Positions 1 to 64,000 of a stretch of DNA of 64,000 bases are shown in pieces. The stretch comes from an uncultured Gemmatimonadales bacterium (GTDB lineage Bacteria; Gemmatimonadota; Gemmatimonadetes; Gemmatimonadales; GWC2-71-9). The notes under the pieces were generated by a model. It saw nothing but the letters and a program-made list of their open reading frames with translations, did not search any database and was not told where the DNA came from. Numbering within the stretch: position 1 is the stretch's first letter; each line of letters starts with the position of its first letter. A program made the position numbers and the translations under genes. The DNA is taken from positions 480,001 to 544,000 of the forward strand of contig CAVOGR010000001.1 in the NCBI GenBank assembly GCA_963695555.1. The letters run 5' to 3'.

Positions 1-201
1 GCCCACGTCGGCGCCGGCGGAGAAGTGCTTGCCCGCGCCTGCCAGCACCACGACTCGGAGATCAGATTGGGCTGCCAGCGACGCGACCGCATCCCGGATT
101 TTCGTCAACACGTCGCGGGTGAGGATGTTGAGCGGAGGATGGTTGACCGTGATGCGGCCAATGCCGTCGGTCGCGGTTCCTTCAACCAGCGTGCCCGTCA
201 T
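1..201 (-). CDS. Enoyl-CoA hydratase/crotonase family protein, Dch-like (cyclohexa-1,5-diene-1-carbonyl-CoA hydratase); 5' part only, runs off the window edge
   Basis: Not in the ORF track. ATG at 201-199 overlaps the SDR stop (ATGA). Manual translation MTGTLVEGTATDGIGRITVNHPPLNILTRDVLTKIRDAVASLAAQSDLRVVVLAGAGKHFSAGADVG has the crotonase N-terminus and FSAGAD oxyanion motif. Confidence 0.8.
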   Translation of the reverse strand, partial: MTGTLVEGTATDGIGRITVNHPPLNILTRDVLTKIRDAVASLAAQSDLRVVVLAGAGKHFSAGADVG

Positions 202-911
202 GCGGTATCCCCCAGGAGTTGGCCGCCGTCGATCGGCAGCACGGCGCCGGTCATGAAGCCCGCCTCGTCGCTACACAGGAATCGCGCGGCCGCGGCGATA
301 TCATCGGGCGAGCCGAGCCGTCCGAGCGGGGTGCGGGACACGGCACGGGCCACGACCTCGGCGGGAAGGGATTGCGTCATCGGTGTGTCGATGAAGCCCG
401 GTGCGATCACATTGACCGTGACCCCGTTGCGCGCCAGCTCGAGGGCGAGGGAGCGCGCCAGCCCGATCAGCCCCGCCTTGGATGCGGCGTAGTTGGCCTG
501 CCCGAACCGGCCCCGGATGCCGTTGATGGAACTGATGAAGACCAGCCGCCCGCGCGGCGAACGGCGGAGCAGGGGAGCGGCGGCACGGGCCGTGTTGAAC
601 GTGCCGGTCAGATTGACGGCGATGACCTGTGCCCAGTCCTCGTCAGACATCTTCCAGCTGACCCGGTCGCGAATGACGCCGGCCGCGCAGACCACCCAGT
701 CCAGTCCGCCGCGCTCGCCCTCGATCTGCTCGATCGCTCCGGCAACCGCCGTCGGGTCGGTCACGTCCACGGTGAGTTCGCGGGCGGCCGGGCCACCAGG
801 TTCGGGAAACGCCTTGTCCAGGGCCGCCACCCAGGCGTCCCGGGCGAGGGCGCGCACCACGGCCGCCCCTATGCCGCGGCCCGCGCCGGTTACGAGAGCC
901 GTCGGCCGCAT
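198..911 (-). CDS. Short-chain dehydrogenase/reductase, FabG/PhaB-like 3-oxoacyl-CoA(ACP) reductase
   Basis: TGAGRGIG Rossmann motif, YAASK catalytic motif, VIAPGFIDT, C-terminal IDGG. Start placed at MRPTALV (911). Confidence 0.9.
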   Translation of the reverse strand: MRPTALVTGAGRGIGAAVVRALARDAWVAALDKAFPEPGGPAARELTVDVTDPTAVAGAIEQIEGERGGLDWVVCAAGVIRDRVSWKMSDEDWAQVIAVNLTGTFNTARAAAPLLRRSPRGRLVFISSINGIRGRFGQANYAASKAGLIGLARSLALELARNGVTVNVIAPGFIDTPMTQSLPAEVVARAVSRTPLGRLGSPDDIAAAARFLCSDEAGFMTGAVLPIDGGQLLGDTA

Positions 912-1954
912 ACGCCGCAGAAGGTGAGGTCGGCCGGCAGGTTGGTGGCGTTGCATCCGTCACAGGACCGAATCGGCGAACCCCAGGGTGTTTCGGACGA
1001 CCGGCCTTCGGCGGCCCGTTCCCGCAGGAGGTCGTAGCGGGCCCCGCGCTTCTCGACGAAGGCCTGCATTCCCTCGGCAGGTTCCCAGCAGGTGTAGTGG
1101 AGCGAGAGCCAGTCCTGCGCGTGCCGCACGGTGGAGTGCCAGGCCAGGTCCTTCCAGAAGTTGACCTGCTGCTTGGTGTAGCGGGTGCATTCCGGGAACG
1201 ATGCCAAGAGCTTCTTGGCGAGTTCGGCCACGAACTCGTCCAGCTTCGAGAGGTCGATCGAATACCCGTTCTCGCCTCGCTGCGCCTGCTTGATCTCTTG
1301 GGCGGTGGCCTCGTCGATCCAGGCGTCGTCGCGCTTCACCGACGGGACCACCCAATTGACCAGTCCCCAGTCGAGCGCCTTGAGTGCCGGAAGAGGCTCG
1401 TTGAGCATGAGGATTTCCCGGGCCCGCTTGTCGCCGACGACGATTGGGAGCCATTGGGTCGAGCCGCCGCAGGCCACCGAGCCGACGTGGGTGCCGACCT
1501 GCTTGATGAAGGTGTGCTGCGCCATCACGGTGAGGTCGCAGGCGAGCTGACTCTCGTTGCCGCCCCCGACGGCCATGCCGTTCAAGCGTGCCACCACCGG
1601 CTTCCCGGTATTGAGGATGCTTTCGATATAGGCGCGAAAGAGACCCATGTACTTCCAGTAGTCACGCGGTGTTGCCACGTACTTCTCGGCGTATTCCTTG
1701 ACATCGCCGCCGGTGCAGAACGCGCGGTCGCCGGCACCCGTGTACACGATTACGCCAACGCTGTCGTCGAAGCTCGCATCGCGAAACGCGGCGGCGAGCT
1801 CCTCGAGAGCGGGCGTGGAATACGCGTTGTAGTTTTTCGGCCGGTTGATGGTGATGGTGGCGACGCCGTCGCGCTTGGTGTAGAGAATCTCTTGGAAGGA
1901 GAAGGTGGCGGCGTCGCGGTTCGGGAAGTAGCGGTCTAGGGTTGCGGTCGGCAT
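890..1954 (-). CDS. Crotonase-family hydrolase, 6-oxocyclohex-1-ene-1-carbonyl-CoA hydrolase (Oah/BamA)-like, with C-terminal CxxC-x11-CxxC
   Basis: NRPKNYNAYST, AFCTGGDVKEYAEKY, DYWKYMGLF, RLNGMAVGGGNE and LLASFPECTRYTK follow the Oah/BamA pattern (AFCTGGNTKEYAEYY...EYRQYMRLF) as I recall it. Confidence 0.72.
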   Translation of the reverse strand: MPTATLDRYFPNRDAATFSFQEILYTKRDGVATITINRPKNYNAYSTPALEELAAAFRDASFDDSVGVIVYTGAGDRAFCTGGDVKEYAEKYVATPRDYWKYMGLFRAYIESILNTGKPVVARLNGMAVGGGNESQLACDLTVMAQHTFIKQVGTHVGSVACGGSTQWLPIVVGDKRAREILMLNEPLPALKALDWGLVNWVVPSVKRDDAWIDEATAQEIKQAQRGENGYSIDLSKLDEFVAELAKKLLASFPECTRYTKQQVNFWKDLAWHSTVRHAQDWLSLHYTCWEPAEGMQAFVEKRGARYDLLRERAAEGRSSETPWGSPIRSCDGCNATNLPADLTFCGVCGRRLS

Positions 1955-2562
1955 CTCAGTCCTCCGACGAGTTGATCGGCGAATCCACAGCCCAGTTCAG
2001 CGGTGCGGATGGGACCTTCGGGTTGGTACCAGCGGGCGATCCAGTTGATGGCGCCGAGGATCGCAAACACGGCGATCTTCGAGTTGACCGAGCGGAATTC
2101 GCCGTCGCGGATTCCATGCTCGATGATTTTCCGGAGCCCGCGTTCGTAGCGGTCGCGGGCGCGAATGATCTCCTGCTGTCGCTCGTCCGAGAGTGCGGTG
2201 ACCTCGAAAGCCAGGGGCGAGCCCTCCAGGGTTTCGGTCATCACCCGCACGTGCTCCTGAATGATGTAGCGCAACTGCTCGTCGGCTGTCGTGAACTGCT
2301 GGCGAGCGTCTTTGACGAACCGGTCCACCTCCGCGAGGGATTCGCGATGGCATTGGTAGAGAATCGCCTCTTTGTCGGGGAAGTAGTGGTACAGCGCCGT
2401 CTTCCGGATGTCGAGTCGCTCGGCGATATCATCGAGGGTGGTGGCGTAGTATCCCTTCTCGCGGAAGGCGCGCAGCGCTGCGTGGAGGATCTCCGCCTGC
2501 CGCCGCCGCCGCTTCTCGCGGATGCGGGGGGACACCATGGCTGAATGGCCGTGGCTAGCCAT
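1936..2562 (-). CDS. TetR/AcrR family transcriptional regulator (KstR2/PaaR-like C-terminal domain)
   Basis: N-terminal HTH ILHAALRAFREKGYYATTLDDIAERLDIRKTALYHYFPDKEAIL; C-terminal ILGAINWIARWY. Alternative start at 2538. Confidence 0.93.
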   Translation of the reverse strand: MASHGHSAMVSPRIREKRRRRQAEILHAALRAFREKGYYATTLDDIAERLDIRKTALYHYFPDKEAILYQCHRESLAEVDRFVKDARQQFTTADEQLRYIIQEHVRVMTETLEGSPLAFEVTALSDERQQEIIRARDRYERGLRKIIEHGIRDGEFRSVNSKIAVFAILGAINWIARWYQPEGPIRTAELGCGFADQLVGGLRCRPQP

Positions 2563-2586
2563 AGGGGAACTCCCGGATCGGGATTA

Positions 2587-2604
2587 TTTGACCAACAGTT
2601 CAAA
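2587..2604. promoter_or_regulatory. Imperfect palindrome, candidate TetR operator
   Basis: TTTGACCAACAGTTCAAA, an AT-rich dyad about 25 bp upstream of the TetR start. Confidence 0.55.
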
Positions 2605-2900
2605 ATTTGAAGCTCGGGTCGAAATCCTGCAAGCGACTGGCGAGGAGTTTCAGGCAAAGTTCATGAATCTTTCACGAAAGGCTGCCGGAGGCGGTTGTTT
2701 CGCGATCGTGATCATGCACCCCGGGCTCCGGCAACCGAACCCAGTCTTTCCGAACCGCTCCGTTCCCCGGTGCAGCCTTCTCGGGGCCTCTCCCCTCGGT
2801 TGCTTGCTCCCCGCTTGGCACCGCCGGTAACTTGGGTGCCCGCGGTAAGGCAAGCATCTTCGCGCCGCCTCATCCCGCACTTCAGGAGTCCGCTGATTTC

Positions 2901-3941
2901 ATGAAACACCGAGCGTCTCGAGGCATTGCTGCGTGGAAGCTCCTGCTGGTCCTGACGGCGGCCGCGGTCGCGATTGGGTTCCTGTCTTACGCCACAGGGA
3001 GAGGGACGGGCCAGGACCGGGTGCTGGCCGTGGTGGGAGGCAAGCGCATCACGGTGGGCGACATTGAGGGGGTGAATGCCGGTGCGTTCAGGCAGCTCGC
3101 GCGGCAGCGGCACGACCTTCTCGAACAGGGTCTCGAGGAGGCCATCGGCCGGATGCTCCTCGAGGTCGAAGCCGAGTCTCGAGGCATCACGACCGACGAA
3201 CTGTGGGCGAAGGAAGTGGAAGGCCGTGTCGTGGAGCCGTCTGATCACGTGGTGGATTCCTTCTACCAGGCCCGCCGGATCGGTGTTGCGAAGGACAGCA
3301 TTGCGCCTCGCATCCGCCAATTTCTGAAGGAAGAGCAACGGGCCGGTGCCGCCCGGGCATTGTTGGCCTCGCTCCGTGAGAAACATCCGGTCAAGGACTA
3401 TCTCGAGCCCGAGCGGGCCGAGGTCGAGGCGAGCGGCTTCCCTTCCAAGGGTCCGATGGACGCGCCGGTCACGATTGTGGAGTTTGCCGACTTCGAGTGC
3501 CCGTACTGCCGTCAGATCCTGCCCAGTCTGGCGCGGCTGGAGGAAACCTACGGGGACAAGGTGCGGTTAGTCTTTCGACAGTTCCCGTTGAACAGCATCC
3601 ATCGGCACGCCCAGAAGGCCGCCGAGGCGTCGCTCTGCGCCCACGAACAAGACCGGTTTTGGGCAATGCACGACGCGATGTTCGGGGAGCCGCCCGCCTT
3701 GGGACTCCAGGACCTGAAGGAGAAGGCGGCACGAGTGGCGATGGACGTCCAGCAGTTCGACGAGTGCCTCGATTCGGGGAAATACGCAGCCGAGGTCGCC
3801 GCTGATCTCGATGCGGCCCTTCGGCTTGGCCTCACCGGAACTCCTGCCTTCTTCATCAATGGCCGCTTCCTGAGCGGTGCGCAGCCGTACGAGACGATCG
3901 TGAACATCGTCGACGATGAACTCCGGCGGGCAGGCCTCTAA
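2901..3941 (+). CDS. DsbA/thioredoxin-domain protein with N-terminal membrane anchor and SurA-like helical region
   Basis: AGGAG upstream of ATG 2901; KGPMDAPVTIVEFADFECPYC (CxxC) and GLTGTPAFFING cis-Pro loop. Confidence 0.9.
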   Translation: MKHRASRGIAAWKLLLVLTAAAVAIGFLSYATGRGTGQDRVLAVVGGKRITVGDIEGVNAGAFRQLARQRHDLLEQGLEEAIGRMLLEVEAESRGITTDELWAKEVEGRVVEPSDHVVDSFYQARRIGVAKDSIAPRIRQFLKEEQRAGAARALLASLREKHPVKDYLEPERAEVEASGFPSKGPMDAPVTIVEFADFECPYCRQILPSLARLEETYGDKVRLVFRQFPLNSIHRHAQKAAEASLCAHEQDRFWAMHDAMFGEPPALGLQDLKEKAARVAMDVQQFDECLDSGKYAAEVAADLDAALRLGLTGTPAFFINGRFLSGAQPYETIVNIVDDELRRAGL

Positions 3942-4079
3942 CCGGCACTCGCAGCCCGCTGTCGGATGCCGCGTCCTCCGTTCTCCGCGACCCCGGAACC
4001 TTTTGTCAGGCTTCACCGTCATGTCGGCACATGGTGGAGGCCGTGCAGACACGTGAACTCATTCGAAGAGAGGGGTCAG

Positions 4080-5897
4080 ATGGCAGCGAAATTCGATCTC
4101 CGCTGGGCGACGGGTCTGGTCGTAGGCATCGTGGCACTGGCAGGCTCGGCGGAGTCCACCTGGGCCCAGGCTCCAGCTTCGATCTCCGATGTCCGCTACG
4201 CTGTGACCTTTGACTCGACTACCGCGGCGAGCCGAACCATCAAAGTGGAAATGTCGTTTCGCTCAGGTGCAGATAAACCAGTCCGCCTCTCCCTCCCTGC
4301 GTGGACGCCGGGTTCATACGAGCTCGACAACTTCGCCCGCAACGTCTCGAACTTCTCCGCCCGCACCGCCACTGGCCCCGTCAAGTGGGACATGACGGAC
4401 TACGACACCTGGCGGGTCTTTCCCGGTCGGGGACAGACCGTCACGGTGGGCTTCGACTACCGGGCCGACACGCTGGACACCGGCATGGCCTGGTCCGCCG
4501 CGGACTTTGCCTACTTCAACGGCACCAACCTCTTCCTCTACCCCGAGGATGCGTCGCTCGATTTCCCGGCCCGGGTCACCATCACCACCGCTCAGGGATG
4601 GCAGATTGCCACCGGCATGACCTCGATGGGTCCCGCCACGTTCACCGCCGGCAACTACCACGACCTAGTGGACATGCCGACCTTCGTGGGCCGGTTCGAC
4701 CTGGACAGCGCCCAAGTCGGCCGCGAGTGGTATCGGCTTGCCACGTATCCGGCGGGCGCTTTAGCGGGAGCGGCGCGGGACAGACTCTGGGACCAGATCC
4801 GGAGGATGGTGCCGCCAATGGCAGCGGTGTATGGCGAGGTGCCGTGGGACACCTATACCATCCAGATGGTCTTCGACGATGGCTTTCCCGGCGCGAGCGC
4901 GCTCGAGCACCAGAACTCACACCTGGGCATCTACGTCACCCAGGCCATCGGCAGCCCGTTCCTGCCGTCCATCGTGGCCCACGAGATGTATCACGCCTGG
5001 AACGTGAAGCGCCTGCGGCCCGCGGAGTTGGTACCCTACGACTACGGCCGGGCGCAACCGACGCCGCTCCTGTGGGTGAGCGAGGGCATAACCGATTACT
5101 ACGCCGATTTAGCACTGGTTCGCGGAGGGATCATCCCGAAGGACGGATTCTACCAGACTACCGCCGGCAAGGTCCGGTCGGAGGAGACCTCCCCGCCTGT
5201 CGCGCTCGAAGATGCCTCGCTCTCGACCTGGATCGAGCCGCGGGACGGCACCGCCTTCATCTACTACGACAAGGGATCGGCCGCGGGGTTTCTGCTGGAC
5301 ATCCTCATCCGTGATGCGTCGAACAATCGATCGTCCCTCGATGACGTCATGCGAGGCCTGTATCAGACCACCTACAAGGTCGGCGCCGGATTCACCACCG
5401 ATGAGTGGTGGCAGGTGGTCGGTCGCGCGGCCGGTGGTAAGTCGTTTACTGAATTCAACGCCCGGTACGTCGACGGCCGGGACCGGTTCCCGTGGGACGA
5501 CGTGCTACCGCTCGCGGGCCTCAGGCTCGTGGCCGACTCGCTCCGGGAGCCGTGGATCGGTGTATCGCTCGACCAGGACACCAACGGAATCCGCATCACC
5601 GCCACCATTCCCGGCGGGATGGCGGACGCTGCAGGCGTTCGGCCCGGAGATTACCTGGTGCGCGTTGGCGAAATCACCGTGGGGACACCCATCTCGCGGT
5701 TTCGGGAGCGGTACGCCCGTGAACCGGACGGCACCCCGATCGACATCGTGGTCCGGCGGGACGGGAAGGAACTCACCTTCAAGGGAGGCCTCCGGTTCAG
5801 GACCTCCGTCTCCTACGCGGTCCGGGAGGATTCCGCGGCGTCGCTCAAGGCGATCCGGATCCGAGACGGCATCCTTCAGGGCCGGGTCGATCGCTGA
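4080..5897 (+). CDS. M61 family glycyl aminopeptidase with C-terminal PDZ domain, secreted
   Basis: Signal peptide; LPAWTPGSY, ALEHQNS, AHEMYHAWNVKRLRP, LLWVSEGITDYY, YYDKG; PDZ segment ADAAGVRPGD. Confidence 0.92.
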   Translation: MAAKFDLRWATGLVVGIVALAGSAESTWAQAPASISDVRYAVTFDSTTAASRTIKVEMSFRSGADKPVRLSLPAWTPGSYELDNFARNVSNFSARTATGPVKWDMTDYDTWRVFPGRGQTVTVGFDYRADTLDTGMAWSAADFAYFNGTNLFLYPEDASLDFPARVTITTAQGWQIATGMTSMGPATFTAGNYHDLVDMPTFVGRFDLDSAQVGREWYRLATYPAGALAGAARDRLWDQIRRMVPPMAAVYGEVPWDTYTIQMVFDDGFPGASALEHQNSHLGIYVTQAIGSPFLPSIVAHEMYHAWNVKRLRPAELVPYDYGRAQPTPLLWVSEGITDYYADLALVRGGIIPKDGFYQTTAGKVRSEETSPPVALEDASLSTWIEPRDGTAFIYYDKGSAAGFLLDILIRDASNNRSSLDDVMRGLYQTTYKVGAGFTTDEWWQVVGRAAGGKSFTEFNARYVDGRDRFPWDDVLPLAGLRLVADSLREPWIGVSLDQDTNGIRITATIPGGMADAAGVRPGDYLVRVGEITVGTPISRFRERYAREPDGTPIDIVVRRDGKELTFKGGLRFRTSVSYAVREDSAASLKAIRIRDGILQGRVDR

Positions 5898-5980
5898 CGC
5901 GGCGCTGGTCCGGTCGGACAATCGCCCCGTGCCGGGGCAAAAGGCCTGACCCCTCGACCTGGGGATGCCGGTGAAATAGG

Positions 5981-6010
5981 GAAAACGCCGCGTCGAGCGG
6001 CGTTTTCGTT
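5981..6010 (+). terminator. Intrinsic terminator after the M61 peptidase
   Basis: GAAAACGCCGC-gtcga-GCGGCGTTTTC hairpin with T-rich tail. Confidence 0.7.
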
Positions 6011-6077
6011 GGCTGGCACAGTTCTCGCCGGAAAATCGTGGTTCAGTCTCGATCATCGATTTCCCGCGACCGCGTCC

Positions 6078-6980
6078 ATGCATCCACGACTCCACAGCGC
6101 TAGTCGATTCCAGGACCTTCTGGTCCGGCGGGCGGAGGACGACCCCTACGTCTTCGCCACCCTCTTTGATAACGACACCTGGCGCTCCCGCCGGCTCTCG
6201 GCCAAGAAACTGAAGCTCCTCAAAGAGATCGACGCGACCTTGCGCGTCATGCTCGAGCCCGGGGAGAAAGTGCACTTCGTCACGGTCGGCAACGGCGTGT
6301 CGTTCTGGGAATCGTACTTCCTCGGATGGGTGGCCTATGCCATCAACCGGCGGGCCATCATCCTGACGGACCAGCGGATTCTTCTACTCCAGATCGACCG
6401 GAAGCTCCGGCCGCATACCTTTCGGTCTCAGCTGCGGTACCTGGCCATTGATCGCCTCACGTGGCCGCGCCTCGGAGGGGTGAGGCTCAAGATGCGAAGC
6501 AAAGAGACGCGGCTGTATTCCTATATACCGCGGAAGGACCGCGGGCGGCTGCGAGAGTTCATCAAACGCAAGCAGATGGAGTTCCGAGGCTATCGCGCGG
6601 AGGCCATGGACCTCGAGAACTTGTGCCCTCATTGTCACCAGCCGGTGGAAGGGCACCCACGCCAATGCCCCGTCTGTCACGCCGGCTTCAAATCGCGGGT
6701 CAAGGCTACACTCCTGTCCTTCCTCTTTCCCGGGCTCGGAGATCTCTACCTGGGCCACAAGCTGTTCGGCGGCGTGGAAATCGCGGCCGCGGTCTTGGCA
6801 TGGCTCTGGTTCCTGCTCGTGGCTGTCAATGGAGCAATAGCACTAGAGGCAAAGATCGTGAGCGCCGCATCTCTGCTGCTCTTTATGCACGGCCTCGATG
6901 CCCTCGTGACCCGCCACGTCGCGAGCAAGGGGCTCTATCCCACCAAGGAAGTCCCCGCGCCGATGCAGGCGGCGGCTTGA
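6078..6980 (+). CDS. Hypothetical membrane protein: PH-like N-terminus, zinc ribbon, TM2-like C-terminal helices
   Basis: NRRAIILTDQRILLL; CPHC...CPVC; LLSFLFPGLGDLYLG followed by hydrophobic helices. Confidence 0.7.
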   Translation: MHPRLHSASRFQDLLVRRAEDDPYVFATLFDNDTWRSRRLSAKKLKLLKEIDATLRVMLEPGEKVHFVTVGNGVSFWESYFLGWVAYAINRRAIILTDQRILLLQIDRKLRPHTFRSQLRYLAIDRLTWPRLGGVRLKMRSKETRLYSYIPRKDRGRLREFIKRKQMEFRGYRAEAMDLENLCPHCHQPVEGHPRQCPVCHAGFKSRVKATLLSFLFPGLGDLYLGHKLFGGVEIAAAVLAWLWFLLVAVNGAIALEAKIVSAASLLLFMHGLDALVTRHVASKGLYPTKEVPAPMQAAA

Positions 6981-7022
6981 GTCCCTGCCTGCGCAGGATG
7001 CCTGGGTTTATAGAGGGGGGAC

Positions 7023-7811
7023 CTAGCTGGTCGGCGGACACCCGGGCATGGCGCATCGGTCTCTGAACCGCAGCGTATCCACAATCCGTAGGTGAGTGAC
7101 GGGTAAGTCGAACGCGGTACGACGGAATTCGAATACGCTATTCGCGCTCGACGACACTTCCTTGGCAAAGAACGCGAACGCTCCGGCGGCATGCCCAACC
7201 GAGCGGGAGACCTGACACTCCACATCCATAAGTGCAGGGGCTCGGCATGGCTGACTTGGTGTGTCCGACCGAAGCGTCGACACAGTAAACGTCGCAGTCG
7301 TACTGTTCTCCCAGATGCTGTTGGTGGGTGCGAAGTAGTAGAAGCCGTTGGCGAAGACATTCTCCCCCGATGCCAAGGCCGCCACCCGGTTCGAGGCGCC
7401 TACGGCGAGCAAGGACTCGACGGTCCCCCGATTCCGGTCGAGCCCCGACCAACCCAACACGTTGAGGCTCGACTCGACGAACCGTATGCCCTGAGGAGTG
7501 ATGACGTCCTGATCGATCAGGAAGGCTACCGCGGTGTATGCCGGGTCGGAGATCTCATCGGTGAAGCCGGTGGCCGAGTCGCCGCTCCGGGGGAGGGTTC
7601 CGACGGCAAGGACTTGCTGGATCGCCATGGCCGTGAGGCCGTCACCGCCCAGCACTGGGAATGCCGGGAAATTGACGCGCTCGGCCACGAGCACAAGGGT
7701 CGACCTGAGCGCACCATCGGCCTCGTTTGGGTCCAGTGAGCCTCCGCAGGCTGCCAGCCCGAGGACCCCTGCCACCAGGCACGCCGAGAGCCCTCTCGTC
7801 GGTCGGGTCAT
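7023..7811 (-). CDS. Hypothetical lipoprotein
   Basis: GGAG RBS, then MTRPTRGLSACLVAGVLGLAAC lipobox. No family recognised. Confidence 0.6.
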   Translation of the reverse strand: MTRPTRGLSACLVAGVLGLAACGGSLDPNEADGALRSTLVLVAERVNFPAFPVLGGDGLTAMAIQQVLAVGTLPRSGDSATGFTDEISDPAYTAVAFLIDQDVITPQGIRFVESSLNVLGWSGLDRNRGTVESLLAVGASNRVAALASGENVFANGFYYFAPTNSIWENSTTATFTVSTLRSDTPSQPCRAPALMDVECQVSRSVGHAAGAFAFFAKEVSSSANSVFEFRRTAFDLPVTHLRIVDTLRFRDRCAMPGCPPTS

Positions 7812-8212
7812 ACATCTCTCCACCGCGGGATATCCTGGGGACGACATACGGCCGCCGAAGATGCACGATTGCTGCGGCACGATCTCCGCCTGGCCTCGGG
7901 GTGCGGCGCGACTTCGCGTTTTACTCTTGCCGCTTCGTCGGGTGCTTGGTGAACGGAAGCGCCTACGACGTGGAGACCTACTGTAGGCTGCTCGCCGCGA
8001 CCAGAACACGATGTAGGGTACCACCTCTTGCCACCATGACTAGTGCCAGTGCCATTGCGGCCACCGGCTCGCTCGGCTTGAGGTCGATGGGCGCTGGGCG
8101 CGCAACCCGGACGGGTGTGGGGTGGAGGGGCTGCTCAGCTGACTCCGACTGGCGTTACCTTTCCAGCGACATATTGATCAAGCCACCCGTCCATGTAGCC
8201 CCACTCGAGCCC

Positions 8213-11200
8213 ATGCACATGACGACGGTCCGAAGCCAGCCAGTCCCGCTCACACTCGACGACGCCCGGGCGATTGCCCGCGAACACTACGGTGTGAACG
8301 CTCCGCCACGACAGCTTCCAAGCGAACGCGACCAGAATTTTCTGTTTTGCGCGCCGGCGGGTCCGTGGTACGTGCTCAAGATTGCCGGGCCGAATGACAG
8401 CACAGAGATCCTGACCGCACAGAACACGGTGCTGGAGCATGTGGCCCGGGTTGCTCCGGAGATCGGGGCACCACAACCGCTTCGTACCACGGCCGGCGAC
8501 GGCATTGCCGCCGTCCGTGCCGCGGACGGGACCACCCGCCTCGCCCGTCTCCTGTCGTACGTGCCTGGTCTGCTCTTGGCGGATGTGGCACCGCACACGC
8601 CCGAACTTCTGTCGAGCCTGGGCGCGTTCTTCGGGCGGCTCGACCACGGGCTCTCGGCGCTTGCCCTTCCGGCATTACAGCGAGAATTGCATTGGGATCT
8701 CCAACGCGCCGGCTCGGTCATCGATCGTCACGCAGCGCTCATCAGGGATCCCGCGAGGCTCGCCCTGGTGCGGCACTTCCGTCAGCGTTTCGAGACGATC
8801 GTCGCCCCAGTGCTCCCCACGCTCCGCCAAAGTCTCATCCATAACGACGGGAACGACTACAACATCCTGGTCACTCGCTCCGCTTCCGGAGAGACCGTGA
8901 CCGGGATCATCGATTTCGGCGACATGGTCGAGACCGCAACGGTCATCGAGCCCGCGGTCGCTGCGGCATACGCCATCTTGGGGAAGGCCGATCCGTTGGC
9001 CGCTGCGGCCCATGTGGTGGCGGGGTATCACGGGAGCCATCCCCTCACGGAGCAAGAGATCGGGTTGCTGTATGACCTGATTGCGCTTCGGCTCGCGGTG
9101 AGTGTCTGCCTCGCAGCGCATCAACGACGGCAGGATCCCGACAACGCCTATCTCTCCATTTCGGAGGCACCGGCCTGGGACGCCCTGGGACGCTGGCGGG
9201 ACATTTGCCCTCGACTGGCAACGTATGCCTTCCGCCAGGCGACCGGAATGCACCCGTGCCCGGCGACCCTGGAGATAGTCCAGTGGCTCGACGCCAACCC
9301 CGATCGGATCGGACCAGTCATCGAGCCCGGCCTGGACTCCGGCAGTGTGCTCGTCTTCGATCTTTCCCCCGGCAGCTACCAGTTTATCGACGTGGCCGAC
9401 CCGTTCGACCAGGCCAGCCTCGCTCGGGCGGTCACCGAGCAGATCCGGACAGCAGGGGCCCGGGTCGGAGTGGGGCGCTACAACGAGGCGCGGCGGCTCT
9501 ACCGGGCACCGCAGTTCTGCCCGCCCAATAGCGAGGTGGACGAGTGGCGCACCGTGCATCTGGGCGTGGACCTCTTCCTCGAACCCGGCTCGCCGGTACT
9601 TGCTCCGCTCGACGGCACCGTGCATAGCGTGGCTAACAATCGGGTGCCGCTCGATTACGGCCCGACCGTCATTCTTCGGCACCAACCGGATGATGCTCCG
9701 GAGTTCTTTACGCTGTTCGGGCATCTGAGCGAAGAGTCCCTCACCGCGCTCGGGCCGGGGACGCGCATCGCCAAAGGCGAGCGGGTTGGCGTGATCGGAG
9801 ACATTACGGTCAACGGAGGGTGGCCGCCACACCTCCACTTCCAGATCATCACCGACCTGCTCGACCAATCCGGCAACTTCCCGGGTGTCGCCGCGGCCAA
9901 GGACCAGGCACTTTGGCTTGCACTTTGTCCCGATCCCAATCACGTGCTCCGCATCGACGGGCTCCCCGCGCCGGATACCGGACGGAGCCCCGCCGAGATT
10001 GTAGACGTGCGGCGCCGGCACCTGGGTCCGACGCTCAGCGTGAGTTACCGGCGGCCGCTCAAGATCGTGTCGGGGCGCATGCAGTGCCTGTACGATCATC
10101 TGGGCCGGGAGTTCCTCGATGCCGTGAACAACGTGGCCCATGTCGGCCATTGTCATCCGGCGGTCGTCGAGGCCGCGCAGCGGCAAACGGCACTGCTCAA
10201 TACCAACACCCGCTATCTCCACGACACGATCATCGACTACACGGAGCGCCTTCTCTCGACGTTGCCCGAGCCGCTCCGGGTCTGCTACCTCGTCTGTTCC
10301 GGCAGCGAGGCGAACGAGCTGGCGATCCGGCTGGCGCGGGCTCACACCCAAGCGACGGACGTCGTCGTGATCGACGGCGGCTACCACGGCAACACCACGG
10401 GCCTCATCGAGCTGAGTCCCTACAAGTTCAACGGCCTGGGCGGGGCAGGCGCACCGTCGCACGTCCACGTCGTACCGACGCCCGACTGTTACCGGGGACT
10501 GTACACCGACCCTCGAGAAGCTGGCCGGCGGTATGCCGCTCATGTCGCCGAGACCACGCTCCAGACCAGAAAGCGAGGCCGGCATGTGGCGGCCTTCCTC
10601 GCGGAGTCCTTTCCGAGCTGCGCAGGACAGATCGTGCTGGCACCAGGGTTCCTGGCCGAGAGTTACCGGTTGATCCGGGAGGCCGGGGGCGTGTGCATTG
10701 CCGACGAGGTGCAGGTGGGCTTCGGACGGGTGGGCTCGGACTTCTGGGGCTTCCAGACGCACGAAGTGGTCCCCGACATCGTCACGATGGGAAAGCCGAT
10801 CGGGAACGGCCATCCACTCGGCGCGGTCGTGACCACGCCCGAGATTGCGGCGTCGTTCGACAACGGCATGGAGTATTTCAACACGTTTGGCGGCAACCCG
10901 GTCTCCTGTGCGGTGGGATTGGCGGTGCTGGACGTGATCGAGGGGGAGGGGTTGCAGCAGCACGCCCGGGACGTGGGCGACATGCTGAAGGGCGAACTCC
11001 GTCGATTGGCAGGCGCGCACGAGATCATCGGTGATGTCCGCGGAGCCGGGCTCTTTCTCGGCGTCGAGTTGGTGCGCGATCGCGCGACCCGCGAACCCGC
11101 CGGTCGGGAGGCGTCCTACATCGCCAACCGCATGCGCGATCGCGGCGTGTTGCTCAGCACGGACGGACCGCACGGCAATGTGCTCAAGATCAAGCCGCCG

Positions 11201-11299
11201 ATGGTTTTCGACGTCGCCGACGTTTCGCGCCTGGTCGATGCGTTGGCGCGGGTCCTCGCTGAGCCCAAGTTGAAAACGCTTGCCGCGGGAGATGGATAG
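8213..11299 (+). CDS. Triple fusion: APH-type phosphotransferase (hydroxylysine/homoserine kinase II-like) + M23-like domain + class III PLP aminotransferase/phospho-lyase
   Basis: [24 protein letters not shown] (kinase); [17 protein letters not shown] (M23 fold); [37 protein letters not shown] (class III). Start 8213 or 8219. Confidence 0.9.
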
Positions 11300-11314
11300 C
11301 CCCACCGAAGGAGG

Positions 11315-12757
11315 ATGGCGATGCTGAGACCATTGGTGATTGCCGCCTTGATGGTCACTGGCGGAAGGCCCGCGCCGCCAGCCGCACCTCGACCGGATCT
11401 GGCTGGTATCCGCCTCACCCACCTGGGTCTGGCGTTATCAGTGGACTATGAGGACGCACGGCTCGCGGGGACCGCAACGCTCGCGGTGGAGAACACGTCG
11501 GAGGAGCCAGTCTCGCTGATTCCGCTCTTGCTCTACCGGCTGATGACGGTCTCGGAAGTGACCGACGAGGCCGGGGGCGCACTGGCCTTCACCCAAGACA
11601 TCGTCACGATGGCGGACTGGCCACAGTATCAAGCCAATCACATCACGGTCGTTCTCGATGCCCCGCTCGCACCCGGGCAACGCACCAGCGTGCGGGTAGG
11701 CTACGGCGGGTACTTGGCCGGACTCACCGAGACTGGAATGCGGTATGTGAAGGACCGAATCGAGCGGGAGTTCACCATCATCCGTGAGGATGCCCTGGCA
11801 TTTCCGGTGCTCGGCGTCCCGTCATGGGAGCAGAATCGCGCCGTTGCACGAACCCCGTTCAGCTTCCGGGCTCGGATCACGGTGCCCGAGGGCCTGACCG
11901 TTGCGGCGGGCGGCCGCTTGATCCAGCGCACCCTCGCGAACGGCCGAACCACGTTTGACTACCGGAACATCGAGCCGGTTGAATTCCTCAACATCGCGAT
12001 CGCGCCGTACCAGGTACTCGAAGGTCAGAACGCCACGGTGTTCTTCTTCCCGGCCGACTCGGTGGGGGCCAAGCGCATGCTGGGCCGGCTGGAAGCGGCG
12101 TGGGCACTGCTCGGACGGTGGTTCGGAACGATTGAGTCGCATGCGGGTATCACCGTGATCGAGATCCCCGAAGGATTCGGCTCGCAAGCCAGCCTGGCCG
12201 CCGGAATCATCCAGACGCGAGAGGCCTTCAACGACAGCACCCAGTATCGCCAACTCTATCATGAGCTTTCCCACCTGTGGAACGCGCCCGATCTGGACGT
12301 ACCGTCGCCCCGGTGGAACGAGGGGCTTGCGTCCTTCCTCGAACGCAGGATGGCGGCGGAATTGGATGGGTGGCCCGACATGGACGTGTTTATGGACGAC
12401 GCGGCCCGGACGATCGTCACCCGCTTCGACGGAAACCCGACCTATCAAGCGACGCCTTTGATCGATTACGGCAAGGCGTCGCTCACGGACCTGTCCTATC
12501 GTGTGGGGATGCTCGCGTTTTACGCGCTGAACCGGTTGATCGGCCCCGAGGCCTTCAACAATGCCATCGGAACCTACCTGCGCTTGTACCGAGACTCCGG
12601 GGGGACAACGGCAAACTTGGTCACGGCGTTTCAGCAGGCCGTGCCCACCAGCGACATTACCGGCTTTTTCGAGGACTGGTTCTACTCGATGAACTGGTAC
12701 CAGCGCCTACGGGAAAGCGCGTCGTTGGGTGAGTTGATCGAGGGAAGTCGGAGGTGA
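11315..12757 (+). CDS. M1-like (gluzincin) aminopeptidase, secreted
   Basis: GGAGG RBS, signal peptide, YHELSHLW...WNEGLASF zinc motif, C-terminal FFEDWFY. Confidence 0.8.
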
Positions 12758-12760
12758 GCC

Positions 12761-13672
12761 TCACGCCTTCCTGGCCGTGGCCCTCTTGCCCCGAGCGTGG
12801 GCTGACCGCATCGCAGGTGGGTACACCGCATGGGCCCAGGAGTCCTTCTCGCCTCGTTTGACTTCATACATGAGGTCATCGGCCGCCTTGATGACCGACT
12901 GGACGCTTGGGGCCGGTGATTCGAAGGTGACCCCGCCAATACTGAAAGTGACGGGCCATCCGTTCTGCTCCATGGCTTCGAGCAGGCGGGTCCGTACCGT
13001 TTGAAGTACTTCGCGAGCCGATGCGGCATCGGTTTCCGGGAACAAGATCACGAATTCGTCCCCGCCCAAGCGCGCGACGGTATCGGTGGATCTGGTGTAT
13101 GTCCGGAGTGTTTGGGCGACCTGCTTGAGGGCCTCGTCGCCGACGAGATGTCCGTGGGCATCGTTCACCGCCTTGAAGTTGTCGAGGTCGATGGCGCACA
13201 CGGAAAACGGATGCTGGTAGCGGCCGGCACGCCGCAACTCGCGGTCGATCTGCGCGTAGATCGCTCTGCTGTTGGCCAGCCCGGTCAGCGGATCGGTGGT
13301 GGACAGCATCTCTTCACGGGCCAGGTGGCGTCTGATCAGTGCCAGCAGGGCACCGATCAGTACGAAGGCTCCGAGCGCCACGATGCTGTTCAGCAGGGGA
13401 ATAACCGCGTGCGAAGGGTCGTGACCGGAGAGACTGTCTGAGAGCACCCAGGTTCCCGCGGCCAGTATGGCCAGCACGATGGCGGGTCGGAGCCCAACGT
13501 ACCAGGCCGTGATCGCGATCGGCGCGAAATAGAGCGGATGGATGGAAATGATCTCCGGACCGGCCGCGTAATCCATCAGGCCGATGCCGGCGATGAGGGC
13601 CAGAGCCGCCGCAATCTTTGTGCGCCGCGGTGTGCGCGTTAGAAATTCGTCGAACCCTCTGAGGATTCTCAC
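12761..13672 (-). CDS. Membrane-bound diguanylate cyclase (GGDEF)
   Basis: N-terminal hydrophobic helices, TDPLTGLAN, DLDNFKAVNDAHGHLVGD, RLGGDEF. GTG start at 13672 chosen from a GAGG RBS. Confidence 0.9.
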   Translation of the reverse strand: MRILRGFDEFLTRTPRRTKIAAALALIAGIGLMDYAAGPEIISIHPLYFAPIAITAWYVGLRPAIVLAILAAGTWVLSDSLSGHDPSHAVIPLLNSIVALGAFVLIGALLALIRRHLAREEMLSTTDPLTGLANSRAIYAQIDRELRRAGRYQHPFSVCAIDLDNFKAVNDAHGHLVGDEALKQVAQTLRTYTRSTDTVARLGGDEFVILFPETDAASAREVLQTVRTRLLEAMEQNGWPVTFSIGGVTFESPAPSVQSVIKAADDLMYEVKRGEKDSWAHAVYPPAMRSAHARGKRATARKA

Positions 13673-13690
13673 CCGTGCCTCGCGGGGCAG

Positions 13691-13716
13691 GGGACCGAGC
13701 CGCGTCGCTCGGTCCC
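13691..13716 (-). terminator. GC-rich hairpin downstream of rocD
   Basis: GGGACCGAGC-cgcgtc-GCTCGGTCCC; no U-tract on the minus strand. Confidence 0.4.
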
Positions 13717-13749
13717 GTTTGCGGTTGCGCTGCGTATGGCGGAAACCGG

Positions 13750-14973
13750 CTAGGGTCGGGTCAGCACTTCCCGGAGGTGCTGGAGCGCCCATTCGAGGTC
13801 CGCCCGGTCCACCACGAGTGGCGGTGCCAAACGAATGACCTGTTCGTGGGTTTCCTTGGCTAGGATGCCGCGCTCCATGAGCGCTTCACAGAACGGTCGA
13901 GCCGGGCCCGACTCGCGCTTGATCACGATCCCGATCATGAGGCCCTTGCCGCGCACCTCGGCGACATGTGGCGAACCGATCTTCCGAATCTCTGCCATGA
14001 GCCAGCTGCCCAATTCCTGCGCGCGTTCGGGGAGCCGTTCATCGACGATGACGCGGAGGGCGGCCTGCGCGATCGCCGCACCCAGCGGATTCCCGCCGAA
14101 GGTCGAGCCGTGGTCCCCGGGCTTGAACATGTCCATCACCGCCCGATCGGCTAGCATGGCCGACACCGGATAGAAGCCGCCGCTCAAGGCCTTGCCCACC
14201 ACCATGACGTCGGGCCGCACGCCTTCCCAATCACAGCAGAACATCTTGCCCGTCCGTCCCAGCCCGGTCTGAATCTCATCGGCCACCACGAGCACGTTGT
14301 GCTCCCGGCATATGTCGGCCGCCGCCGCGAGGTACCCATCCGGAGGCACGATGACGCCGCCCTCACCCTGGAGCGGCTCGAACAGAAACGCGGCGGTATT
14401 CGGTGTGATGGCGGCGCGCAGCGCTTCGGCGTCGCCGTAGGCAATCACCGGAAATCCAGGTGTTGCGGGGCCGAAGTCGCCGCGCGAACCCGGATCGTCC
14501 GAAAACGAGATGATGGTGGTGGTGCGCCCGTGAAAGTTGTTGTGGCACACGATGATCTCGGCTTGTTCACGGGGGATGCCCTTCACGCGATAGCCCCAGC
14601 GCCGCACGGCCTTGATGGCCGTCTCGACCGCTTCCGCCCCCGTGTTCATGGGCAGCACCTTCTCATAGCCCGTGACCTCGCACAACAGTTTGAGGAACGG
14701 CCCCATCTGGTCGTTGTGGAACGCGCGGGAGGTCAAGGTGAGCCGGTCGAGTTGGTCACGGGCGGCCTGCAGAATGGCGGGATGGCGATGTCCCTGATTC
14801 ACGGCCGAGTAGGCCGCCAGGCAATCGAGGAACTTGTTGCCCTCCACGTCCCACACCCACGCGCCCTCCCCGCGGCCGATGACCACCGGCAGCGGGTGGT
14901 AGTTGTGGGCGCCGTAGTGGTCGACCTCGGCGATGAAGTCAGCGGTCGTCTTGGTGTCGGTAAGAGTCGTCAT
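13750..14973 (-). CDS. rocD: Ornithine--oxo-acid transaminase
   Basis: YGAHNYHPLPVV, AYSAVNQGHRHP, LTLTSRAFHND, LPMNTGAEAVETA, EPLQGEGG, GKALSGG, ILAKETHE. Confidence 0.95.
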   Translation of the reverse strand: MTTLTDTKTTADFIAEVDHYGAHNYHPLPVVIGRGEGAWVWDVEGNKFLDCLAAYSAVNQGHRHPAILQAARDQLDRLTLTSRAFHNDQMGPFLKLLCEVTGYEKVLPMNTGAEAVETAIKAVRRWGYRVKGIPREQAEIIVCHNNFHGRTTTIISFSDDPGSRGDFGPATPGFPVIAYGDAEALRAAITPNTAAFLFEPLQGEGGVIVPPDGYLAAAADICREHNVLVVADEIQTGLGRTGKMFCCDWEGVRPDVMVVGKALSGGFYPVSAMLADRAVMDMFKPGDHGSTFGGNPLGAAIAQAALRVIVDERLPERAQELGSWLMAEIRKIGSPHVAEVRGKGLMIGIVIKRESGPARPFCEALMERGILAKETHEQVIRLAPPLVVDRADLEWALQHLREVLTRP

Positions 14974-16400
14974 GATCGGCTCTGTTCTTTCTGATGAAGT
15001 GCCGTGGATGAGGCCGCACTCGCCCGGCCACGTGCGAGCACCGACCGGGCTTCCTCCACCTCCCGCCGAACCTCCGCGGGAGACGTGGAACCGAATGTCT
15101 GCTTGGATTCTATACTCCCTTGGGCGGTAAGCAATCGTCGGTCGATTCCGGCCGCGCCAAGCGCAGCCAACTCTTGATCGGTGGCCTCCGGCAGGCCTCG
15201 ACCGGATGTTTCCAGAGTCTGAATGAGCCGGCCGACGGCATGATGCGCCGTGCGGAACGGGACGCCGCGACGAACCAGCTCTTCGGCCAGATCGAGCGCA
15301 GTCGAGAAGTCCGGTCCGTCCATGCGTGGCGGTTTGAATTCGATGGAGGCGATCGCGCCGGCCATGACTCGGGCTGAATCCCGAGTCGTGTCCGCGGCAC
15401 GGAACAGTGGCGCCTTGTCTTCCTGGAGATCCCGGTTGTAGGCCAGCGGCAGCCCCTTGAGGAGACCGTGGAGGGTGATGAGATCACCGGCCACCGTGGC
15501 CGCCTTGCCTCTGACCAACTCGGCCACGTCCGGGTTCCGCTTGTGGGGCAGGGCGGACGAGCCCGTGCTCCACGCATCGGCCAGCCGGGCCCGGCCGAAT
15601 TCCTCTGAGGACCACAAGACCACCTCCTCGGCCAGACGCGACAGGTGGGTCATGATGAGGGCGCACACCGAGACGAATTCGATGGCCCAGTCGCGGTCCG
15701 CTACGGCATCGATCGAGTTGCCGGACACCGCTGCGAACCCGAGCCGTTCAGCCGTGGCGTGCCGATCGAGCGGGAACGACGATCCGGCACAGGCTCCCGC
15801 GCCGAGCGGGCAGCGGTCGGCCCGGAGGCCCGTGTCTCGGAGTCTTCCGAGATCGCGCTCCAACGCCTCGAAATGCGCGTGGAGGTGATGGGCCAGCAAC
15901 ACCGGCTGAGCCCGCTGGAGATGGGTATAGGCCGGAACGATGGCCGCGTGGTATTCCTCGGCCTTGGTCATCAGGGCGTCTTGGACGTCGCGGACCGCCC
16001 GCTCGATTTCGAACGAGGCATCCTTGAGCCAGAGCAGCACGTCGGTCACGACCTGATCGTTTCGGCTTCGCCCCGCGTGCACCTTGTATCCCGTCTCTCC
16101 AACCAACGCGACCAGCCGGGCCTCCACCGCGCTGTGAACGTCCTCGGGTAGCGGTGTCGCGTCAGCCGCGGGTGGGAAGGTTCCGGCCCGGACTTCCGCG
16201 GCGATCTGCGCGAGGCCGGTGAGGATGGTGTCGTACTCAGCGGAGCTCAACACGCCGGCGTCCTGCAGTGCGGCAGCGTGGGCCTTCGTCCCCGTGAGAT
16301 CGTACAAGACGAGGCGGCGGTCGACGCCGAGCGATGATGAGAATCGACGCAGCGTGTCGTTCAGTTCTTCTTGGAAGCGGCCGCCCCAAAGATCGCTCAC
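14970..16400 (-). CDS. argH: Argininosuccinate lyase
   Basis: LWGGRF, HAGRSRNDQV, YTHLQRAQP, STGSSALPHKRNPD, LPLAYNRDLQEDK. Confidence 0.96.
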   Translation of the reverse strand: MSDLWGGRFQEELNDTLRRFSSSLGVDRRLVLYDLTGTKAHAAALQDAGVLSSAEYDTILTGLAQIAAEVRAGTFPPAADATPLPEDVHSAVEARLVALVGETGYKVHAGRSRNDQVVTDVLLWLKDASFEIERAVRDVQDALMTKAEEYHAAIVPAYTHLQRAQPVLLAHHLHAHFEALERDLGRLRDTGLRADRCPLGAGACAGSSFPLDRHATAERLGFAAVSGNSIDAVADRDWAIEFVSVCALIMTHLSRLAEEVVLWSSEEFGRARLADAWSTGSSALPHKRNPDVAELVRGKAATVAGDLITLHGLLKGLPLAYNRDLQEDKAPLFRAADTTRDSARVMAGAIASIEFKPPRMDGPDFSTALDLAEELVRRGVPFRTAHHAVGRLIQTLETSGRGLPEATDQELAALGAAGIDRRLLTAQGSIESKQTFGSTSPAEVRREVEEARSVLARGRASAASSTALHQKEQSRS

Positions 16401-17632
16401 GCGAGTGCCACCTTGCGGCGCTTCGGGACCGGAGCCGTGAGGCTCTGCCGCTTTGTGCTGGCCACTCGGCTCGGCAGGCCGAAGATCTCGATGAACCCGC
16501 GGGCGGACTCATGGTTGAAGGCGTCACCGGCGGCGTAGGTTGCGAGTGCCGGATCGTACAGGGCGTTGGCCGAGCGCCGCGCAACGGGCGTCACGTGGCC
16601 GCGATGGAGTGTGACCTTCACCTCCCCGGTGACCGGCTGCACGGCCTGGTCCACGAAGGCGGCAATCGATTCCCGAAGGGGCGAATACCAGAGGCCATCG
16701 TACGTGAGACGAGCCAATTCCTGCCCCAGGGCTGCTTTGGCGCGCCGTGTCTCGCGGTCGAGGGTCAACTGCTCGAGCGCCTGCCGCGCGGCGTGCAGGG
16801 TCACGGCGGCCGGGGCCTCGTACACTTCGCGGGACTTGATACCGACCACCCGGTCTTCGATCATATCGATGCGTCCGACTCCATGTGCGGCCGCGCGCTC
16901 GTTCAACTCGTTGAGGAGCTGCACGCCCCCGAGTGCCCGTCCATCGAGCGCTGATGGTACGCCGTGCTCGAACGCGATGGTCACCGGTTCCGGCGTGGCC
17001 GGGGCACGCTCGGGATCGACCGTCATCTGCCAGCAGTCGTGTGGCGGTTCCGCCCATGGGTCTTCCAGCTTGCCCGCCTCGATCGAGACGCCCCAGAGGT
17101 TCTCATCGATGGAGTAGGGCGACTTCTTGGTCGCCGTGACGGGAATGTGGTGCGCCTTGGCCCAGGCGATTTCTTCCTCCCGGCTCTTGAGCTCCCAGCT
17201 CCGGACGGGTGCCAGGCACTGCAGATCGGGCGCCAGCGCCGCGACCCCGACTTCGAAGCGCACCTGGTCGTTCCCCTTGCCGGTGCACCCGTGAACGATG
17301 GTATCGGCCCCGACCTCGCGGGCCACTTCCACTAGTCGCTTGACAATGAGGGGACGGCCGATGGCCGAGCCCAGCGGGTAGACTTCCTGGTAGAGCGCTC
17401 CCGCCTTGAGAACCGGCCACAGATAGTCGCGAACGAATTCCTCGCGAAGGTCTTCCACGTAGGCGGCACTGGCGCCGCAGAGGAGGGCCTTCTCCCGAAC
17501 CCCGACCAACTCGCGTTTCTGCCCGAGGTCGGCGCTAACCGTGACCACCTCGGCGTCGTAATGGACCTGGAGCCACTTGAGAATGACGGAGGTGTCGAGC
17601 CCACCGGAGTAGGCGAGAACGAACTTGGGCAT
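16397..17632 (-). CDS. argG: Argininosuccinate synthase
   Basis: VLAYSGGLDTS, HGCTGKGNDQVRFE, YSIDENLWG, GIKSREVYEAP. Start at MPKFVLAY. Confidence 0.97.
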   Translation of the reverse strand: MPKFVLAYSGGLDTSVILKWLQVHYDAEVVTVSADLGQKRELVGVREKALLCGASAAYVEDLREEFVRDYLWPVLKAGALYQEVYPLGSAIGRPLIVKRLVEVAREVGADTIVHGCTGKGNDQVRFEVGVAALAPDLQCLAPVRSWELKSREEEIAWAKAHHIPVTATKKSPYSIDENLWGVSIEAGKLEDPWAEPPHDCWQMTVDPERAPATPEPVTIAFEHGVPSALDGRALGGVQLLNELNERAAAHGVGRIDMIEDRVVGIKSREVYEAPAAVTLHAARQALEQLTLDRETRRAKAALGQELARLTYDGLWYSPLRESIAAFVDQAVQPVTGEVKVTLHRGHVTPVARRSANALYDPALATYAAGDAFNHESARGFIEIFGLPSRVASTKRQSLTAPVPKRRKVALA

Positions 17633-17675
17633 GAGCGTGTCTCGGTGTGGTCTAGAGTTGGTGGAGTGGAGTGGA

Positions 17676-18155
17676 CTAGTCGACACTGAGCAGCGATGCC
17701 AGACGCTGCCTCAGCTTTGCAGTTTGCTTGACGCGCCGGGGGTGGACGATCACCGTATCGTCTCCGGCCAGCGTGGCGAGAATCTCGGGCATGGCGAGGG
17801 AATCGAGGTACACGGCCACGCCCTGGGCCCGGCCCGACAACGTGTGCACGGCGACCGCCACTTCGTTCGCGTCGATACCGGTGACTTCACTCGCGGCGAG
17901 GCGGCGGAGTTGTTCCGGTGGCGTGGCCGTGTGCGGTCCACCATTCCCGCCGGCCGGCAAGTAGCGGTAGCTGTCGCCGGTGGAGACCCGGGTGACGCGA
18001 AGTTCCTTGAGATCCCGCGACAGCGTCGATTGGGTGACTCGAATGCCCCCCGCCGCGAGCTTCGCGGCGAGATCATCCTGGCTCGCAATCGGCGTCGCCC
18101 CCAGGATTTGGAGGATGGTACGGTGGCGGCGAGTCTTGTCGGTCGTATCGGTCAT
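17676..18155 (-). CDS. argR: Arginine repressor
   Basis: SQDDL, VTQSTLSRDLKEL winged helix; TLAGDDT arginine-binding motif. Confidence 0.95.
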   Translation of the reverse strand: MTDTTDKTRRHRTILQILGATPIASQDDLAAKLAAGGIRVTQSTLSRDLKELRVTRVSTGDSYRYLPAGGNGGPHTATPPEQLRRLAASEVTGIDANEVAVAVHTLSGRAQGVAVYLDSLAMPEILATLAGDDTVIVHPRRVKQTAKLRQRLASLLSVD

Positions 18156-18201
18156 GGCCCGCGGGTCGATGGTCGTGTCCTGGCGGGCCCGAGCGCCCGA
18201 T

Positions 18202-18239
18202 AGTGCATTTATATACAGTTATCGGAATATCTATGCAAG
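18202..18239 (-). promoter_or_regulatory. Tandem ARG boxes overlapping a sigma70-type promoter of the arg operon
   Basis: AGTGCATTTATATACAGT-ta-TCGGAATATCTATGCAAG; on the minus strand TTGCAT-N17-TATATA. Confidence 0.85.
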
Positions 18240-18345
18240 GGGCCGGCTGCCACCGCTCCGGGGGTGATTCTCCGCTCCGGCGGCGGTAGCTTGAAACGAA
18301 GCCTTGATCGGTGGTGTCCCAGAGTCCCGCAACGAGGAGATTCTG

Positions 18346-18564
18346 ATGCCTGAGCAGATCACGAGAAAAGCGCGGGTCGGACGGGCTGCTGCAACCCTTG
18401 GCATCCTCCTGCTCATCGCGAAGCTCGTCATCTCAGTGTTCGGCCTACCGAGCTCCGGCTCCCGCACACTCATCTTTGCCGGGGTCGTGTTCCTCTTCGT
18501 CGGGCTTGCCCTGATCCAGCACGACAAGCGGTCAGGTCCGAACGACGGGATTCCGCACTCATGA
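18346..18564 (+). CDS. Small hypothetical membrane protein (72 aa, two TM helices)
   Basis: GAGGAG RBS before ATG 18346; two hydrophobic segments. Confidence 0.65.
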   Translation: MPEQITRKARVGRAAATLGILLLIAKLVISVFGLPSSGSRTLIFAGVVFLFVGLALIQHDKRSGPNDGIPHS

Positions 18565-18760
18565 CCTCCGGGCAGCGACCAGGCAACATGAGGTAAGGCA
18601 GCAGTCGGGGCTTCCCTGCCATGGTCTAGCCCTCGCCTCCTTCTCGCTTCATTCTTGCTTCATCCTATCGCGCGAACTTTGGGGACTATTGCTCTCTCAA
18701 TTGGCTCGTCCCCGTGAGTTTGCGGCCTCGCGCCTCCCTACGTTTGTTCGGAGCATCGCC

Positions 18761-20440
18761 ATGAGCACTTCTGCTGGAGCCGTTCAGGGACTCGATCGGG
18801 AGACCCTCGACATGACGCTCGAGGCCATCCGGGATTTCGCCGATCAGAACCTGCCGCAGGAGCTGCTCCTGGAACTGGATGCCACCCACGAGTTTCCGGA
18901 GGCGCTGATCCGGGCCATGTGCGGCGAGTTGGGCATCCAACTCCTGTTTATTCCCGATGCCTACGGCGGGATGGGAGGCGGCTCGTTCGATGTCTACCGC
19001 GTCTGTGAGCTCATGGGATCCATCGACCTCGGCGTCGCCACCGGGGTGCTGGCCACGTTCCTCGGCAGCGACCCGATTCTCTGGGGCGGCACCGACGAGC
19101 AGAAGGCCCGCTGGATGACCCGTATCGCCGAAGAAGGCCTGCTCATGGCCTACGGCGCGACCGAGCCCGAGGCCGGAAGCGATCTGGGCGCGCTGCGCAC
19201 CACTGCGGCGCGCATCGAGGACGCCGGGACAGTGACCGGCTACCGGTTGAACGGCGCCAAGATGTGGATCAGCAACGGCGGCTTCGCGGATCTGTATAGC
19301 GTGTTGGCCCTGGCGCCCGGCGGACCGACCTGGTTCGTCATGGAAAAGGGCGCTGAGGGGTTCACCTACGGCAAGCCCGAAGACAAGCATGGCATCCGCT
19401 CGAGCAATACGGCGGCGCTCTTCTTCGACAACGTCGGTATTCCGGCCGAGAACCTCATCGGCACGGAGGAGGGCCAGGGGTTGGTGCAGGCGCAGTTGGT
19501 GTTCGGATATACCAGGCTGATGGTCGCCGCGTTCGGGCTTGGGGCAGGATGGGCCGCACTCGACCGTGCGTTGGAATACTCCACTACCCGAATCCAGGCG
19601 GGCGGCCCGCTCTCCGGGAAACAGGGCTACACCCACAAGCTGATCGTGCCGCATGCATGCCGGCTCGAGGCCGGCCGGGCTTTCATCGAAGAGACCGCCA
19701 TGCGGCTGGACGGTGGCGAAGGCAGTCTCAATACCGAGGGTGCCATCGCCAAGTACATCGCAACGGAGGCTGGAAACGATGCCGCGGAGGCGGCGATCCA
19801 GGCCCTCGGTGGGTACGGGTACACGCGCGAGTACATCGTGGAGAAGATCAAGCGGGACGTCCGCATCACCACCATCTACGAAGGCACGTCCGAGATCATG
19901 GAGATGACCATCGCGCGCGATCGGTGGCAAACCCACTTGAAGACGCGCGGGCAGCACTATCATGACGACGCGACCCGGCTGCGGGAGCTGGCCGCGTGCA
20001 GCCCGGGCGTGGGCGCTGATGTGGCTGCGCTCGCGGCGGATGGCCTTGGTCACCTCCTGGAGCGCGCCCGGGTCGGACGGCTCACCCGGAATCAACACGT
20101 GCTGTTCCGGCTGGGTGCGCTGATTGCTCGGGTGGAAGCGGCGGGAGCGCTGGCGCGGCGAGCGGCGGCCGCGGCGAACGGAGCGCTGCCGCCGAAGGCG
20201 GACCAGCGACTGGACCCGGAGTCGCTGGCATTGGCCAGTCGTATTTATGCGCGCGAAGCGGCTTCCGCGGTTGTCTCCGAAGGACTACGCTGGGTGCTTG
20301 GTGCGGACGGGGTGCCGTCGGCGGAGCTCGCGGCATTCGAGGCTTTGCTGGGTACTGGAGCGATCCATTCAGCACAGGCCGGGTTGGTGGACGACATGGA
20401 CCGTCTGGCGCAACGGCTGTATCGGCGGTATGAGGCTTGA
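18761..20440 (+). CDS. Acyl-CoA dehydrogenase family protein with C-terminal extension
   Basis: YGATEPEAGSD, LNGAKMWISNG, EDKHGIRSSNT, IQALGGYGYTREY, IYEGTSEI; GGAG RBS. Confidence 0.93.
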   Translation: MSTSAGAVQGLDRETLDMTLEAIRDFADQNLPQELLLELDATHEFPEALIRAMCGELGIQLLFIPDAYGGMGGGSFDVYRVCELMGSIDLGVATGVLATFLGSDPILWGGTDEQKARWMTRIAEEGLLMAYGATEPEAGSDLGALRTTAARIEDAGTVTGYRLNGAKMWISNGGFADLYSVLALAPGGPTWFVMEKGAEGFTYGKPEDKHGIRSSNTAALFFDNVGIPAENLIGTEEGQGLVQAQLVFGYTRLMVAAFGLGAGWAALDRALEYSTTRIQAGGPLSGKQGYTHKLIVPHACRLEAGRAFIEETAMRLDGGEGSLNTEGAIAKYIATEAGNDAAEAAIQALGGYGYTREYIVEKIKRDVRITTIYEGTSEIMEMTIARDRWQTHLKTRGQHYHDDATRLRELAACSPGVGADVAALAADGLGHLLERARVGRLTRNQHVLFRLGALIARVEAAGALARRAAAAANGALPPKADQRLDPESLALASRIYAREAASAVVSEGLRWVLGADGVPSAELAAFEALLGTGAIHSAQAGLVDDMDRLAQRLYRRYEA

Positions 20441-20496
20441 GTCGACAGCGTGGTTGTCACGCGCGAATCCTCGATGTTGGAAGGCTATGAGAAAGT

Positions 20497-23400
20497 ATGA
20501 AATCGACGGCTGACAGGGCAATCGCTATTGTCGGGGTGGGAGCGGTCCTGCCGGACGCACCGAACGCCGCGTCGTTCTGGACCAACCTTTGTGAAGGTCG
20601 CTACAGCGTGTCCGAGGTCCCAATCGAGCGCTGGGATGTCGCGAGATACTTCGATCCCGATCCCAAGGCCGTGGACAAGACCTATTCGAAGATCGGCGGA
20701 TGGGTACGGGAGTTCGAGTGGAATCCCCTCGGGTGGCGCTTGCCTATTCCACCGAAGGTGAGTGAGGTGATGGACCTCGCCCAAAAGTGGGCGATCGTCT
20801 CGGCCCGGGAGGCCTTGGCGGATTACGGCTATCCCGACCGCGCCCTCGATAAAGAGCGCACCGCAGTGATCATGGGCAACGCACTCGGCGGGGATTATCA
20901 CCTGATGACGGCCATGCGGGTGCTCTTTCCGGAAATCGCCGCGGAACTGACCGGGTCCAAGAGTTTCCAAGCATTGCCCGGGGCAGTGCAACGTGCCGTC
21001 GTCGACGAACTGCGTTCCGGCGTTCAGGCCCGGATCCCAGACATCACGGAAGACACCATGCCCGGCGAGCTGGCGAATATTGTCGCCGGCCGCTTGGCCG
21101 CCCTGTTCGATTTCAAGGGCCCGAACTACATCACCGACGCCGCCTGCGCCTCAGCGATGGCCGCCGTCAACGCGGCGGTCGAAGGGCTGAACGGGCACGA
21201 CTTTGACGCCGTGCTCACCGGCGGCATCGATGCCAACATGAGCCCGTCGACCTTCGTCAAGTTCTGCAAGATCGGAGCACTCTCGGCCACCGGGACCCGC
21301 CCCTATGCGGAGGGAGCCGACGGCTTCGTCATGGGCGAGGGTGCTGCGTGCTTCCTGCTCAAGCGACTCGACGACGCTGAACGTGCGGGCGACCCGATCT
21401 ATGCCGTGATCCGCGGGCTCGGCGGCTCGAGCGACGGACGGGGCAAGGGCATCACAGCCCCCAATCCCGTCGGCCAGCGGTTGGCCGTGGTCCGGGGCTG
21501 GGAGCGACGCGGGCCTGCTTCCCGAGGCAGGCGACTTGGTCGAAGGGCACGGGACCTCGACCAAGGTCGGAGACGTGGTCGAGGTGGAGAGCCTGACGGA
21601 AGTGCTTTCAACGTCACGGTTTGCCAGCGCAATCCGTCGCCTTGGGATCCGTGAAATCCAACATCGGTCACTTGAAGGCGGCTGCGGGGGCCGCGGGCCT
21701 CCTCAAGGCAACGCTCGCACTGCACCACAAGCTCATGCCGCCCAACATCAACTTCCACGCGCCGAATCCCGCAATCGACTTCGTCCGCTCACCGTTCCGC
21801 GTCACCACCGAGCTTCAACCGTGGGAAAAGCCTGGGGTCAACGGAGAGTCAGTACGCCGCGCCGGCGTGAGCGCCTTCGGATTCGGGGGGACCAACTTCC
21901 ATGTCGTGCTGGAGGAGTACGTGCCGGGCCGGCTCGCGCGAGAGCGGACATTGGTGGCTTCGGCCGGACTCACCGCCGGGTCGTCGGAGACAGGTGCGGC
22001 ACTCAAGTCTCCGCTTCGCGGAGCGATGGTCGTGGGTGGTTCCTCCGAAGCCGAGATTGCCAGCCGGCTCCGGCTCATCAAAGCCGAGGCGGATCGAGGA
22101 ATCGCACCGCCGCCCGAGGCGCCGCTCGCACGGGACCTCGCGGCACCCGTCCGACTCGCCATCGACTACGGCGATGCGGCTGACTTGAGCGATCTGGCGG
22201 GCAAGGCGCTGCAGGCGTTCGAGGAGGGACAGGAGGGCAGGTGGCGGGCGCTTCGCAACAAGGGGGTGTACCTCGGACGCGGTACGCCCGGGAAGGTTGC
22301 CTTCCTCTTTACCGGCCAGGGCTCGCAGTACGTGAACATGCTGGCGGAGCTCCGGGCCACGGAACCCATCGTTGCCGAGACGTTTGTCGAGGCCGATCGG
22401 ACGATGGAACCGTTGATTGGACGTCCGCTCACAGATTGCATCTTCGTCGACCCAACCAATGAGGACCTCGCGGCCCAGGCGGCCGAAGGTCTCCGTCAAA
22501 CGGCCATCACTCAGCCGGCCGTGCTCACCGTCGATACGGCGCTCGCTCGTCTGCTCGACGCGTACGGCATCGTGCCCGACATGGTGATGGGCCACAGCCT
22601 CGGCGAGTACGGCGCATTGGTGGCGGCTCAGGCACTCCCGTTTGCCGGTGCCCTGACCGCCGTTGCGGCGCGCGGCAAGGCGATGACCGAACTGTCCCTT
22701 GGAGACAACGGTCTCATGGCTGCCGTGTTCGGACCGGTTGACCGCGTCGAAGCGCTGTTGCGGGACACGCCGGGTTACGTCGTGGTCGCCAACCTGAATA
22801 GCAGGAAGGAATGCGTGATCGGCGGGGCCACCAAGGCGGTCGAGGCCGCGATGACCGCACTTCAGGCGGAAGGACTGCGTGTCGCACAGCTTCCGGTGAG
22901 TCACGCGTTTCATACCAAGATCGTAGAGCCGGCAGCGGCACCGCTCACCGACGTGTTGACGGGGCTCGGCGTTCGGCCTGCCGCAATCCCAACCATCTCG
23001 AATGTGACCGGTGAATTCTATCCCATGGGTCAGGGCGTAGAGCCGCAGATGATCGAACTCCTGGGCCGCCAGATCGGGTCGCCGGTGCAATTCGTGAAGG
23101 GCCTCAACACGCTCTATGAGTCAGGCGCCCGAGTGTTCGTGGAGTTGGGTCCGAAGCGCGTCCTGTACGGCCTGGCCGACGATGTGCTGGGTGAGCGCGC
23201 CGGTTTCGCCGCGTTCTACACCAATCATCCTCGAACCGGAGACGTTGCCTCGCTCAACCGCGCGCTGTGCGGACTCTATGCGGAAGGCCTCGGACGTGGC
23301 GCAGAAGAGCCTGTGCCCGAGATTCATGCCGTGTCACCGCGTCCGGCTTCAGCTCACGCGCGTGCAGGCATACCCGCGGCGCCCGCCGTTCCTCAGCTGC

Positions 23401-26400
23401 CGCGTGTCGGAGATGCCGAGTCTCCAGATCGGCTCCTGACCTTGGGCCGCATGTTTGCCGACTTTCTCGAGCAGAGTTTCGAGGTCTACTCCGGCGGTGC
23501 CGCGCGACAGGTCCGAGTTGGGATCACCGGGGCATCACTCGGTCTCCCTGGCACCGAGCGGGTCTTCGAAGAAACCAACCTCGAGCGCATTCTCGGCGGG
23601 GAGGTGTTGATCGGGAACATTCCCGACAGATTCCGCCGTACCATGGCCGACATGCACGTCACACGCTTGGTGAAGGGAGCGGGTGGCGAGGCCAACTTCG
23701 TGTCGGTCAACGACCCCAGCGGCGTCATCAAGCTCGCCGGCATCGGCGGGAAGCTCGACCTGGCGGGCGAGTACGGCTTTCCCGAAGACCGGGTGCAGGC
23801 GCTCGATCGGATTACCCGCCTGGCCATCGCGGCGGGGATCGAAGCCCTGCGCGATGCCGGCATTCCTCTCGTCCGGCGATACAAGACCGCCACTACCGGA
23901 TCGATGCTCCCAGTTGGCTGGAGTCTCCCCGAGGAAATGCGGGATGACACCGCAGTCATCTTCGGGTCGGCGTTCCCTGGAATCGATGCCCTTGCCACGG
24001 CCATGGATGCCTATCATGAAGATCGCTCACGTCGTGGACGGCGTGACGAGCTCCAGGCGTTGCGGACGGGCCTCCTGGCACGTGACGATGCTGCCGCCAT
24101 CGCCGAACTGGATCGACGCATCGAAGCGTTGACCAGTGAGATCGAGGCCAATCCTTTCGAGTTCGACCGCCGGTTCTTGTTCCAGGTGCTCACGATGGGA
24201 CACTCGCAGTTCGCCGAATACATCGGCGCCCGCGGCCCCAACGTCCAAACCAACTCGGCCTGCGCCACCAGCACGCAAGCGGTGGCACTGGCCCAGGACT
24301 GGATCCAGGCGGGACGCTGCCGCCGCGCCATCGTGCTGACCGCGGACGACATCACCACCGACGCGCTGCTGCCTTGGATGGCGAGCGGCTTCCTGGCCTC
24401 GGGCGCTGCTGCTACCGACGAGCGGGTGGAAGATGCGGCCCTGCCGTTCGACCGCCGCCGGCACGGCATGATCATAGGCATGGGAGCCGCCGCCATGGTG
24501 GTGGAAGACCTGGCGGCTGCGGCGGAGCGCGGGATCCAGCCGGTTTGCGAGGTATTGGGGACCATCACCGCCAACAGCGCCTTCCACGGGAGCCGCCTCG
24601 ACGTCGATCACATCGTCGGCGTGATGGAAGAGCTGGTCGCCGGTGTCGAACGCCGCTGGGGCCTGTCCCGGCATCAGATCGCAGCGCAGACCGTGTTCGT
24701 CTCCCACGAGACCTACACGCCGGCCCGCGGCGGGAGTGCGAGCGCAGAAGTGGAAGCGCTCAGGCACGTGTTCGGCGGTGTGGCCGATTCGATCGTGATC
24801 GCCAACACCAAGGGATTCACCGGCCACGCGATGGGAGTGGGAATCGAAGACACCCTGGCGGTCAGGATGCTGGAGACCGGCATCGTCCCGCCCGTTGCCA
24901 ACTTCCGCGAGATCGACCCGGCACTTGGGGCACTCAATCTCAGCCGTGGCGGCAGCTACCCCGTCATGTACGCGCTCAGGCTGGGTGCCGGATTTGGATC
25001 GCAGATCAGCATGATGCTCCTGAAATGGACGCCGCCGCCGGATGGGGCGAGGCGCTCCCCAGGTGACATGGGCTACCAGCACCGCATCGCGGCCCCCCCA
25101 GCATGGCAAGAGTGGCTGACCCGGGTGACCGGATACGATGCGCCAAACTTGGAAGTCGTCCGGCGGACCTTGCGGGTCAAAGATCAGGGACCACCGAAGC
25201 GAGAGCCAGCGCGCAAGCCGCTCAGGCGTGCGCCGGACCTGCCGCTCGTCGGTGCGCCGGTTCGTGAGGCCGGCCCACCACCGGTCCGTCCTCTGTCCCA
25301 TGTTCCCGCTCCCGAATTGGTGACCCGGTCGGCGGCTGTGGTCCACCCGCCTGCAGCCGCTCCAGCCGTGGCCGTCCCGCCTGTGCGCGCGGAAGCGTCC
25401 AAGGTGCCCGGCGCGGATGGAGTGGCCGAACGAATTCTCGCGATCGTCGCCGAACAAACCGGCTATCCAAAGGACATGTTGGCGCTCGATCTCGATCTGG
25501 AAGCCGATCTCGGCATTGATACCGTGAAACAGGCCGAGATGTTCGCCGCCATCCGGGATGCGTATAACATCGAACGAGATGAGAACCTGGCCTTACGAGA
25601 CTATCCGACCCTCGCGCGGGCAATCGAGTTCGTGTATGAGAAACGTCCCGACCTGAAGCAGGTCGGGGCAGCTGCTCCCATTGCCACGACCGTACCATCT
25701 CCGTCGGCCGCCCCCGCGCCGCCACTCGTCGCAATCCCGTCGGATGGCATCCGGGAGCGGGTCCTCGCGATCGTGGCCGAGCAGACCGGGTATCCGCCCG
25801 ACATGCTCGACCTCGACCTCGACCTCGAGGCCGATCTGGGCATCGACACGGTGAAGCAGGCGGAGATGTTTGCCGCCATTCGGGAGGTCTACGGCATCGA
25901 GCGCGACGAAACGCTCGCGTTGCGCGACTATCCAACCCTCGCGCGGGCCATCGAGTTCGTGTACGAGAAACGTCCCGACCTGAAGCAGAGTGGCGTTGCC
26001 ACTGCCGCTTCTCCAGCAGCTCCAATTGTTCAGCCAACTTCCACGGCTCGACCCGCTGCCGCCGAAGCTGACAGCGTGCGGGAGCGGGTCCTTGCCATTG
26101 TGGCCGAGCAGACCGGGTATCCGCCGGACATGCTCGACTTGGACCTCGACCTCGAGGCCGATCTCGGCATCGACACGGTAAAGCAGGCGGAAATGTTCGC
26201 CGCCATCCGGGAGGTCTACAGCATCGAGCGTGACGAGACGCTCGCGCTGCGCGACTATCCAACCCTGGCGCACGCGATCGAGTTCGTGTTCGAGAAGCGT
26301 CCCGACCTCCGGGGAACCAGGCCCGATGCAAAGGCGGAGCTGCAGGCCGCGCCGCCGGTGGAGCAAGACGTCGCATTACCTGACTCCGACCGTGTGGTGC

Positions 26401-29201
26401 GCGACAGCGTGCTATCGATCGTGGCCCAACAGACGGGGTATCCGCCCGATATGCTCGACCTCGATCTCGATCTCGAGGCCGATCTCGGTATCGACACGGT
26501 GAAGCAGGCGGAAATGTTTGCCGCCATCCGGGAGGTGTACAGCATCGAGCGGGACGAAACGCTGGCGCTCCGCGATTATCCAACCCTAGCGCACGCGATC
26601 GAGTTCGTGTTCGAGAAGCGGCCGGACCTGCGAAGCGGGACCCCGCCCGATGCAAGACCGGTCGTTTCTTCGGACTCAGCGATCGTACCGCCAAGCGCAA
26701 CCACGGTGCATACTGGCCCGGTATACGCAGGCTCGGAAGCGGCGGCGCAGGCGGTGCCGCGCCGCGTGCCGGTTGCACTGCTGCGGCCGCCGGCCTCGCG
26801 ATTCACTCGAACCGGCGTTCAGCTCGGAGCAGGCGACCGAGTACTCGTGGCCTTGGACGTGGGCGGCGTGGGGAAGGCTCTGGTCCGGCAGCTGACCAAG
26901 CGCGGGGTGACGGCTCTGGTCCTGGATGATTGTACCGATCCGGAGGATCTGCAGCGCCGAATCGGCGAGTGGACCGCCGACGGTCCTATCAATGGGGTGT
27001 ATTGGCTGCCGGCGCTCGACCCGGTGAGTGATGCCGACCTGCTCGATCCCGAGGCGAGGTTGGTTGCCATCAACTGCCGGATCAAGTCGCTGTTCCGACT
27101 CATGCGGGCGCTATATGATCAGCCACTGTTCCTCATCACAGCCACGCGGCTCGGCGGGAAGCACGGCTACGATGAAGCCGGCGCCACCGACACGATTGGT
27201 GGTGCGGTTGTCGGCTTTACCAAGGCGTTTGCTAGAGAAAGGCCCGAGTGCCTGGTGAAGGCCGTTGATTTTGCTCCGTCGCGGAAGACGACAGCCGTGG
27301 CCGACCAGCTGATTGACGAGACTCTGTACGACAAGGGTATCGTCGAAATCGGCTACGGGGATGGCCATCGGTGGACGGTGGGTCTCGAGTCCCGGGCCAT
27401 TGAGTTTGGTGACCAACTGAGCGGTGCCGATCGAGTATTCGTTGTCACAGGCGCGGCTGGAAGCATCGTGTCCGCCATCGTGGCCGACTTAGCGGCGGCC
27501 TCGAAGGGAATCTTCTGGCTACTCGACCTTACTCCGGAACCAAATCCCGACGATGCCGACCTCCAGCGGCTCGAGTCGGATCGTGACGGGCTCAAGCGGG
27601 ATCTGTTCGACCGCCTGAAGCGATCGGCAGAGCGCGTGACCCCCGCCATGGTGGAGCAGGAGATCACGCGGATCGAACGATCCCGGGCGGCGCTCGCCTC
27701 GATTCGTGCGGTCGAAGCGCTTGGAGGACACGCTCGGTATCGCGCGGTGGACCTGAGGGATGTCGATCGGGTGGCACAGGTGATGTCCGAAGTCGTCCAG
27801 GAGAGTGGACGGGTCGACGTGCTGCTGCATGCGGCGGGGCTCGAGGTCAGCCGCCCCCTTCCCAAGAAGGAGCCTCGTGAGTTCGACCTCGTCTTCGACG
27901 TCAAGATCGACGGGTGGTTCAACCTGCTTCGAGGCTTGGGCGATGCCCCGCTGGGTGCCGCGGTGGTATTCAGCTCGATCGCCGGCCGCTTCGGCAACGC
28001 CGGGCAGACCGACTATAGCGCGGCCAACGACATGCTCTGCAAGGCCATGTCGGCACTACGCCGCACCAGACCGGATACCCGCGGAATTGCCATTGATTGG
28101 ACGGCATGGGCGGACATCGGGATGGCCACGCGCGGGTCCATACCCGCCATCATGAAGCAGGCGGGGATCGACATGCTGGCGCCCGAGGCTGGAATCCCCG
28201 TGGTCCGTCGGGAATTGACCGCCGGCACCCGGGGAGAGGTGGTGATCGCGGACGGCCTCGGCATCATGCTGGACGAGACCCAGGCCAGAGACGTAATGCT
28301 GGGCGGAGCCGAGTCGTCGGCGGCTGGGCTCATGGTCGGAACGGTCGAATCGTTTGGTCCCTACGGCGGGCTCGTCGTTCAGACCCGGCTCGACCCCGAG
28401 GCCCAGCCGTTTCTCCGGGACCACCAGATCGACGGCACGGCCGTGCTGCCGGGTGTGATGGGGCTCGAAGCGATGTCCGAGGCCGCGCTCGTCGGATTTC
28501 CCGACCGGTTCGTCGGCGCCCTCGAGCGCGTCGAGTTTCTGCAGCCGTTCAAGTTCTATCGCGGCGAGGCGCGCACCGTCACGGTCAAGGTTCAGTACGC
28601 CCTCGACGGTAAGGATATCCTGGCCAACTGCCGGCTCGAGGGGTCGCGGCAGCTGCACGGCCGGACGGAGCCCGAGGTCACGACCCACTTCACCGGCACC
28701 GTCCGGCTTACAGCGAAGCCGCCCGACGAGGCACGCTTACGCAGCGTGCCGCCGGTGTCGGACGCCGTGGTAGGAAGCGATGCGATCTACCATGTCTACT
28801 TCCACGGCCCCTCCTATCGCGTGGTGGGCAACGCCTGGCGGGCCAAGGACGTCCTGGCCGGTCAGCTCGCGCGCGGCCTGCCCGCCGGGCAGGAGCCGGC
28901 TGGCGGGTCTACCATTGTCGCGCCGCGGCTCGTGGAGCTCGCATTTCAGACTGCTGGTCTTGCCGAGATCGCGCAGTCGGAGCGCATGGGCCTGCCGAGC
29001 CGGATCGAACGCCTCGAGTTCCGGCGTGCGGCCAACGGCGAACCGGACGGTTCAACCGCGCTGGTCGAGGAAGCCGGCGATGGAGCATTCGACGTCGACG
29101 TGACCGACAAGACCGGTCGTGTCTTGCTGTCGTTGCGCGGATACCGGACCAACCCGCTGGGCCGGGTTGAGAACGCCCCGTTCCAGGCGCTCAAGGCCTG
29201 A
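20497..29201 (+). CDS. Pfa-like iterative type I polyketide/fatty-acid synthase KS-AT-KS-ACPx4-KR-DH (about 2900 aa when joined), interrupted by two +1 frameshifts near 21505 and 21605
   Basis: KS1 DAACAS / EGHGTST / NIGHLK; AT GQGSQ, GHSLG, HAFH; KS2 NSACAT / SHETYT / TGHAMG; four [13 protein letters not shown]s; [39 protein letters not shown]. The ORF track splits it into 20497..21654, 21536.. and 21621..29201. Confidence 0.92.
25420..26630 (+). repeat. Four tandem ACP-coding direct repeats (about 230 bp each) separated by Ala/Pro-rich linkers
   Basis: Near-identical [36 protein letters not shown]...[21 protein letters not shown] units starting near 25420, 25750, 26077 and 26395, differing mainly at third codon positions. 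Confidence 0.95.
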
Positions 29202-29920
29202 TGGAAGCGACGATTCGTACAACGGCCGGGCCCGGCACGGTGGTCACGCTGGTGACTGGACGAGCCGGGAAGGTTCCCGCCGGCGACCGGTGGCTTTCCC
29301 CTCTCGAGCGGTCGGTCGAGGCGAGACTCCGCTGGCCCAAGCGCCGGTCGGACTGGCGGCTTGGCCGGTGGGTCGCGAAACGGGCGGTCATCGCCTGCTT
29401 GCAGGACGAGCAAATCGAGCCGCCCGACATCGAAATTCTCGCGCAGGAAACCGGCGCACCCGGTGCCCGCGTTCTCTCGGGCCCGGTCACGGTTCCGGTG
29501 AGCGTCTCCATAAGCCATAGCGATGGAGTTGGCCTGGCCGCCGCCGCCGTTGGCGACGTCGCGCTCGGATGTGATGTGGAGCGGATTGAACCACGCACCG
29601 AACGGTTTGTCGCGGATTACTTCACCGCTGCGGAGCGGGAGCGGGTCGCTCGGACCGTGGCGGTCGATCGTCCGACGGTCGTCACGCTCATCTGGAGTGC
29701 CAAGGAAGCCGCGCTCAAGGTGCTGGGGGAAGGCATGCGTCTCGATGCCAGGGCCGTCAGCGTCGAAGTACCCATTGGGCCGCACGCGGCCTGGGACCAG
29801 CGTTCCGCGTTCCGCGTCCGGCTGCCGGATGCTCGGTGGATTCCGGGGTGGTGTTGGGTCGGCGACGGGTTCGTCTGGACGATCCTGGGTGACCGCCCGG
29901 CGACCATCGCGCTCGCCTGA
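29201..29920 (+). CDS. 4'-phosphopantetheinyl transferase, Sfp-type
   Basis: SVSISHS, LGCDVE, WSAKEAALKVLGEG; TGATG overlap with the PKS stop. Confidence 0.92.
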   Translation: MEATIRTTAGPGTVVTLVTGRAGKVPAGDRWLSPLERSVEARLRWPKRRSDWRLGRWVAKRAVIACLQDEQIEPPDIEILAQETGAPGARVLSGPVTVPVSVSISHSDGVGLAAAAVGDVALGCDVERIEPRTERFVADYFTAAERERVARTVAVDRPTVVTLIWSAKEAALKVLGEGMRLDARAVSVEVPIGPHAAWDQRSAFRVRLPDARWIPGWCWVGDGFVWTILGDRPATIALA

Positions 29921-30101
29921 TTCTCCAGAACACAACCAGTTCCCCACCAATTCGGCCACACGCCCGGCTTGCTTGGGACCGGGAAGGTTTCCTCCATTGC
30001 GACTCGTGGTCGGGGAAGGGCTCCCTGCCGGTCACGAGGGCGACCAACCGTGCACATCGCTAAGCTCTTGCCCGCCAACACACTCACAATTCTTGGCGGG
30101 G

Positions 30102-30116
30102 TGGTACGGAGAATGC
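30102..30116 (+). promoter_or_regulatory. Sigma54 -24/-12 promoter
   Basis: TGGTACGGAGAATGC (GG-N10-GC), 80 bp upstream of ATG 30196. Confidence 0.65.
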
Positions 30117-30195
30117 TTCTACCTGTAGATGTGCCCGAGGCGTAGGTGGGCCTCGGCTGGTCGTTCAACATCTAGGACGAAGGAGCTGGACTATT

Positions 30196-30615
30196 ATGAG
30201 CAGGATGACTTCGGGTATTGCCGTTTCACTGTTGGCCCCACTGGCACTCATGGTCGGCAGCACCACCCTCGTGGCCCAGGAGGCCATGGCCGAGCATTGC
30301 AGCGCTTCCTTCTCTCAGGAGACGATCCCGGTTCAGGTCGAGCCGGTGATGTTGAAGGTCACCATGTCGCAAGGGATCGGGGACCTCACGGGTGGAATGG
30401 CGAGCGAGGAGAGCGGCATCGTGGTGAAGGAGGTCAAGACCGCGGACGAGGGCATGATCCTGTCGCTAGACACCAGCAAGGCCGTGGCCGGCGAGTGGAA
30501 GCTCGGCTTCACGGGCTCAGAAGGCGCGTGCGATGGCAAGGTCAAGGTCAAAGCCGCCGCGGAACAGACCAAGGATGTTGAGAAGGCAAAGGAAGTCGAA
30601 AAAGCAAAGGAGTAG
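30196..30615 (+). CDS. Hypothetical secreted protein
   Basis: AAGGAG RBS, signal peptide ending LVA-Q, two Cys, C-terminal VEKAKE repeat. Confidence 0.75.
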   Translation: MSRMTSGIAVSLLAPLALMVGSTTLVAQEAMAEHCSASFSQETIPVQVEPVMLKVTMSQGIGDLTGGMASEESGIVVKEVKTADEGMILSLDTSKAVAGEWKLGFTGSEGACDGKVKVKAAAEQTKDVEKAKEVEKAKE

Positions 30616-30678
30616 CACCCGAGTCGGGCGAGGGTTGAGCATAGAGTACGTCCAGGCGTAGGTGAGACTCGTGGTGCG

Positions 30679-30713
30679 GCGGCTGGGTCCTTGTGGCCCA
30701 GCCGCTTTTTTTT
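30679..30713 (+). terminator. Intrinsic terminator between convergent genes
   Basis: GCGGCTGGG...CCCAGCCGC followed by T8. Confidence 0.9.
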
Positions 30714-30717
30714 GCGG

Positions 30718-31275
30718 CTAGTTGGTGGGGCGGCCCAGGTCGATGTTTTTGAGCCGCCGCAGTTCGTCCTCCAGGCGGCGGAGGACCGCGTCCTTGGCCT
30801 CGACCTCCGCCTGCAGACGCTTCACTTCGGCTTGGAGGTCGGTGAGGCGGCGTCGGTTGGCGCCGATGGTGTCCTGAAGCGCGGTGTGCGTGGCCTCGAG
30901 TCCCTGAACCACGGCTCGCAGCGAATCGAGTTGCTGGCGTTCGACCTTCGCCTGGTCGCTGAGGTCGACCATGTCTCCCAGCAGACCGGCCAGGATCCTG
31001 GCCGCGGGTAGGTGCGGGCTCTGGGGAAACCGCGTCACCATTTGGGCGAGCAGCGCCCGTGCCCGTTCGGGGTTGGATACGGCAGTCCCTGGCGCGGCAT
31101 AGCTCAAGGCCAGCCGGTACAACGCGCGATCACTTCCTGCCACGGACGGGTCTTCTTCGTACGCGCGTGCCGCCAGCTCGTATTGCCCCGCTTCGAAATG
31201 CCGGTCGAGTGCACTCGCGGTACAACCAGCCGCCGCCAGCGTCACAGCCGCCGTGAGGAGAAGTGCGTGCCTCAT
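30718..31275 (-). CDS. Lipoprotein with TPR-like region and coiled coil (QseG/YfhG-like position)
   Basis: ATGA overlap with the kinase stop; lipobox LAAAGC; coiled-coil C-terminus ending LRRLKNIDL. Confidence 0.75.
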   Translation of the reverse strand: MRHALLLTAAVTLAAAGCTASALDRHFEAGQYELAARAYEEDPSVAGSDRALYRLALSYAAPGTAVSNPERARALLAQMVTRFPQSPHLPAARILAGLLGDMVDLSDQAKVERQQLDSLRAVVQGLEATHTALQDTIGANRRRLTDLQAEVKRLQAEVEAKDAVLRRLEDELRRLKNIDLGRPTN

Positions 31276-32813
31276 GCGACTTCCGCGCGCGGCACCCGCT
31301 TGGCTGGGCTGGCCGGGTGCGAAAACAAATCCGTCGCGGCGTCGGAGGTGAAGGCCTCGGGCAGCAGAAACTCGAAGACGCTCCCGGACGGGGCATGGTC
31401 GCGAACCCAGATAGCCCCGCCGTGGGCCTCGATGATGCGCCGGCTGAGTGCCAGGCCCAGGCCGACGCCGCTGCCCGCTGCCTTCCGGCCATGCAGACCC
31501 TGATAGAACTGGGTAAAGATCGCGTTCCTCTCCCTGTCCGGCACTCCCGGGCCGTGATCGATCACCGCAACCAGGACGTACCCCGATCCACCGGTCGCGC
31601 TGCGAATCTGGTCCCGCACTACTGGGCCGATCGTGGCCGGCATCTCCGCATGATAGGCGACCGACACCCGGATCGGCTGGTCCTCGGGGGAGAACTTGAT
31701 GGCGTTCTCGATCAGGTTTTGCACGACCTGAATGACGTGCGGCCCGTCGCACGCGACCACAACGGGCGTGCTGGGGAGGTCGGCCGTGATGCGTCGGCCC
31801 GATCGCCCCGCGCCGTTGAACTCGGCGAGAATGGTCGTGATGAGGTCGCCCAGGTCTTGCCACACGAATTCGTAATGGAGGCTGCCAGATTCGATTTGAG
31901 ACTGTTTCAGCAGTTTCGAGATCATGTCGGAGAGACGGCTCGCACTGGAGAGATTGAGTTCCACCAGATGCCGTTGCTTCTGGTTCAGCGCGCCGGGGAG
32001 TTCCTCGAGCAGCAGGCGGTTTACCTCCTGCATGCTGGCCAAGGGCGTCTTGAGGTCGTGCGAAACATGCGAGACAAAGTCCTTCTTTGCCTGGTCGAGT
32101 TCGCCCAGTCGCGCGATCATGACGTTGAAGTCGGCACTTACTTGCGCGAACTCATCATCCCGCGAAGGGTTGAGGCGGTATGCAAAGTCGCCCTGGGCGA
32201 CTGCATGGGTGCCTCGCTTGAGATGCCGCAAGGATTCGGTGATGGACCGGACGATGCGGACCGCGATCAGGAGGCTCAGCAACAACGCGATCGCCAGCCC
32301 GAAGAGCGCGATCAGGAGGGTGCGCCGCGCCGCCGCGGAAGTGCGCTCGAGTTCGTCGACCATGGCGGCTTGGGCCGCCTCGTTGACCTGCCCAGTTTGT
32401 TTCCGGAGCTCCGGAAAGCCGTCGCTCGAGCGCTCGAGCGCGTCGGGCTCTCTCGCGCCGGTTCCGCCATACGCCGCCCAGATGTCGAGGAGGCGGCTCA
32501 GCTCCTGACGCTCGGCGGGCGAGAGCGAAAGCGCGCGGAGCTGGCTCAGCGTGGTCCCAAAGGCTCGCAGCGCATCGGTGGCCTGCTCGGCATACCCGGC
32601 CTCTCCGGTTACCAGGTATTTCCGGACATTTTCGTTGTAATCATCGAGGTGCTGCAGCTGCTGCGTTGCGGCCAGCGTCAACCGCGAGCTAGTGAGGAGT
32701 TCCTGGTTTGTGCGCACCGCCTGCGAGATGACGTAGGCCTGATATACCAGGACGCACGCCAGGAGGCCGATGAGAATCCCGTAGCCGCTCGTGAGTCGGG
32801 TCGCGACCTTCAT
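31272..32813 (-). CDS. HAMP-domain sensor histidine kinase
   Basis: Two TM helices, HAMP, VSHDLKTPL (H box), NLIENAIKF, DHGPG, GVGLGL. Confidence 0.95.
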   Translation of the reverse strand: MKVATRLTSGYGILIGLLACVLVYQAYVISQAVRTNQELLTSSRLTLAATQQLQHLDDYNENVRKYLVTGEAGYAEQATDALRAFGTTLSQLRALSLSPAERQELSRLLDIWAAYGGTGAREPDALERSSDGFPELRKQTGQVNEAAQAAMVDELERTSAAARRTLLIALFGLAIALLLSLLIAVRIVRSITESLRHLKRGTHAVAQGDFAYRLNPSRDDEFAQVSADFNVMIARLGELDQAKKDFVSHVSHDLKTPLASMQEVNRLLLEELPGALNQKQRHLVELNLSSASRLSDMISKLLKQSQIESGSLHYEFVWQDLGDLITTILAEFNGAGRSGRRITADLPSTPVVVACDGPHVIQVVQNLIENAIKFSPEDQPIRVSVAYHAEMPATIGPVVRDQIRSATGGSGYVLVAVIDHGPGVPDRERNAIFTQFYQGLHGRKAAGSGVGLGLALSRRIIEAHGGAIWVRDHAPSGSVFEFLLPEAFTSDAATDLFSHPASPAKRVPRAEVA

Positions 32814-32822
32814 GGAACTACC

Positions 32823-34193
32823 TCAGCCCAACCCGTACGACTTGAGTTTGTTGCGGATGGTCTTGACGTCCAGCTTGAGTCTCCGGGCGGCTTCCGCCTT
32901 GTTGTGCCCGACCCGCTTCAGCGTGTCCAAGATGAGTCGTTTTTCCACTTCGGCCAAGCTCATTCCGGCCAGCGCTTCCGTCGCCGCTGCGTCGGGCTCC
33001 GGCCCGGCGCCATTCACGTCGATGAAGTAGGGCGGCAGGTCGGTCACCTCGATCCAGCCGTCGGCCAGGACGATGGCCCGTTCGATGACGTTCTTGAGCT
33101 CGCGAACGTTGCCGGGCCAGCCATACGACACGAGCCGCTCGCGCGCCTCATCGCGCAACCCCTCGATGGCGCGGCCATGCTTCTCGTTGAAATGGCGGAT
33201 GAAATGCTGGGCGAGGAGCGGGATGTCCTCCCGCCGCGCCCGGAGTGGAGGGACGAGGAGGGTGAACACGCTCAACCGGTAGAAGAGGTCTTCGCGAAGC
33301 TGGCCGTCCTTTACGGCCGCTGCGGGCTCGCGGTTGGTGGCGGCGAGCACCCGAACGTCGAAATGATGTTCCTGGGAGCCTCCGAGCCGCCGCACCTTTC
33401 CGTCCTCCAAAATCCGCAGCAGCTTCGGCTGGAGCGCGCTCGGCATCTCCGCTATTTCGTCCAGAAAGAGCGTGCCCTGATGAGCCAGCTCGAAGCAGCC
33501 CTGCCGGGTGGCGATCGCGCCGGTGAATGCGCCCTTCTCGTGGCCGAAGATCTCGCTCTCGATCAGGCTCTCGGCCATGGCCGCGGCGTTGATGGCAATG
33601 AACGGCTGTCCACGACGCGCGCTCAACGCATGAATGATCCTGACCACGAGTTCCTTGCCGGTGCCGCTCTCCCCGGTAACGAGTGCCGAGGCGTCGGTTG
33701 AAGCGACCCGTTCAATCAGGTCGCGGACGTCCTGAATGGCGCCGCTCTTCCCGATAATGGCGCCGGTGGGCGCTGGTCGAGCCAGCTCCTGCTCGAGGTC
33801 GCGAACCTCGGCCCGTAGCGCGATGTCGCGACCGGCGGCCTGCAATACCGCCCTCAGCTTGGCGTAATCCAACGGCTTGGTGAGGAAGTCCTTGGCCCCT
33901 CGCTTCATCGCGTCGACGGCAAGCTCCACCGTGCCGTAGGCCGTCATCAATATGACCGGTCGGGTCGGGTCTCCTGCGGTCAGATTGGCGAGCAGGTCGA
34001 GGCCCGTCATGTCGGGAAGGACCACGTCAGAGATGACCAGGTCGGGGGCGCGCGTTCGGATCAGCCGCGCGGCCGCCTCACCATCGGCGGCAACACACAC
34101 GTCGTACCCCCAGTCGGCCAGCCGCATGGCCACGACCTCGCGCATGGCGGGTTCATCATCGACGACCAGGACGAGCAGACGTTCTTCGGGCAT
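32823..34193 (-). CDS. Sigma54-dependent response regulator (REC-AAA+-Fis HTH)
   Basis: VVDDE, GESGTGKE, HEKGAFTGA, LFLDEI, WPGNVREL. Start 34193 (or GTG 34205). Confidence 0.96.
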   Translation of the reverse strand: MPEERLLVLVVDDEPAMREVVAMRLADWGYDVCVAADGEAAARLIRTRAPDLVISDVVLPDMTGLDLLANLTAGDPTRPVILMTAYGTVELAVDAMKRGAKDFLTKPLDYAKLRAVLQAAGRDIALRAEVRDLEQELARPAPTGAIIGKSGAIQDVRDLIERVASTDASALVTGESGTGKELVVRIIHALSARRGQPFIAINAAAMAESLIESEIFGHEKGAFTGAIATRQGCFELAHQGTLFLDEIAEMPSALQPKLLRILEDGKVRRLGGSQEHHFDVRVLAATNREPAAAVKDGQLREDLFYRLSVFTLLVPPLRARREDIPLLAQHFIRHFNEKHGRAIEGLRDEARERLVSYGWPGNVRELKNVIERAIVLADGWIEVTDLPPYFIDVNGAGPEPDAAATEALAGMSLAEVEKRLILDTLKRVGHNKAEAARRLKLDVKTIRNKLKSYGLG

Positions 34194-34280
34194 TGCACCG
34201 GGCACGGGGATTCGAGGAACCTTGAAGTATCCCCCTTTTCGAGCCCTGGTACAACCGCAGGCCCCGGGGCCCCTCGAAAT

Positions 34281-34318
34281 GACGAGCCCGCCGCCCGGGA
34301 TTGGGCGGCGGGCTCGTC
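34281..34318 (-). terminator. Terminator hairpin downstream of mscL
   Basis: 16-bp perfect stem GACGAGCCCGCCGCCC / GGGCGGCGGGCTCGTC, followed by ATTTC on the minus strand. Confidence 0.75.
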
Positions 34319-34341
34319 CGATGCTGCGCGAGGCGGGGGTT

Positions 34342-34770
34342 TTAGGCCCGCTTGGCCAGGAGGTCGCGGATTTCCTTCAGGACCTTCTCCTCCGCCGATG
34401 GAGGCGGTGGGGATGCAGGGGCCGCCTCTTCCTGCTTCTTGAGCTTGTTCATGTTCTTGACCACAATGAACAGCACAAACGACACGATCAGAAACGCAAT
34501 CAGGGCATTGATGAACAGGCCGTAGCCCAGGACGGCTGCCCCGGCCTCACGTGCGGCCGCGACCGAGGTGAATGTCTCGCCGGTGGGGTTCCGCAGCACT
34601 GCGAACAGGTTGCTGAAGTCGGGTGCGTCGAATACGGTGGCCACGATCGGCATCAGAATGTCGTCCACCACGGATTTCACCACCGTGCCGAACGCCGCCC
34701 CGATGATGATGCCGACGGCCATGTCGACCATGTTGCCCTTGATCGCGAACTCCTTGAAATCCTTCAACAT
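34342..34770 (-). CDS. mscL: Large-conductance mechanosensitive channel
   Basis: [28 protein letters not shown]...[13 protein letters not shown]...[18 protein letters not shown]. Confidence 0.97.
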
Positions 34771-35012
34771 CGCTCCTCCAATCCAGGCGCGTGAATCCTC
34801 TCGGAGACCCCCAGCCCGGCCGGGCTGCGGGATTCCGCTGCGGTTAATAACTGCCACCCGCCGAGCGGGCAAGCGGGCGGCCGTGACGGCCTATTCATGG
34901 GCCTTGCGAGCGGGCGACGGGGACGGTTCTTCGTGCCGGCCCCTCTCGCGGCCTCCCACCAACCGGCCGGCTCATTCCGTGGCCGAGCCCATGGGTCGAT
35001 GCGCCCACGCAA

Positions 35013-35076
35013 TGTCCAACTATTACCTTGACAAACTATTGACAAAAGGCGATTGTTGTTGTACAATGACTGGACA
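35013..35076 (+). promoter_or_regulatory. Near-consensus sigma70 promoter overlapped by TnnACA repeats (CarH/LitR-like operator)
   Basis: TTGACA(35039)-N17-TACAAT(35062); TnnACA at 35028, 35039, 35060, 35071 and inverted at 35013. Confidence 0.65.
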
Positions 35077-35155
35077 AGGAGCCAGTCGGATGATCGGCCT
35101 GAGTCTATAAGTCGCTGTTACACAACAGATTACTGAATCTCAGGAGGATAACAAC

Positions 35156-35650
35156 ATGTCAGTCTTCTCCACCAAGCGTGCCGCTGCAGCCGCCGTGCTC
35201 GCGCTGAGCCTCGGCCTCGCCGCCTGCGACGACGATCCGGTCGCGCCGGCCCAGCTGAACATCGTTGAGACGGCTGTTGCCGCCGGCTCATTCAACACCC
35301 TGGTTGCGGCCGTCGAGGCCGCCGGGCTCGAGTCGGCGTTGACCGGACCTGGCCCCTTCACGGTCTTTGCACCCACCGACGCCGCGTTCAATGCGCTGCC
35401 GGCCGGTGCGCTCGATGCCCTGCTGCAGGACCCGCAGGCGCTGAGCGAGGTCCTCCTGTACCACGTGGTTTCCGGTAAGGTCCTCGCGGCCGATGTGGTC
35501 AACCTGACCTCCGCGACCACCCTGCAGGGGCAGTCGATAACCATCGACGCTTCCAACGGTGTCCTGGTCAACGATGCGCAAGTGACTCAGACCGACGTGG
35601 AGGCCTCGAATGGCGTCATCCACGTGATCGACAAGGTATTGCTGCCGTAA
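35156..35650 (+). CDS. Fasciclin (FAS1) domain lipoprotein
   Basis: AGGAGG RBS, lipobox [38 protein letters not shown]. Confidence 0.95.
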
Positions 35651-35677
35651 CCCCGTCAGGGTTTCCGATGGCGCGCA

Positions 35678-35712
35678 CGGAGCCGGCGATCTCGCCGGCT
35701 CCGCTTGCGTTT
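35678..35712 (+). terminator. Terminator hairpin after the fasciclin gene
   Basis: CGGAGCCGGCGA-tc-TCGCCGGCTCCG then CTTGCGTTT. Confidence 0.65.
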
Positions 35713-35910
35713 GACAGCAATCCGGCCGGGAATCAATTTGGGAATCGGGCCCGACTGGCCCGGCCGGCGAAGCACGAGGTGTCAACCATGCGGCCCCGGA
35801 ATCGTCCCCTCTTCCAGATCCCGCTACTGGGCCGTCACGTGTCCCGCCCCGCCCAGAGGACTGAGGAGCCGATCCGTTGCTGTCCGCCGGCACGAAGGAG
35901 TAACGACACC

Positions 35911-37068
35911 ATGCACCGTTTCCCCCGTCCTTTCGGGCTCATCGTAATGTTGGGCGCCATCGCCGCCTGCGGCAATTCGTCGGGACCCACCGGGATCGGT
36001 CTGCTCGGCACTCCTCAGGTTGCAGCCGGAGACAACCACTCCTGCTTCCTCGACACGGCCGGGATCATCCGGTGCTGGGGCTGGGGTGCCCTGGGGCAGC
36101 TTGGCGCTGGAGATACGCTCAACAGCAGCTCACCCGTGCAGGTCGAGGGAGGCATTGGCTACCGCTGGCTCGCGGTCGGCAGCAATCACTCCTGCGGCAT
36201 CCTGGAGGATGGGAGGGCGACGTGTTGGGGGGCGGCCCACGCGGGAGAGCTGGGTAACGGCATGAGCCAAGGCAGGGTCACCACACCCGACGAGGTCCTC
36301 GGTGGCTCTCGGTTCACCACTCTCAGCGTGGGCGACGGCCACACCTGCGGAATCGCGCTGGCGGGCGAGGCGCTCTGCTGGGGTGAGGGTGCAAAGGGCC
36401 AACTCGGAAATGCAGATATCCAAGACCAGGCGGCGCCCGTTGGGGTTGCCACGGCTGTACAATTCAAGTCGATTGCCGCGGGACAGCTATTCACCTGCGG
36501 CGTCTCGACCCAGAATTCGGCGCATTGCTGGGGCGATAACACGTGGGGCCAGCTCGGCAGTGGCGTATTGGGCGGAACGAGCGCGACCCCGGTGGCGGTC
36601 ATCGGCGGGCACCAGTTCACGGCTATCTATGTTGGCAAGTCGTTCGTCTGCGCCTTGTCGACCGACCGGGATGCCTTTTGTTGGGGCGCCGCCTCGGGCG
36701 GGCGCCTTGGCAACGGTGGAGGGGCCGACACGGCGATCGCGGTCCCTGCGCCGGTCATCGGGGGCCACAAGTTCGAGGCCCTCGCCCTGGGGAGGGATCA
36801 CGCGTGCGGCATTGCGACCGATGCGAGCGCTTATTGTTGGGGCTTGAACACCTACGGGAAGCTGGGCGACGACATCGGTCCCTCGAGCCAAGAGCCGATC
36901 CAGGTCAGCGGAGGCCTCACATTCACCGGCATTACCGTGGGATTGGATCATACGTGTGGGGTGACGACCACCGGCAGCGGATACTGTTGGGGTCAGAACC
37001 TCATCGGTCAGCTCGGCCGCTCCCGGCCAGTTCAGAGCAGCGCCCCGCTCAAGGTCATGGGCCTCTAG
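35911..37068 (+). CDS. RCC1/BLIP-II repeat beta-propeller lipoprotein
   Basis: AAGGAG RBS, lipobox IAAC, seven repeats of the G..H[ST]C....CWG....G.LG type. Confidence 0.92.
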   Translation: MHRFPRPFGLIVMLGAIAACGNSSGPTGIGLLGTPQVAAGDNHSCFLDTAGIIRCWGWGALGQLGAGDTLNSSSPVQVEGGIGYRWLAVGSNHSCGILEDGRATCWGAAHAGELGNGMSQGRVTTPDEVLGGSRFTTLSVGDGHTCGIALAGEALCWGEGAKGQLGNADIQDQAAPVGVATAVQFKSIAAGQLFTCGVSTQNSAHCWGDNTWGQLGSGVLGGTSATPVAVIGGHQFTAIYVGKSFVCALSTDRDAFCWGAASGGRLGNGGGADTAIAVPAPVIGGHKFEALALGRDHACGIATDASAYCWGLNTYGKLGDDIGPSSQEPIQVSGGLTFTGITVGLDHTCGVTTTGSGYCWGQNLIGQLGRSRPVQSSAPLKVMGL

Positions 37069-37069
37069 C

Positions 37070-38441
37070 GCGCAGTCCCGGGCAGCTTAGCCTCGTTGGC
37101 CTCCTGGTTCTTGCGCTCGCCGCGGGTGGCTGTATCGCGAGCGCTCATCCCGCACCGTCCGGCTCATTCCCCTCACTCAATCCATCCCCCACGTGCCTCA
37201 CGCCGCGCGGAACCCAGAGACGTCCGTTTCGGCTCGCCGTCGATGGGTCCATCGCCGCTGAACACGCTCCTCGCGCAACCAACGACGCCGAACGCCTGAT
37301 CTTTGCGCAGCTCTACGAGACCCTGGTCAACGTCGACTGCACCGGTCGGGTGTATCGCGGTCTGGCCGAGTCGTGGACGCGCGACACGGTCGAGCAGAAG
37401 TGGGTCTTCGTGCTGCGGTCCGATGCCCGGTTCTGGAATGGGACCCGACTCACCGCCGAGGATGTCGTGGCGAGTCTGGCACGCGAGGGGGTGTGGTCGG
37501 CTGGCCTCGGTCCAACACAGGTCCTCGTCCCGCTGGAGGATGCACCAGCGCTCGAGCCGGTCCGGTTCGCCGATCCTCGACTGGCCGTGTCGCGGCAAGT
37601 TGCCGGGCACACGTGGCCGCTTGGCACCGGTGCCTTCCGGCCGGAATCCACCGGTGCCGCTGAGCATGGCCGAGGGCTCGCACTCGTCAGGGACGGACCC
37701 GCCGAGCCCGCGGTCGAGATCATCCAAGGGCAGGGTCGGGATGCCCGCGACCTCTTGGACAGCGGGGTCGACATCCTGATCACCTCTGAGCCGGCCGTCA
37801 CCGAATACGCAACATCGCTTCCGGAGTTCTCCACCGTCGCCCTGCCCTGGACCTCGACCTATGTGTGGGCGTCGCCAGCAGCGGCGCCGGTCGACTCGGC
37901 CAGCACGGGCGTCCTCGGCGGACAGCTTCGCGATGCCGTGCTGGCCGAAAGCCGGGCGGCAGCCGCACCGTTCTGGTGGCAGGAGCTTGGCGAATGCGGC
38001 ATGGAGTATCCACCGACCAGCGTCGACCCACGGACCCTCCCGTCACGCCTCGTCACCTTGGGCCGCGACCTGACAGCCACGGGCCTTGCCGCCCGGTTGA
38101 TCGTCTTGGCGCGATCATCTCGTCCGGGTACCGGGCCGGTCGCGTCCTTGGGACCGGATGTCGTCGCGGCCCCGCTTGGTCCTACCGAGTTTGACATTGT
38201 GCTCAGCGCGGGCCGGGATCGAGGGTACGTCTTCCCGCTGCCCCGTGCGGTGTACCAGCCGTGCCGCGCGGCGGCGGCGCTTCACGACAAGGTCCCGTGG
38301 CTCGACCCCGGCACCATCGTGCCGCTGGTGGATACGCGTGGCCGCCTGGTGGTTCGAAGCGGCGTTCCTCTCATGGCTGTGGATTGGGACGGTACTGTTC
38401 GGCTCGACCATCGAATGTTCTCGGAAGCGGGCCGGGAATGA
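37070..38441 (+). CDS. Family-5 ABC substrate-binding-like lipoprotein (start codon unresolved)
   Basis: Lipobox LAAGGC; QLYETLVNVD, GLAESW, WVFVLRSDARFWNGTRLTAEDVVAS, LGTGAF. No ATG/GTG/TTG in frame near the signal peptide. Confidence 0.75.
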
Positions 38442-40180
38442 CGTTTCGCGCTCGGGTCCTGGCGGGTTTCCTCGTCGTCGTGCTCGTTCCACTTCTGGTA
38501 TTCGCCGTCGGCACTCGGCGGCTGGTCCGCGAACGTCTCGTGGCCCAGTACGACCGGCGAGTGGAGCTCTTGGTAACGATGCTGGAGCAGGACATGGCGC
38601 AGCAGGGCAGGGCGGTAAGCGAGCGGATCGAGTCGCTCGCCGCGTTGCTCGCCGAGGACAATCGATTTCGCCAGGGACTTCAGGGGCATGCCGGCGCCCG
38701 AGGTTATCTGCTGGATTACGCAGGCATAGCGATGCGTCAGTCCGGACTCGATATGTTGCTGGTGCTCGACCGGGACGGCCGTATCCTGAGTTCGGGCCAT
38801 TTCCGCAACGAGTACGACCGGCCCGAGCCGGCCCTGGTCAGCGAAGTTGCCGCGGCCGACACGAGTCCCGTGCTCGTTCCCATGCGGACCGCCGCCAGCG
38901 GGTTCACGGTCATTGCGAAGGCCACGGCGTTCCGGCTCGGCGGGCGAGACCTGGGGTTGGTCGGCGGCGTCGATGTTCAGCGGCGGCTCATCGATCGATG
39001 GAATGACGATGAACAACTGGCCGTTGCGCTCGAGTTTCCAAGATCCGGTGACACCTCGGACACCGTGGATGGTCCTGCCGCGTGGCAAATAGTCCGTGAG
39101 GTGCCGGTGGTGTACTTGGCTCCCGCCGCCGCTCCGGAAGAACCGCGGGTCGTCACGCAGGCACACGTCCGCATCACCCATTCGCTCGCTTCGCTGCAGG
39201 AGCTGACCCGCGCCGTGGACCTGTGGTTCCTCGTTGCACTCCTCGTGACCAGTCTTGCGGCGCTCGGAGTTGCCGGGTGGGTGTCCGCCCGTCTCAGCCG
39301 CCCGCTGACCGACTTAGCGGAGAAGACCGCGCATGTCGACCTCGACAACCTCGATGTCGACTTCACCAGCGAGCGTACCGACGAGGTCGGGTCCTTGTCG
39401 CGACTCCTGGGTGCCATGACGGCTCGGCTCAAAGCGAGCGCAACCAGGCTGCGCGATGCAGAACGGCGCGCCACCGTTGGTGAGTTTGCCCGGCAAGTGA
39501 ACCACGACATCAAGAATGGTTTGACGCCGATTCGAAATGTCATCCGACATTTCATCGACGTCGTACGAGATGCGCCGGCAACCTTGCCGGACGTCTTCAT
39601 CAAACGGCAGGGAACGCTCGATGCCAGTCTGTCGTACCTGGAAAACCTTGCTGCGAATTACGCCAAGCTCTCCCCGGTTACGGCCACCGCGTCATGCGAT
39701 GTGGCGGCTGTCGTGCACCGTGTCATCGCCGGTACTGAGGCTCTTGGGGTGGGAGCGGTCCGGGCCGACATCGCGGCAGCCCTGCCGCTGGTTCGCGGAG
39801 ATCCGGTGGTGGTTCAACGTGTGCTCGAGAACTTGGTCCATAATGCCATCGCGAGCCTGGTCGATGACGGTACCGTCACCGTATCCGCCGCCCCATCGCC
39901 CGACGCCCTTCCGGGTGGTGCCGTCCGGCTCACGGTGGCCGATACGGGACGGGGTATGACGCAGGAAGAACTGGGGCGCATCTTCGAAGACTTCTACACC
40001 ACGACACCGGGAGGCACCGGGTTGGGTCTATCCATCGTGCGCCGCCTCGTTGGCGATCTGGGTGGCAGGCTCGAGATCGAGAGCGAGCCGGGTGTTGGCA
40101 CCCGGGTCACCGTCGACCTTCCGAGAGCGGTGGAGCAGGTGTCCTCCACCCAGGGCCAGAGCCGAGGAGAGGACCGATGA
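38438..40180 (+). CDS. HAMP-domain sensor histidine kinase (NtrY-like)
   Basis: ATGA overlap; two TM helices; VNHDIKNGLTPI, NLVHNA, DTGRG, GTGLGL. Confidence 0.93.
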   Translation: MTFRARVLAGFLVVVLVPLLVFAVGTRRLVRERLVAQYDRRVELLVTMLEQDMAQQGRAVSERIESLAALLAEDNRFRQGLQGHAGARGYLLDYAGIAMRQSGLDMLLVLDRDGRILSSGHFRNEYDRPEPALVSEVAAADTSPVLVPMRTAASGFTVIAKATAFRLGGRDLGLVGGVDVQRRLIDRWNDDEQLAVALEFPRSGDTSDTVDGPAAWQIVREVPVVYLAPAAAPEEPRVVTQAHVRITHSLASLQELTRAVDLWFLVALLVTSLAALGVAGWVSARLSRPLTDLAEKTAHVDLDNLDVDFTSERTDEVGSLSRLLGAMTARLKASATRLRDAERRATVGEFARQVNHDIKNGLTPIRNVIRHFIDVVRDAPATLPDVFIKRQGTLDASLSYLENLAANYAKLSPVTATASCDVAAVVHRVIAGTEALGVGAVRADIAAALPLVRGDPVVVQRVLENLVHNAIASLVDDGTVTVSAAPSPDALPGGAVRLTVADTGRGMTQEELGRIFEDFYTTTPGGTGLGLSIVRRLVGDLGGRLEIESEPGVGTRVTVDLPRAVEQVSSTQGQSRGEDR

Positions 40181-41535
40181 GTGTGGTACTGGTGGTGGAT
40201 GATGTGCAGGCGATGGCGGAGCAGTACGCCTACGACCTCGAGCGTCTCGGCGGGTTCGAAACGAGAACGGCTGCGGGCGGGGCCGATGCGCTCGAGGTTC
40301 TCGAGAGTGAACATGTCGATTGCGTCATTCTCGATCTCGAGATGCCGGGCATGGACGGGTTCGAGGTGCTACGGGTTCTCCAGGACCGCGGGAACGCTGT
40401 GCCGGTGATCGTCTACACTGGCACTGGCAACTACGATCGGTGTGTCCAGGCCGTGCAGCTCGGCGCGTACAGCTTCATCGACAAATCCGAGCCGATGGCA
40501 AAGGTGATCCGAGAGGTGGTCAACGCCCTCGACCTGCGGAAGCTTGCCGACGAACTGTCCATTTTGCGCCGCCGCCTCGGCGACGACACACCGCTTCGCG
40601 GCGGCAGTCCCGCCATGGAGGAATTGCGGCGAGCCATTGGCCGGTTGGCGGCCGTGCCGAGTCCGGCACTGATTGTGGGCGAGAGTGGGGTGGGAAAGGA
40701 GCTCGTAGCTCGCGAGCTGCATCGCCTAGGCCCGCATACCGGTGAGCCATTCGTTGCAGTGAACAGTGCCGCACTGCCGGAACACCTGGTCGAGAGTGAG
40801 CTCTTCGGTCATGAACGTGGCGCGTTCACCGGCGCCCACAGGCTCCACATCGGCGCGTTCGAGCGTGCGGGCAAGGGCACCCTCTTCCTCGACGAGGTCG
40901 GGGAACTGGCGCCCCAGGTCCAGGCCAAGCTGCTCCGGGTCATCGAGGAGCGCGACGTAATGCGGGTCGGGGGGACGCGTCCCGTCGCCGTACGGGCGCG
41001 CGTGGTGGCTGCCACCAATCGGGACCTCGAAGAGGAGGTTACGGCCGGCCGGTTCCGAGAGGATCTCTACTACCGGCTGAATGTGCACATCGTGCGCGTG
41101 CCGACGCTGCGTGAGCGACTCTCGGACATTCCCGACCTCGTGGAGCATTTCCTGGCATCCATCTGCGAGCGCTTTGGGATCCGGAAAGTCAACATTACGC
41201 CCGACGCGTTGGCAACGCTCATGCGATATGACTGGCATCGCAACAACGTGCGCGAACTCCGCAATATCGTCGAGCGCATGATCATCGCCGCGGATGGCGG
41301 GGTGATCCAGCCCGCACACGTGCCTGCCGAGCTTCGATCGGTCGGCCTGGTGGACACGGCGCACTCCCCGCAGACCTTCAAGGAACTCAAGGCGGAAGCC
41401 GAGCGGCGGATTCTGGTTGAGGCGCTCGAGCGGAACGATTGGCGGATCACCCAAACCGCCGAAGCCCTCGGGCTCGCCGATCACGCGAGCCTGCTCAAGA
41501 TCATGCGCCGCCACAACCTGACCAAGAACAAATAA
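40177..41535 (+). CDS. Sigma54-dependent response regulator (NtrC/NtrX family)
   Basis: [42 protein letters not shown]-terminal HTH. Confidence 0.95.
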
Positions 41536-41536
41536 A

Positions 41537-41698
41537 GTGTCGATTCGGACACATAAGGGTTGATCGTGCCGTGTCTGATCGGACACATCCCACTGGTTCT
41601 GGTCTGTCGCGACCGCTGGCTCTCACCTCATAAATAATTATAAATCAACACACTACGGCATCGCACTCCGGTCCGTGGCTGGGTGGCCACCTGCTTGC
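41537..41698 (+). promoter_or_regulatory. Sigma54 promoter with two upstream activator palindromes and an IHF-like site
   Basis: GTGTC-N6-GACAC at 41537-41552 and 41571-41586; AT tract plus AATCAAcacaCTA at 41643-41655; TGGCCACCTGCTTGC at 41684-41698 (GG-N10-GC). Confidence 0.85.
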
Positions 41699-41765
41699 CT
41701 CTAGAGCCGGGTGACCACGTCGGTCCAGTTCACCCGCCCCAGAGGGGCCCAATCCGGAGGACACC

Positions 41766-42758
41766 ATGACCCACCCTATCCGTGCTGCCGTCGCACTTCT
41801 TCTCGCTGTGCCAATTGTGGCCAGCGGATGTGACGTCCCGGGCTACGATTCGGCCAAGACCACCTCGGTGGAAAGCCGCAGCGAGGCTCGAATGGTGCCA
41901 GTCTCTACCACCACGACCATGCCCGCGGCGTCTACCACCACCCCGACCGCTCCCGTGTTCACCGGACCGGTCTCCTTCGATGAGGCCGAGGCAGCCTATC
42001 GAGACAAGCGATACGAGGAAGCGTTCGGTATGTTCTCCGCGTACGCGATAGACCGCCCCGATAACGCGTGGGGTCGCTACATGCAGGGGCTGTCCGCCTG
42101 GAAGTCCGGACGCCTGGACGACGCGGCCGCGGCATTCGTGGCTGCGCTCGAAATCGATCCGGCCCATGAAAAGAGCCTGGTGAACCTGGCTCGCGTGTAT
42201 CTCGACCAGGACCGTCCGGCGGACGCGCTGGTCCAGGCCAAGCAGGCAGCGGAATTGAATCCCTCGTCGGGCAGCGCCTTCCGCCTCATCGGGCGGGCGT
42301 ACGGAGAGCTGGGAGATGGCGATGCGGCGCTCGAGGCCTACCATCGCGCGCTCGTGGTGGACGACCAAGATGCCTGGTCAATGAACAACCTGGGCCTTGT
42401 GTTGATCCAAGCGGGACGGTTCGACGAGGCGGTGCCGGCACTTGCCCGTGCGGTCGAGCTCCGCGACGACATTGCCATGTTCCACAACAACCTGGGTATC
42501 GCCCTCGAACGGAGCGGCTATCCCGGCGCGGCCGCCAAGGCCTTCGGCAGGGCGCTGGACGTCGACAGCACCTATGAGAAAGCCGCGACCAACCTAGCCC
42601 GCGTGACCGATCACGTCGTGGGCGCGGTGGAGGAAGACGTCGACCTCGAGTTCTTGGCCCAGCTCTTTCAGGAAGACATCGTGCGGTGGCGAGACACACC
42701 GGAGCCGGTCGTGGTGGAGCCGGTGGAGGAGGGTTCGCCGCCCATCACCAATGAATGA
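41766..42758 (+). CDS. Tetratricopeptide repeat lipoprotein
   Basis: GGAGG RBS, lipobox VASGC, Thr-rich linker, repeated NNLG..L / A...F..AL.LDP TPR units. Confidence 0.9.
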   Translation: MTHPIRAAVALLLAVPIVASGCDVPGYDSAKTTSVESRSEARMVPVSTTTTMPAASTTTPTAPVFTGPVSFDEAEAAYRDKRYEEAFGMFSAYAIDRPDNAWGRYMQGLSAWKSGRLDDAAAAFVAALEIDPAHEKSLVNLARVYLDQDRPADALVQAKQAAELNPSSGSAFRLIGRAYGELGDGDAALEAYHRALVVDDQDAWSMNNLGLVLIQAGRFDEAVPALARAVELRDDIAMFHNNLGIALERSGYPGAAAKAFGRALDVDSTYEKAATNLARVTDHVVGAVEEDVDLEFLAQLFQEDIVRWRDTPEPVVVEPVEEGSPPITNE

Positions 42759-42767
42759 CCACACAAG

Positions 42768-42798
42768 GCGGGGCGGCTACCATGTGTAGCCGCCCCGC
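42768..42798. terminator. Terminator-like hairpin between convergent TPR and PhzF genes
   Basis: 13-bp stem GCGGGGCGGCTAC-catgt-GTAGCCGCCCCGC. Confidence 0.65.
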
Positions 42799-42942
42799 GG
42801 GTCATTCAGTGCGTTCGTGCAGCAGATTGTCCTGACACGTCGGAGAATGAGCAGCTGGCGTTACGCGGTCCGTGTCGAGCCAGATTTGGTTTGCCGGGCC
42901 GCTCGCTCGTGCCGGGACTCGGTGCAGAAGATCAGGAAGGAC

Positions 42943-43764
42943 TCAGCGTAGCTCGCCAGCATGAACCGGCAGGTCTGCCAAGAGCTCCGCCCGGAGCACC
43001 GTGACGGCCTGTCCGCCGAGGATGACGCGGTCGCCGTTGCGCCGCACCTTGAGCACGCCGCCCCGCGCCGAGGCCTGATAGGCCATGAAGGCGCTCTTGC
43101 CCAATCGCTTTTCCCAATAGGGGACGAGGCAACAATGCGCCGACCCGGTAACCGGGTCTTCCGTGATGCCGGCGGCGGGAGCGAAATAGCGAGAGACGAA
43201 ATCGAACCCCGGTCTCGAGGTGCGGCTGGTCACGATGCAGCCGCGAGCGGGGATCGTGGCCAGCCTGCCGAAGTCGGGTTGGAGGCCGGTCAGGATCTCT
43301 TCGCTCTCGACCTCGACCAGGAGGTCGAACTTGCTTTTCCCTACGTAGGTGGGAGTCGCGCCGATGGCTTCGGCCAGGCTGGGGGGCGGCGGTGTCGCTT
43401 CCGCGGGAAGTGCCGGGAAGTCCATTTCGATCCACTCGCCCGCCTGCGCGGCGGTCAAGAGACCGCTCCGAGTATGGAAGCGAGCCTGGGCACCCGCGTT
43501 CAGCCGACCCAACTCCCAGAGCACGTGCGCGCTGGCCAGTGTTGCGTGCCCGCACAAATCGACCTCGAGCTCCGGGGTGAACCATCTGAGATTGTACCCG
43601 TCACCGTTCTCCAGCAGGAACGCCGTCTCCGAGAGGTTCATTTCTTGTGCAACCTGTTGCATCCAACGATCGGTCTGCGGTTCCGACAGCAGGCACACGC
43701 CCGCCGGATTTCCGGTGAACGGCTCGGAGGCAAAGGCATCGACTTGGAGCAGTGGAACGGGCAT
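42943..43764 (-). CDS. PhzF family epimerase/isomerase
   Basis: QVDAF...GNPAGV, EMNLSETAF, LRWFTPELEVDLCGHATLA, EDPVTGSAH. Confidence 0.95.
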   Translation of the reverse strand: MPVPLLQVDAFASEPFTGNPAGVCLLSEPQTDRWMQQVAQEMNLSETAFLLENGDGYNLRWFTPELEVDLCGHATLASAHVLWELGRLNAGAQARFHTRSGLLTAAQAGEWIEMDFPALPAEATPPPPSLAEAIGATPTYVGKSKFDLLVEVESEEILTGLQPDFGRLATIPARGCIVTSRTSRPGFDFVSRYFAPAAGITEDPVTGSAHCCLVPYWEKRLGKSAFMAYQASARGGVLKVRRNGDRVILGGQAVTVLRAELLADLPVHAGELR

Positions 43765-43834
43765 GCGACATCACCGGGTAGGGGGGGACAACCGGCACCG
43801 CTGAATCATAATCGGATGCCCAACGGAAATGGTA

Positions 43835-44809
43835 TCACTCGGCATAGTGGCAGGCTGTTACCGAGTCTCCGACTTGGCGCAGCACGGGTTGCTCGAGTGA
43901 ACAGCGCGTATCTTTTCGCGGATGGAAGCACCGGGGATGAAACGGGCACCCGCTTGGAGGGGTCGAGGGGCTCGGAGGCTCGCCGCCGAGGACGATGCGC
44001 CGGCGCGATTCGGTGGGATGAGGTTCGAGGGCCGCCGAAATGAGAGCTTGGGTGTAGGGATGTCGCGGTGCCGTAAGCAGCGACTCGGTCGGCGCGCTCT
44101 CGACGATTCGTCCCAGATACATGACCAGCGTGCGCTGGGCCAGCTGGCGCACGATCGCGAGATCGTGCGCTATGAACAACAGTGACAGCCCCCGTGTTCG
44201 TTGCAATTCTCCGAGTAGGTTCATCACCTGGGCTTGAACCGACACGTCGAGGGACGAAACCGGCTCGTCGCACACGAGGAATGAAGGCTCCACGGCCAAC
44301 GCGCGGGCGATCCCGATGCGTTGTCGCTGTCCGCCGGAGAACTCGTGGGGATACTTTTCGGCGGCGTCGCGGCCCATACCGACCTCGGCAAGAAGCTGTC
44401 CGACCCGTTCGGGAATGGCCGCGCGCGGAGCCAACCTGTGGATCTCGATGCCTTCGGCCACGGCTCGGCCCACCCGCATCCTGGGGTTCAACGAGCCGTA
44501 TGGGTCCTGAAACACGATTTGCATGCGTCGCCGGAGGGCTCGAAGTTCACGTGACGGGAGAGCAAAGACGTCGTGCCCATCGAACCAGACCCGTCCGGAT
44601 GTGGGTTGTTCGAGCCGAAGGATGGTTCGGCCGATGGTGGACTTGCCGCAGCCCGATTCGCCGACGAGCCCCACCGTCTCGCCGCGCGCAACCTCGAACG
44701 ATACCCCGTCCACCGCACGCACCGGCGCGCCGGCCGCACGCAGCATGCTCACCCCGCGATAGTACTTGACGAGGTTCTCGACCACGAGCAACGGATCGGC
44801 GGCAGTCAT
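43835..44809 (-). CDS. Oligopeptide ABC transporter ATP-binding protein (OppF/AppF-like)
   Basis: [31 protein letters not shown]-terminal CPFHPRC. Confidence 0.95.
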
Positions 44810-45783
44810 GCGGGCGCCTCCTCCACGAGCCAACATGCTGCATGGTGTCCGTGGCCCGCTTCCAAACGTGGCGGGTCATCCACGTGGCAGCGGGGCATCG
44901 CCTTGGGGCAGCGGGGATGAAACCGACAGCCCGGCGGCCAATGGGCGGGATCGGGCACGGCGCCGGGAATCGGAACTAGCGGTCGGCGCGGGCCCGTCAG
45001 CCGCGGAACTGAGTTGAGGAGGCCTTGGGTATACGGGTGGGTCGGTTTGGAAAACAGCGCGCCCGTCTCGGCCTCCTCCACGATGCGCCCGGCATACATC
45101 ACGGCTACGCGATCCGCATGGCCCGCGACAATGCCCAAGTCGTGGGTGATGAGGAGGATGGCCAGGCCATGGCTCGCTTGGAGTCGGTCGAGGATCTCCA
45201 GGATTTGCGCCTGCACCGTCACGTCCAGCGCGGTGGTCGGCTCGTCCGCGATGAGGACCTCGGGTCCGGTCGCGAGCGCCATCGCGATCATTACGCGCTG
45301 GCGCATGCCCCCGCTCATCTCGTGGGGATACTGATCGATTCGACTGGCCGGATCGGGAATGCCAACCTCACGCAACAATGCCAGTGCCCGGTCGCGCGCG
45401 GCCTTTGGCGTTACCGACTCATGCGCCGCGATCGTCTCGATGATTTGGGCACCCGCGGTGAATACCGGGTTGAGGCTCGTCATGGGATCCTGGAACACCA
45501 TAGCCAGGTGCTTCCCGCGCATCGACCGGAGCGCGCGCGGGTCCATGGCCAGGATGTCTAGATCTCCGAATCGGAGGCTGCTGCCGGGCTCGATCCGTCC
45601 GGGCGACGGTACCAGGCGCAGCAGGGCCAGGCTGGTCAAGGTCTTCCCCGAACCCGACTCCCCCACGAGAGCGAGTGTCTCCCCGCGGGCCAGCGCAAAA
45701 GTGACGCCATCGACCGGAGTCGAGGTCCCGGTGTCGGTGGGAAAACTGATCCGGAGGTCGCGAACGGTGAGCAGCGGGTTCAT
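44806..45783 (-). CDS. Oligopeptide ABC transporter ATP-binding protein (OppD/AppD-like)
   Basis: Start [46 protein letters not shown]. Confidence 0.95.
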
Positions 45784-46622
45784 GCCAGCCGCGGATCGGT
45801 GGCGGCGCGTAGCGCGTCGCCGAACATGTTGACGGCCAATACGGTCACGACGATCGCGAAGCCGGGAAAGACACTGGCCCAGGGCGCGACAAACAGGGTT
45901 TCCTGGGCGTCCAGAATCATGCCGCCCCATGTTGGCGTTGGCGGGCGGACGCCGACGCCAAGATAGGACAACCCCGCCTCGAGCAGGATCACGTTGCCCA
46001 CGCCGAGCGTCGCCGCGACGAGCAGCGGTCCGGATGCGTTGGGAAGGAGGTGGCGGAGCACGATCCGCATGCGGCTCGCGCCCAGCGCCTCTGCCGCGTG
46101 CACGTACGGCTCCTGCTTGATCCGAAGCACTTCGCCCCGAACCAGTCGGCTCGTGCCAAACCACCCGGTCGTGCCGAGTACGACGATGAACGCGGCGAGC
46201 GGCATGGCGTCCCACGCAGCGACGACGAGCAACAGGACGAACAATCGCGGAATGGCCAGCGCGCCGTCGACCAGCCGCATAAGAGCGACATCGACCCACC
46301 CACCCCAATAGCCGGCAACCAATCCCACAACGGCGCCCAAGGTGATCGACAGCGCAACCGCCACCAACGCAATCGACAGCGAGATGCGGGCTCCGGTCGC
46401 GACCCGTGCGAGCACGTCGCGGCTGAGTTGATCGGTTCCGAACCAATGGGCGGCACTCGGCGGCCGATTGGCACCCGCGAGAATGTCGGGTTGGGCCAGC
46501 GGATCCGGCAAGAAGAGCGGAGCGACGACAGCCGCAACCACGAGGCCGGTTAACACGAAGACCCCAAGCCGGCCTCGAGATGACGAGACCGCATGCAGCA
46601 ACACCTCCCGAACAGTGCTCAT
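45780..46622 (-). CDS. Oligopeptide ABC transporter permease (OppC/AppC-like)
   Basis: HWFGTDQLSRD, EAA loop AAEALGA, EAGLSYLG, NMFGDALR; ATGA overlap. Confidence 0.95.
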   Translation of the reverse strand: MSTVREVLLHAVSSSRGRLGVFVLTGLVVAAVVAPLFLPDPLAQPDILAGANRPPSAAHWFGTDQLSRDVLARVATGARISLSIALVAVALSITLGAVVGLVAGYWGGWVDVALMRLVDGALAIPRLFVLLLVVAAWDAMPLAAFIVVLGTTGWFGTSRLVRGEVLRIKQEPYVHAAEALGASRMRIVLRHLLPNASGPLLVAATLGVGNVILLEAGLSYLGVGVRPPTPTWGGMILDAQETLFVAPWASVFPGFAIVVTVLAVNMFGDALRAATDPRLA

Positions 46623-47593
46623 GTGGCGTGTCGCACCCTGGGGTCCAGCCAGGCGTAGGCCATATCCGTCAGCCATCCACCTCCGACAACCAACGCCGCC
46701 GCCAGGAGCGAAGCTCCCATAATGACGGGGTAGTCTCGGCCTGAGATCGCCTTGGCCGTGAGCGACCCCAGCCCCGGCCAATTGAATACATGCTCGACGA
46801 AGACCGAACCGGTCACGACGATGGGAAGCCAGAGTCCAAACAGAGTGATCACGGGAAACAGGGCCGTCCGCCAGGCGTGCCGCCAGATGACGTGCCGCTC
46901 CGACAACCCTTTGGCGCGGGCGGTCCGAATATAGGGCTCGCGCAGCGCCTCGATCATGGCAGTGCGTTGGTAGCGCATCGTGGCCGCGATACTCACGATC
47001 GACAGCGTGAGTGCAGGGAGGACCAGGTGGCGGAGAATATCGAGGGATCGCACCACGACCCCGGCATCAGGCGGCAGCAGGGGGTCGATCATGCCGAGGG
47101 CCGGCAGGATGTGCCACCGGATGCCCACGAGCCAGGCGAGGATCAGGCCCAGCCAAAAGGACGGCATTGCGAATGCGGCCAACGACAGCGTCGACAGCCA
47201 TCGGTCGAGTCGTCCGCCGAGGCGGACGGCCTGCAGGGCACCGAGCCAGATGCCGAGGGTGAAGTTCAACACCAGCACCGTGCCGCCGAGCAGGAGGGAG
47301 GCGGGGAGCCGTTGACGAATGAGCGTCGTGACCGGGATGCGGTATTCGATCGACACGCCGAGCTCCCCTCGGGCCAGGCCACTCACGAAGCGCGTGAATT
47401 GCTGCGGGATCGGCTGGTCCAGGCCATAGAGCGCCCGGAGGGCGGCAACTTCTTCGGCGCTCATGGGCCGGTCACCCATCAGCCGGGCGAGCGGATCGCC
47501 GGGGGTCACGCGCATCAAAACGAACATGAGCACGGCCGCGACCGCGATGGTCACGGCCGCCTGCGCCGTCCGGCCTGCGATCCAGCGCCTCAC
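46619..47593 (-). CDS. Oligopeptide ABC transporter permease (OppB/AppB-like)
   Basis: PGDP, YGLDQP, YIRTARAKGL, VEHVFNWPGLG, LDPRVR. Confidence 0.95.
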   Translation of the reverse strand: MRRWIAGRTAQAAVTIAVAAVLMFVLMRVTPGDPLARLMGDRPMSAEEVAALRALYGLDQPIPQQFTRFVSGLARGELGVSIEYRIPVTTLIRQRLPASLLLGGTVLVLNFTLGIWLGALQAVRLGGRLDRWLSTLSLAAFAMPSFWLGLILAWLVGIRWHILPALGMIDPLLPPDAGVVVRSLDILRHLVLPALTLSIVSIAATMRYQRTAMIEALREPYIRTARAKGLSERHVIWRHAWRTALFPVITLFGLWLPIVVTGSVFVEHVFNWPGLGSLTAKAISGRDYPVIMGASLLAAALVVGGGWLTDMAYAWLDPRVRHAT

Positions 47594-47630
47594 CGCGCCA
47601 CGGCGTGGTCGAAAGCCCTGCCCGCGCGCC

Positions 47631-49253
47631 TCAGGGAGCGACGGTCCATTGGTAAATCGTAGACCACGGGCTCCACGGCGTGAGGGTTACGGTGCCGAAG
47701 CGGCGGTGAATGGCGACGACCTTTGCGGGTGCGTAGAGAAAGGCGGCCGGGGCGTCGTCACGGATCTGCAGGAGGACGGTCTTCCAGAGCGGAGCTGGAT
47801 CGGCGGAAGTCGTCAGCGCCACCGCCATCAGAGAATCGACGCGAGGATCGCAGTAGCCCCCGACGTTCGCATTGGGCACGCCGACGCTCTGGCACGACCA
47901 GCTGTTGCGGATCCCGGACGGAGTCGGATCCATGCTCGCGGCAGCGATCTCCATGTCGAAGCGTCCGGCGTTGCGCCGCTCGATGAACACTGGAATGGCG
48001 AGGATGGAGAGTTCGACCCGAATACCGATGCCACGGAGCTGCTCTTGAATCTCGAGCCCCATCTGACGCCGGGAGGCGCTCGTCGCGGGGATGTTGAGCG
48101 TGAGCGCCAACGGCCTGCCGCCACGATCGAGCACCCCGTCCCGATCGCTGTCCCGCCAGCCGGCCTGGCGCAGGAGCCGGCGCGCTTGGGCCGTGTCGCG
48201 TGCCTCGGCCGGGCCCGCTAACCCCCGAATCCAGAAGATTTGTGGTGTAGGGCCGTTGGGCACGTCTCCGAAGTCGCCGAACAACGACCGAGTGATCGCG
48301 TGCCGGTTGAGGGCCAAGGTGATGGCGTGGCGAACCCGGGCGTCGCCCAGCACCGGATGGGCTCGGCTGAGGTCGTCCGGCGAGCGCTGATTGAAGAGGA
48401 GATATCCAACGATGCTTCCCGGGACCGTGTGGAGTTGGATGTCCTTGTGCCGGCCCAGTCGTTCGAGATTGGACAGCGGCGGGACCACGCCCTCCGACGC
48501 ATCGGCCTCACCGCTCAACAACATGATCAGGCGGGCGTCTGGCGACTCGGCGGCACGGAAGATGACCCGAGTGATGTGAGGCCGGCCCAAGAAATGATCG
48601 GCCACGGCGGTCAGTTCGACGAATTGTCCCGGCACCCGCCGTCCCCATCGATATGGTCCGTTGCCGACGGGCTGTTGGGCGAAGTCGGACGACGCAAACA
48701 AGGAATCGGGCACCGTCCCGACCAAATGCGCCGGAAGCGGCTGAACATGAAACACGGCATCGTACAGCTGTTCGTTATAGGCGCGGTCGAATGTGATCAC
48801 GACGCGGCGGGCTCCCTCCGCGGACACCGAGACAATGTGCCGGATGGCGGGTGCGAGATGTCCGCCGGTGGCGGGATTGCGCGCGCGGGTGAATGTGAAC
48901 ACGACATCCCGGGCGGTGACCGGGACGCCGTCGTGCCACCGTGCGGCGGGATCGAGATCGAAGGCGAGCGTCACGGAATCGCGGCGTTGCCAGCTCGAGG
49001 CCAGCTGGGGCACGAAGCCTTCATCGCCGGCGGTGCGAAGGCTTGGTCCCAAAGCGGCAAGCCGGAGAAACAGCAAATCCGCCACGTCCTGATTCCCCGT
49101 CCCTGAGATCAGGGTGGGGATTGGCAGCGTCGCCTCCTGCCCAGTGGCGATGACGATGGTCGCGGAGCGTTGTGCGCAGGCGAGTTCAGACCCGAAAACG
49201 AGCACACCGACTACGATTGTTGTGCTGAATACCGCGCGGGAGCGTGAGGCCAT
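47631..49253 (-). CDS. Peptide ABC transporter substrate-binding protein (family 5)
   Basis: WHDGVPVTARDVVFT, PVGNGPY, DARVRHAI, DRDGVLDRGG; AAGGA RBS before MASRSR. Confidence 0.92.
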   Translation of the reverse strand: MASRSRAVFSTTIVVGVLVFGSELACAQRSATIVIATGQEATLPIPTLISGTGNQDVADLLFLRLAALGPSLRTAGDEGFVPQLASSWQRRDSVTLAFDLDPAARWHDGVPVTARDVVFTFTRARNPATGGHLAPAIRHIVSVSAEGARRVVITFDRAYNEQLYDAVFHVQPLPAHLVGTVPDSLFASSDFAQQPVGNGPYRWGRRVPGQFVELTAVADHFLGRPHITRVIFRAAESPDARLIMLLSGEADASEGVVPPLSNLERLGRHKDIQLHTVPGSIVGYLLFNQRSPDDLSRAHPVLGDARVRHAITLALNRHAITRSLFGDFGDVPNGPTPQIFWIRGLAGPAEARDTAQARRLLRQAGWRDSDRDGVLDRGGRPLALTLNIPATSASRRQMGLEIQEQLRGIGIRVELSILAIPVFIERRNAGRFDMEIAAASMDPTPSGIRNSWSCQSVGVPNANVGGYCDPRVDSLMAVALTTSADPAPLWKTVLLQIRDDAPAAFLYAPAKVVAIHRRFGTVTLTPWSPWSTIYQWTVAP

Positions 49254-49347
49254 CGGGCGATCCTTCAAGGAGAGGATGCGCAGGCGCGAGTGGTCGTCGG
49301 AAAGATAAGAAGATAAGGGGGACAGCGGGGTGGGTGTGAGAAGCGGG

Positions 49348-50142
49348 TCACCGATTCCAGGTCCACGCCTCATCGCGGAACTGACCGGTGTACCGCTCCG
49401 CTGACGCGCGAAGACGACGCGTGCGCGCTCCATCCGCCGCCGTCCACGGCCCGCGCCATCCGGCCAGGGCCGAATGGATGGCCTCCGCTACTTCGTCAAA
49501 CGACACGCGTCGGCCGAGTTCCGCGGAAAGCGGTGTGTCGCGGGTGGACGGCGCCCGGTCCGCATCGAGCAACAGCTCGCGGACCGTCTCCTGTGAGTCT
49601 TCGAGGAGAATGGAGCCGTGCTGCAGGAAGGCCTCGCCCTGACGCAGTTGGGCGCTCCCGACCACCTTACCCCCGGTCAACATGATCTCCCCCCCCGCCG
49701 GGTGGGCGAAGCATGGTCCCGCATCGAGCCCAGCGCTGCCTCGGGGTGATGGGGCGAGCGACGCCGCGGCACCGAGCTGGGCCAGCGCCTCCGCGAGCAC
49801 GCCATGGATTTCCTGATAGGCGTCCTTCAGCGTGCCGAACTTCGCGGTCGGCGCCGCCACGGCGTAGGTCAGCTCGCGAGCGTGCCAGACTGCCCGGCCA
49901 CCGGTCGGACGGCGGACCACCGACAGCCCGAGCCGTCGGATACGCTCGCGATCGTATCGGCGTGTGGCGGGCTCGTTCCGCCCGAAGGAAAGGCAGTGGG
50001 GTTGCCACCGGTACAGCCGCAGATAGGCGCCGCCGTCTTCCGTGGCCAGATCGAGCAAGGCCCGGTCCAACGCCATGTTGCGCCAACCCGGCTCGCCGTC
50101 GGCCTCCACCAGCACGTGGCATCGCATGGCCTGGCCGATCAC
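49348..50142 (-). CDS. Lipoate-protein ligase / LipM-like octanoyltransferase
   Basis: NMALDRALL, LRLYRW, VRRPTGGRAVWH, KVVGSAQ, LQHGSI; adjacent to gcvP/gcvH. Confidence 0.9.
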   Translation of the reverse strand: MIGQAMRCHVLVEADGEPGWRNMALDRALLDLATEDGGAYLRLYRWQPHCLSFGRNEPATRRYDRERIRRLGLSVVRRPTGGRAVWHARELTYAVAAPTAKFGTLKDAYQEIHGVLAEALAQLGAAASLAPSPRGSAGLDAGPCFAHPAGGEIMLTGGKVVGSAQLRQGEAFLQHGSILLEDSQETVRELLLDADRAPSTRDTPLSAELGRRVSFDEVAEAIHSALAGWRGPWTAADGARTRRLRASAERYTGQFRDEAWTWNR

Positions 50143-50145
50143 TCG

Positions 50146-53067
50146 CTAGACCTCTGCGTAGGCCTCCAGCGGCGGGCACGAGCAGATCAGATGCCGGTCG
50201 CCGTACGCGCTGTCGATCCGTCCCACAGCAGGCCACACCTTGTGCTCGCGAGTCTCGGCGCTCGGATACCCGGCACGCTCGCGGGAATAGGGTCGATCCC
50301 ACGTATCTGAAATGACGTCGGCGATGGTGTGCGGCGCGTAGCTCAGGATGTTGTTACCCGGTTCGGCGCGTCCTTCCTCGATCTCCCGGATCTCTTGCCG
50401 AATGGCGATCATCGCGTCGCAGAATCGATCGAGTTCCCGCTTGGGCTCGCTCTCGGTCGGCTCCACCATGAGAGTTCCCGGAACGGGGAAGGACACGGTT
50501 GGCGGGTGGAAGCTGAAATCGATGAGGCGTTTGGCGACATCTTCGACGTCGACTCCGGCCGACTTCTTGAATGGGCGGGTATCCAGAATGCACTCGTGCC
50601 CAATCAGCCCGGCAGTCCCGCTATACAGCAGCGGGAAGTGTTCCTTGATGCGGTGGGCCATGTAGTTCGCGTTGAGGATCGCAATCCGGGTCGCCTCCGT
50701 GAGCCCGTCCGGACCCATGAGGGCCAGATATGCCCAGGAGATGGGGAGGATGGACGGGCTGCCCCACGGCGCCGCCGATACGGTTCCGCACGGCGCTTCC
50801 CGGCCCAGCGGCACAACGGGATGATCGGGGAGGTACGGCGCGAGATGCGAGGCCACGGCGATCGGTCCCATGCCGGGGCCGCCCCCGCCGTGAGGAATGC
50901 AAAAGGTCTTGTGCAGGTTCAAGTGGCAGACATCGGCCCCGATGTCGCCGGGACGGCAGAGGCCCACTTGGGCGTTCAGGTTGGCCCCGTCCATATAGAC
51001 CTGACCGCCGTTCGCATGGATGATCTCGCACACCCTTCGGATCCCGGCTTCGAACACGCCGTGGGTGGAGGGATACGTCACCATGAGCGCGCCGAGCGTG
51101 TCCCGGTGCTTTTCGGCCTTGGCTTGGAGGTCCTGCATGTCGATGTTGCCGCCCGGATCGGTGGTGACCGGCACCACCGTCATTCCCGCCATGACGGCGC
51201 TTGCGGGATTGGTGCCGTGGGCGGACTGCGGAATGAGGCAGGTGATGCGACCGGGCTCTCCGCGGGCGCGATGGTAGGCCCGAATCGTCAGGAGGCCGCA
51301 GAACTCCCCCTGCGAGCCGGCATTCGGCTGCAGGCTGACGGCGTCGAAGCCGGTGATCTCGGCCAGTTGGGCCTCCAAGTCCCGGAACAACTCGGTGTAG
51401 CCCTGAGCCTGCTCCCGCGGCGCGAAGGGATGCAGCCCTCCAAAGCCGGCCCACGTAATCGGCACCATCTCCGCGGTGGCATTCAGCTTCATGGTGCAGG
51501 ATCCGAGCGGAATCATTGCTGCGGTGAGTGACAGATCCTTTGCCTCGAGCTGCTTCAGGTAGCGCAACATCTCGGTCTCGCTGCGATACCGATGGAACAC
51601 CGGGTGAGTGAGATAAGATGTGGTTCGGCGCTGCGCTGCCGGAATACGCTTGGGTACATCGGTCAGGTCGACATCCGCGGGACGCCCGAGAGCGAACGCC
51701 GCGAGGAGGTCCGAGAGGTCGGTCTCCGTCGTGGTTTCGTCGAAGGCGACACCGAGGCGGGTCGCGGAGACTTCCCGGAGGTTCATGTTCCGTTCGCGCG
51801 CGGCCGCGACGATCTTCTGGACTTGGCCGGCGGCGACGTCGATCGCCACGGTATCGAAGAAGACCGCGTGAGCCACTTCATAGCCGAGTCGTTTGACACC
51901 CTCGGCGAATCTGGCGGCGAGCTGGTGCACCCGCTCGGCGATGCGGCGGATTCCTTCGGGGCCATGGTACACCGCATACATGCTGGCAATCACGGCAAGG
52001 AGCACCTGGGCGGTGCAGATGTTGCTCGTGGCCTTGTCGCGGCGGATGTGCTGTTCGCGGGTCTGGAGGGCCATGCGCAGCGCGGGCTGGCCACTGCGAT
52101 CCTTGCTCACGCCGATGATCCGGCCTGGGATCTGCCGCTTGTAGTCGTCGCGCGTGGCGAAGAAGGCGGCGTGCGGCCCTCCGTATCCCAGCGGAACGCC
52201 GAACCGTTGCGAATTTCCCACCGCGATGTCCGCACCCCACTCACCGGGAGGCACGAGGAGGGCGAGCGCGAGCAGGTCGGTGGCGGCAGTGACCAGCGCG
52301 CCGACGCCGTGCGCCCGATCGCATACCGCTCGAAGATCTTCGACCTTCCCTTCGGTCGACGGGTACTGCACGAGCGCGCCGAACACCGACGCGTCGAACT
52401 CGAATGTGGCCGGCGGCGCGACGACTACCTCGATGCCACGCGCCTCGGCTCGGGTCTCGACCACAGCGATGGTCTGCGGGTGACAGCCGGTATCGATCAA
52501 GTACCGATGAGCGTCGGATTTGGAAACTGCATGTGAAAGCGTCATGGCCTCCGCCGCCGCTGTCGCCTCATCCAACAGCGACGCGTTGGCGACCTCGAGC
52601 CCCGTCAGATCCGAGACCATCGTCTGGAAATTGAGCAGGGCCTCGAGCCGGCCTTGTGCGATCTCTGCCTGGTACGGGGTGTAGGCCGTGTACCATCCCG
52701 GATTTTCCAGGATGTTGCGCTGAATTACCGGCGGCGTGAAGCAATCCGAGTACCCCATGCCGATGTACGTTTTGAACACGATGTTCTGGGACGCCATCCG
52801 CTGGAGCGCCGCTAACACCTCCTGCTCGGACCGCGCGGGCGGCAGATCGAGGGGGCGACGGTCGCGAATGTCCTCCGGAACCAGCGTGTCGATCAGGCTG
52901 TCCAGCGAGTCGTAGCCCATCGCGTCCAGCATCCGCCGGACGTCGTCCTCGCGCGGTCCGATATGCCGGTCAACAAACCGTCCGTCGCCGCGCGGAGCAG
53001 GCGTGGCCCCCTCCGACCCGGAGTGCGCTGATGATGAACGGCCGGTTTCTTCAGTCGTCGTTGCCAT
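50146..53067 (-). CDS. gcvP: Glycine dehydrogenase (decarboxylating), single-chain P protein
   Basis: [51 protein letters not shown]. Confidence 0.98.
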
Positions 53068-53091
53068 GAATGGTCTGCGTCCTTGTGTGCA

Positions 53092-53122
53092 AACGCCCCG
53101 AGGTTTGGTCCCCCGGGGCGTT
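53092..53122 (-). terminator. Intercistronic hairpin between gcvH and gcvP
   Basis: Minus strand AACGCCCCGGGG-gaccaaa-CCTCGGGGCGTT followed by TGC. Confidence 0.5.
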
Positions 53123-53154
53123 GGTTCGTGCCAGACGTGATCACCGCGGGGTGC

Positions 53155-53541
53155 TCACTCTCCAATGTGCTGGCTGTATGCCTCGGAGTTGAGGAGGGCG
53201 TCGAGTTCGCTCAGCGCGCTCAGCCGGATGCGAACCATCCAGCCATCTCCGTACGGGTCCGCGTTGACGACCGCTGGGTCGGCATCGATCGCGCCGTTCA
53301 CCTCCGTGACCTCGCCAGATGCCGGGCTGAAGAGCTCCGACACCGCCTTCACCGCCTCGATCGTGCCGAAGACCTGCCCCTGGTCGAACTCCTCTCCCAC
53401 TTTGGGCAGGCTTACGAACACGATGTCACCCAATTCGCCCTGCGCGTAATCGGTGATCCCGATTTCGATCAGGTCGTCGTCGATCTTTCTGACGTACTCG
53501 TGCTCCTCGCTATAGAGGAGATCATCCGGCACGTTGGACAC
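53155..53541 (-). CDS. gcvH: Glycine cleavage system H protein
   Basis: GITDYAQGELGDIVFV, IEAVKAVSE (lipoyl Lys), DPYGDGW. Confidence 0.97.
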   Translation of the reverse strand: MSNVPDDLLYSEEHEYVRKIDDDLIEIGITDYAQGELGDIVFVSLPKVGEEFDQGQVFGTIEAVKAVSELFSPASGEVTEVNGAIDADPAVVNADPYGDGWMVRIRLSALSELDALLNSEAYSQHIGE

Positions 53542-53596
53542 GCGCGCTCCCGGTTTGGTTTTGCGGGGGAGAGAATACGTGGGAGCGAGGCCGAAA

Positions 53597-54208
53597 TCAA
53601 GCGCCCGCGTTCACTTTGGTGACGAGGGCGTCCCACACCTCCCGCACACGGCCCTCGAGGGCCTCGAGGGTCCCGGCGTTGTCAATCACGATGTCGCTCC
53701 GCCGCCGCTTCCGGTCGGCGGGATCCTGCGAGGCGATAAGACGATCCGCCTCGTGGGGGGTGAGGCGGCGAAACGCGACCAGGCGCCGGCGCCGGGTGGC
53801 CGGCGGAGCATCCACCAGAATGATGACGTCGAATTCGTCCTCCCATCCCGCCTCGAACAGGAGCGGGATGTCGCTCACCACGATCCGAGCCCCGCTGGCC
53901 TCGGCCTCGGCCAGCCGTTCACCGTGCAGTCGCTCGACGGCGGGATGGATGATCGCGTTGAGATCGGCCAGGGCGGCCGGATCACCCATGACCCGACGGC
54001 GCAGCCTGGCCCGGTCGAGCTGCCCGTTGGGCATCACCATCTCCGAGCCGAATTGGGTTGTGATGTCCCCGAGCAGGGGCGAGCCGGGCTGCTCGACTTC
54101 CCGCACCAATTGGTCCGCATCGATGATGATCGCGCCAAGCCCGCGCAGCTGATCGACCACGACGGACTTCCCGGCCGCCACGTTTCCGGTCAGGCCGACC
54201 TTCAGCAT
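53597..54208 (-). CDS. coaE: Dephospho-CoA kinase
   Basis: VGLTGNVAAGKS, IDAD, LDRARL, IIHPAV, DIPLLFE. Confidence 0.95.
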   Translation of the reverse strand: MLKVGLTGNVAAGKSVVVDQLRGLGAIIIDADQLVREVEQPGSPLLGDITTQFGSEMVMPNGQLDRARLRRRVMGDPAALADLNAIIHPAVERLHGERLAEAEASGARIVVSDIPLLFEAGWEDEFDVIILVDAPPATRRRRLVAFRRLTPHEADRLIASQDPADRKRRRSDIVIDNAGTLEALEGRVREVWDALVTKVNAGA

Positions 54209-54217
54209 CCGGACCGG

Positions 54218-54823
54218 CTAGAGGAGGGCAGTCTGACTCTCGTCCCGGGCCGGCACCCGGTGGCAGTGCCGGCAGCGGGCTTCGTAGGCCTCTTGTCCGC
54301 CCACCATGATGGTGGGGGAGTTGTACGGCGCCGGCTTGCCGTCGATGAGCCGCTGGTTCCGGCACGCCAGGTCGCCGCAGACCACGCAAATGGCCTGGAG
54401 CTTATCGACGGTCTCGGCGATGGCCATGAGATGCCCCATGGCCCCGAAGGGCTCGCCGCGGAAGTCCGTGTCGGTGCCCGCCAGAATGACTCGCACCCCG
54501 CGGGACGCCAGGTCGGTCGCTACGGGCACGATTCCCATATCGAGAAACTGTGCCTCGTCAATGGCGACGAGCTGCGTCTCCGGTCGGACCAGACGCATGA
54601 TTTCCGATGACGTATCGACGGGGGTCGCTTCGAATTCCCGGCCGTCATGGCTGGTAACGCTGTACAGGCCGGCGTAGCGGGCGTCGAGATGGGATTTGAA
54701 GACCTGAACCGTCCGCCGCGCGATGATGGCCCGACGGACGCGCCGGATCAACTCCTCGCTCTTGCCGCTGAACATCACCCCGCTTACGACTTCGATCCAT
54801 CCGGGATGACTGCCGTGGTACAT
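54218..54823 (-). CDS. tdk: Thymidine kinase
   Basis: [28 protein letters not shown]...YEARCRHC. Start at MYHGSH. Confidence 0.96.
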
Positions 54824-54997
54824 CGGTCGATTCTCCCCGCTCGAGCGCCGCGGGAGGTTAGCGCGTGACGAGCCGCCGGTCAAGCAGACGCTTGCCATGG
54901 GGCTGGCAACCTCGCGATATTGCTGGTGTGGCGCGGGTTTCCCGCTGCCGCAGCATTGCGATCCCATCGTGTCCGCTCGCCATCTCAAGGAGTTCTC

Positions 54998-55288
54998 ATG
55001 AACAAGACGGAAATGGTAGCAACAGTCGCGAAGAAGCTCGACACCTCGAAGGCGCACGCCAACGAGATCGTCGATACCTTCTTCGCCAAGAACGGTATCA
55101 TCACGTCGACGCTGAAGAAGGGTGGCAAGGTCCAGCTTCCGGGGTTTGGCAACTTCGAGACCCGCAAGCGCGCCTCCCGTCAGGGCCGGAACCCGCAAAC
55201 CGGCAAGACCATCACCATCAAGGCAGCGACCGTCCCAGCGTTCCGGGCCGGCAAGGCCCTGAAGCAGGCGGTCAACAAGGGTCGCTAG
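54998..55288 (+). CDS. hup: HU family DNA-binding protein
   Basis: AAGGAG RBS; MNKTEM...GFGNFE...RQGRNPQTG...[11 protein letters not shown]. Confidence 0.95.
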
Positions 55289-55325
55289 GGCCGATCTTCA
55301 CCATCGTCACCCTCTGTTGAGGGAT

Positions 55326-55351
55326 ACGGGCCACCCCGCTGGGTGGCCCGT
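55326..55351. terminator. Hairpin between convergent HU and DbpA-domain genes
   Basis: ACGGGCCACCC-cgct-GGGTGGCCCGT. Confidence 0.65.
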
Positions 55352-55358
55352 TGGCGTT

Positions 55359-56768
55359 TCAGCGGCGGCGACTCTGCGCGCGATCCAGGTGGGCGCTCAC
55401 CCGCTTGCGTCTGAGGAGCTTGCCATTCATCGCTGCGATGATCGCCTCGGCGTCACTGGCCGGAATCTCGACCAGCGCGTGGGTATCCTTGACTTCGATC
55501 CGGCCGACCACCTTCCGGTCGACCCCGATCTCCTTGGTGAGCACTGCAACCAGGTCGGCCACCGTGATCCCGTCCTTCCGGCCGGCGGACACGAACATCC
55601 GGGTCGTCGCCGGAACAGGCTCCGTGGCGGCGGCTGGTGCTGCCGCCTGTGCCTGCGGTGCCTCGCTCCAAAGGTGGTAGAGCGCCGCTGCCACCCGGAC
55701 AGAATCGAACCGATCGAACAACGGCGCGAGCGTGAGGACTGCCCCGTCGAGCGGCGTCCGAGCGATCAGGTCTGCGACCGAGGCGCGCCGGGCTGCCGCT
55801 TCGTCCCGGGCCGCCTCGAGCGCTCCGGGCAACCGCAGTGGCCGGTCCTCGACCCCGAGCGCTTCGACGTAGTGCCCCGCGATTGGCGGCACCAACAAGA
55901 CTCGGCTACCGGTTGCCGCCCACCCCCTGAGCCGGCGTGGCGTGGGCAAATCATAGGCGACCACGACCTCGGCCTCGGGAGGGTCGTCGTGGAACAGCGT
56001 CACCCCAGCCATCATCCCGGCCAGTGCCAGCCTTGCCTCCTCCCGGGCGGCTGACGTCGCGGTCCACACGGCACACCGGTCCGGATCCAGCAACGCCAGC
56101 GTGTCCCGAAGGGCTTCGCCCCTGCGATGCCACGGGACCGAGACGGTCCGGACGGGAGGAGGTGAGGGAACGGAGTCCTCGGGTCTCATCCCAACGGTGA
56201 GAGCCCGCCAGGCATGTCGCTCGATCACGGCCGCCGCTCGCTCCGGCGCGGCAGTGTAGATCAACCGCTGGCAGTCGCCTGAGACGTCAGCCATGAGATC
56301 CTGCAGGAGGGCATCGCCCTCCCAGACCTCGGGCCAGGCAAGCAGCAGGGTCTCGAGTTCGCTCGCTCGAAGCATCGAGCGCGCGAGGAGCTCGCGGGCG
56401 CGTGCGGGGGTTGTCAGGAGTATCGGGACGGGCTGGTCGCTCGGAATCCTGGTCCGCGGCGTGTCGGGAATGGCGAGGAAAGAGGATTCCGAGGTGGGAG
56501 CAAGCCGGGCCAGGAGCCAGGCCAGCTCTTCGAGCATAGTCGGGTGGGCGAGGACGAGCGACGTGGGCGTGGCCGCTTGGCGTCGCTCCGCGAGCAGGGC
56601 GAGAGCAGGGGCGGCATACGCTGCCGACGGCGGGGAAACCACGACCAAATTGTGCTTTCGCCTGATGGTCGGCACGGCATCACCTGCGAAGGCTTCTTCC
56701 AGCTGCCATCCGATCCGATCGAGCGCCGCGCGCTCCGATCCCGTTGGGATCGATTCCCTATCCGTCAT
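55359..56768 (-). CDS. Degenerate DEAD-box-helicase-like protein with C-terminal DbpA RNA-binding domain
   Basis: C-terminal TRMFVSAGRKDGITVADLV...VGRIEVKDTHALVEI; N-terminus colinear with DeaD but lacking GKT, DEAD and SAT; GGAG RBS. Confidence 0.8.
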   Translation of the reverse strand: MTDRESIPTGSERAALDRIGWQLEEAFAGDAVPTIRRKHNLVVVSPPSAAYAAPALALLAERRQAATPTSLVLAHPTMLEELAWLLARLAPTSESSFLAIPDTPRTRIPSDQPVPILLTTPARARELLARSMLRASELETLLLAWPEVWEGDALLQDLMADVSGDCQRLIYTAAPERAAAVIERHAWRALTVGMRPEDSVPSPPPVRTVSVPWHRRGEALRDTLALLDPDRCAVWTATSAAREEARLALAGMMAGVTLFHDDPPEAEVVVAYDLPTPRRLRGWAATGSRVLLVPPIAGHYVEALGVEDRPLRLPGALEAARDEAAARRASVADLIARTPLDGAVLTLAPLFDRFDSVRVAAALYHLWSEAPQAQAAAPAAATEPVPATTRMFVSAGRKDGITVADLVAVLTKEIGVDRKVVGRIEVKDTHALVEIPASDAEAIIAAMNGKLLRRKRVSAHLDRAQSRRR

Positions 56769-56934
56769 GCTCCACCTCGGTTGTCAAAAAGCCGTAGTCG
56801 CGCGAGTGCGCGATGAAGCTACGTCAGTGCCCGCGCCGCCGCTACCTGGTCGCCTCTGTGATGGAGTTGACACTCCTCGCGCGACCGAGGAGGTTTCGAG
56901 CGCCAATTCTCCTTCACTCGGCCTCAATCGGCTC

Positions 56935-58149
56935 ATGCCCATGCCCGATCCGCTCTCGTCAAACCTCGCCTACATCACGGCCTCTCAGACGGTCGCCATC
57001 TCCAACGAGGCGACTCGCCGGAAGGCCGCGGGCGAAGACGTCTTCGATCTTTCGGTTGGCGAGCCGGATTTCGACACGCCGAGCGTCGTCGCGCAGGCCG
57101 GCGTTCAGGCCATCCAGCGTGGTATGACCCACTATCCCCCCAACGTCGGAATTCCCGAGCTGCGAGCGGCCGTGGCTCTGCACCTGTCCCGTCTGAGCGC
57201 GGGCCGTCCCATCAACGCTGATCATATCATCGTCAGCACCGGCTCGAAGCAGGCGCTCTTCAATGCGTGCTTTGCCCTCTTCGGCCCCAAGGACAAGGTC
57301 CTCATTCCGGCGCCGGCCTGGGTGTCCTTCCCCCAAATCGTGCGCCTGGCGCGGGCAGAGCCCGTGCTCGTTCCCGGCGACGTCGAGTGGGGTCTCAAGG
57401 TGAACGTGGCCGACTTGGACCGGCAGGCCGACGGCCTGACCCGTGGCCTGATTCTCAATTCACCCTGTAATCCAACCGGTTCGGTCTACACGTTGAGCGA
57501 GTTGCGCGCCATCGCCGAGTGGGCGCACCGCCGGAACATCTGGATCATTTCCGACGAGATCTACCGGCGGATACACTACGGGTCGGGTCCGGCGCCGTCG
57601 CTGTTGGATCTTCCCGACGAGCTGCTCGAACGAGTGGTGATTACCTATGGAGCGAGCAAGGCGCATGCAATGACGGGCTGGCGCATCGGCGTGGCGCTCG
57701 CGCCTCCGGACGTCATGCGTGCAATGGCGGCCATCCAGTCGCACACCACCACCGGTGCCAATCATCCGGCGCAGTGGGCCGCCGCGACCGCGTTTAGTGA
57801 TGAACGGGCCGACCAGGCCGTGGAGGCAATGGTGGTCCAGCTCGCGCGCCGACGTGAATCGCTCGTGACGCGTTTCCGGACAGAGGCACCGGGCGTCGAA
57901 TTCGTTGAGCCGCACGGCGCGTTCTATCTCTTCTTCCGAGTGGACGGTTTCGAGGGCCCGGTTCAGACTGGGCAGGCCTTCTGTGAGCGGCTGATGGAAG
58001 AGCACGGCGTGGCCCTGGTTCCTGGTGCCGCCTTTGGAGACGATCGGTGGGTGCGGCTGAGTTATGCCGTCTCGGATGTGGACCTGGAGGCCGCGCTCGA
58101 ACGCGTCATCCCGTTCATTCAGCATCTTGCAGGGTCACGTGGCACCTAA
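56935..58149 (+). CDS. Class I/II PLP-dependent aminotransferase (AspC/AspB-like)
   Basis: LSVGEPDFDTP, GSKQAL, NSPCNPTG, SDEIY, SKAHAMTGWRIG, VRLSYA. Start 56935 or 56941. Confidence 0.95.
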   Translation: MPMPDPLSSNLAYITASQTVAISNEATRRKAAGEDVFDLSVGEPDFDTPSVVAQAGVQAIQRGMTHYPPNVGIPELRAAVALHLSRLSAGRPINADHIIVSTGSKQALFNACFALFGPKDKVLIPAPAWVSFPQIVRLARAEPVLVPGDVEWGLKVNVADLDRQADGLTRGLILNSPCNPTGSVYTLSELRAIAEWAHRRNIWIISDEIYRRIHYGSGPAPSLLDLPDELLERVVITYGASKAHAMTGWRIGVALAPPDVMRAMAAIQSHTTTGANHPAQWAAATAFSDERADQAVEAMVVQLARRRESLVTRFRTEAPGVEFVEPHGAFYLFFRVDGFEGPVQTGQAFCERLMEEHGVALVPGAAFGDDRWVRLSYAVSDVDLEAALERVIPFIQHLAGSRGT

Positions 58150-59095
58150 TCGCACCGCAGTCCGAGTCAGGCGAGGGCAGAGCACGCTGCTTCGCCGCGC
58201 GATGGCCGAGCGCGGGTTGAGCCCGGCGACGTGGCTACCGGAGGCAAGCGAAGGCCGGGTTGTTGAGGCAACGATTCAGCCTGCGCGGCTCATCGAGGAC
58301 CCGGAGCTCAGAACTCACGCCGTGGGCTCGGCCCAGGCCTGGCCCGGGCTGGTGGCCTTCCTTGACGGCATCCAGCGCTACCACATCGTCGGATACCTCG
58401 GCAGCACGCCACTGGTGGAGGCCCGGGTCGCGGCGGCGGTTCGGGTGCGCCGTGACCGCCGCCTCACGACGGCAGGATGGGAGCAGGAGCGGCTGATGCT
58501 GGGTCGGCCCGACGTGCTGCGCGCGGTCGAGGACCTGCTCGAGGATGCGCGACCGGTCGTGCTGCCCGACGACGAGCCGGGACATCCTGTGGTGGACCTC
58601 GAGGCGGCCCGCCGCGCGATCGATCGGGAGCGGGGGGCCTTGGAACTCCGAGTGGGCGACGCCTATCGGCAACAGGATGAGGGGTGGTTGGTGGTAGACG
58701 GCTCGCTGGCCGAGAGCCCGCAGTGGGCGGCCGCAGCGCGCATGATCGGGGTCTCGAAGAGCCATGCAACGTTGCCCTTCGCGGGCCGGGACCAAGTGGT
58801 GTACCTGGAACTGCCATATGGGAACCGCTCGTCGGTGTTCGCGCCCCAGTCCCACGCAGTCGCTCCGGTATATTCCTGGGCCTTGAGGCTCTGGCCGTGG
58901 GAAGGCCGGGATCTGTTTCACGGGTTGATCCGGGTCGAGACCGCTCCAACCCGCGAGGCGTTGGACGCGGCCGATCAGATCGGTCGTTGGCTCGTGGCGG
59001 AGCGCGCACCGATCGGCACACCGGATCCACGATGGGATCGCTTGTTGTATGGCATTCACGATGTTGAGGTATATCTCAAGTCCCGTATGGTCTGA
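58139..59095 (+). CDS. nurA: NurA-like 5'-3' nuclease
   Basis: AFLDG, LVVDGSL, IGVSKSH and C-terminal IHDVEVYL match NurA (RNase H-like) motifs; directly upstream of HerA. Start GTG 58139 or ATG 58202. Confidence 0.75.
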   Translation: MAPNRTAVRVRRGQSTLLRRAMAERGLSPATWLPEASEGRVVEATIQPARLIEDPELRTHAVGSAQAWPGLVAFLDGIQRYHIVGYLGSTPLVEARVAAAVRVRRDRRLTTAGWEQERLMLGRPDVLRAVEDLLEDARPVVLPDDEPGHPVVDLEAARRAIDRERGALELRVGDAYRQQDEGWLVVDGSLAESPQWAAAARMIGVSKSHATLPFAGRDQVVYLELPYGNRSSVFAPQSHAVAPVYSWALRLWPWEGRDLFHGLIRVETAPTREALDAADQIGRWLVAERAPIGTPDPRWDRLLYGIHDVEVYLKSRMV

Positions 59096-59106
59096 AAGAA
59101 GTACAA

Positions 59107-61056
59107 ATGTCACGAGAGCAGGATGAAGTGATTCCGGTCGGTCGCGTGGTGGCGACGGAACTCAAGCCGTCTACTCCGCATCAATTCTATTTCTGGACGG
59201 CGCGGCAATCGCCGGTCGGCATTGGGGCCATCGTGCGAGTTGCGACGGTCGAGCGATTGGTCTATGGCGTGGTGACCGATGGGTACGCGTATTCCGATCT
59301 CATGACACCGCTGGACGACGTCATCGGAGCCGACGGCGATCCCGCGGCGGTCGATGCCCACCCGACCGAGCGGGCCGAGATCCGACTGTACGCCGCCGCG
59401 GTCCTCCGCCAGGAGCCTGCCGAGCCGCTCCAACCCGTACCGATCGGCGACGTGTTCCTCGCCACCGACATCGACGTGATCGCCGCCCTCCGCATGGACG
59501 CCTACACGGAGGGAGAGCGGGCGACGAAGCTTCCGATCGGCGTGTACCACGCGGCGGGCCTGCGTGCTCCCGTGTATCTCGACGCCGACTTCCTGCTCGG
59601 CCCGGAAGCCGCGCATCTCAATATCTCCGGGGTGTCGGGCCTCGCGACCAAGACCAGTGCCGTGGAATTCCTGTTGACGAGCATCTTCCAGACCTTTCCG
59701 GCGCATAAGGGCAGCGTGGCCGCGGTGTGTTTCAACGTGAAGGGTCCGGACCTCTGTTTCCTCGATCAACCGGGCGAGCTGTCCGCCGAGGACTTGGAGC
59801 TCTACGCGAAGCTCGACCTCGAGGCGGAGTGCTTCCAGTCGGTGCGCTACTTCGCGCCCTATAAGGCCGATGGCGTCAACCTCAACACCCTCCGCACCAA
59901 CCGGGCCTTATCCGGCAACACGGAACCGTTGGTCTGGGGGCTCCGCGAGGTGCTGGACTTCGCCGAGGTGCTCCTCAATCGGGATGATATCGATGCCAAG
60001 GCGGACGCGTTCATCGATTTCCTGGCGGATCGCGTGGTCGGCAAGGAGTACGTCGACACCACCCTACGGCAAGAGCCGTTTCGGGTACAGACGTTTGCCG
60101 ACCTGAACGATTTCTTCCGCGCGATTTTCGATTACGCCGAAGCGCTTGGTCGTGGGGAAGTGTGGCGTACACACCACCTGGCGACGATCCGCAAAGTGCG
60201 CAATCGCCTCAGCAATATCAGCACACGATCAAAGGGCCTGGTGACCGATGACGGCGTGGTGAACGACCTCCCGTGGGGCGAATTCCAGGATCGCAGCGTG
60301 CTTTGCATCGATGTGGCAGGCCTCGACCCGTTAGCCCAGGACCTGGTCTTTGCCAGAGTGGTTTCCAAACTCAGGGAGCACTTGGAACGCCGCGATCTGG
60401 GCGTCGATCATATCATCGTCTTCGTCGACGAGTTGAACAAGTACGCGCCCGCGGATGGGCCGGACACCTACGTGCGGAGGATGCTCCTGGATTTGTCGGA
60501 GCGCGGCCGCTATCTGGGACTGGCCCTCTTCTCCGCGCAACAGTTCCGATCGCAAGTGCACCGCCGAGTGGTTGGCAACGCCGGCACGTCGATCTTCGGT
60601 CGGATGGACATGGACGAGTTGGCGACACCGGGGTACTCCACCGTCACGCCGGCCACCAAGAGCAAGCTCGCCACCATGCCCAAGGGCGAACTCATGGTCC
60701 GCCACCCCCATTTCACCCAGCCCATCTTCGTGCGCTTCCCCAGACCCGCCGTCATGACCGGCCGGGACGGGATCGAGCGGTTCCCGCCCGAGCAGGATCT
60801 GAGCTTGGCCGAAGCCGTCCGCCGGCAGCTCCAGGCACTGGACCGGCACCTGTCCGCGGCCGATCTGGCGGGGCTCATTGAGGGGCGGCGCGACGTCGAT
60901 GTCCGGCGGGCCGTCCACGCTACCCGGCAGGCCCGTCCCGAGAACGTGCTGGCCTTCTTCCGTTCCTGCTTGGGCCGGGCCGTACCGCTCGAGGTCGCAC
61001 CGCCTCAGAGGGGAATCCCCGCGGTCAAGCGCAGCTCGGATCCGTACGCGCCCTAA
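59107..61056 (+). CDS. herA: HerA-family ATPase/helicase with N-terminal HAS-barrel
   Basis: VGRVVATE barrel; HLNISGVSGLATKTS (variant Walker A), FNVKG, VFVDELNKYAP (Walker B), ERGRYLG, SAQQ. Confidence 0.85.
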   Translation: MSREQDEVIPVGRVVATELKPSTPHQFYFWTARQSPVGIGAIVRVATVERLVYGVVTDGYAYSDLMTPLDDVIGADGDPAAVDAHPTERAEIRLYAAAVLRQEPAEPLQPVPIGDVFLATDIDVIAALRMDAYTEGERATKLPIGVYHAAGLRAPVYLDADFLLGPEAAHLNISGVSGLATKTSAVEFLLTSIFQTFPAHKGSVAAVCFNVKGPDLCFLDQPGELSAEDLELYAKLDLEAECFQSVRYFAPYKADGVNLNTLRTNRALSGNTEPLVWGLREVLDFAEVLLNRDDIDAKADAFIDFLADRVVGKEYVDTTLRQEPFRVQTFADLNDFFRAIFDYAEALGRGEVWRTHHLATIRKVRNRLSNISTRSKGLVTDDGVVNDLPWGEFQDRSVLCIDVAGLDPLAQDLVFARVVSKLREHLERRDLGVDHIIVFVDELNKYAPADGPDTYVRRMLLDLSERGRYLGLALFSAQQFRSQVHRRVVGNAGTSIFGRMDMDELATPGYSTVTPATKSKLATMPKGELMVRHPHFTQPIFVRFPRPAVMTGRDGIERFPPEQDLSLAEAVRRQLQALDRHLSAADLAGLIEGRRDVDVRRAVHATRQARPENVLAFFRSCLGRAVPLEVAPPQRGIPAVKRSSDPYAP

Positions 61057-61096
61057 TCGGCTTGCTTCGGGCGCCGGGACGCGCCATTCTCCCCTA

Positions 61097-62281
61097 GTGA
61101 AGATCGCTCATTTAGCCGACATCCACCTTGGATATCGGCAGTTCCATCGGCAGACTCCCGCCGGGATCAATCAACGCGAAACGGACGTCGCCAATGCCTT
61201 CCGTGCCGCGGTGGACGGCGTCATCCGGGCCCGCCCGGACGTCGTGATCATCGCCGGCGATCTGTTTCATTCCGTCCGTCCGAGTAATGCCGCGATCCTC
61301 TTCGCGTTTCATCAGTTCCAGCGTCTGCGCGAAACCTTGCCGGACGCGCCGGTGATTCTGGTGGGCGGCAATCACGACACGCCCCGGTCGGCCGAAACGG
61401 GTTCCATCCTCGAGCTCTACACCCAACTGGGCGTGCACGTGGCCGCCCAGCAGCCGCTGCGCCTTCACTTTGCCGAACTCGATCTCTCGGTCCTGGCGGT
61501 CTCGTATGAGGCGCTCATGGGTTCGGAGCGGCCGGTGTTGCGTCCCGACGGGAGTGCGCAGCATCAGGTCTTGGTCCTGCACCGCGAGATCGAGGGAGTA
61601 CTGCCGGTCAATCGCGCGAGCATGCTGCACGAGGCGGGCGCATTGCTCCGCCAGGAGGACATCGGGCCCAAGGAGTGGAGTTACGTCGCCCTGGGCCACT
61701 ATCACGTCCAGCATGAGGTTGCGGCGAACGAGTGGTATGCCGGAGCGCTGGAATACGTGACCATGAACCCGTGGGGCGAGCTCCGAGATGAGTCCGAGCG
61801 CGGCCTCCGCGGCAAAGGGTGGCTGTTGGTGGAGCTCGATGGCACTCGTGTCCGGGCCGAGCGCCAGCCGGTGCCCGGTGTCCGCCATCTCATCGATCTC
61901 GATCCGCTCGATGCGACCGGCCGGAGTGCCGAGCAGTTGAGCGCCGACATCGAGGCGCGTGTCCGGGCCCCCGCAGAGGGATTGGATGGCAACATCGTCC
62001 GGTTGGTCGTGCGAAACGTGCCGCGCCACGTCGCCCGTGAGCTGGATCATGCGGCGATCCGATCCTACAAGGCTGAGGCGTTGCACTTCCACCTCGACCT
62101 GCGTCGCCCGGAAGCGTCCCGGCGCGTGGGGGTGGGTGGCCCGGGGCGGCGGCAAACGCTGCCGGAGCAGGTGGAAGACTATCTCACCCGTCGTCCGCTG
62201 CCGGCTGAAATCGATCGGGCCGCCTTCGTCCGGGCCGGCCTGGACCTCATCGAAGCAACCGAACGCGAGCTCGCCGAGTAG
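61097..62281 (+). CDS. sbcD: Mre11/SbcD metallophosphoesterase nuclease
   Basis: HLADIHLG, AGDLFH, GNHD, ALGHYH, YAGALE; GTG start 61097. Confidence 0.92.
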   Translation: MKIAHLADIHLGYRQFHRQTPAGINQRETDVANAFRAAVDGVIRARPDVVIIAGDLFHSVRPSNAAILFAFHQFQRLRETLPDAPVILVGGNHDTPRSAETGSILELYTQLGVHVAAQQPLRLHFAELDLSVLAVSYEALMGSERPVLRPDGSAQHQVLVLHREIEGVLPVNRASMLHEAGALLRQEDIGPKEWSYVALGHYHVQHEVAANEWYAGALEYVTMNPWGELRDESERGLRGKGWLLVELDGTRVRAERQPVPGVRHLIDLDPLDATGRSAEQLSADIEARVRAPAEGLDGNIVRLVVRNVPRHVARELDHAAIRSYKAEALHFHLDLRRPEASRRVGVGGPGRRQTLPEQVEDYLTRRPLPAEIDRAAFVRAGLDLIEATERELAE

Positions 62282-62282
62282 C

Positions 62283-64000
62283 ATGCAAATCCACCGGCTC
62301 CGCTTGCTGAACTTCCGGCAACACGAGGATACTCAGATTGCCTTCGGCGCCGGGCTCACGGGCATCGTCGGTCCGAACGGCTCCGGAAAGACCACCCTGC
62401 TCGAGGCCATTGCCTACGCTATCTACGGCACGCCAGCGGCGCGCGGTACGCGAGACTCGCTCCGTCGCCGGGGGGCGCCGCCACGGTCTTCGGTTCGAGT
62501 CGAGCTGGACTTCACACTCGGCCCGCATGAGTACCGGGTCATCCGAGGCCTGAACACCGCAGAGCTCTATCAGGACGGCGAGCCCGCGCCGATTGCAAAC
62601 TCGATCGGCACGGTGACGGAGAAACTGACCCGGTGCCTCGGGATGACGCGGGAGGAGTTCTTCAACACCTACTTCACCGGGCAGAAGGAACTGGCCGTCA
62701 TGGCCGCGATGTCGGCCCCGGATCGCGCCCGGTTCTTGTCCCGTGTGCTGGGCTACGAGCGGCTGAAGATGGCGCAGGACCGGCTCAAGGTGACACGATC
62801 GGGCCTCAAGGCCCGGCATGAATTGCTCGAGGCAGGACTCCGCGACACTGCGGAGCTGGATGCCGAGGATGATCAGGCGCAGGCAAGACGAACGGCCGCC
62901 AAGAAGGCGCTGATCGAATCGGAGAGCCAAGCCACCAAGGCCGAAGCGCATCTGACCGACATGATGCCACGGTGGGAGACGGTCCAGAAGCTCCGGGAGA
63001 CGGTGTTGTCCTTGGACGGCGAGCGCCGCGTTGCCGAACATCATGTCGACGCTGCCCGCGAAAAGTTCAGCGTGCTCGACCGGCAGTTGATCGAGGCACT
63101 CGCCGCGCGAGAGAAATTGACTGATCTCACGCGGCAACTCGACGTGCTCGGCCCACTGGGGACCGAGCTCGAGGCGCTCAATCAACAGGCGGACCGCTTC
63201 GCCGCCCGCAAGGGCTACGAAGCGCAGCGCCAGGACAATCAGGCCCGGCTCGAGCGCGTGCGGGAGCGGCTCGGACGCATTCCCCCGCCGGAAACCCTCG
63301 AGGCCGCTGGGCGCCGCGTCGAAGAACTGAAAGTTGCAGGTCAAAGCGCAACGGCCGAGGCCGAGTCCAAGCGGACCGTGTGGGTTCGTGACGCCCAGGA
63401 AGCCCAGACCAAGCGCCAGACCCTGCTCGATCAGTACAAGGATGTGACCGAGCAGCGGGAGCGTATTCTCGAAGCGGGTGCCGAGGGTGCCTGTCCCACA
63501 TGTTCGCGGCCGCTTGGCCAGGACTATGAAGTGGTGTTGGGACTACTCGATCGGCAACTCGAGGCCATTCGAAACAACGGCAATTTCTACCGGCAGCGGA
63601 TCGAGCAGCTCGCCGACGTCCCGACGGATGTCCAAGAGGCCGAGCAGCGTCGAGATGCCCTTGAACGAGAGGCGTCCGATGCCAAGGTCGAGGTCCAGCG
63701 ATTGGCGGACCTGGTCGACGAACTCCCGGTCCTCACCAAGGAGCGGGAGGCGCTCGAGGTGAAGATGGCTGAGGTCAAGGCGCTGCTGGACTCGTCCCCG
63801 ACCGTGTACGATCACGAACGCCACCAGGCCGTGCGCGATCAGTTGAAAGCCCTCGAGCCCGTCGCTCTCGAAGCGGAGCGCATGAAGGTGACGGCGGAAC
63901 GTGCGGAAGGCCTGGTTGTCGAAGCGGAGCAGGCGGAGCGGGAGCTGAGCCAGCGTGAGACGGAATTCAAGGAGCTGACGGAGCGGCTTGCGGGTCTCGG
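62283..64000 (+). CDS. sbcC: Rad50/SbcC SMC-family ATPase, 5' part (runs off the window edge)
   Basis: Not in the ORF track. ATG 62283: MQIHRLRLLNFRQHEDTQIAFGAGLTGIVGPNGSGKTTLLEAI; Q-loop YFTGQKE; coiled coil; zinc hook CPTC at 63492-63503. Confidence 0.93.
   Translation, partial: MQIHRLRLLNFRQHEDTQIAFGAGLTGIVGPNGSGKTTLLEAIAYAIYGTPAARGTRDSLRRRGAPPRSSVRVELDFTLGPHEYRVIRGLNTAELYQDGEPAPIANSIGTVTEKLTRCLGMTREEFFNTYFTGQKELAVMAAMSAPDRARFLSRVLGYERLKMAQDRLKVTRSGLKARHELLEAGLRDTAELDAEDDQAQARRTAAKKALIESESQATKAEAHLTDMMPRWETVQKLRETVLSLDGERRVAEHHVDAAREKFSVLDRQLIEALAAREKLTDLTRQLDVLGPLGTELEALNQQADRFAARKGYEAQRQDNQARLERVRERLGRIPPPETLEAAGRRVEELKVAGQSATAEAESKRTVWVRDAQEAQTKRQTLLDQYKDVTEQRERILEAGAEGACPTCSRPLGQDYEVVLGLLDRQLEAIRNNGNFYRQRIEQLADVPTDVQEAEQRRDALEREASDAKVEVQRLADLVDELPVLTKEREALEVKMAEVKALLDSSPTVYDHERHQAVRDQLKALEPVALEAERMKVTAERAEGLVVEAEQAERELSQRETEFKELTERLAGL

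What the first reader, a model, noticed from the sequence alone, without database searches (positions are those of the whole stretch)
18761..29920. Compact three-gene lipid/polyketide system: ACAD + KS-AT-KS-ACPx4-KR-DH synthase + coupled PPTase
Seen: co-oriented genes with a 56-bp gap and a TGATG overlap. The synthase has two KS domains, a malonyl-type AT (HAFH), four ACPs, KR and a C-terminal double-hotdog DH, but no ER, TE or reductase release domain, and no pfaB/C/D nearby. Known: PfaA is KS-AT-ACPn-KR-DH and needs partner subunits. Inference: a self-contained secondary-lipid synthase with unusual chemistry. Similar architectures may be catalogued in genome surveys, but I know of no characterised product.
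Basis: partly seen in the sequence, partly recalled or inferred. Interest (0 to 1): 0.8.

Follow-up and report, generated by a model that had tools for sequence, protein, structure and literature searches.

The report
Type R lipid synthase, threonine carriers
This bacterium carries a catalogued but still uncharacterised three-gene lipid-making unit, and its carrier domains hold a threonine where textbook carrier proteins hold the cofactor-bearing serine.

Summary
The three co-oriented genes are there: ACAD (18761-20440), KS-AT-KS-ACPx4-KR-DH synthase (20497-29201) and a PPTase (29201-29920), with the 56-bp gap and the TGATG overlap.

It is not a new architecture. It fits the 'Type R' secondary lipid synthase of Shulse & Allen 2011 (PMC3098273), whose product is uncharacterised. 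This scan has reported the same synthase on other DNA at least five times.

- **Frame breaks:** the synthase frame is broken by two 1-bp insertions (21506, 21605). Both are missing from the intact sister-species gene and from contigs of four public runs. An assembly error or a private mutation is therefore likely.
- **Partner enzyme:** a VLCAD-shaped ACAD lies directly upstream in 74 of 74 related loci with upstream DNA. Many Acidobacteriota loci add WS/DGAT, an Fe-S oxidoreductase, EtfBA and a single-chain ACC. No PfaB/C/D-type subunit is linked.
- **Second ketosynthase:** KS2 keeps Cys-His-His in 50 of 50 sequences, so it is not a chain length factor.
- **Carrier domains:** every ACP domain has Thr at the phosphopantetheine-serine position (261 of 261 motifs in 80 loci). 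My paper searches found no description of this.

The product and the ACAD's role (enoyl reduction or oxidation) remain inferred.

The parts
18761..20440 (+). Acyl-CoA dehydrogenase family flavoprotein, 559 aa: ACAD core plus a ~170-aa C-terminal helical domain (VLCAD/ACAD9-type shape). The catalytic YEG glutamate (E374) is invariant.
   Evidence: Pfam ACAD N/M/C. Alignment A1, 24 sequences, 78% mean column identity. Model pLDDT 81.7. Foldseek top hit human VLCAD 7s7g, TMq 0.73 over 556 columns. Directly upstream of the synthase in 74 of 74 loci with upstream DNA.
20497..29201 (+). Type R (PfaA-like) iterative synthase gene KS1-AT-KS2-ACPx4-KR-DH. In this assembly it is split into ORFs 20497..21654 and 21621..29201.
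   Evidence: The intact 2782-aa orthologue in the sister genome is L011:4986-13334 (-).
21506..21506 (+). First extra base relative to the sister genome and to four public runs (a +1 shift inside KS1).
21605..21605 (+). Second extra base (a further +1 shift). The 99-bp stretch between the two sites encodes the EGHGTST histidine of KS1.
22302..23165 (+). Malonyl-type acyltransferase domain (GHSLGE, HAFH).
   Evidence: Pfam Acyl_transf_1 1.2e-41. GHSLGE in 50 of 50 and HAFH in 49 of 50 sequences.
23400..25100 (+). KS2: a second, FabF-like ketosynthase with an intact Cys-His-His(+Lys). The 2011 paper labelled it 'CLF'.
   Evidence: C881, H1029, K1064 and H1069 invariant in 50 of 50. Best solved relatives are FabF enzymes, 4ddo at 9.6e-24. 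57-98% identical across the 80 loci.
25437..26630 (+). Array of four tandem ACP domains, each reading [11 protein letters not shown]. The Thr codons at the canonical Ser position start at 25521 (ACC), 25848, 26175 and 26496 (ACG).
   Evidence: TRF period 327, 3.7 copies. Pfam shows 4 PP-binding stretches. Codons. Alignment to solved ACPs.
27678..28115 (+). Ketoreductase catalytic subdomain (YSAAND; Tyr and Asn invariant).
   Evidence: Pfam KR 1.8e-24.
28362..29198 (+). PKS-type double-hotdog dehydratase with HxxxGxxxxP.
   Evidence: PKS_DH_N 3.5e-11 and PS-DH 1.9e-12. The His is present in 49 of 50 sequences.
29201..29920 (+). Sfp-type 4'-phosphopantetheinyl transferase, translationally coupled (TGATG). 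It shows the motifs VSISH, GCDVE and WSAKEA.
   Evidence: Pfam ACPS 1.4e-17. Distant match to Sfp 1qr0/4mrt with the motifs aligned. Overlap read.
30678..30706 (+). Terminator-like hairpin (12-bp stem, T8). It possibly ends the transcription unit, after a small non-conserved ORF at 30196-30615.
   Evidence: The ORF is conserved only in the sister genome.

Best explanation
The unit is a member of the 'Type R' secondary lipid synthase family, from a Gemmatimonadales genome. One iterative PfaA-like megasynthase carries two active ketosynthases, a malonyl acyltransferase, four tandem carrier domains, KR and DH. It is preceded by a dedicated VLCAD-shaped acyl-CoA-dehydrogenase-family flavoprotein and followed by a dedicated Sfp-type PPTase.

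Proposed working, inferred unless marked:
- The PPTase puts phosphopantetheine on the invariant Thr of each carrier domain.
- The AT loads malonyl units.
- KS1 and KS2 elongate, probably at different chain lengths.
- KR and DH give trans-2-enoyl thioesters.
- The flavoprotein supplies the enoyl/acyl redox step that the synthase lacks. Most likely it reduces the enoyl chain with electrons from ETF (menaquinol-linked where EtfBA and the Fe-S oxidoreductase are encoded beside it), giving a long, largely saturated chain.
- Release is unknown here. In Acidobacteriota a linked WS/DGAT suggests ester formation.

Shown by the data: the domain set, the intact catalytic motifs, the ACAD linkage, the Thr at the carrier site, and that the two frame breaks are private to this assembly.

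My odds: family identity about 0.9; Thr is the cofactor site about 0.6; ACAD acts as reductase about 0.35-0.4.
For: - **Architecture and motifs:**. The description in PMC3098273 (KS-MAT-CLF-ACP(3-6)-KR plus PPTase; ACC between the two genes in Koribacter) matches the window, and matches Korobacteraceae-type loci carrying synthase-ACC-PPTase. The PPTase reads VSISH (the paper's P1b' hShxH) and TGAP (its P1a x(G/D)xP).
- **Family size:** 3917 database proteins with E<=0.001 among 8000 scored; 277 confirmed relatives among 329 matched stretches of species genomes.
- **ACAD linkage:** 74 of 80 loci have the ACAD hit directly upstream, and the other 6 have no upstream DNA. Full-length orthologues in 30 relatives occur only in G002 and G004, the two genomes that also have the synthase.
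- **ACAD shape and kin:** VLCAD/ACAD9-type fold. The nearest named families include ETF-linked reductive enzymes: acryloyl-CoA reductase AcrC at 246.9 bits (below its cut-off of 640), and the butyryl-CoA dehydrogenase and CarC of ETF complexes.
- **Linked genes in other phyla:** EtfB, EtfA, an Fe-S/CCG oxidoreductase, WS/DGAT and ACC.
- **Thr at the carrier site:** 185 of 185 motifs in 50 synthases; 349 of 349 in 111 database proteins; 261 of 261 in 80 loci, using all four Thr codons. The Thr aligns on the Ser of solved ACPs. The folded ACP has no conserved Ser. A few distant members carry Ser, or Ser and Thr together, in the same motif.
- **Frame breaks:** the intact sister gene, and both extra bases missing in the one contig over the sites in each of 4 of 4 runs.
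Against: - No product, no expression data from this organism and no biochemistry exist for any member that I could find.
- In carrier-protein pathways, ACAD-family enzymes are known to me (recalled: FkbI, TcsD, prolyl-carrier dehydrogenases) as oxidants, not reductants.
- This genome has no adjacent Etf genes. An EtfD-like oxidoreductase, WS/DGAT and a single-chain ACC were not found in its 87%-complete assembly. The control for rang in none of the 14 control genomes, so that negative is weak.
- A housekeeping FabK-like reductase exists on contig C5 and could serve instead.
- E. coli ACP(S36T) cannot be phosphopantetheinylated (PMC3340395, passages), so the cofactor on Thr is unproven.
- As assembled, the synthase gene is broken.
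- The named Type R reference genomes were not compared directly.
Confidence: 0.6

Rival explanations
1. The flavoprotein works in the usual oxidative direction. It either dehydrogenates a long-chain acyl starter to an enoyl starter, or adds a further double bond to the growing chain. The ER-less synthase then makes a polyene-type chain, as enediyne PKSE-type synthases do. Electrons leave through ETF to the quinone pool.
For: The VLCAD-type shape fits long saturated acyl substrates. EtfBA plus a membrane Fe-S/CCG oxidoreductase is the ordinary beta-oxidation electron path. Distant family members have the PPTase fused at the C-terminus, as KS-AT-KS-ACP5-KR-DH-PPTase (P0176), which resembles the PKSE layout as I recall it. 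Known carrier-linked ACAD homologues are oxidants (recalled).
Against: KR plus DH already deliver 2-enoyl intermediates, so an oxidant has no obvious saturated substrate within the cycle. A dedicated ACC and a WS/DGAT in many loci point to a bulk lipid. No PKSE-type thioesterase is linked in the 80 loci (gene orders).
Confidence: 0.3
2. In this strain the synthase is a real, recent pseudogene: two private 1-bp insertions in KS1 have killed it and the unit is non-functional.
For: Both insertions stand in the assembly, and they remove both KS1 histidines from the first ORF. The unit is patchy in the phylum, with 2 of 251 sampled genomes including this one, so loss is common.
Against: The remaining 2526 codons are open, and no other frame-breaking indel separates the gene from the sister orthologue. 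Run X1 holds pieces identical to the window, yet its contig over the sites lacks both bases. Two same-direction 1-bp insertions 99 bp apart would fit local consensus errors in the assembly.
Confidence: 0.15
3. The Thr-bearing ACP-like domains carry no phosphopantetheine and serve as structural or docking repeats. The chain is then carried on CoA or on a separate carrier protein.
For: S36T abolishes modification of E. coli ACP. The ACAD family normally uses CoA thioesters.
Against: The rest of the ACP motif is invariant (D42, V44, K45, Q46, A47 and E48 in 24 of 24). A PPTase gene travels with the synthase or is fused to it. Ser and Thr versions occur within one tandem array (P0232). The only other PP-binding hit in the genome is the housekeeping AcpP, which has Ser.
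Confidence: 0.1
4. It is a canonical PUFA (Pfa) synthase whose PfaB/C/D partners lie elsewhere in the genome.
For: The best NCBIfam hit is the PfaA subfamily model.
Against: The score is below the model's cut-off: 906.7 against 1010.1 for the intact orthologue. No second megasynthase is in the genome. The FabK-like, FabA-like and KS genes on C5 are small stand-alone type II genes. No such partner is linked in any of the 80 related loci.
Confidence: 0.03

Closest known systems
'Type R' secondary lipid synthase gene cluster (Shulse & Allen 2011, PLoS One 6:e20146, PMC3098273; Ca. Koribacter versatilis, Ca. Solibacter usitatus, Elusimicrobium minutum, Roseiflexus spp.)
   Same: One pfaA homologue with KS-MAT-second KS ('CLF')-ACP(3-6)-KR, followed by a PPTase gene. 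Some members have an ACC gene between the two. The PPTase has the P1a and P1b' motifs. The product is uncharacterised.
   Different: In the passages I read, the paper does not mention the upstream ACAD (0 occurrences of 'acyl-CoA dehydrogenase'), the C-terminal PKS-type DH, the intact Cys-His-His of the 'CLF', or Thr at the ACP site (0 occurrences of 'serine' or 'threonine'). Gemmatimonadota are not among its members (0 occurrences).
PfaA of bacterial PUFA synthases (PfaABCDE; NCBIfam TIGR02813)
   Same: KS-MAT-tandem ACPs-KR order, an iterative logic and a dedicated PPTase. It is the best-scoring NCBIfam model.
   Different: The score is below the family cut-off. There is an extra KS2 between AT and the ACPs. 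No PfaB, PfaC (FabA-type DH) or PfaD (FabK-type ER) partners were found. The carriers have Thr instead of Ser.
Enediyne-type iterative PKS (PKSE: KS-AT-ACP-KR-DH-PPTase; layout recalled, not from a call)
   Same: An ER-less iterative type I synthase with KR-DH followed by a PPTase. The PPTase is fused in distant family members such as P0176.
   Different: Two KS domains, 3-6 ACPs and a separate PPTase here. There is an obligate ACAD partner, and no enediyne-associated genes are linked.
Very-long-chain acyl-CoA dehydrogenase / ACAD9 type (PDB 7s7g, 2uxw, 8phf; bacterial 2z1q, 3owa)
   Same: An ACAD core plus a C-terminal helical domain (TMq 0.70-0.77), with the catalytic Glu in YEG.
   Different: Only 22-28% identical. 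By sequence the core is nearer to short- and medium-chain ACADs at 32-37%. It is always encoded beside a megasynthase.
ETF-dependent enoyl-CoA reductases of the ACAD family (Bcd-EtfAB 5ol2, CarC 6fah, AcrC NF042972; Ascaris rhodoquinol-ETF-driven 2-methyl-branched enoyl-CoA reductase, recalled)
   Same: The same flavoprotein family, running in the reductive direction with ETF as donor. This is the precedent for the proposed ER surrogate.
   Different: Those enzymes act on short acyl-CoA substrates in fermentation. No evidence on direction or on ACP versus CoA exists here.

Membership tests
Type R secondary lipid synthase (Shulse & Allen 2011) | A single pfaA homologue with the order KS-MAT-'CLF'-ACP(3-6)-KR | tested here: met
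   Pfam order KS, AT, second KS, 4 PP-binding, KR. Homologues have 2-6 ACP motifs, mostly 3-5.
Type R secondary lipid synthase (Shulse & Allen 2011) | A downstream PPTase gene with the P1a x(G/D)xP and P1b' hShxH motifs | tested here: met
   PPTase at 29201-29920 with a TGATG overlap. TGAP and VSISH are read in the translation. The motif definitions come from the paper.
Type R secondary lipid synthase (Shulse & Allen 2011) | The proximal KS groups with the named Type R members in the KS tree | tested here: inconclusive
   The named genomes were not available by name. Indirect support: 57-70% identical KS2 in Korobacteraceae, Sulfotelmatobacter, Bryobacteraceae and other Acidobacteriota MAGs, with the synthase-ACC-PPTase order the paper gives for Koribacter.
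Canonical PUFA synthase PfaA (TIGR02813) | A score over the curated cut-off of the PfaA subfamily model | tested here: not met
   906.7 bits against a cut-off of 1010.1 for the intact sister orthologue. The window's larger ORF scores 692.3.
Canonical PUFA synthase PfaA (TIGR02813) | Partner subunits PfaB (AT), PfaC (KS-CLF-FabA-type DH x2) and PfaD (FabK-type ER) in the cluster | tested here: not met
   None in the window and none in the 80 related loci. In the genome only small type II genes were found on C5. The genome is 87% complete.
Chain length factor (CLF) | A KS-like domain without the active-site cysteine | tested here: not met
   Cys881, His1029 and His1069 are invariant in 50 of 50. 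The nearest solved relatives are active FabF enzymes.
Canonical acyl carrier protein domain (PF00550) | A serine in the D-S-(L/I/V) motif that bears 4'-phosphopantetheine | tested here: not met
   All four domains read DT. 261 of 261 motifs in 80 loci do the same. The Thr aligns on the Ser of 5y08, 2lol and 2ehs. Whether Thr carries the cofactor is not testable with these tools.
Acyl-CoA dehydrogenase, VLCAD/ACAD9 architecture | The three-domain ACAD fold with the catalytic Glu, plus a C-terminal helical domain | tested here: met
   Pfam N/M/C domains. Y373-E374-G375 invariant. Model and Foldseek matches.
Sfp-type PPTase | Two-lobed ~230-aa enzyme with the GxD(V/I)E and (W/F)xxKE(S/A) motifs | tested here: met
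   239 aa. ACPS 1.4e-17; 4PPT_N 0.00069, 20.1 bits, below its cut-off of 27. GCDVE and WSAKEA align with Sfp's GIDIE and WSMKES.

The most novel reading that the evidence does not exclude
The whole Type R family uses threonine, not serine, as the attachment site for 4'-phosphopantetheine. If so, its co-inherited PPTase is a Thr-modifying enzyme that keeps these carriers apart from the housekeeping AcpS/AcpP system. This would be the first natural O-phosphopantetheinyl-threonine that I know of. In addition, the obligate VLCAD-shaped flavoprotein would be a quinol/ETF-driven enoyl reductase for a type I synthase.
Probability: 0.4. Interest if true: 0.8.

Novelty: new member of a known kind. Interest (0 to 1): 0.5.

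Why it matters
Type R synthases are common in uncultured soil and sediment bacteria: Acidobacteriota, Gemmatimonadota, Calditrichota, Actinomycetota and others. Nobody knows which lipid they make.

Two features seen here make the question testable:
- **An obligate flavoprotein partner.** It may stand in for the missing enoyl reductase.
- **An invariant threonine at the carrier site.** The serine-only rule for phosphopantetheine attachment is textbook, and S-to-T is used as a null mutation in E. coli.

If threonine carries the cofactor, carrier-domain detection rules would miss or mis-score these domains. PROSITE-type patterns, as I recall them, require Ser. The cognate PPTases would then also be new tools for orthogonal protein labelling.

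For this window alone the result is modest. It is one more member of the family, probably with two assembly errors in the gene.

Tried and rejected
- **ACAD-ACP complex:** Complex prediction with ACAD (A1) + FAD + ACP (A2) gave no verdict (scores 0.30 and 0.21, mark 0.32). It is not used either way.
- **Failed search:** the whole-protein search of relatives got no usable answer from the machine. It was replaced by the KS2 query.
- **Literature on a product or on ACAD linkage:** searches returned nothing relevant. One search listed only BGC surveys naming 'hglE-KS', which I saw in the listing only. One search found only the 2011 paper to be relevant.
- **Literature on Thr at the carrier site:** plus the passages showed no natural example. 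The library lacks most subscription journals, so this is not proof of absence.
- **Promoters:** the scan found 0 sites against 1.5 expected, which is uninformative.
- **Small ORF 30196-30615:** conserved only in the sister genome, so it was rejected as part of the conserved unit.
- **WS/DGAT in the own genome:** the family search found nothing, but its control rang in none of the 14 control genomes. tblastn also found nothing.
- **RNA contigs:** runs X2 and X3 cover the gene at 90-99% likeness. DNA carry-over cannot be excluded, so this is no proof of transcription.
- **Habitat:** I infer none from the run labels.
Full report
**Observation**

The window (G000:C1:480001-544000) has four co-oriented plus-strand ORFs:
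- 18689..20440, where the ATG at 18761 gives the 559 aa seen in the sister genome;
- 20497..21654 (385 aa);
- 21621..29201 (2526 aa);
- 29201..29920 (239 aa).

Pfam gives these domains:
- ACAD N, M and C domains for the first ORF;
- the ketosynthase N-terminal domain for the second;
- for the third, the end of that KS, Acyl_transf_1, a second ketoacyl-synt hit, four PP-binding stretches, KR, and PKS_DH_N with PS-DH;
- ACPS for the fourth.

No ER, TE or reductase domain is found.

The flanks are unrelated. Upstream, on the minus strand, lie argD, argH, argG and argR. Downstream, on the minus strand, lie a histidine kinase and a sigma-54 response regulator.

**The broken frame**

The sister species G002 is 98% complete. 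Its locus L011 is the same record as L012, a Gemmatimonadales MAG. It has the same synteny and one open synthase gene of 2782 aa, between a 559-aa ACAD and a 239-aa PPTase.

Across about 19 kb of alignment, the synthase differs by only three indels:
- two single extra bases in the window, at 21506 and 21605;
- 354 bp, which is one more ACP repeat in the window.

The 99 bp between the two extra bases encode the EGHGTST histidine of KS1. As assembled, KS1 is therefore split.

I laid the contigs of four public runs (two DNA, two RNA libraries) on 20400-22400. In each of the 4 runs, the one contig that covers the sites lacks both bases. Run X1 also holds pieces identical to the window.

So the insertions are private to this assembly. 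I think consensus errors are more likely than a real pseudogene (about 0.15), but only the source reads can tell.

**What it is**

The genome is a 3.57-Mb, 14-contig assembly, 87% complete. Its nearest named relatives are Gemmatimonadales MAGs.

The KS2 region finds 3917 proteins (E<=0.001 among 8000 scored). The full-length ones have 2600-3100 aa and the same Pfam set. It also finds 277 confirmed relatives in species genomes from Gemmatimonadota, Acidobacteriota, Calditrichota, Bacteroidota, a KSB1-type bin and Actinomycetota.

Shulse & Allen 2011 (PMC3098273; passages read) describe exactly this as 'Type R'. It is one pfaA homologue, KS-MAT-CLF-ACP(3-6)-KR, with a downstream PPTase. They found it in Koribacter, Solibacter, Elusimicrobium and Roseiflexus, with an ACC gene in between in Koribacter. 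The product is uncharacterised.

The window's PPTase shows their P1a and P1b' motifs (TGAP and VSISH).

The canonical PfaA model scores below its cut-off: 906.7 against 1010.1 for the intact orthologue. PfaB/C/D-type partners are neither linked nor found in the genome.

Earlier notes of this scan reached the same filing for the same synthase on at least five other genomes.

**Distribution**

The unit is rare and patchy among close kin. KS2 was found in 3 of 31 genomes (own, G002, G004) and in 2 of 251 sampled genomes of the phylum; both counts include G000.

The ACAD tree of 65 rows (quick method, LG+G4) mostly follows phyla:
- the 4 Gemmatimonadota rows and the window form one clade (SH-aLRT 99);
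- that clade lies next to two Acidimicrobiia-type rows.

**Domain state (window plus 49 full-length homologues)**

| Domain | Motif | Conservation |
|---|---|---|
| AT | GHSLGE | 50 of 50 |
| AT | HAFH | 49 of 50 |
| KS2 | Cys, His, Lys, His | 50 of 50 each |
| KR | Tyr and Asn | 50 of 50 |
| DH | His of HxxxGxxxxP | 49 of 50 |

KS2 is therefore an active, FabF-like ketosynthase, not a chain length factor.

**The partner flavoprotein**

In the 80 fetched loci the ACAD lies directly upstream of the synthase in 74. The other 6 begin inside the synthase.

It is 64-77% identical across phyla outside the genus, including its C-terminal 170 aa, which hold many invariant Arg and Lys.

Among 30 relatives, all have ACAD paralogues (at most 42% identical, core only). 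Full-length orthologues occur only in G002 and G004, the two that have the synthase. G001 has a 92-aa contig-end fragment that is 65% identical to the C-terminal part. G018, one of the 30, is marked unpublished; only its negative counts rest on it.

The model (pLDDT 81.7) matches VLCAD/ACAD9-type enzymes over its whole length (7s7g, TMq 0.73).

**Linked genes elsewhere**

Many loci, mostly Acidobacteriota, read WS/DGAT - Fe-S/CCG oxidoreductase - EtfB - EtfA - ACAD - synthase - single-chain ACC - PPTase. The clusters were seen in this many loci:

| Gene | Loci |
|---|---|
| WS/DGAT | 33 |
| Fe-S/CCG oxidoreductase | 47 |
| EtfB | 39 |
| EtfA | 45 |
| Single-chain ACC | 46 |

Actinomycetota loci have ACAD-synthase-ACC-PPTase. 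Gemmatimonadota, Calditrichota and Bacteroidota loci have the minimal ACAD-synthase-PPTase.

The window's genome has one generic EtfBA pair on C7. No EtfD-like protein, WS/DGAT or single-chain ACC was found in it.

This confirms an earlier scan note (e1-3056880) for the Acidobacteriota. It also shows that the invariant core is ACAD plus synthase.

**The carrier site**

All four ACP domains read [12 protein letters not shown] profile of 24 such domains aligns the Thr exactly on the cofactor Ser of solved ACPs: DLGVDSI in PigH 5y08, and DSL in 2lol and 2ehs. No Ser is conserved anywhere in the domain.

Thr stands at this position in:
- 185 of 185 motifs of 50 synthases;
- 349 of 349 motifs in 111 of 120 database homologues, the other 9 being truncated before the ACPs;
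- 261 of 261 motifs in the 80 loci, with codons ACC 109, ACG 109, ACT 23 and ACA 20.

These three sets overlap in part. A single base change would give Ser, so Thr is being selected.

Among 150 representatives clustered at 50% identity:

| Motifs found | Representatives |
|---|---|
| Thr only | 110 |
| Ser only | 3 |
| Both Ser and Thr | 2 |
| A single odd motif | 1 |
| None (fragments) | 34 |

- One of the two 'both' cases (P0203) is dubious, because its Ser sits in a doubtful motif.
- P0232 has Ser- and Thr-type domains in one array.
- P0176 (Ser) is KS-AT-KS-ACP5-KR-DH with a fused PPTase.

The genome's housekeeping AcpP has the normal DSL. An AcpS-like gene and a third PPTase-family gene exist elsewhere.

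E. coli ACP(S36T) cannot be modified (PMC3340395, passages). I found no paper describing a natural Thr site (passages). The 2011 paper has no occurrence of 'serine' or 'threonine', and no earlier scan note mentions it.

**Mechanism**

These points are shown by the data:
- the complete set of intact KS, AT, KR and DH motifs;
- a dedicated PPTase;
- an obligate flavoprotein partner;
- no ER or TE.

The rest is inferred. Synthesis is iterative, from malonyl-CoA, on Thr-linked arms. The flavoprotein carries out the missing enoyl/acyl redox step.

I favour reduction (about 0.35-0.4) for three reasons:
- KR and DH leave nothing saturated to oxidise;
- the family has ETF-driven reductases;
- quinol-to-ETF-to-ACAD reduction has a precedent in Ascaris mitochondria (recalled).

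The oxidative, polyene rival gets about 0.3. Release in this genome is unknown.

**Verdict**

This is a real, ordinary member of a family catalogued in 2011, with a probably artefactual frame break. The threonine carriers and the obligate flavoprotein are family-wide features that I could not find in print, and they give direct experiments.

Noticed in passing
window 7727-11299 (+): One 1190-aa ORF joins a phosphotransferase (APH) domain, an M23 peptidase domain and a class-III aminotransferase. This is an unusual three-part fusion.
   Followed up: no
window 30196-30615 (+) and 30678-30706: A small ORF with a signal-peptide-like start and no Pfam match is followed by a strong terminator-like hairpin (12-bp stem, T8). 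It is conserved only in the sister genome.
   Followed up: partly
window 15150 and 15331 (argH, minus strand): Against the sister genome, argH shows a 2-bp and a 1-bp indel 181 bp apart. This is a compensated frame difference, or an alignment effect in a divergent stretch. The window's frame matches Pfam ASL_C2 there.
   Followed up: partly
window 18539-18633 versus L011: The sister genome has about 1 kb more DNA between argR and the ACAD gene, possibly one extra ORF (~354 aa), which the window lacks.
   Followed up: no
G000:C5:487548-489434 (L092:7548-9434, minus strand): A 628-aa ORF joins a GCV_T folate-binding piece to a FabK/NMO-type domain, next to FabA-like and FabB/F-like genes. It is either a fusion or another frame problem in the assembly.
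   Followed up: no
G001:C389:3-275: A same-genus MAG without a detectable synthase holds a contig-end fragment 65% identical to the C-terminal part of the cluster ACAD. This may be a second, divergent copy of the unit that did not assemble.
   Followed up: no
P0176 and P0232 (database proteins): Distant family members have the PPTase fused to the C-terminus of the synthase, and they carry Ser-type or mixed Ser/Thr carrier domains.
   Followed up: partly
window 35668-37068 (+): A 466-aa RCC1-repeat protein.
   Followed up: no

What the first reader, a model, noticed from the sequence alone, without database searches (positions are those of the whole stretch)
25420..29920. All four ACP domains have threonine at the phosphopantetheine site, next to a dedicated PPTase
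Seen: every ACP reads [15 protein letters not shown], where Pfa-type ACPs read DLGID-S-IK. The Thr codons are ACC (25521), ACG (25848), ACG (26175) and ACG (26496). Two codons across synonymously diverged repeats argue against sequencing error and for selection. No Ser-type ACP is present in the synthase or window, the KS/AT/KR/DH sites look intact, and an Sfp-type PPTase is translationally coupled. Known: the carrier-protein Ser is essentially invariant. Inference: a Thr-phosphopantetheinylated carrier with its own specialised PPTase, i.e. an orthogonal carrier/PPTase pair insulated from housekeeping PPTases. Best candidate in this window for an undescribed system.
Basis: partly seen in the sequence, partly recalled or inferred. 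Interest (0 to 1): 0.9.

Follow-up and report, generated by a model that had tools for sequence, protein, structure and literature searches.

The report
Lipid synthase carriers use threonine
A large soil-bacterial lipid/polyketide synthase carries threonine instead of the near-universal serine at the spot where its carrier domains receive their swinging arm, and this holds for its whole widespread family, always beside its own arm-attaching enzyme.

Summary
All four carrier (ACP) domains read [11 protein letters not shown], with Thr codons ACC, ACG, ACG and ACG at the stated places. An Sfp-type PPTase gene overlaps the synthase stop codon (TGATG).

The trait belongs to the whole family. I found no Ser at the site in 267 ACPs from 80 related loci fetched through a different domain. 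A census of 268 retrieved proteins gave 1041 Thr and 151 Ser among 1211 ACP domains. All four Thr codons are used.

The gene cluster itself is known: it matches the 'Type R secondary lipid synthase' of Shulse & Allen 2011, product unknown. That paper's main text never mentions threonine, and nine full-text searches found no report of a Thr attachment site.

The PPTase lies directly downstream in 34 of 36 loci that could be assessed, and is fused to the synthase in some relatives. In a 151-genome phylum sample, a close PPTase homologue occurs only in the two genomes that hold the synthase.

The host's fatty-acid ACP keeps Ser and has its own AcpS. My best reading (0.65) is that Thr is the phosphopantetheine site. 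Orthogonality to other PPTases is untested.

An earlier scan note covered this family on other DNA but not the Thr. The two frameshifts in the first KS look like assembly errors.

The parts
18689..20440 (+). Acyl-CoA dehydrogenase-family gene (583 aa as listed; true start uncertain), conserved directly upstream of the synthase
   Evidence: Pfam Acyl-CoA_dh_N, _M and _1. A tblastn homologue lies upstream in 74 of 80 related loci.
20497..29201 (+). Type R-like iterative synthase, KS-AT-KS2(CLF)-ACPx4-KR-DH. In this assembly it is read as two ORFs (20497-21654 and 21621-29201) because of two 1-bp insertions.
   Evidence: Pfam domains. NCBIfam PfaA model 692 bits, below its 1010 cut-off. Full-length relatives of 2,900-3,200 aa.
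21506..21506 (+). Extra base that shifts the frame inside KS1; probably an assembly error
   Evidence: Absent in L004 and L005 and in contigs of 4 of 4 runs.
21605..21605 (+). Second extra base inside KS1; probably an assembly error
22302..23165 (+). Acyltransferase domain (GHSLGE)
   Evidence: PF00698 at residues 228-515 of P0001; sequence.
23418..25130 (+). Second ketosynthase-like domain ('CLF' of Shulse & Allen) that keeps its Cys (NSACATS)
   Evidence: PF00109 and fabF-like hits at residues 858-1136. Used as the ACP-independent query.
25419..25673 (+). ACP1; Thr codon ACC at 25521-25523
25746..26000 (+). ACP2; Thr codon ACG at 25848-25850
   Evidence: structure model.
26073..26327 (+). 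ACP3; Thr codon ACG at 26175-26177
26394..26648 (+). ACP4; Thr codon ACG at 26496-26498
27678..28115 (+). Ketoreductase catalytic part (YSAAN)
   Evidence: PF08659 at residues 2020-2165.
28362..29171 (+). PKS-type dehydratase ([10 protein letters not shown])
   Evidence: PF21089 and PF14765 at residues 2248-2517.
29201..29920 (+). Sfp-type 4'-phosphopantetheinyl transferase, 239 aa; its start codon overlaps the synthase stop (TGATG)
   Evidence: PF01648 and 4PPT_N. Aligns with Sfp motifs SISHS, GCDVE and WSAKEAALK. Junction shown.

Best explanation
The locus encodes an iterative type I fatty-acid/polyketide-like synthase of the 'Type R secondary lipid synthase' kind: KS-AT-KS2-ACPx4-KR-DH, an acyl-CoA-dehydrogenase-like gene upstream and a PPTase downstream.

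Shown: in this family the tandem ACPs carry an invariant Thr at the first turn of helix II, where other carrier proteins have the Ppant serine. The PPTase is genetically welded to the synthase. The host also keeps a normal Ser-type AcpP with its own AcpS.

Inferred: the co-translated Sfp-type PPTase transfers 4'-phosphopantetheine from CoA onto this Thr hydroxyl, by the same Mg2+/Glu chemistry used for Ser. This would give an O-phosphopantetheinyl-threonine arm that carries the growing chain. The Thr, together with the invariant surrounding DLG-x-D-T-V-K-Q-A-E surface, would make the carriers clients of their own PPTase rather than of AcpS. How far that insulation goes is unknown.
For: (1) The Thr aligns with the Ppant Ser of solved ACPs. 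It starts helix II in a confident ACP-fold model.

(2) Thr is family-wide.
- 629 of 629 motifs in the 120 best homologues plus the query.
- 263 Thr and 0 Ser in 80 loci fetched with the KS2 domain, which is independent of the ACP motif.
- 270 Thr and 0 Ser in an HMM scan of all six frames of those loci plus the window; the AcpP positive control was detected.
- 1041 Thr, 151 Ser, 13 cut and 6 other among 1211 ACP domains of 268 proteins; 221 proteins are all-Thr.

(3) Selection acts on the amino acid. The codons are ACG 114, ACC 112, ACA 21 and ACT 20, and 48 of 78 loci use more than one. Ser codons are one base away yet never appear in the canonical repeat.

(4) No other hydroxyl is available as a site. 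There is no conserved Ser in the domain, and ACP1 and ACP2 have no Ser at all between helix I and the end of helix IV.

(5) PPTase linkage.
- It lies directly downstream in 34 of 36 assessable loci.
- Two cut loci have it just past their ends, and the one true exception (L042) has it on another contig.
- It is fused to the C-terminus of Thr-type synthases P0202 and P0182.
- In a 151-genome sample of the phylum the synthase occurs in 2 genomes, and a close PPTase homologue (448-520 bits) occurs only in those 2; all other matches score 52.5 bits or less.

(6) The PPTase catalytic motifs are intact.

(7) The complex model of PPTase + CoA + Mg + ACP scored 0.77 against a best control of 0.16. That mark was reached by 116 of 157 solved complexes and 2 of 215 mismatched pairs. 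The runs agree in at least 96% of contacts, and the partner's pLDDT is at least 76. ACP residues 34-36 lie in the interface, and V36, next to Thr35, touches the catalytic residues E127 and E169 and W165. Sfp-carrier complexes have been solved, so this pass may only reflect that likeness.

(8) The same genome has a Ser-type AcpP (DLGADSLDTVEL) in a fabG-acpP-fabF row, an AcpS-sized PPTase, and a third PPTase next to another Ser-type carrier. That is three carriers and three PPTases.

(9) On a KR-domain tree of 165 rows the Ser/Thr state changes only twice, and the Type R core clade (130 rows, support 99) is all Thr.
Against: There is no experimental evidence here or in any paper I found that a PPTase can use Thr. 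From memory (no call): the E. coli ACP S36T mutant is reported as not modified by AcpS.

I found no residue signature common to the Thr-associated PPTases. The invariant GCDxE of Type R PPTases is GVDIE in the fused PPTases of Thr-type P0202 and P0182.

Three of 268 proteins combine Ser- and Thr-bearing ACP-like domains (P0144, P0185, P0189). At least some lineages may therefore serve both types, which weakens strict orthogonality.

The complex model may pass simply because Sfp-carrier complexes are solved, and it cannot tell Thr from Ser.

The homologue sets came from similarity searches that start from a Thr-type query, so the Thr:Ser ratio is not an unbiased census of all carriers.
Confidence: 0.65

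Rival explanations
1. Thr is the Ppant site, but nothing is specialised. Sfp-type PPTases in general tolerate Thr in this sequence context. The in-cluster PPTase is simply the usual companion of a horizontally moving cluster, so the pair is not orthogonal.
For: The catalytic motifs are ordinary. No Thr-linked signature was found in the PPTases. Ser-type relatives of the same architecture also carry a fused PPTase (P0222). A few synthases mix Ser- and Thr-type ACPs. In-cluster PPTases are common in Ser-type Pfa clusters too (PMC3098273, passages).
Against: If Ser and Thr were interchangeable, single-base Thr-to-Ser changes should drift into some of the more than 1,000 canonical repeats. None was seen. 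The state changed only twice on the KR tree.
Confidence: 0.2
2. The Thr domains are never phosphopantetheinylated. They would be apo 'pseudo-carriers' with a scaffolding or docking role, and the chain would ride on a trans Ser-type ACP such as AcpP. The PPTase would then serve another client.
For: Thr is not a known PPTase acceptor (recalled). The genome does hold a Ser-type AcpP.
Against: Three to eight tandem copies with an invariant DLGxDTVKQAE face are kept in hundreds of lineages. No Ser-type carrier lies within about 10 kb of any of the 80 loci. The PPTase is adjacent or fused and travels only with the synthase. In the complex model the ACP residues around Thr35 lie at the PPTase catalytic centre.
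Confidence: 0.08
3. The Thr carries a different group, or is used differently. Examples would be direct O-acyl (oxoester) loading by the AT domain, or another CoA-derived prosthetic group. In either case the chemistry on the carrier would differ from thioester chemistry.
For: Nothing direct; only that Thr is unprecedented as a Ppant site.
Against: KS, KR and DH domains of the normal thioester-dependent kind are intact. The linked enzyme is a canonical Sfp-type PPTase with CoA/Mg motifs. No other prosthetic-group transferase is conserved in the neighbourhood; the conserved genes are ACAD, ETF, ACC and the PPTase.
Confidence: 0.05

Closest known systems
Type R secondary lipid synthase clusters (Shulse & Allen 2011, PMC3098273; Koribacter, Solibacter, Elusimicrobium, Roseiflexus)
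   Same: One pfaA-like gene with KS-MAT-CLF-ACP(3-6)-KR and a PPTase gene downstream. An acetyl-CoA carboxylase gene lies between them in Acidobacteria. The distribution across phyla is patchy. The PPTase has the hShxH (P1b') motif. All of this matches the window and its relatives.
   Different: The paper's main text does not mention threonine (0 occurrences). It treats the ACPs as ordinary. It does not list the DH domain or the conserved ACAD/ETF genes. I did not check that the paper's five named genomes carry Thr.
PfaA/PfaE of bacterial PUFA synthases
   Same: Tandem ACPs, KS-AT-ACPn-KR-DH order and a dedicated Sfp-type PPTase. The best NCBIfam model is omega_3_PfaA.
   Different: Pfa ACPs read DLGIDSIKRVEIL with Ser (for example P0181 and P0200). 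No PfaB, PfaC or PfaD genes are present here. The PfaA model score is 692, below its cut-off of 1010. A second KS sits inside the same protein.
Sfp with PCP/ACP (PDB 4MRT, 1QR0) and Sfp-type PPTases in general
   Same: About 240 aa with two half-domains and the SxSH, GxDxE and WxxKExxxK motifs. The predicted docking of carrier helix II onto the catalytic Glu/Asp.
   Different: The acceptor residue would be Thr, a secondary alcohol. Sequence similarity to Sfp is weak (E about 0.009).
Enediyne PKS (PksE) with a built-in PPTase domain (recalled, no call)
   Same: Iterative type I PKS whose PPTase is part of the same polypeptide, as in the Thr-type relatives P0202 and P0182.
   Different: Enediyne PKSs have a single Ser-type ACP and make polyenes. 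Here the PPTase is a separate, translationally coupled gene.
Engineered orthogonal PPTase/tag pairs (Sfp/AcpS with the ybbR, S6 and A1 tags; recalled), and the D35N 'DSL' mutant that blocks AcpS but not Sfp (bioRxiv 10.1101/2025.01.28.635281; abstract and passages read)
   Same: Small changes around the acceptor residue can restrict which PPTase loads a carrier.
   Different: Those pairs all keep Ser. This would be a natural pair in which the acceptor residue itself has changed.

Membership tests
Type R secondary lipid synthase cluster (Shulse & Allen 2011) | A single pfaA homologue with domain order KS-MAT-CLF-ACP(3-6)-KR | tested here: met
   Pfam finds KS, AT, a second KS, 4 PP-binding domains and KR, plus a DH. 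Relatives have 3-8 ACPs.
Type R secondary lipid synthase cluster (Shulse & Allen 2011) | PPTase gene downstream of the synthase, with an ACC gene in between in Koribacter | tested here: met
   In the window the PPTase overlaps the synthase stop codon. It lies downstream in 34 of 36 assessable loci, and ACC lies between in 50 of 63 loci.
Type R secondary lipid synthase cluster (Shulse & Allen 2011) | PPTase with P1a x(G/D)xP and P1b' hShxH motifs | tested here: met
   TGAPG and VSISH in the window PPTase. G85, P87 and S103 are invariant in 15 sequences. Motif definitions come from the passage read.
Type R secondary lipid synthase cluster (Shulse & Allen 2011) | KS phylogeny groups it with the paper's Type R genomes | not tested
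   The paper's sequences were not fetched. Acidobacterial relatives, including Korobacteraceae MAGs, are among the best loci.
Carrier protein, PP-binding (PF00550) | Four-helix ACP fold and a Pfam match above cut-off | tested here: met
   104.5 bits against a 20.8 cut-off. Model pLDDT 88.2 with ACP top hits.
Carrier protein, PP-binding (PF00550) | Conserved Ser at the start of helix II as the Ppant site | tested here: not met
   Thr in 4 of 4 domains here and in 1041 of 1211 domains of the retrieved family. These are homologues by fold and sequence but depart from the family's hallmark residue.
Carrier protein, PP-binding (PF00550) | Actually carries 4'-phosphopantetheine | not testable with these tools
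   Needs mass spectrometry.
Sfp-type (group II) PPTase | About 230 aa with two PPTase half-domains and the catalytic Asp/Glu/Glu and Lys motifs | tested here: met
   PF01648 at 64.2 bits. 4PPT_N scores 20.1, below its cut-off of 27. GCDVE and WSAKEAALK align with GIDIE and WSMKESFIK of Sfp.
PUFA synthase PfaA (TIGR02813) | Score above the model cut-off and PfaB/C/D partner genes | tested here: not met
   692 bits against a cut-off of 1010. No PfaB, PfaC or PfaD among the window ORFs scanned at 15-45 kb.

The most novel reading that the evidence does not exclude
The tandem ACPs of this widespread family carry a post-translational modification not seen before: O-(4'-phosphopantetheinyl)-threonine. 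It would be installed by a PPTase clade that has co-evolved to require Thr. Housekeeping AcpS and Sfp enzymes would be unable to load these carriers, and the cluster PPTase would not load Ser carriers. That would make this a natural orthogonal carrier/PPTase pair, usable as a new labelling and pathway-insulation tool.
Probability: 0.3. Interest if true: 0.85.

Novelty: new variant of a known kind. Interest (0 to 1): 0.72.

Why it matters
The serine that receives phosphopantetheine is treated as a defining, invariant feature of every acyl, peptidyl and aryl carrier protein. Domain predictors and textbooks rely on it.

Here a large, ancient family replaces it with threonine and holds that threonine under strong selection. 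In a 50%-identity library, 781 representative clusters match one ACP at E <= 1e-30 (a count that mixes Thr- and Ser-type proteins), and about 120 of the best 150 are Thr-type. The records come from Acidobacteriota, Gemmatimonadota, Actinomycetota, Chloroflexota, Calditrichota, Bacteroidota and Desulfobacterota.

If the Thr is modified, three things follow:
- It extends the chemistry of PPTases to a secondary alcohol and adds a new protein modification.
- It may explain why these clusters always carry their own PPTase.
- It could give a natural orthogonal tag/enzyme pair.

The test is cheap and direct: two small proteins, CoA and a mass spectrometer. The result would also flag that automated 'active/inactive ACP' calls based on Ser wrongly score these synthases as dead.

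Tried and rejected
Sequencing error or pseudogene as the cause of the Thr. Rejected: there are four synonymous codons and family-wide conservation. The two KS frameshifts are absent from relatives and from the contigs of 4 runs.

An alternative Ser within the domain as the true site. Rejected: there is no conserved Ser.

A separate Ser-ACP gene in the cluster. Not found in the six-frame scan of 80 loci plus the window.

A PPTase residue signature for Thr. The invariant 'GCDxE' of Type R PPTases looked promising, but the PPTases fused to Thr-type P0202 and P0182 read GVDIE. I claim no signature.

Literature. Nine full-text searches and term look-ups in four papers found no report of Thr as a Ppant site or of this motif. 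The library holds only open-access papers and preprints. I did not open the supplements of PMC3098273 (alignment figures S1-S3, File S1), and they may show the ACP or PPTase alignments.

Earlier scan notes by sequence found nothing.

L076 counted as 'room but no PPTase', but its synthase frame breaks inside the ACPs, so it is not a real exception.

The first attempt to define the synthase end by tblastn with a mis-framed DH query failed and was replaced by walking the frame to its stop codon.
Full report
OBSERVATION.

The window holds a long + strand gene for a multidomain synthase. Its main ORF (21621-29201) has AT, a second KS, four PP-binding domains, KR and a PKS-type DH by Pfam. The N-terminal KS lies in the preceding ORF, 20497-21654.

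All four carrier domains read [17 protein letters not shown].

phmmer against PDB sequences aligns this Thr with the phosphopantetheine serine of solved ACPs, such as PigH DLGVDSI and Aquifex ACP DLGADSL.

An AlphaFold2 model of ACP2, built on 30 family sequences, has mean pLDDT 88.2, and helix II begins at Thr35. Its best Foldseek matches in the PDB are ACPs, with TM 0.69-0.89 and rmsd mostly 1.4-2.1 A.

The next gene (29201-29920) is an Sfp-type PPTase (PF01648, 64.2 bits). Its ATG shares one base with the synthase stop codon, TGATG. It aligns with the SxSH, GxDxE and WxxKExxxK motifs of Sfp.

IS THE GENE BROKEN?

In this assembly the first KS is read in three frames. The cause is two single extra bases, at 21506 and 21605.

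Both are missing from two close relatives that are 96-98% identical in the KS2 domain. Both are also missing from contigs of all 4 public runs that I laid, which come from 4 studies and include one contig more than 99% identical.

I therefore treat them as assembly errors. The gene is intact in the natural population. KS1 keeps its Cys (DAACAS), and the AT, KS2, KR and DH motifs are present.

THE THR IS A FAMILY TRAIT.

Homologues found through the ACP region: a search with that region returned 7,264 proteins at E <= 0.001 among 7,999 scored candidates. In the 120 best plus the query, all 629 attachment motifs have Thr. That query contains the motif, so the result is biased.

Independent query: I repeated the retrieval with the KS2 ('CLF') domain alone. 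Of 329 candidate stretches, 277 encode a relative, and the best 80 loci were kept.
- A motif scan that allowed any residue at the site found 263 Thr and 0 Ser.
- An HMM scan of all six frames of these loci plus the window (15,177 frames) found 275 ACP domain hits. Of these, 270 have Thr, 3 are cut by frame breaks, 1 reads His at a frame break in L007, and the single Ser hit is the AcpP that I added as a positive control.

Exhaustive search: HMMER with one ACP against 1.84 billion representative proteins gave 6,065 hits at E <= 0.001 and 781 at E <= 1e-30. Of the best 150, about 120 are Thr-type (DLG[IV]DT[VI]KQ[AV]E). About 28 are Ser-type, reading DSIKRVEIL or DSIKKAQLF.

HMM census over all 268 retrieved proteins: of 1211 ACP domains, 1041 have Thr, 151 Ser, 13 are cut and 6 have another residue. 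221 proteins are all-Thr, 26 are all-Ser and 3 mix Ser with Thr. In the mixed proteins the Ser sits in a diverged extra domain, not in a canonical repeat.

Codons: the Thr codons in 267 ACPs are ACG 114, ACC 112, ACA 21 and ACT 20. 48 of 78 loci use more than one codon within a single gene. Ser is one base change away from every Thr codon and never appears in a canonical repeat. Selection therefore holds Thr specifically.

Other residues: an alignment of 30 ACPs has 25 invariant columns, including D34 T35 V36 K37 Q38 A39 E40, and no conserved Ser anywhere.

Tree: on a KR-domain tree of 165 proteins (155 Thr-type, 10 Ser-type; FastTree) the state needs only 2 changes. The Type R core clade of 130 rows (support 99) is entirely Thr. 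Many long branches make the deep order unsure.

WHAT THE CLUSTER IS.

The architecture and neighbourhood match the 'Type R' secondary lipid synthase of Shulse & Allen 2011 (PMC3098273; passages read). That type has:
- one pfaA homologue with KS-MAT-CLF-ACP(3-6)-KR;
- a PPTase gene downstream;
- an acetyl-CoA carboxylase gene in between in Koribacter;
- a patchy spread over Acidobacteria, Elusimicrobia and Chloroflexi;
- an unknown product.

I see the same in the relatives. A 1,863-aa multidomain ACC lies between synthase and PPTase in 50 of the 63 loci that reach the synthase end. An acyl-CoA-dehydrogenase-family gene lies directly upstream in 74 of 80 loci. In most acidobacterial loci an ETF-alpha gene lies before that.

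The window's own cluster has only ACAD, synthase and PPTase. It is flanked by arginine-biosynthesis genes upstream and regulators downstream.

It is not a canonical PUFA synthase. The PfaA model scores 692, below its cut-off of 1010, and no PfaB, PfaC or PfaD was found in the region scanned.

The paper's main text has no occurrence of 'threonine' or 'serine'.

ORGANISM AND SPREAD.

The closest records are Gemmatimonadales MAGs, 96-98% identical in KS2. The other loci come from Acidobacteriota (most of them), Actinomycetota, Calditrichota, Bacteroidota and a MAG whose record is labelled Deferribacteres and whose isolate name contains KSB1. Named protein hits add Chloroflexota and Desulfoluna.

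Within a 151-genome sample of the window's phylum, only 2 genomes have the synthase: the window's own and one of the same genus. This fits horizontal spread.

THE PPTASE LINK.

Adjacency: of 36 loci with enough DNA after the synthase or ACC, 34 have the PPTase directly downstream, with gaps of about 0-100 bp to the preceding gene in most. One of the two misses (L076) has a frame break in the synthase and is not a real exception. The other (L042) truly lacks it nearby, but its genome has a PPTase of this clade on another contig. Two loci that had been cut short have the PPTase just beyond their ends. In all, 4 of 4 genomes checked score 274-330 bits.

Fusion: in relatives P0202 and P0182 the PPTase domain is fused to the C-terminus of a Thr-type synthase. 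The Ser-type P0222 has the same architecture, also with a fused PPTase.

Co-occurrence: in the phylum sample a close homologue of the PPTase (448-520 bits) exists only in the 2 genomes that have the synthase. The other 37 genomes with any match score 52.5 bits or less.

Other carriers in the host: the window's genome has three PPTase genes and three kinds of carrier.
- An AcpS-sized PPTase, and a canonical AcpP (DLGADSLDTVEL) between fabG and fabF.
- A PPTase on contig C2 beside a Ser-type carrier (GGIVDSGSV) that continues into a longer protein I did not annotate.
- The cluster PPTase with the Thr-ACPs.

Complex model: PPTase alignment + CoA + Mg + ACP alignment scored 0.77, against a best control of 0.16. 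That mark was reached by 116 of 157 solved complexes and 2 of 215 mismatched pairs. The runs agree in at least 96% of contacts, and the partner's pLDDT is at least 76. ACP residues 34-36 lie in the interface; the listed least-error contacts of V36, next to Thr35, are with PPTase E127, L162, W165 and E169. The invariant PPTase residues R48, R132, F136 and D139 touch the invariant ACP residues 29-32 and 39-43. Sfp-carrier complexes have been solved, so the pass may be 'from memory'. It shows a canonical docking mode, not that Thr is used.

MECHANISM.

Shown:
- a complete set of thioester-type catalytic domains;
- tandem carriers whose only candidate acceptor is Thr35;
- a catalytically intact PPTase that is genetically inseparable from the synthase.

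Inferred:
- The PPTase transfers Ppant from CoA to the Thr hydroxyl.
- The holo Thr-ACPs then carry malonyl and acyl chains through KS/KS2, KR and DH cycles.
- The ACAD-like enzyme, with ETF where present, is a candidate for the missing enoyl reduction or for a desaturation. This is speculation.

Why Thr? I can only offer hypotheses: insulation from AcpS-type enzymes, resistance of a secondary-alcohol phosphodiester to Ppant hydrolases or to beta-elimination, or a conformational effect of the methyl group on the arm. A preprint shows that one change next to the Ser (D35N) already blocks AcpS but not Sfp (10.1101/2025.01.28.635281; abstract and passages read), so small changes at this motif can insulate a carrier.

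Against strict orthogonality: I found no PPTase residue signature that tracks Thr, and a few synthases carry a Ser-type ACP next to Thr-type ones.

NOVELTY.

The gene cluster type is known. The Thr at the attachment site appears not to be.

Nine full-text searches and term look-ups in four papers found nothing. A 2026 survey of Pfa-like systems states that its ACPs 'all harbor the conserved Ser' (PMC13291983; passage read).

These searches cover open-access papers and preprints only, and I opened no supplements. From memory (no call): curated lists of protein modifications include Ppant-serine but not Ppant-threonine, and the E. coli ACP S36T mutant is reported as unmodifiable.

I therefore class this as a new variant of a known kind. 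It is testable in a few days of bench work, and a carrier-protein specialist would find it surprising if it holds.

Noticed in passing
window 21506 and 21605: Two single extra bases split the first KS into three frames. They are absent in close relatives and in the contigs of 4 public runs, so they are probably assembly errors rather than a pseudogene.
   Followed up: yes
window 18689-20440; L011:4254-6930: An unusually long (560-580 aa) acyl-CoA-dehydrogenase-family gene sits directly upstream of the synthase in 74 of 80 loci. In most acidobacterial loci an ETF-alpha gene precedes it. It could supply the enoyl reduction or a desaturation that the synthase lacks.
   Followed up: partly
L011:15336-20927 and 49 other loci: A single-chain, eukaryote-like acetyl-CoA carboxylase (BC-BCCP-central-CT, 1,863 aa) lies between synthase and PPTase in 50 of 63 loci. 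It is absent from the window's Gemmatimonadales cluster.
   Followed up: partly
own genome G000:C2:21636-26300 (L003, L089): A second small cluster holds a Ser-type carrier domain (GGIVDSGSV) at the start of a 291-aa ORF, an NAD-dependent epimerase-like gene, and a third Sfp-type PPTase. The domains were not annotated with Pfam here.
   Followed up: no
proteins P0202, P0182, P0222, P0174, P0118: Relatives show domain shuffling: a PPTase fused to the C-terminus (P0202 and P0182 Thr-type; P0222 Ser-type), and an N-terminal NMO/enoyl-reductase-like domain (P0174, P0182). P0118 from Desulfoluna has 8 Thr-type ACPs.
   Followed up: partly
protein P0185 (534-aa fragment): A Type R fragment whose first ACP is diverged and has Ser (DLGVDSIKQAEAF), followed by two canonical Thr-type ACPs. 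It is a natural case in which one synthase may need both acceptor types.
   Followed up: partly
phylum sample: The synthase is found in only 2 of 151 sampled genomes of the window's phylum, both of the same genus. This suggests recent horizontal acquisition, and the closest non-Gemmatimonadota relatives are acidobacterial.
   Followed up: partly
window 30129-30581 and 29523-30128: The ORFs just downstream of the PPTase have no Pfam match. I did not examine whether they belong to the cluster.
   Followed up: no
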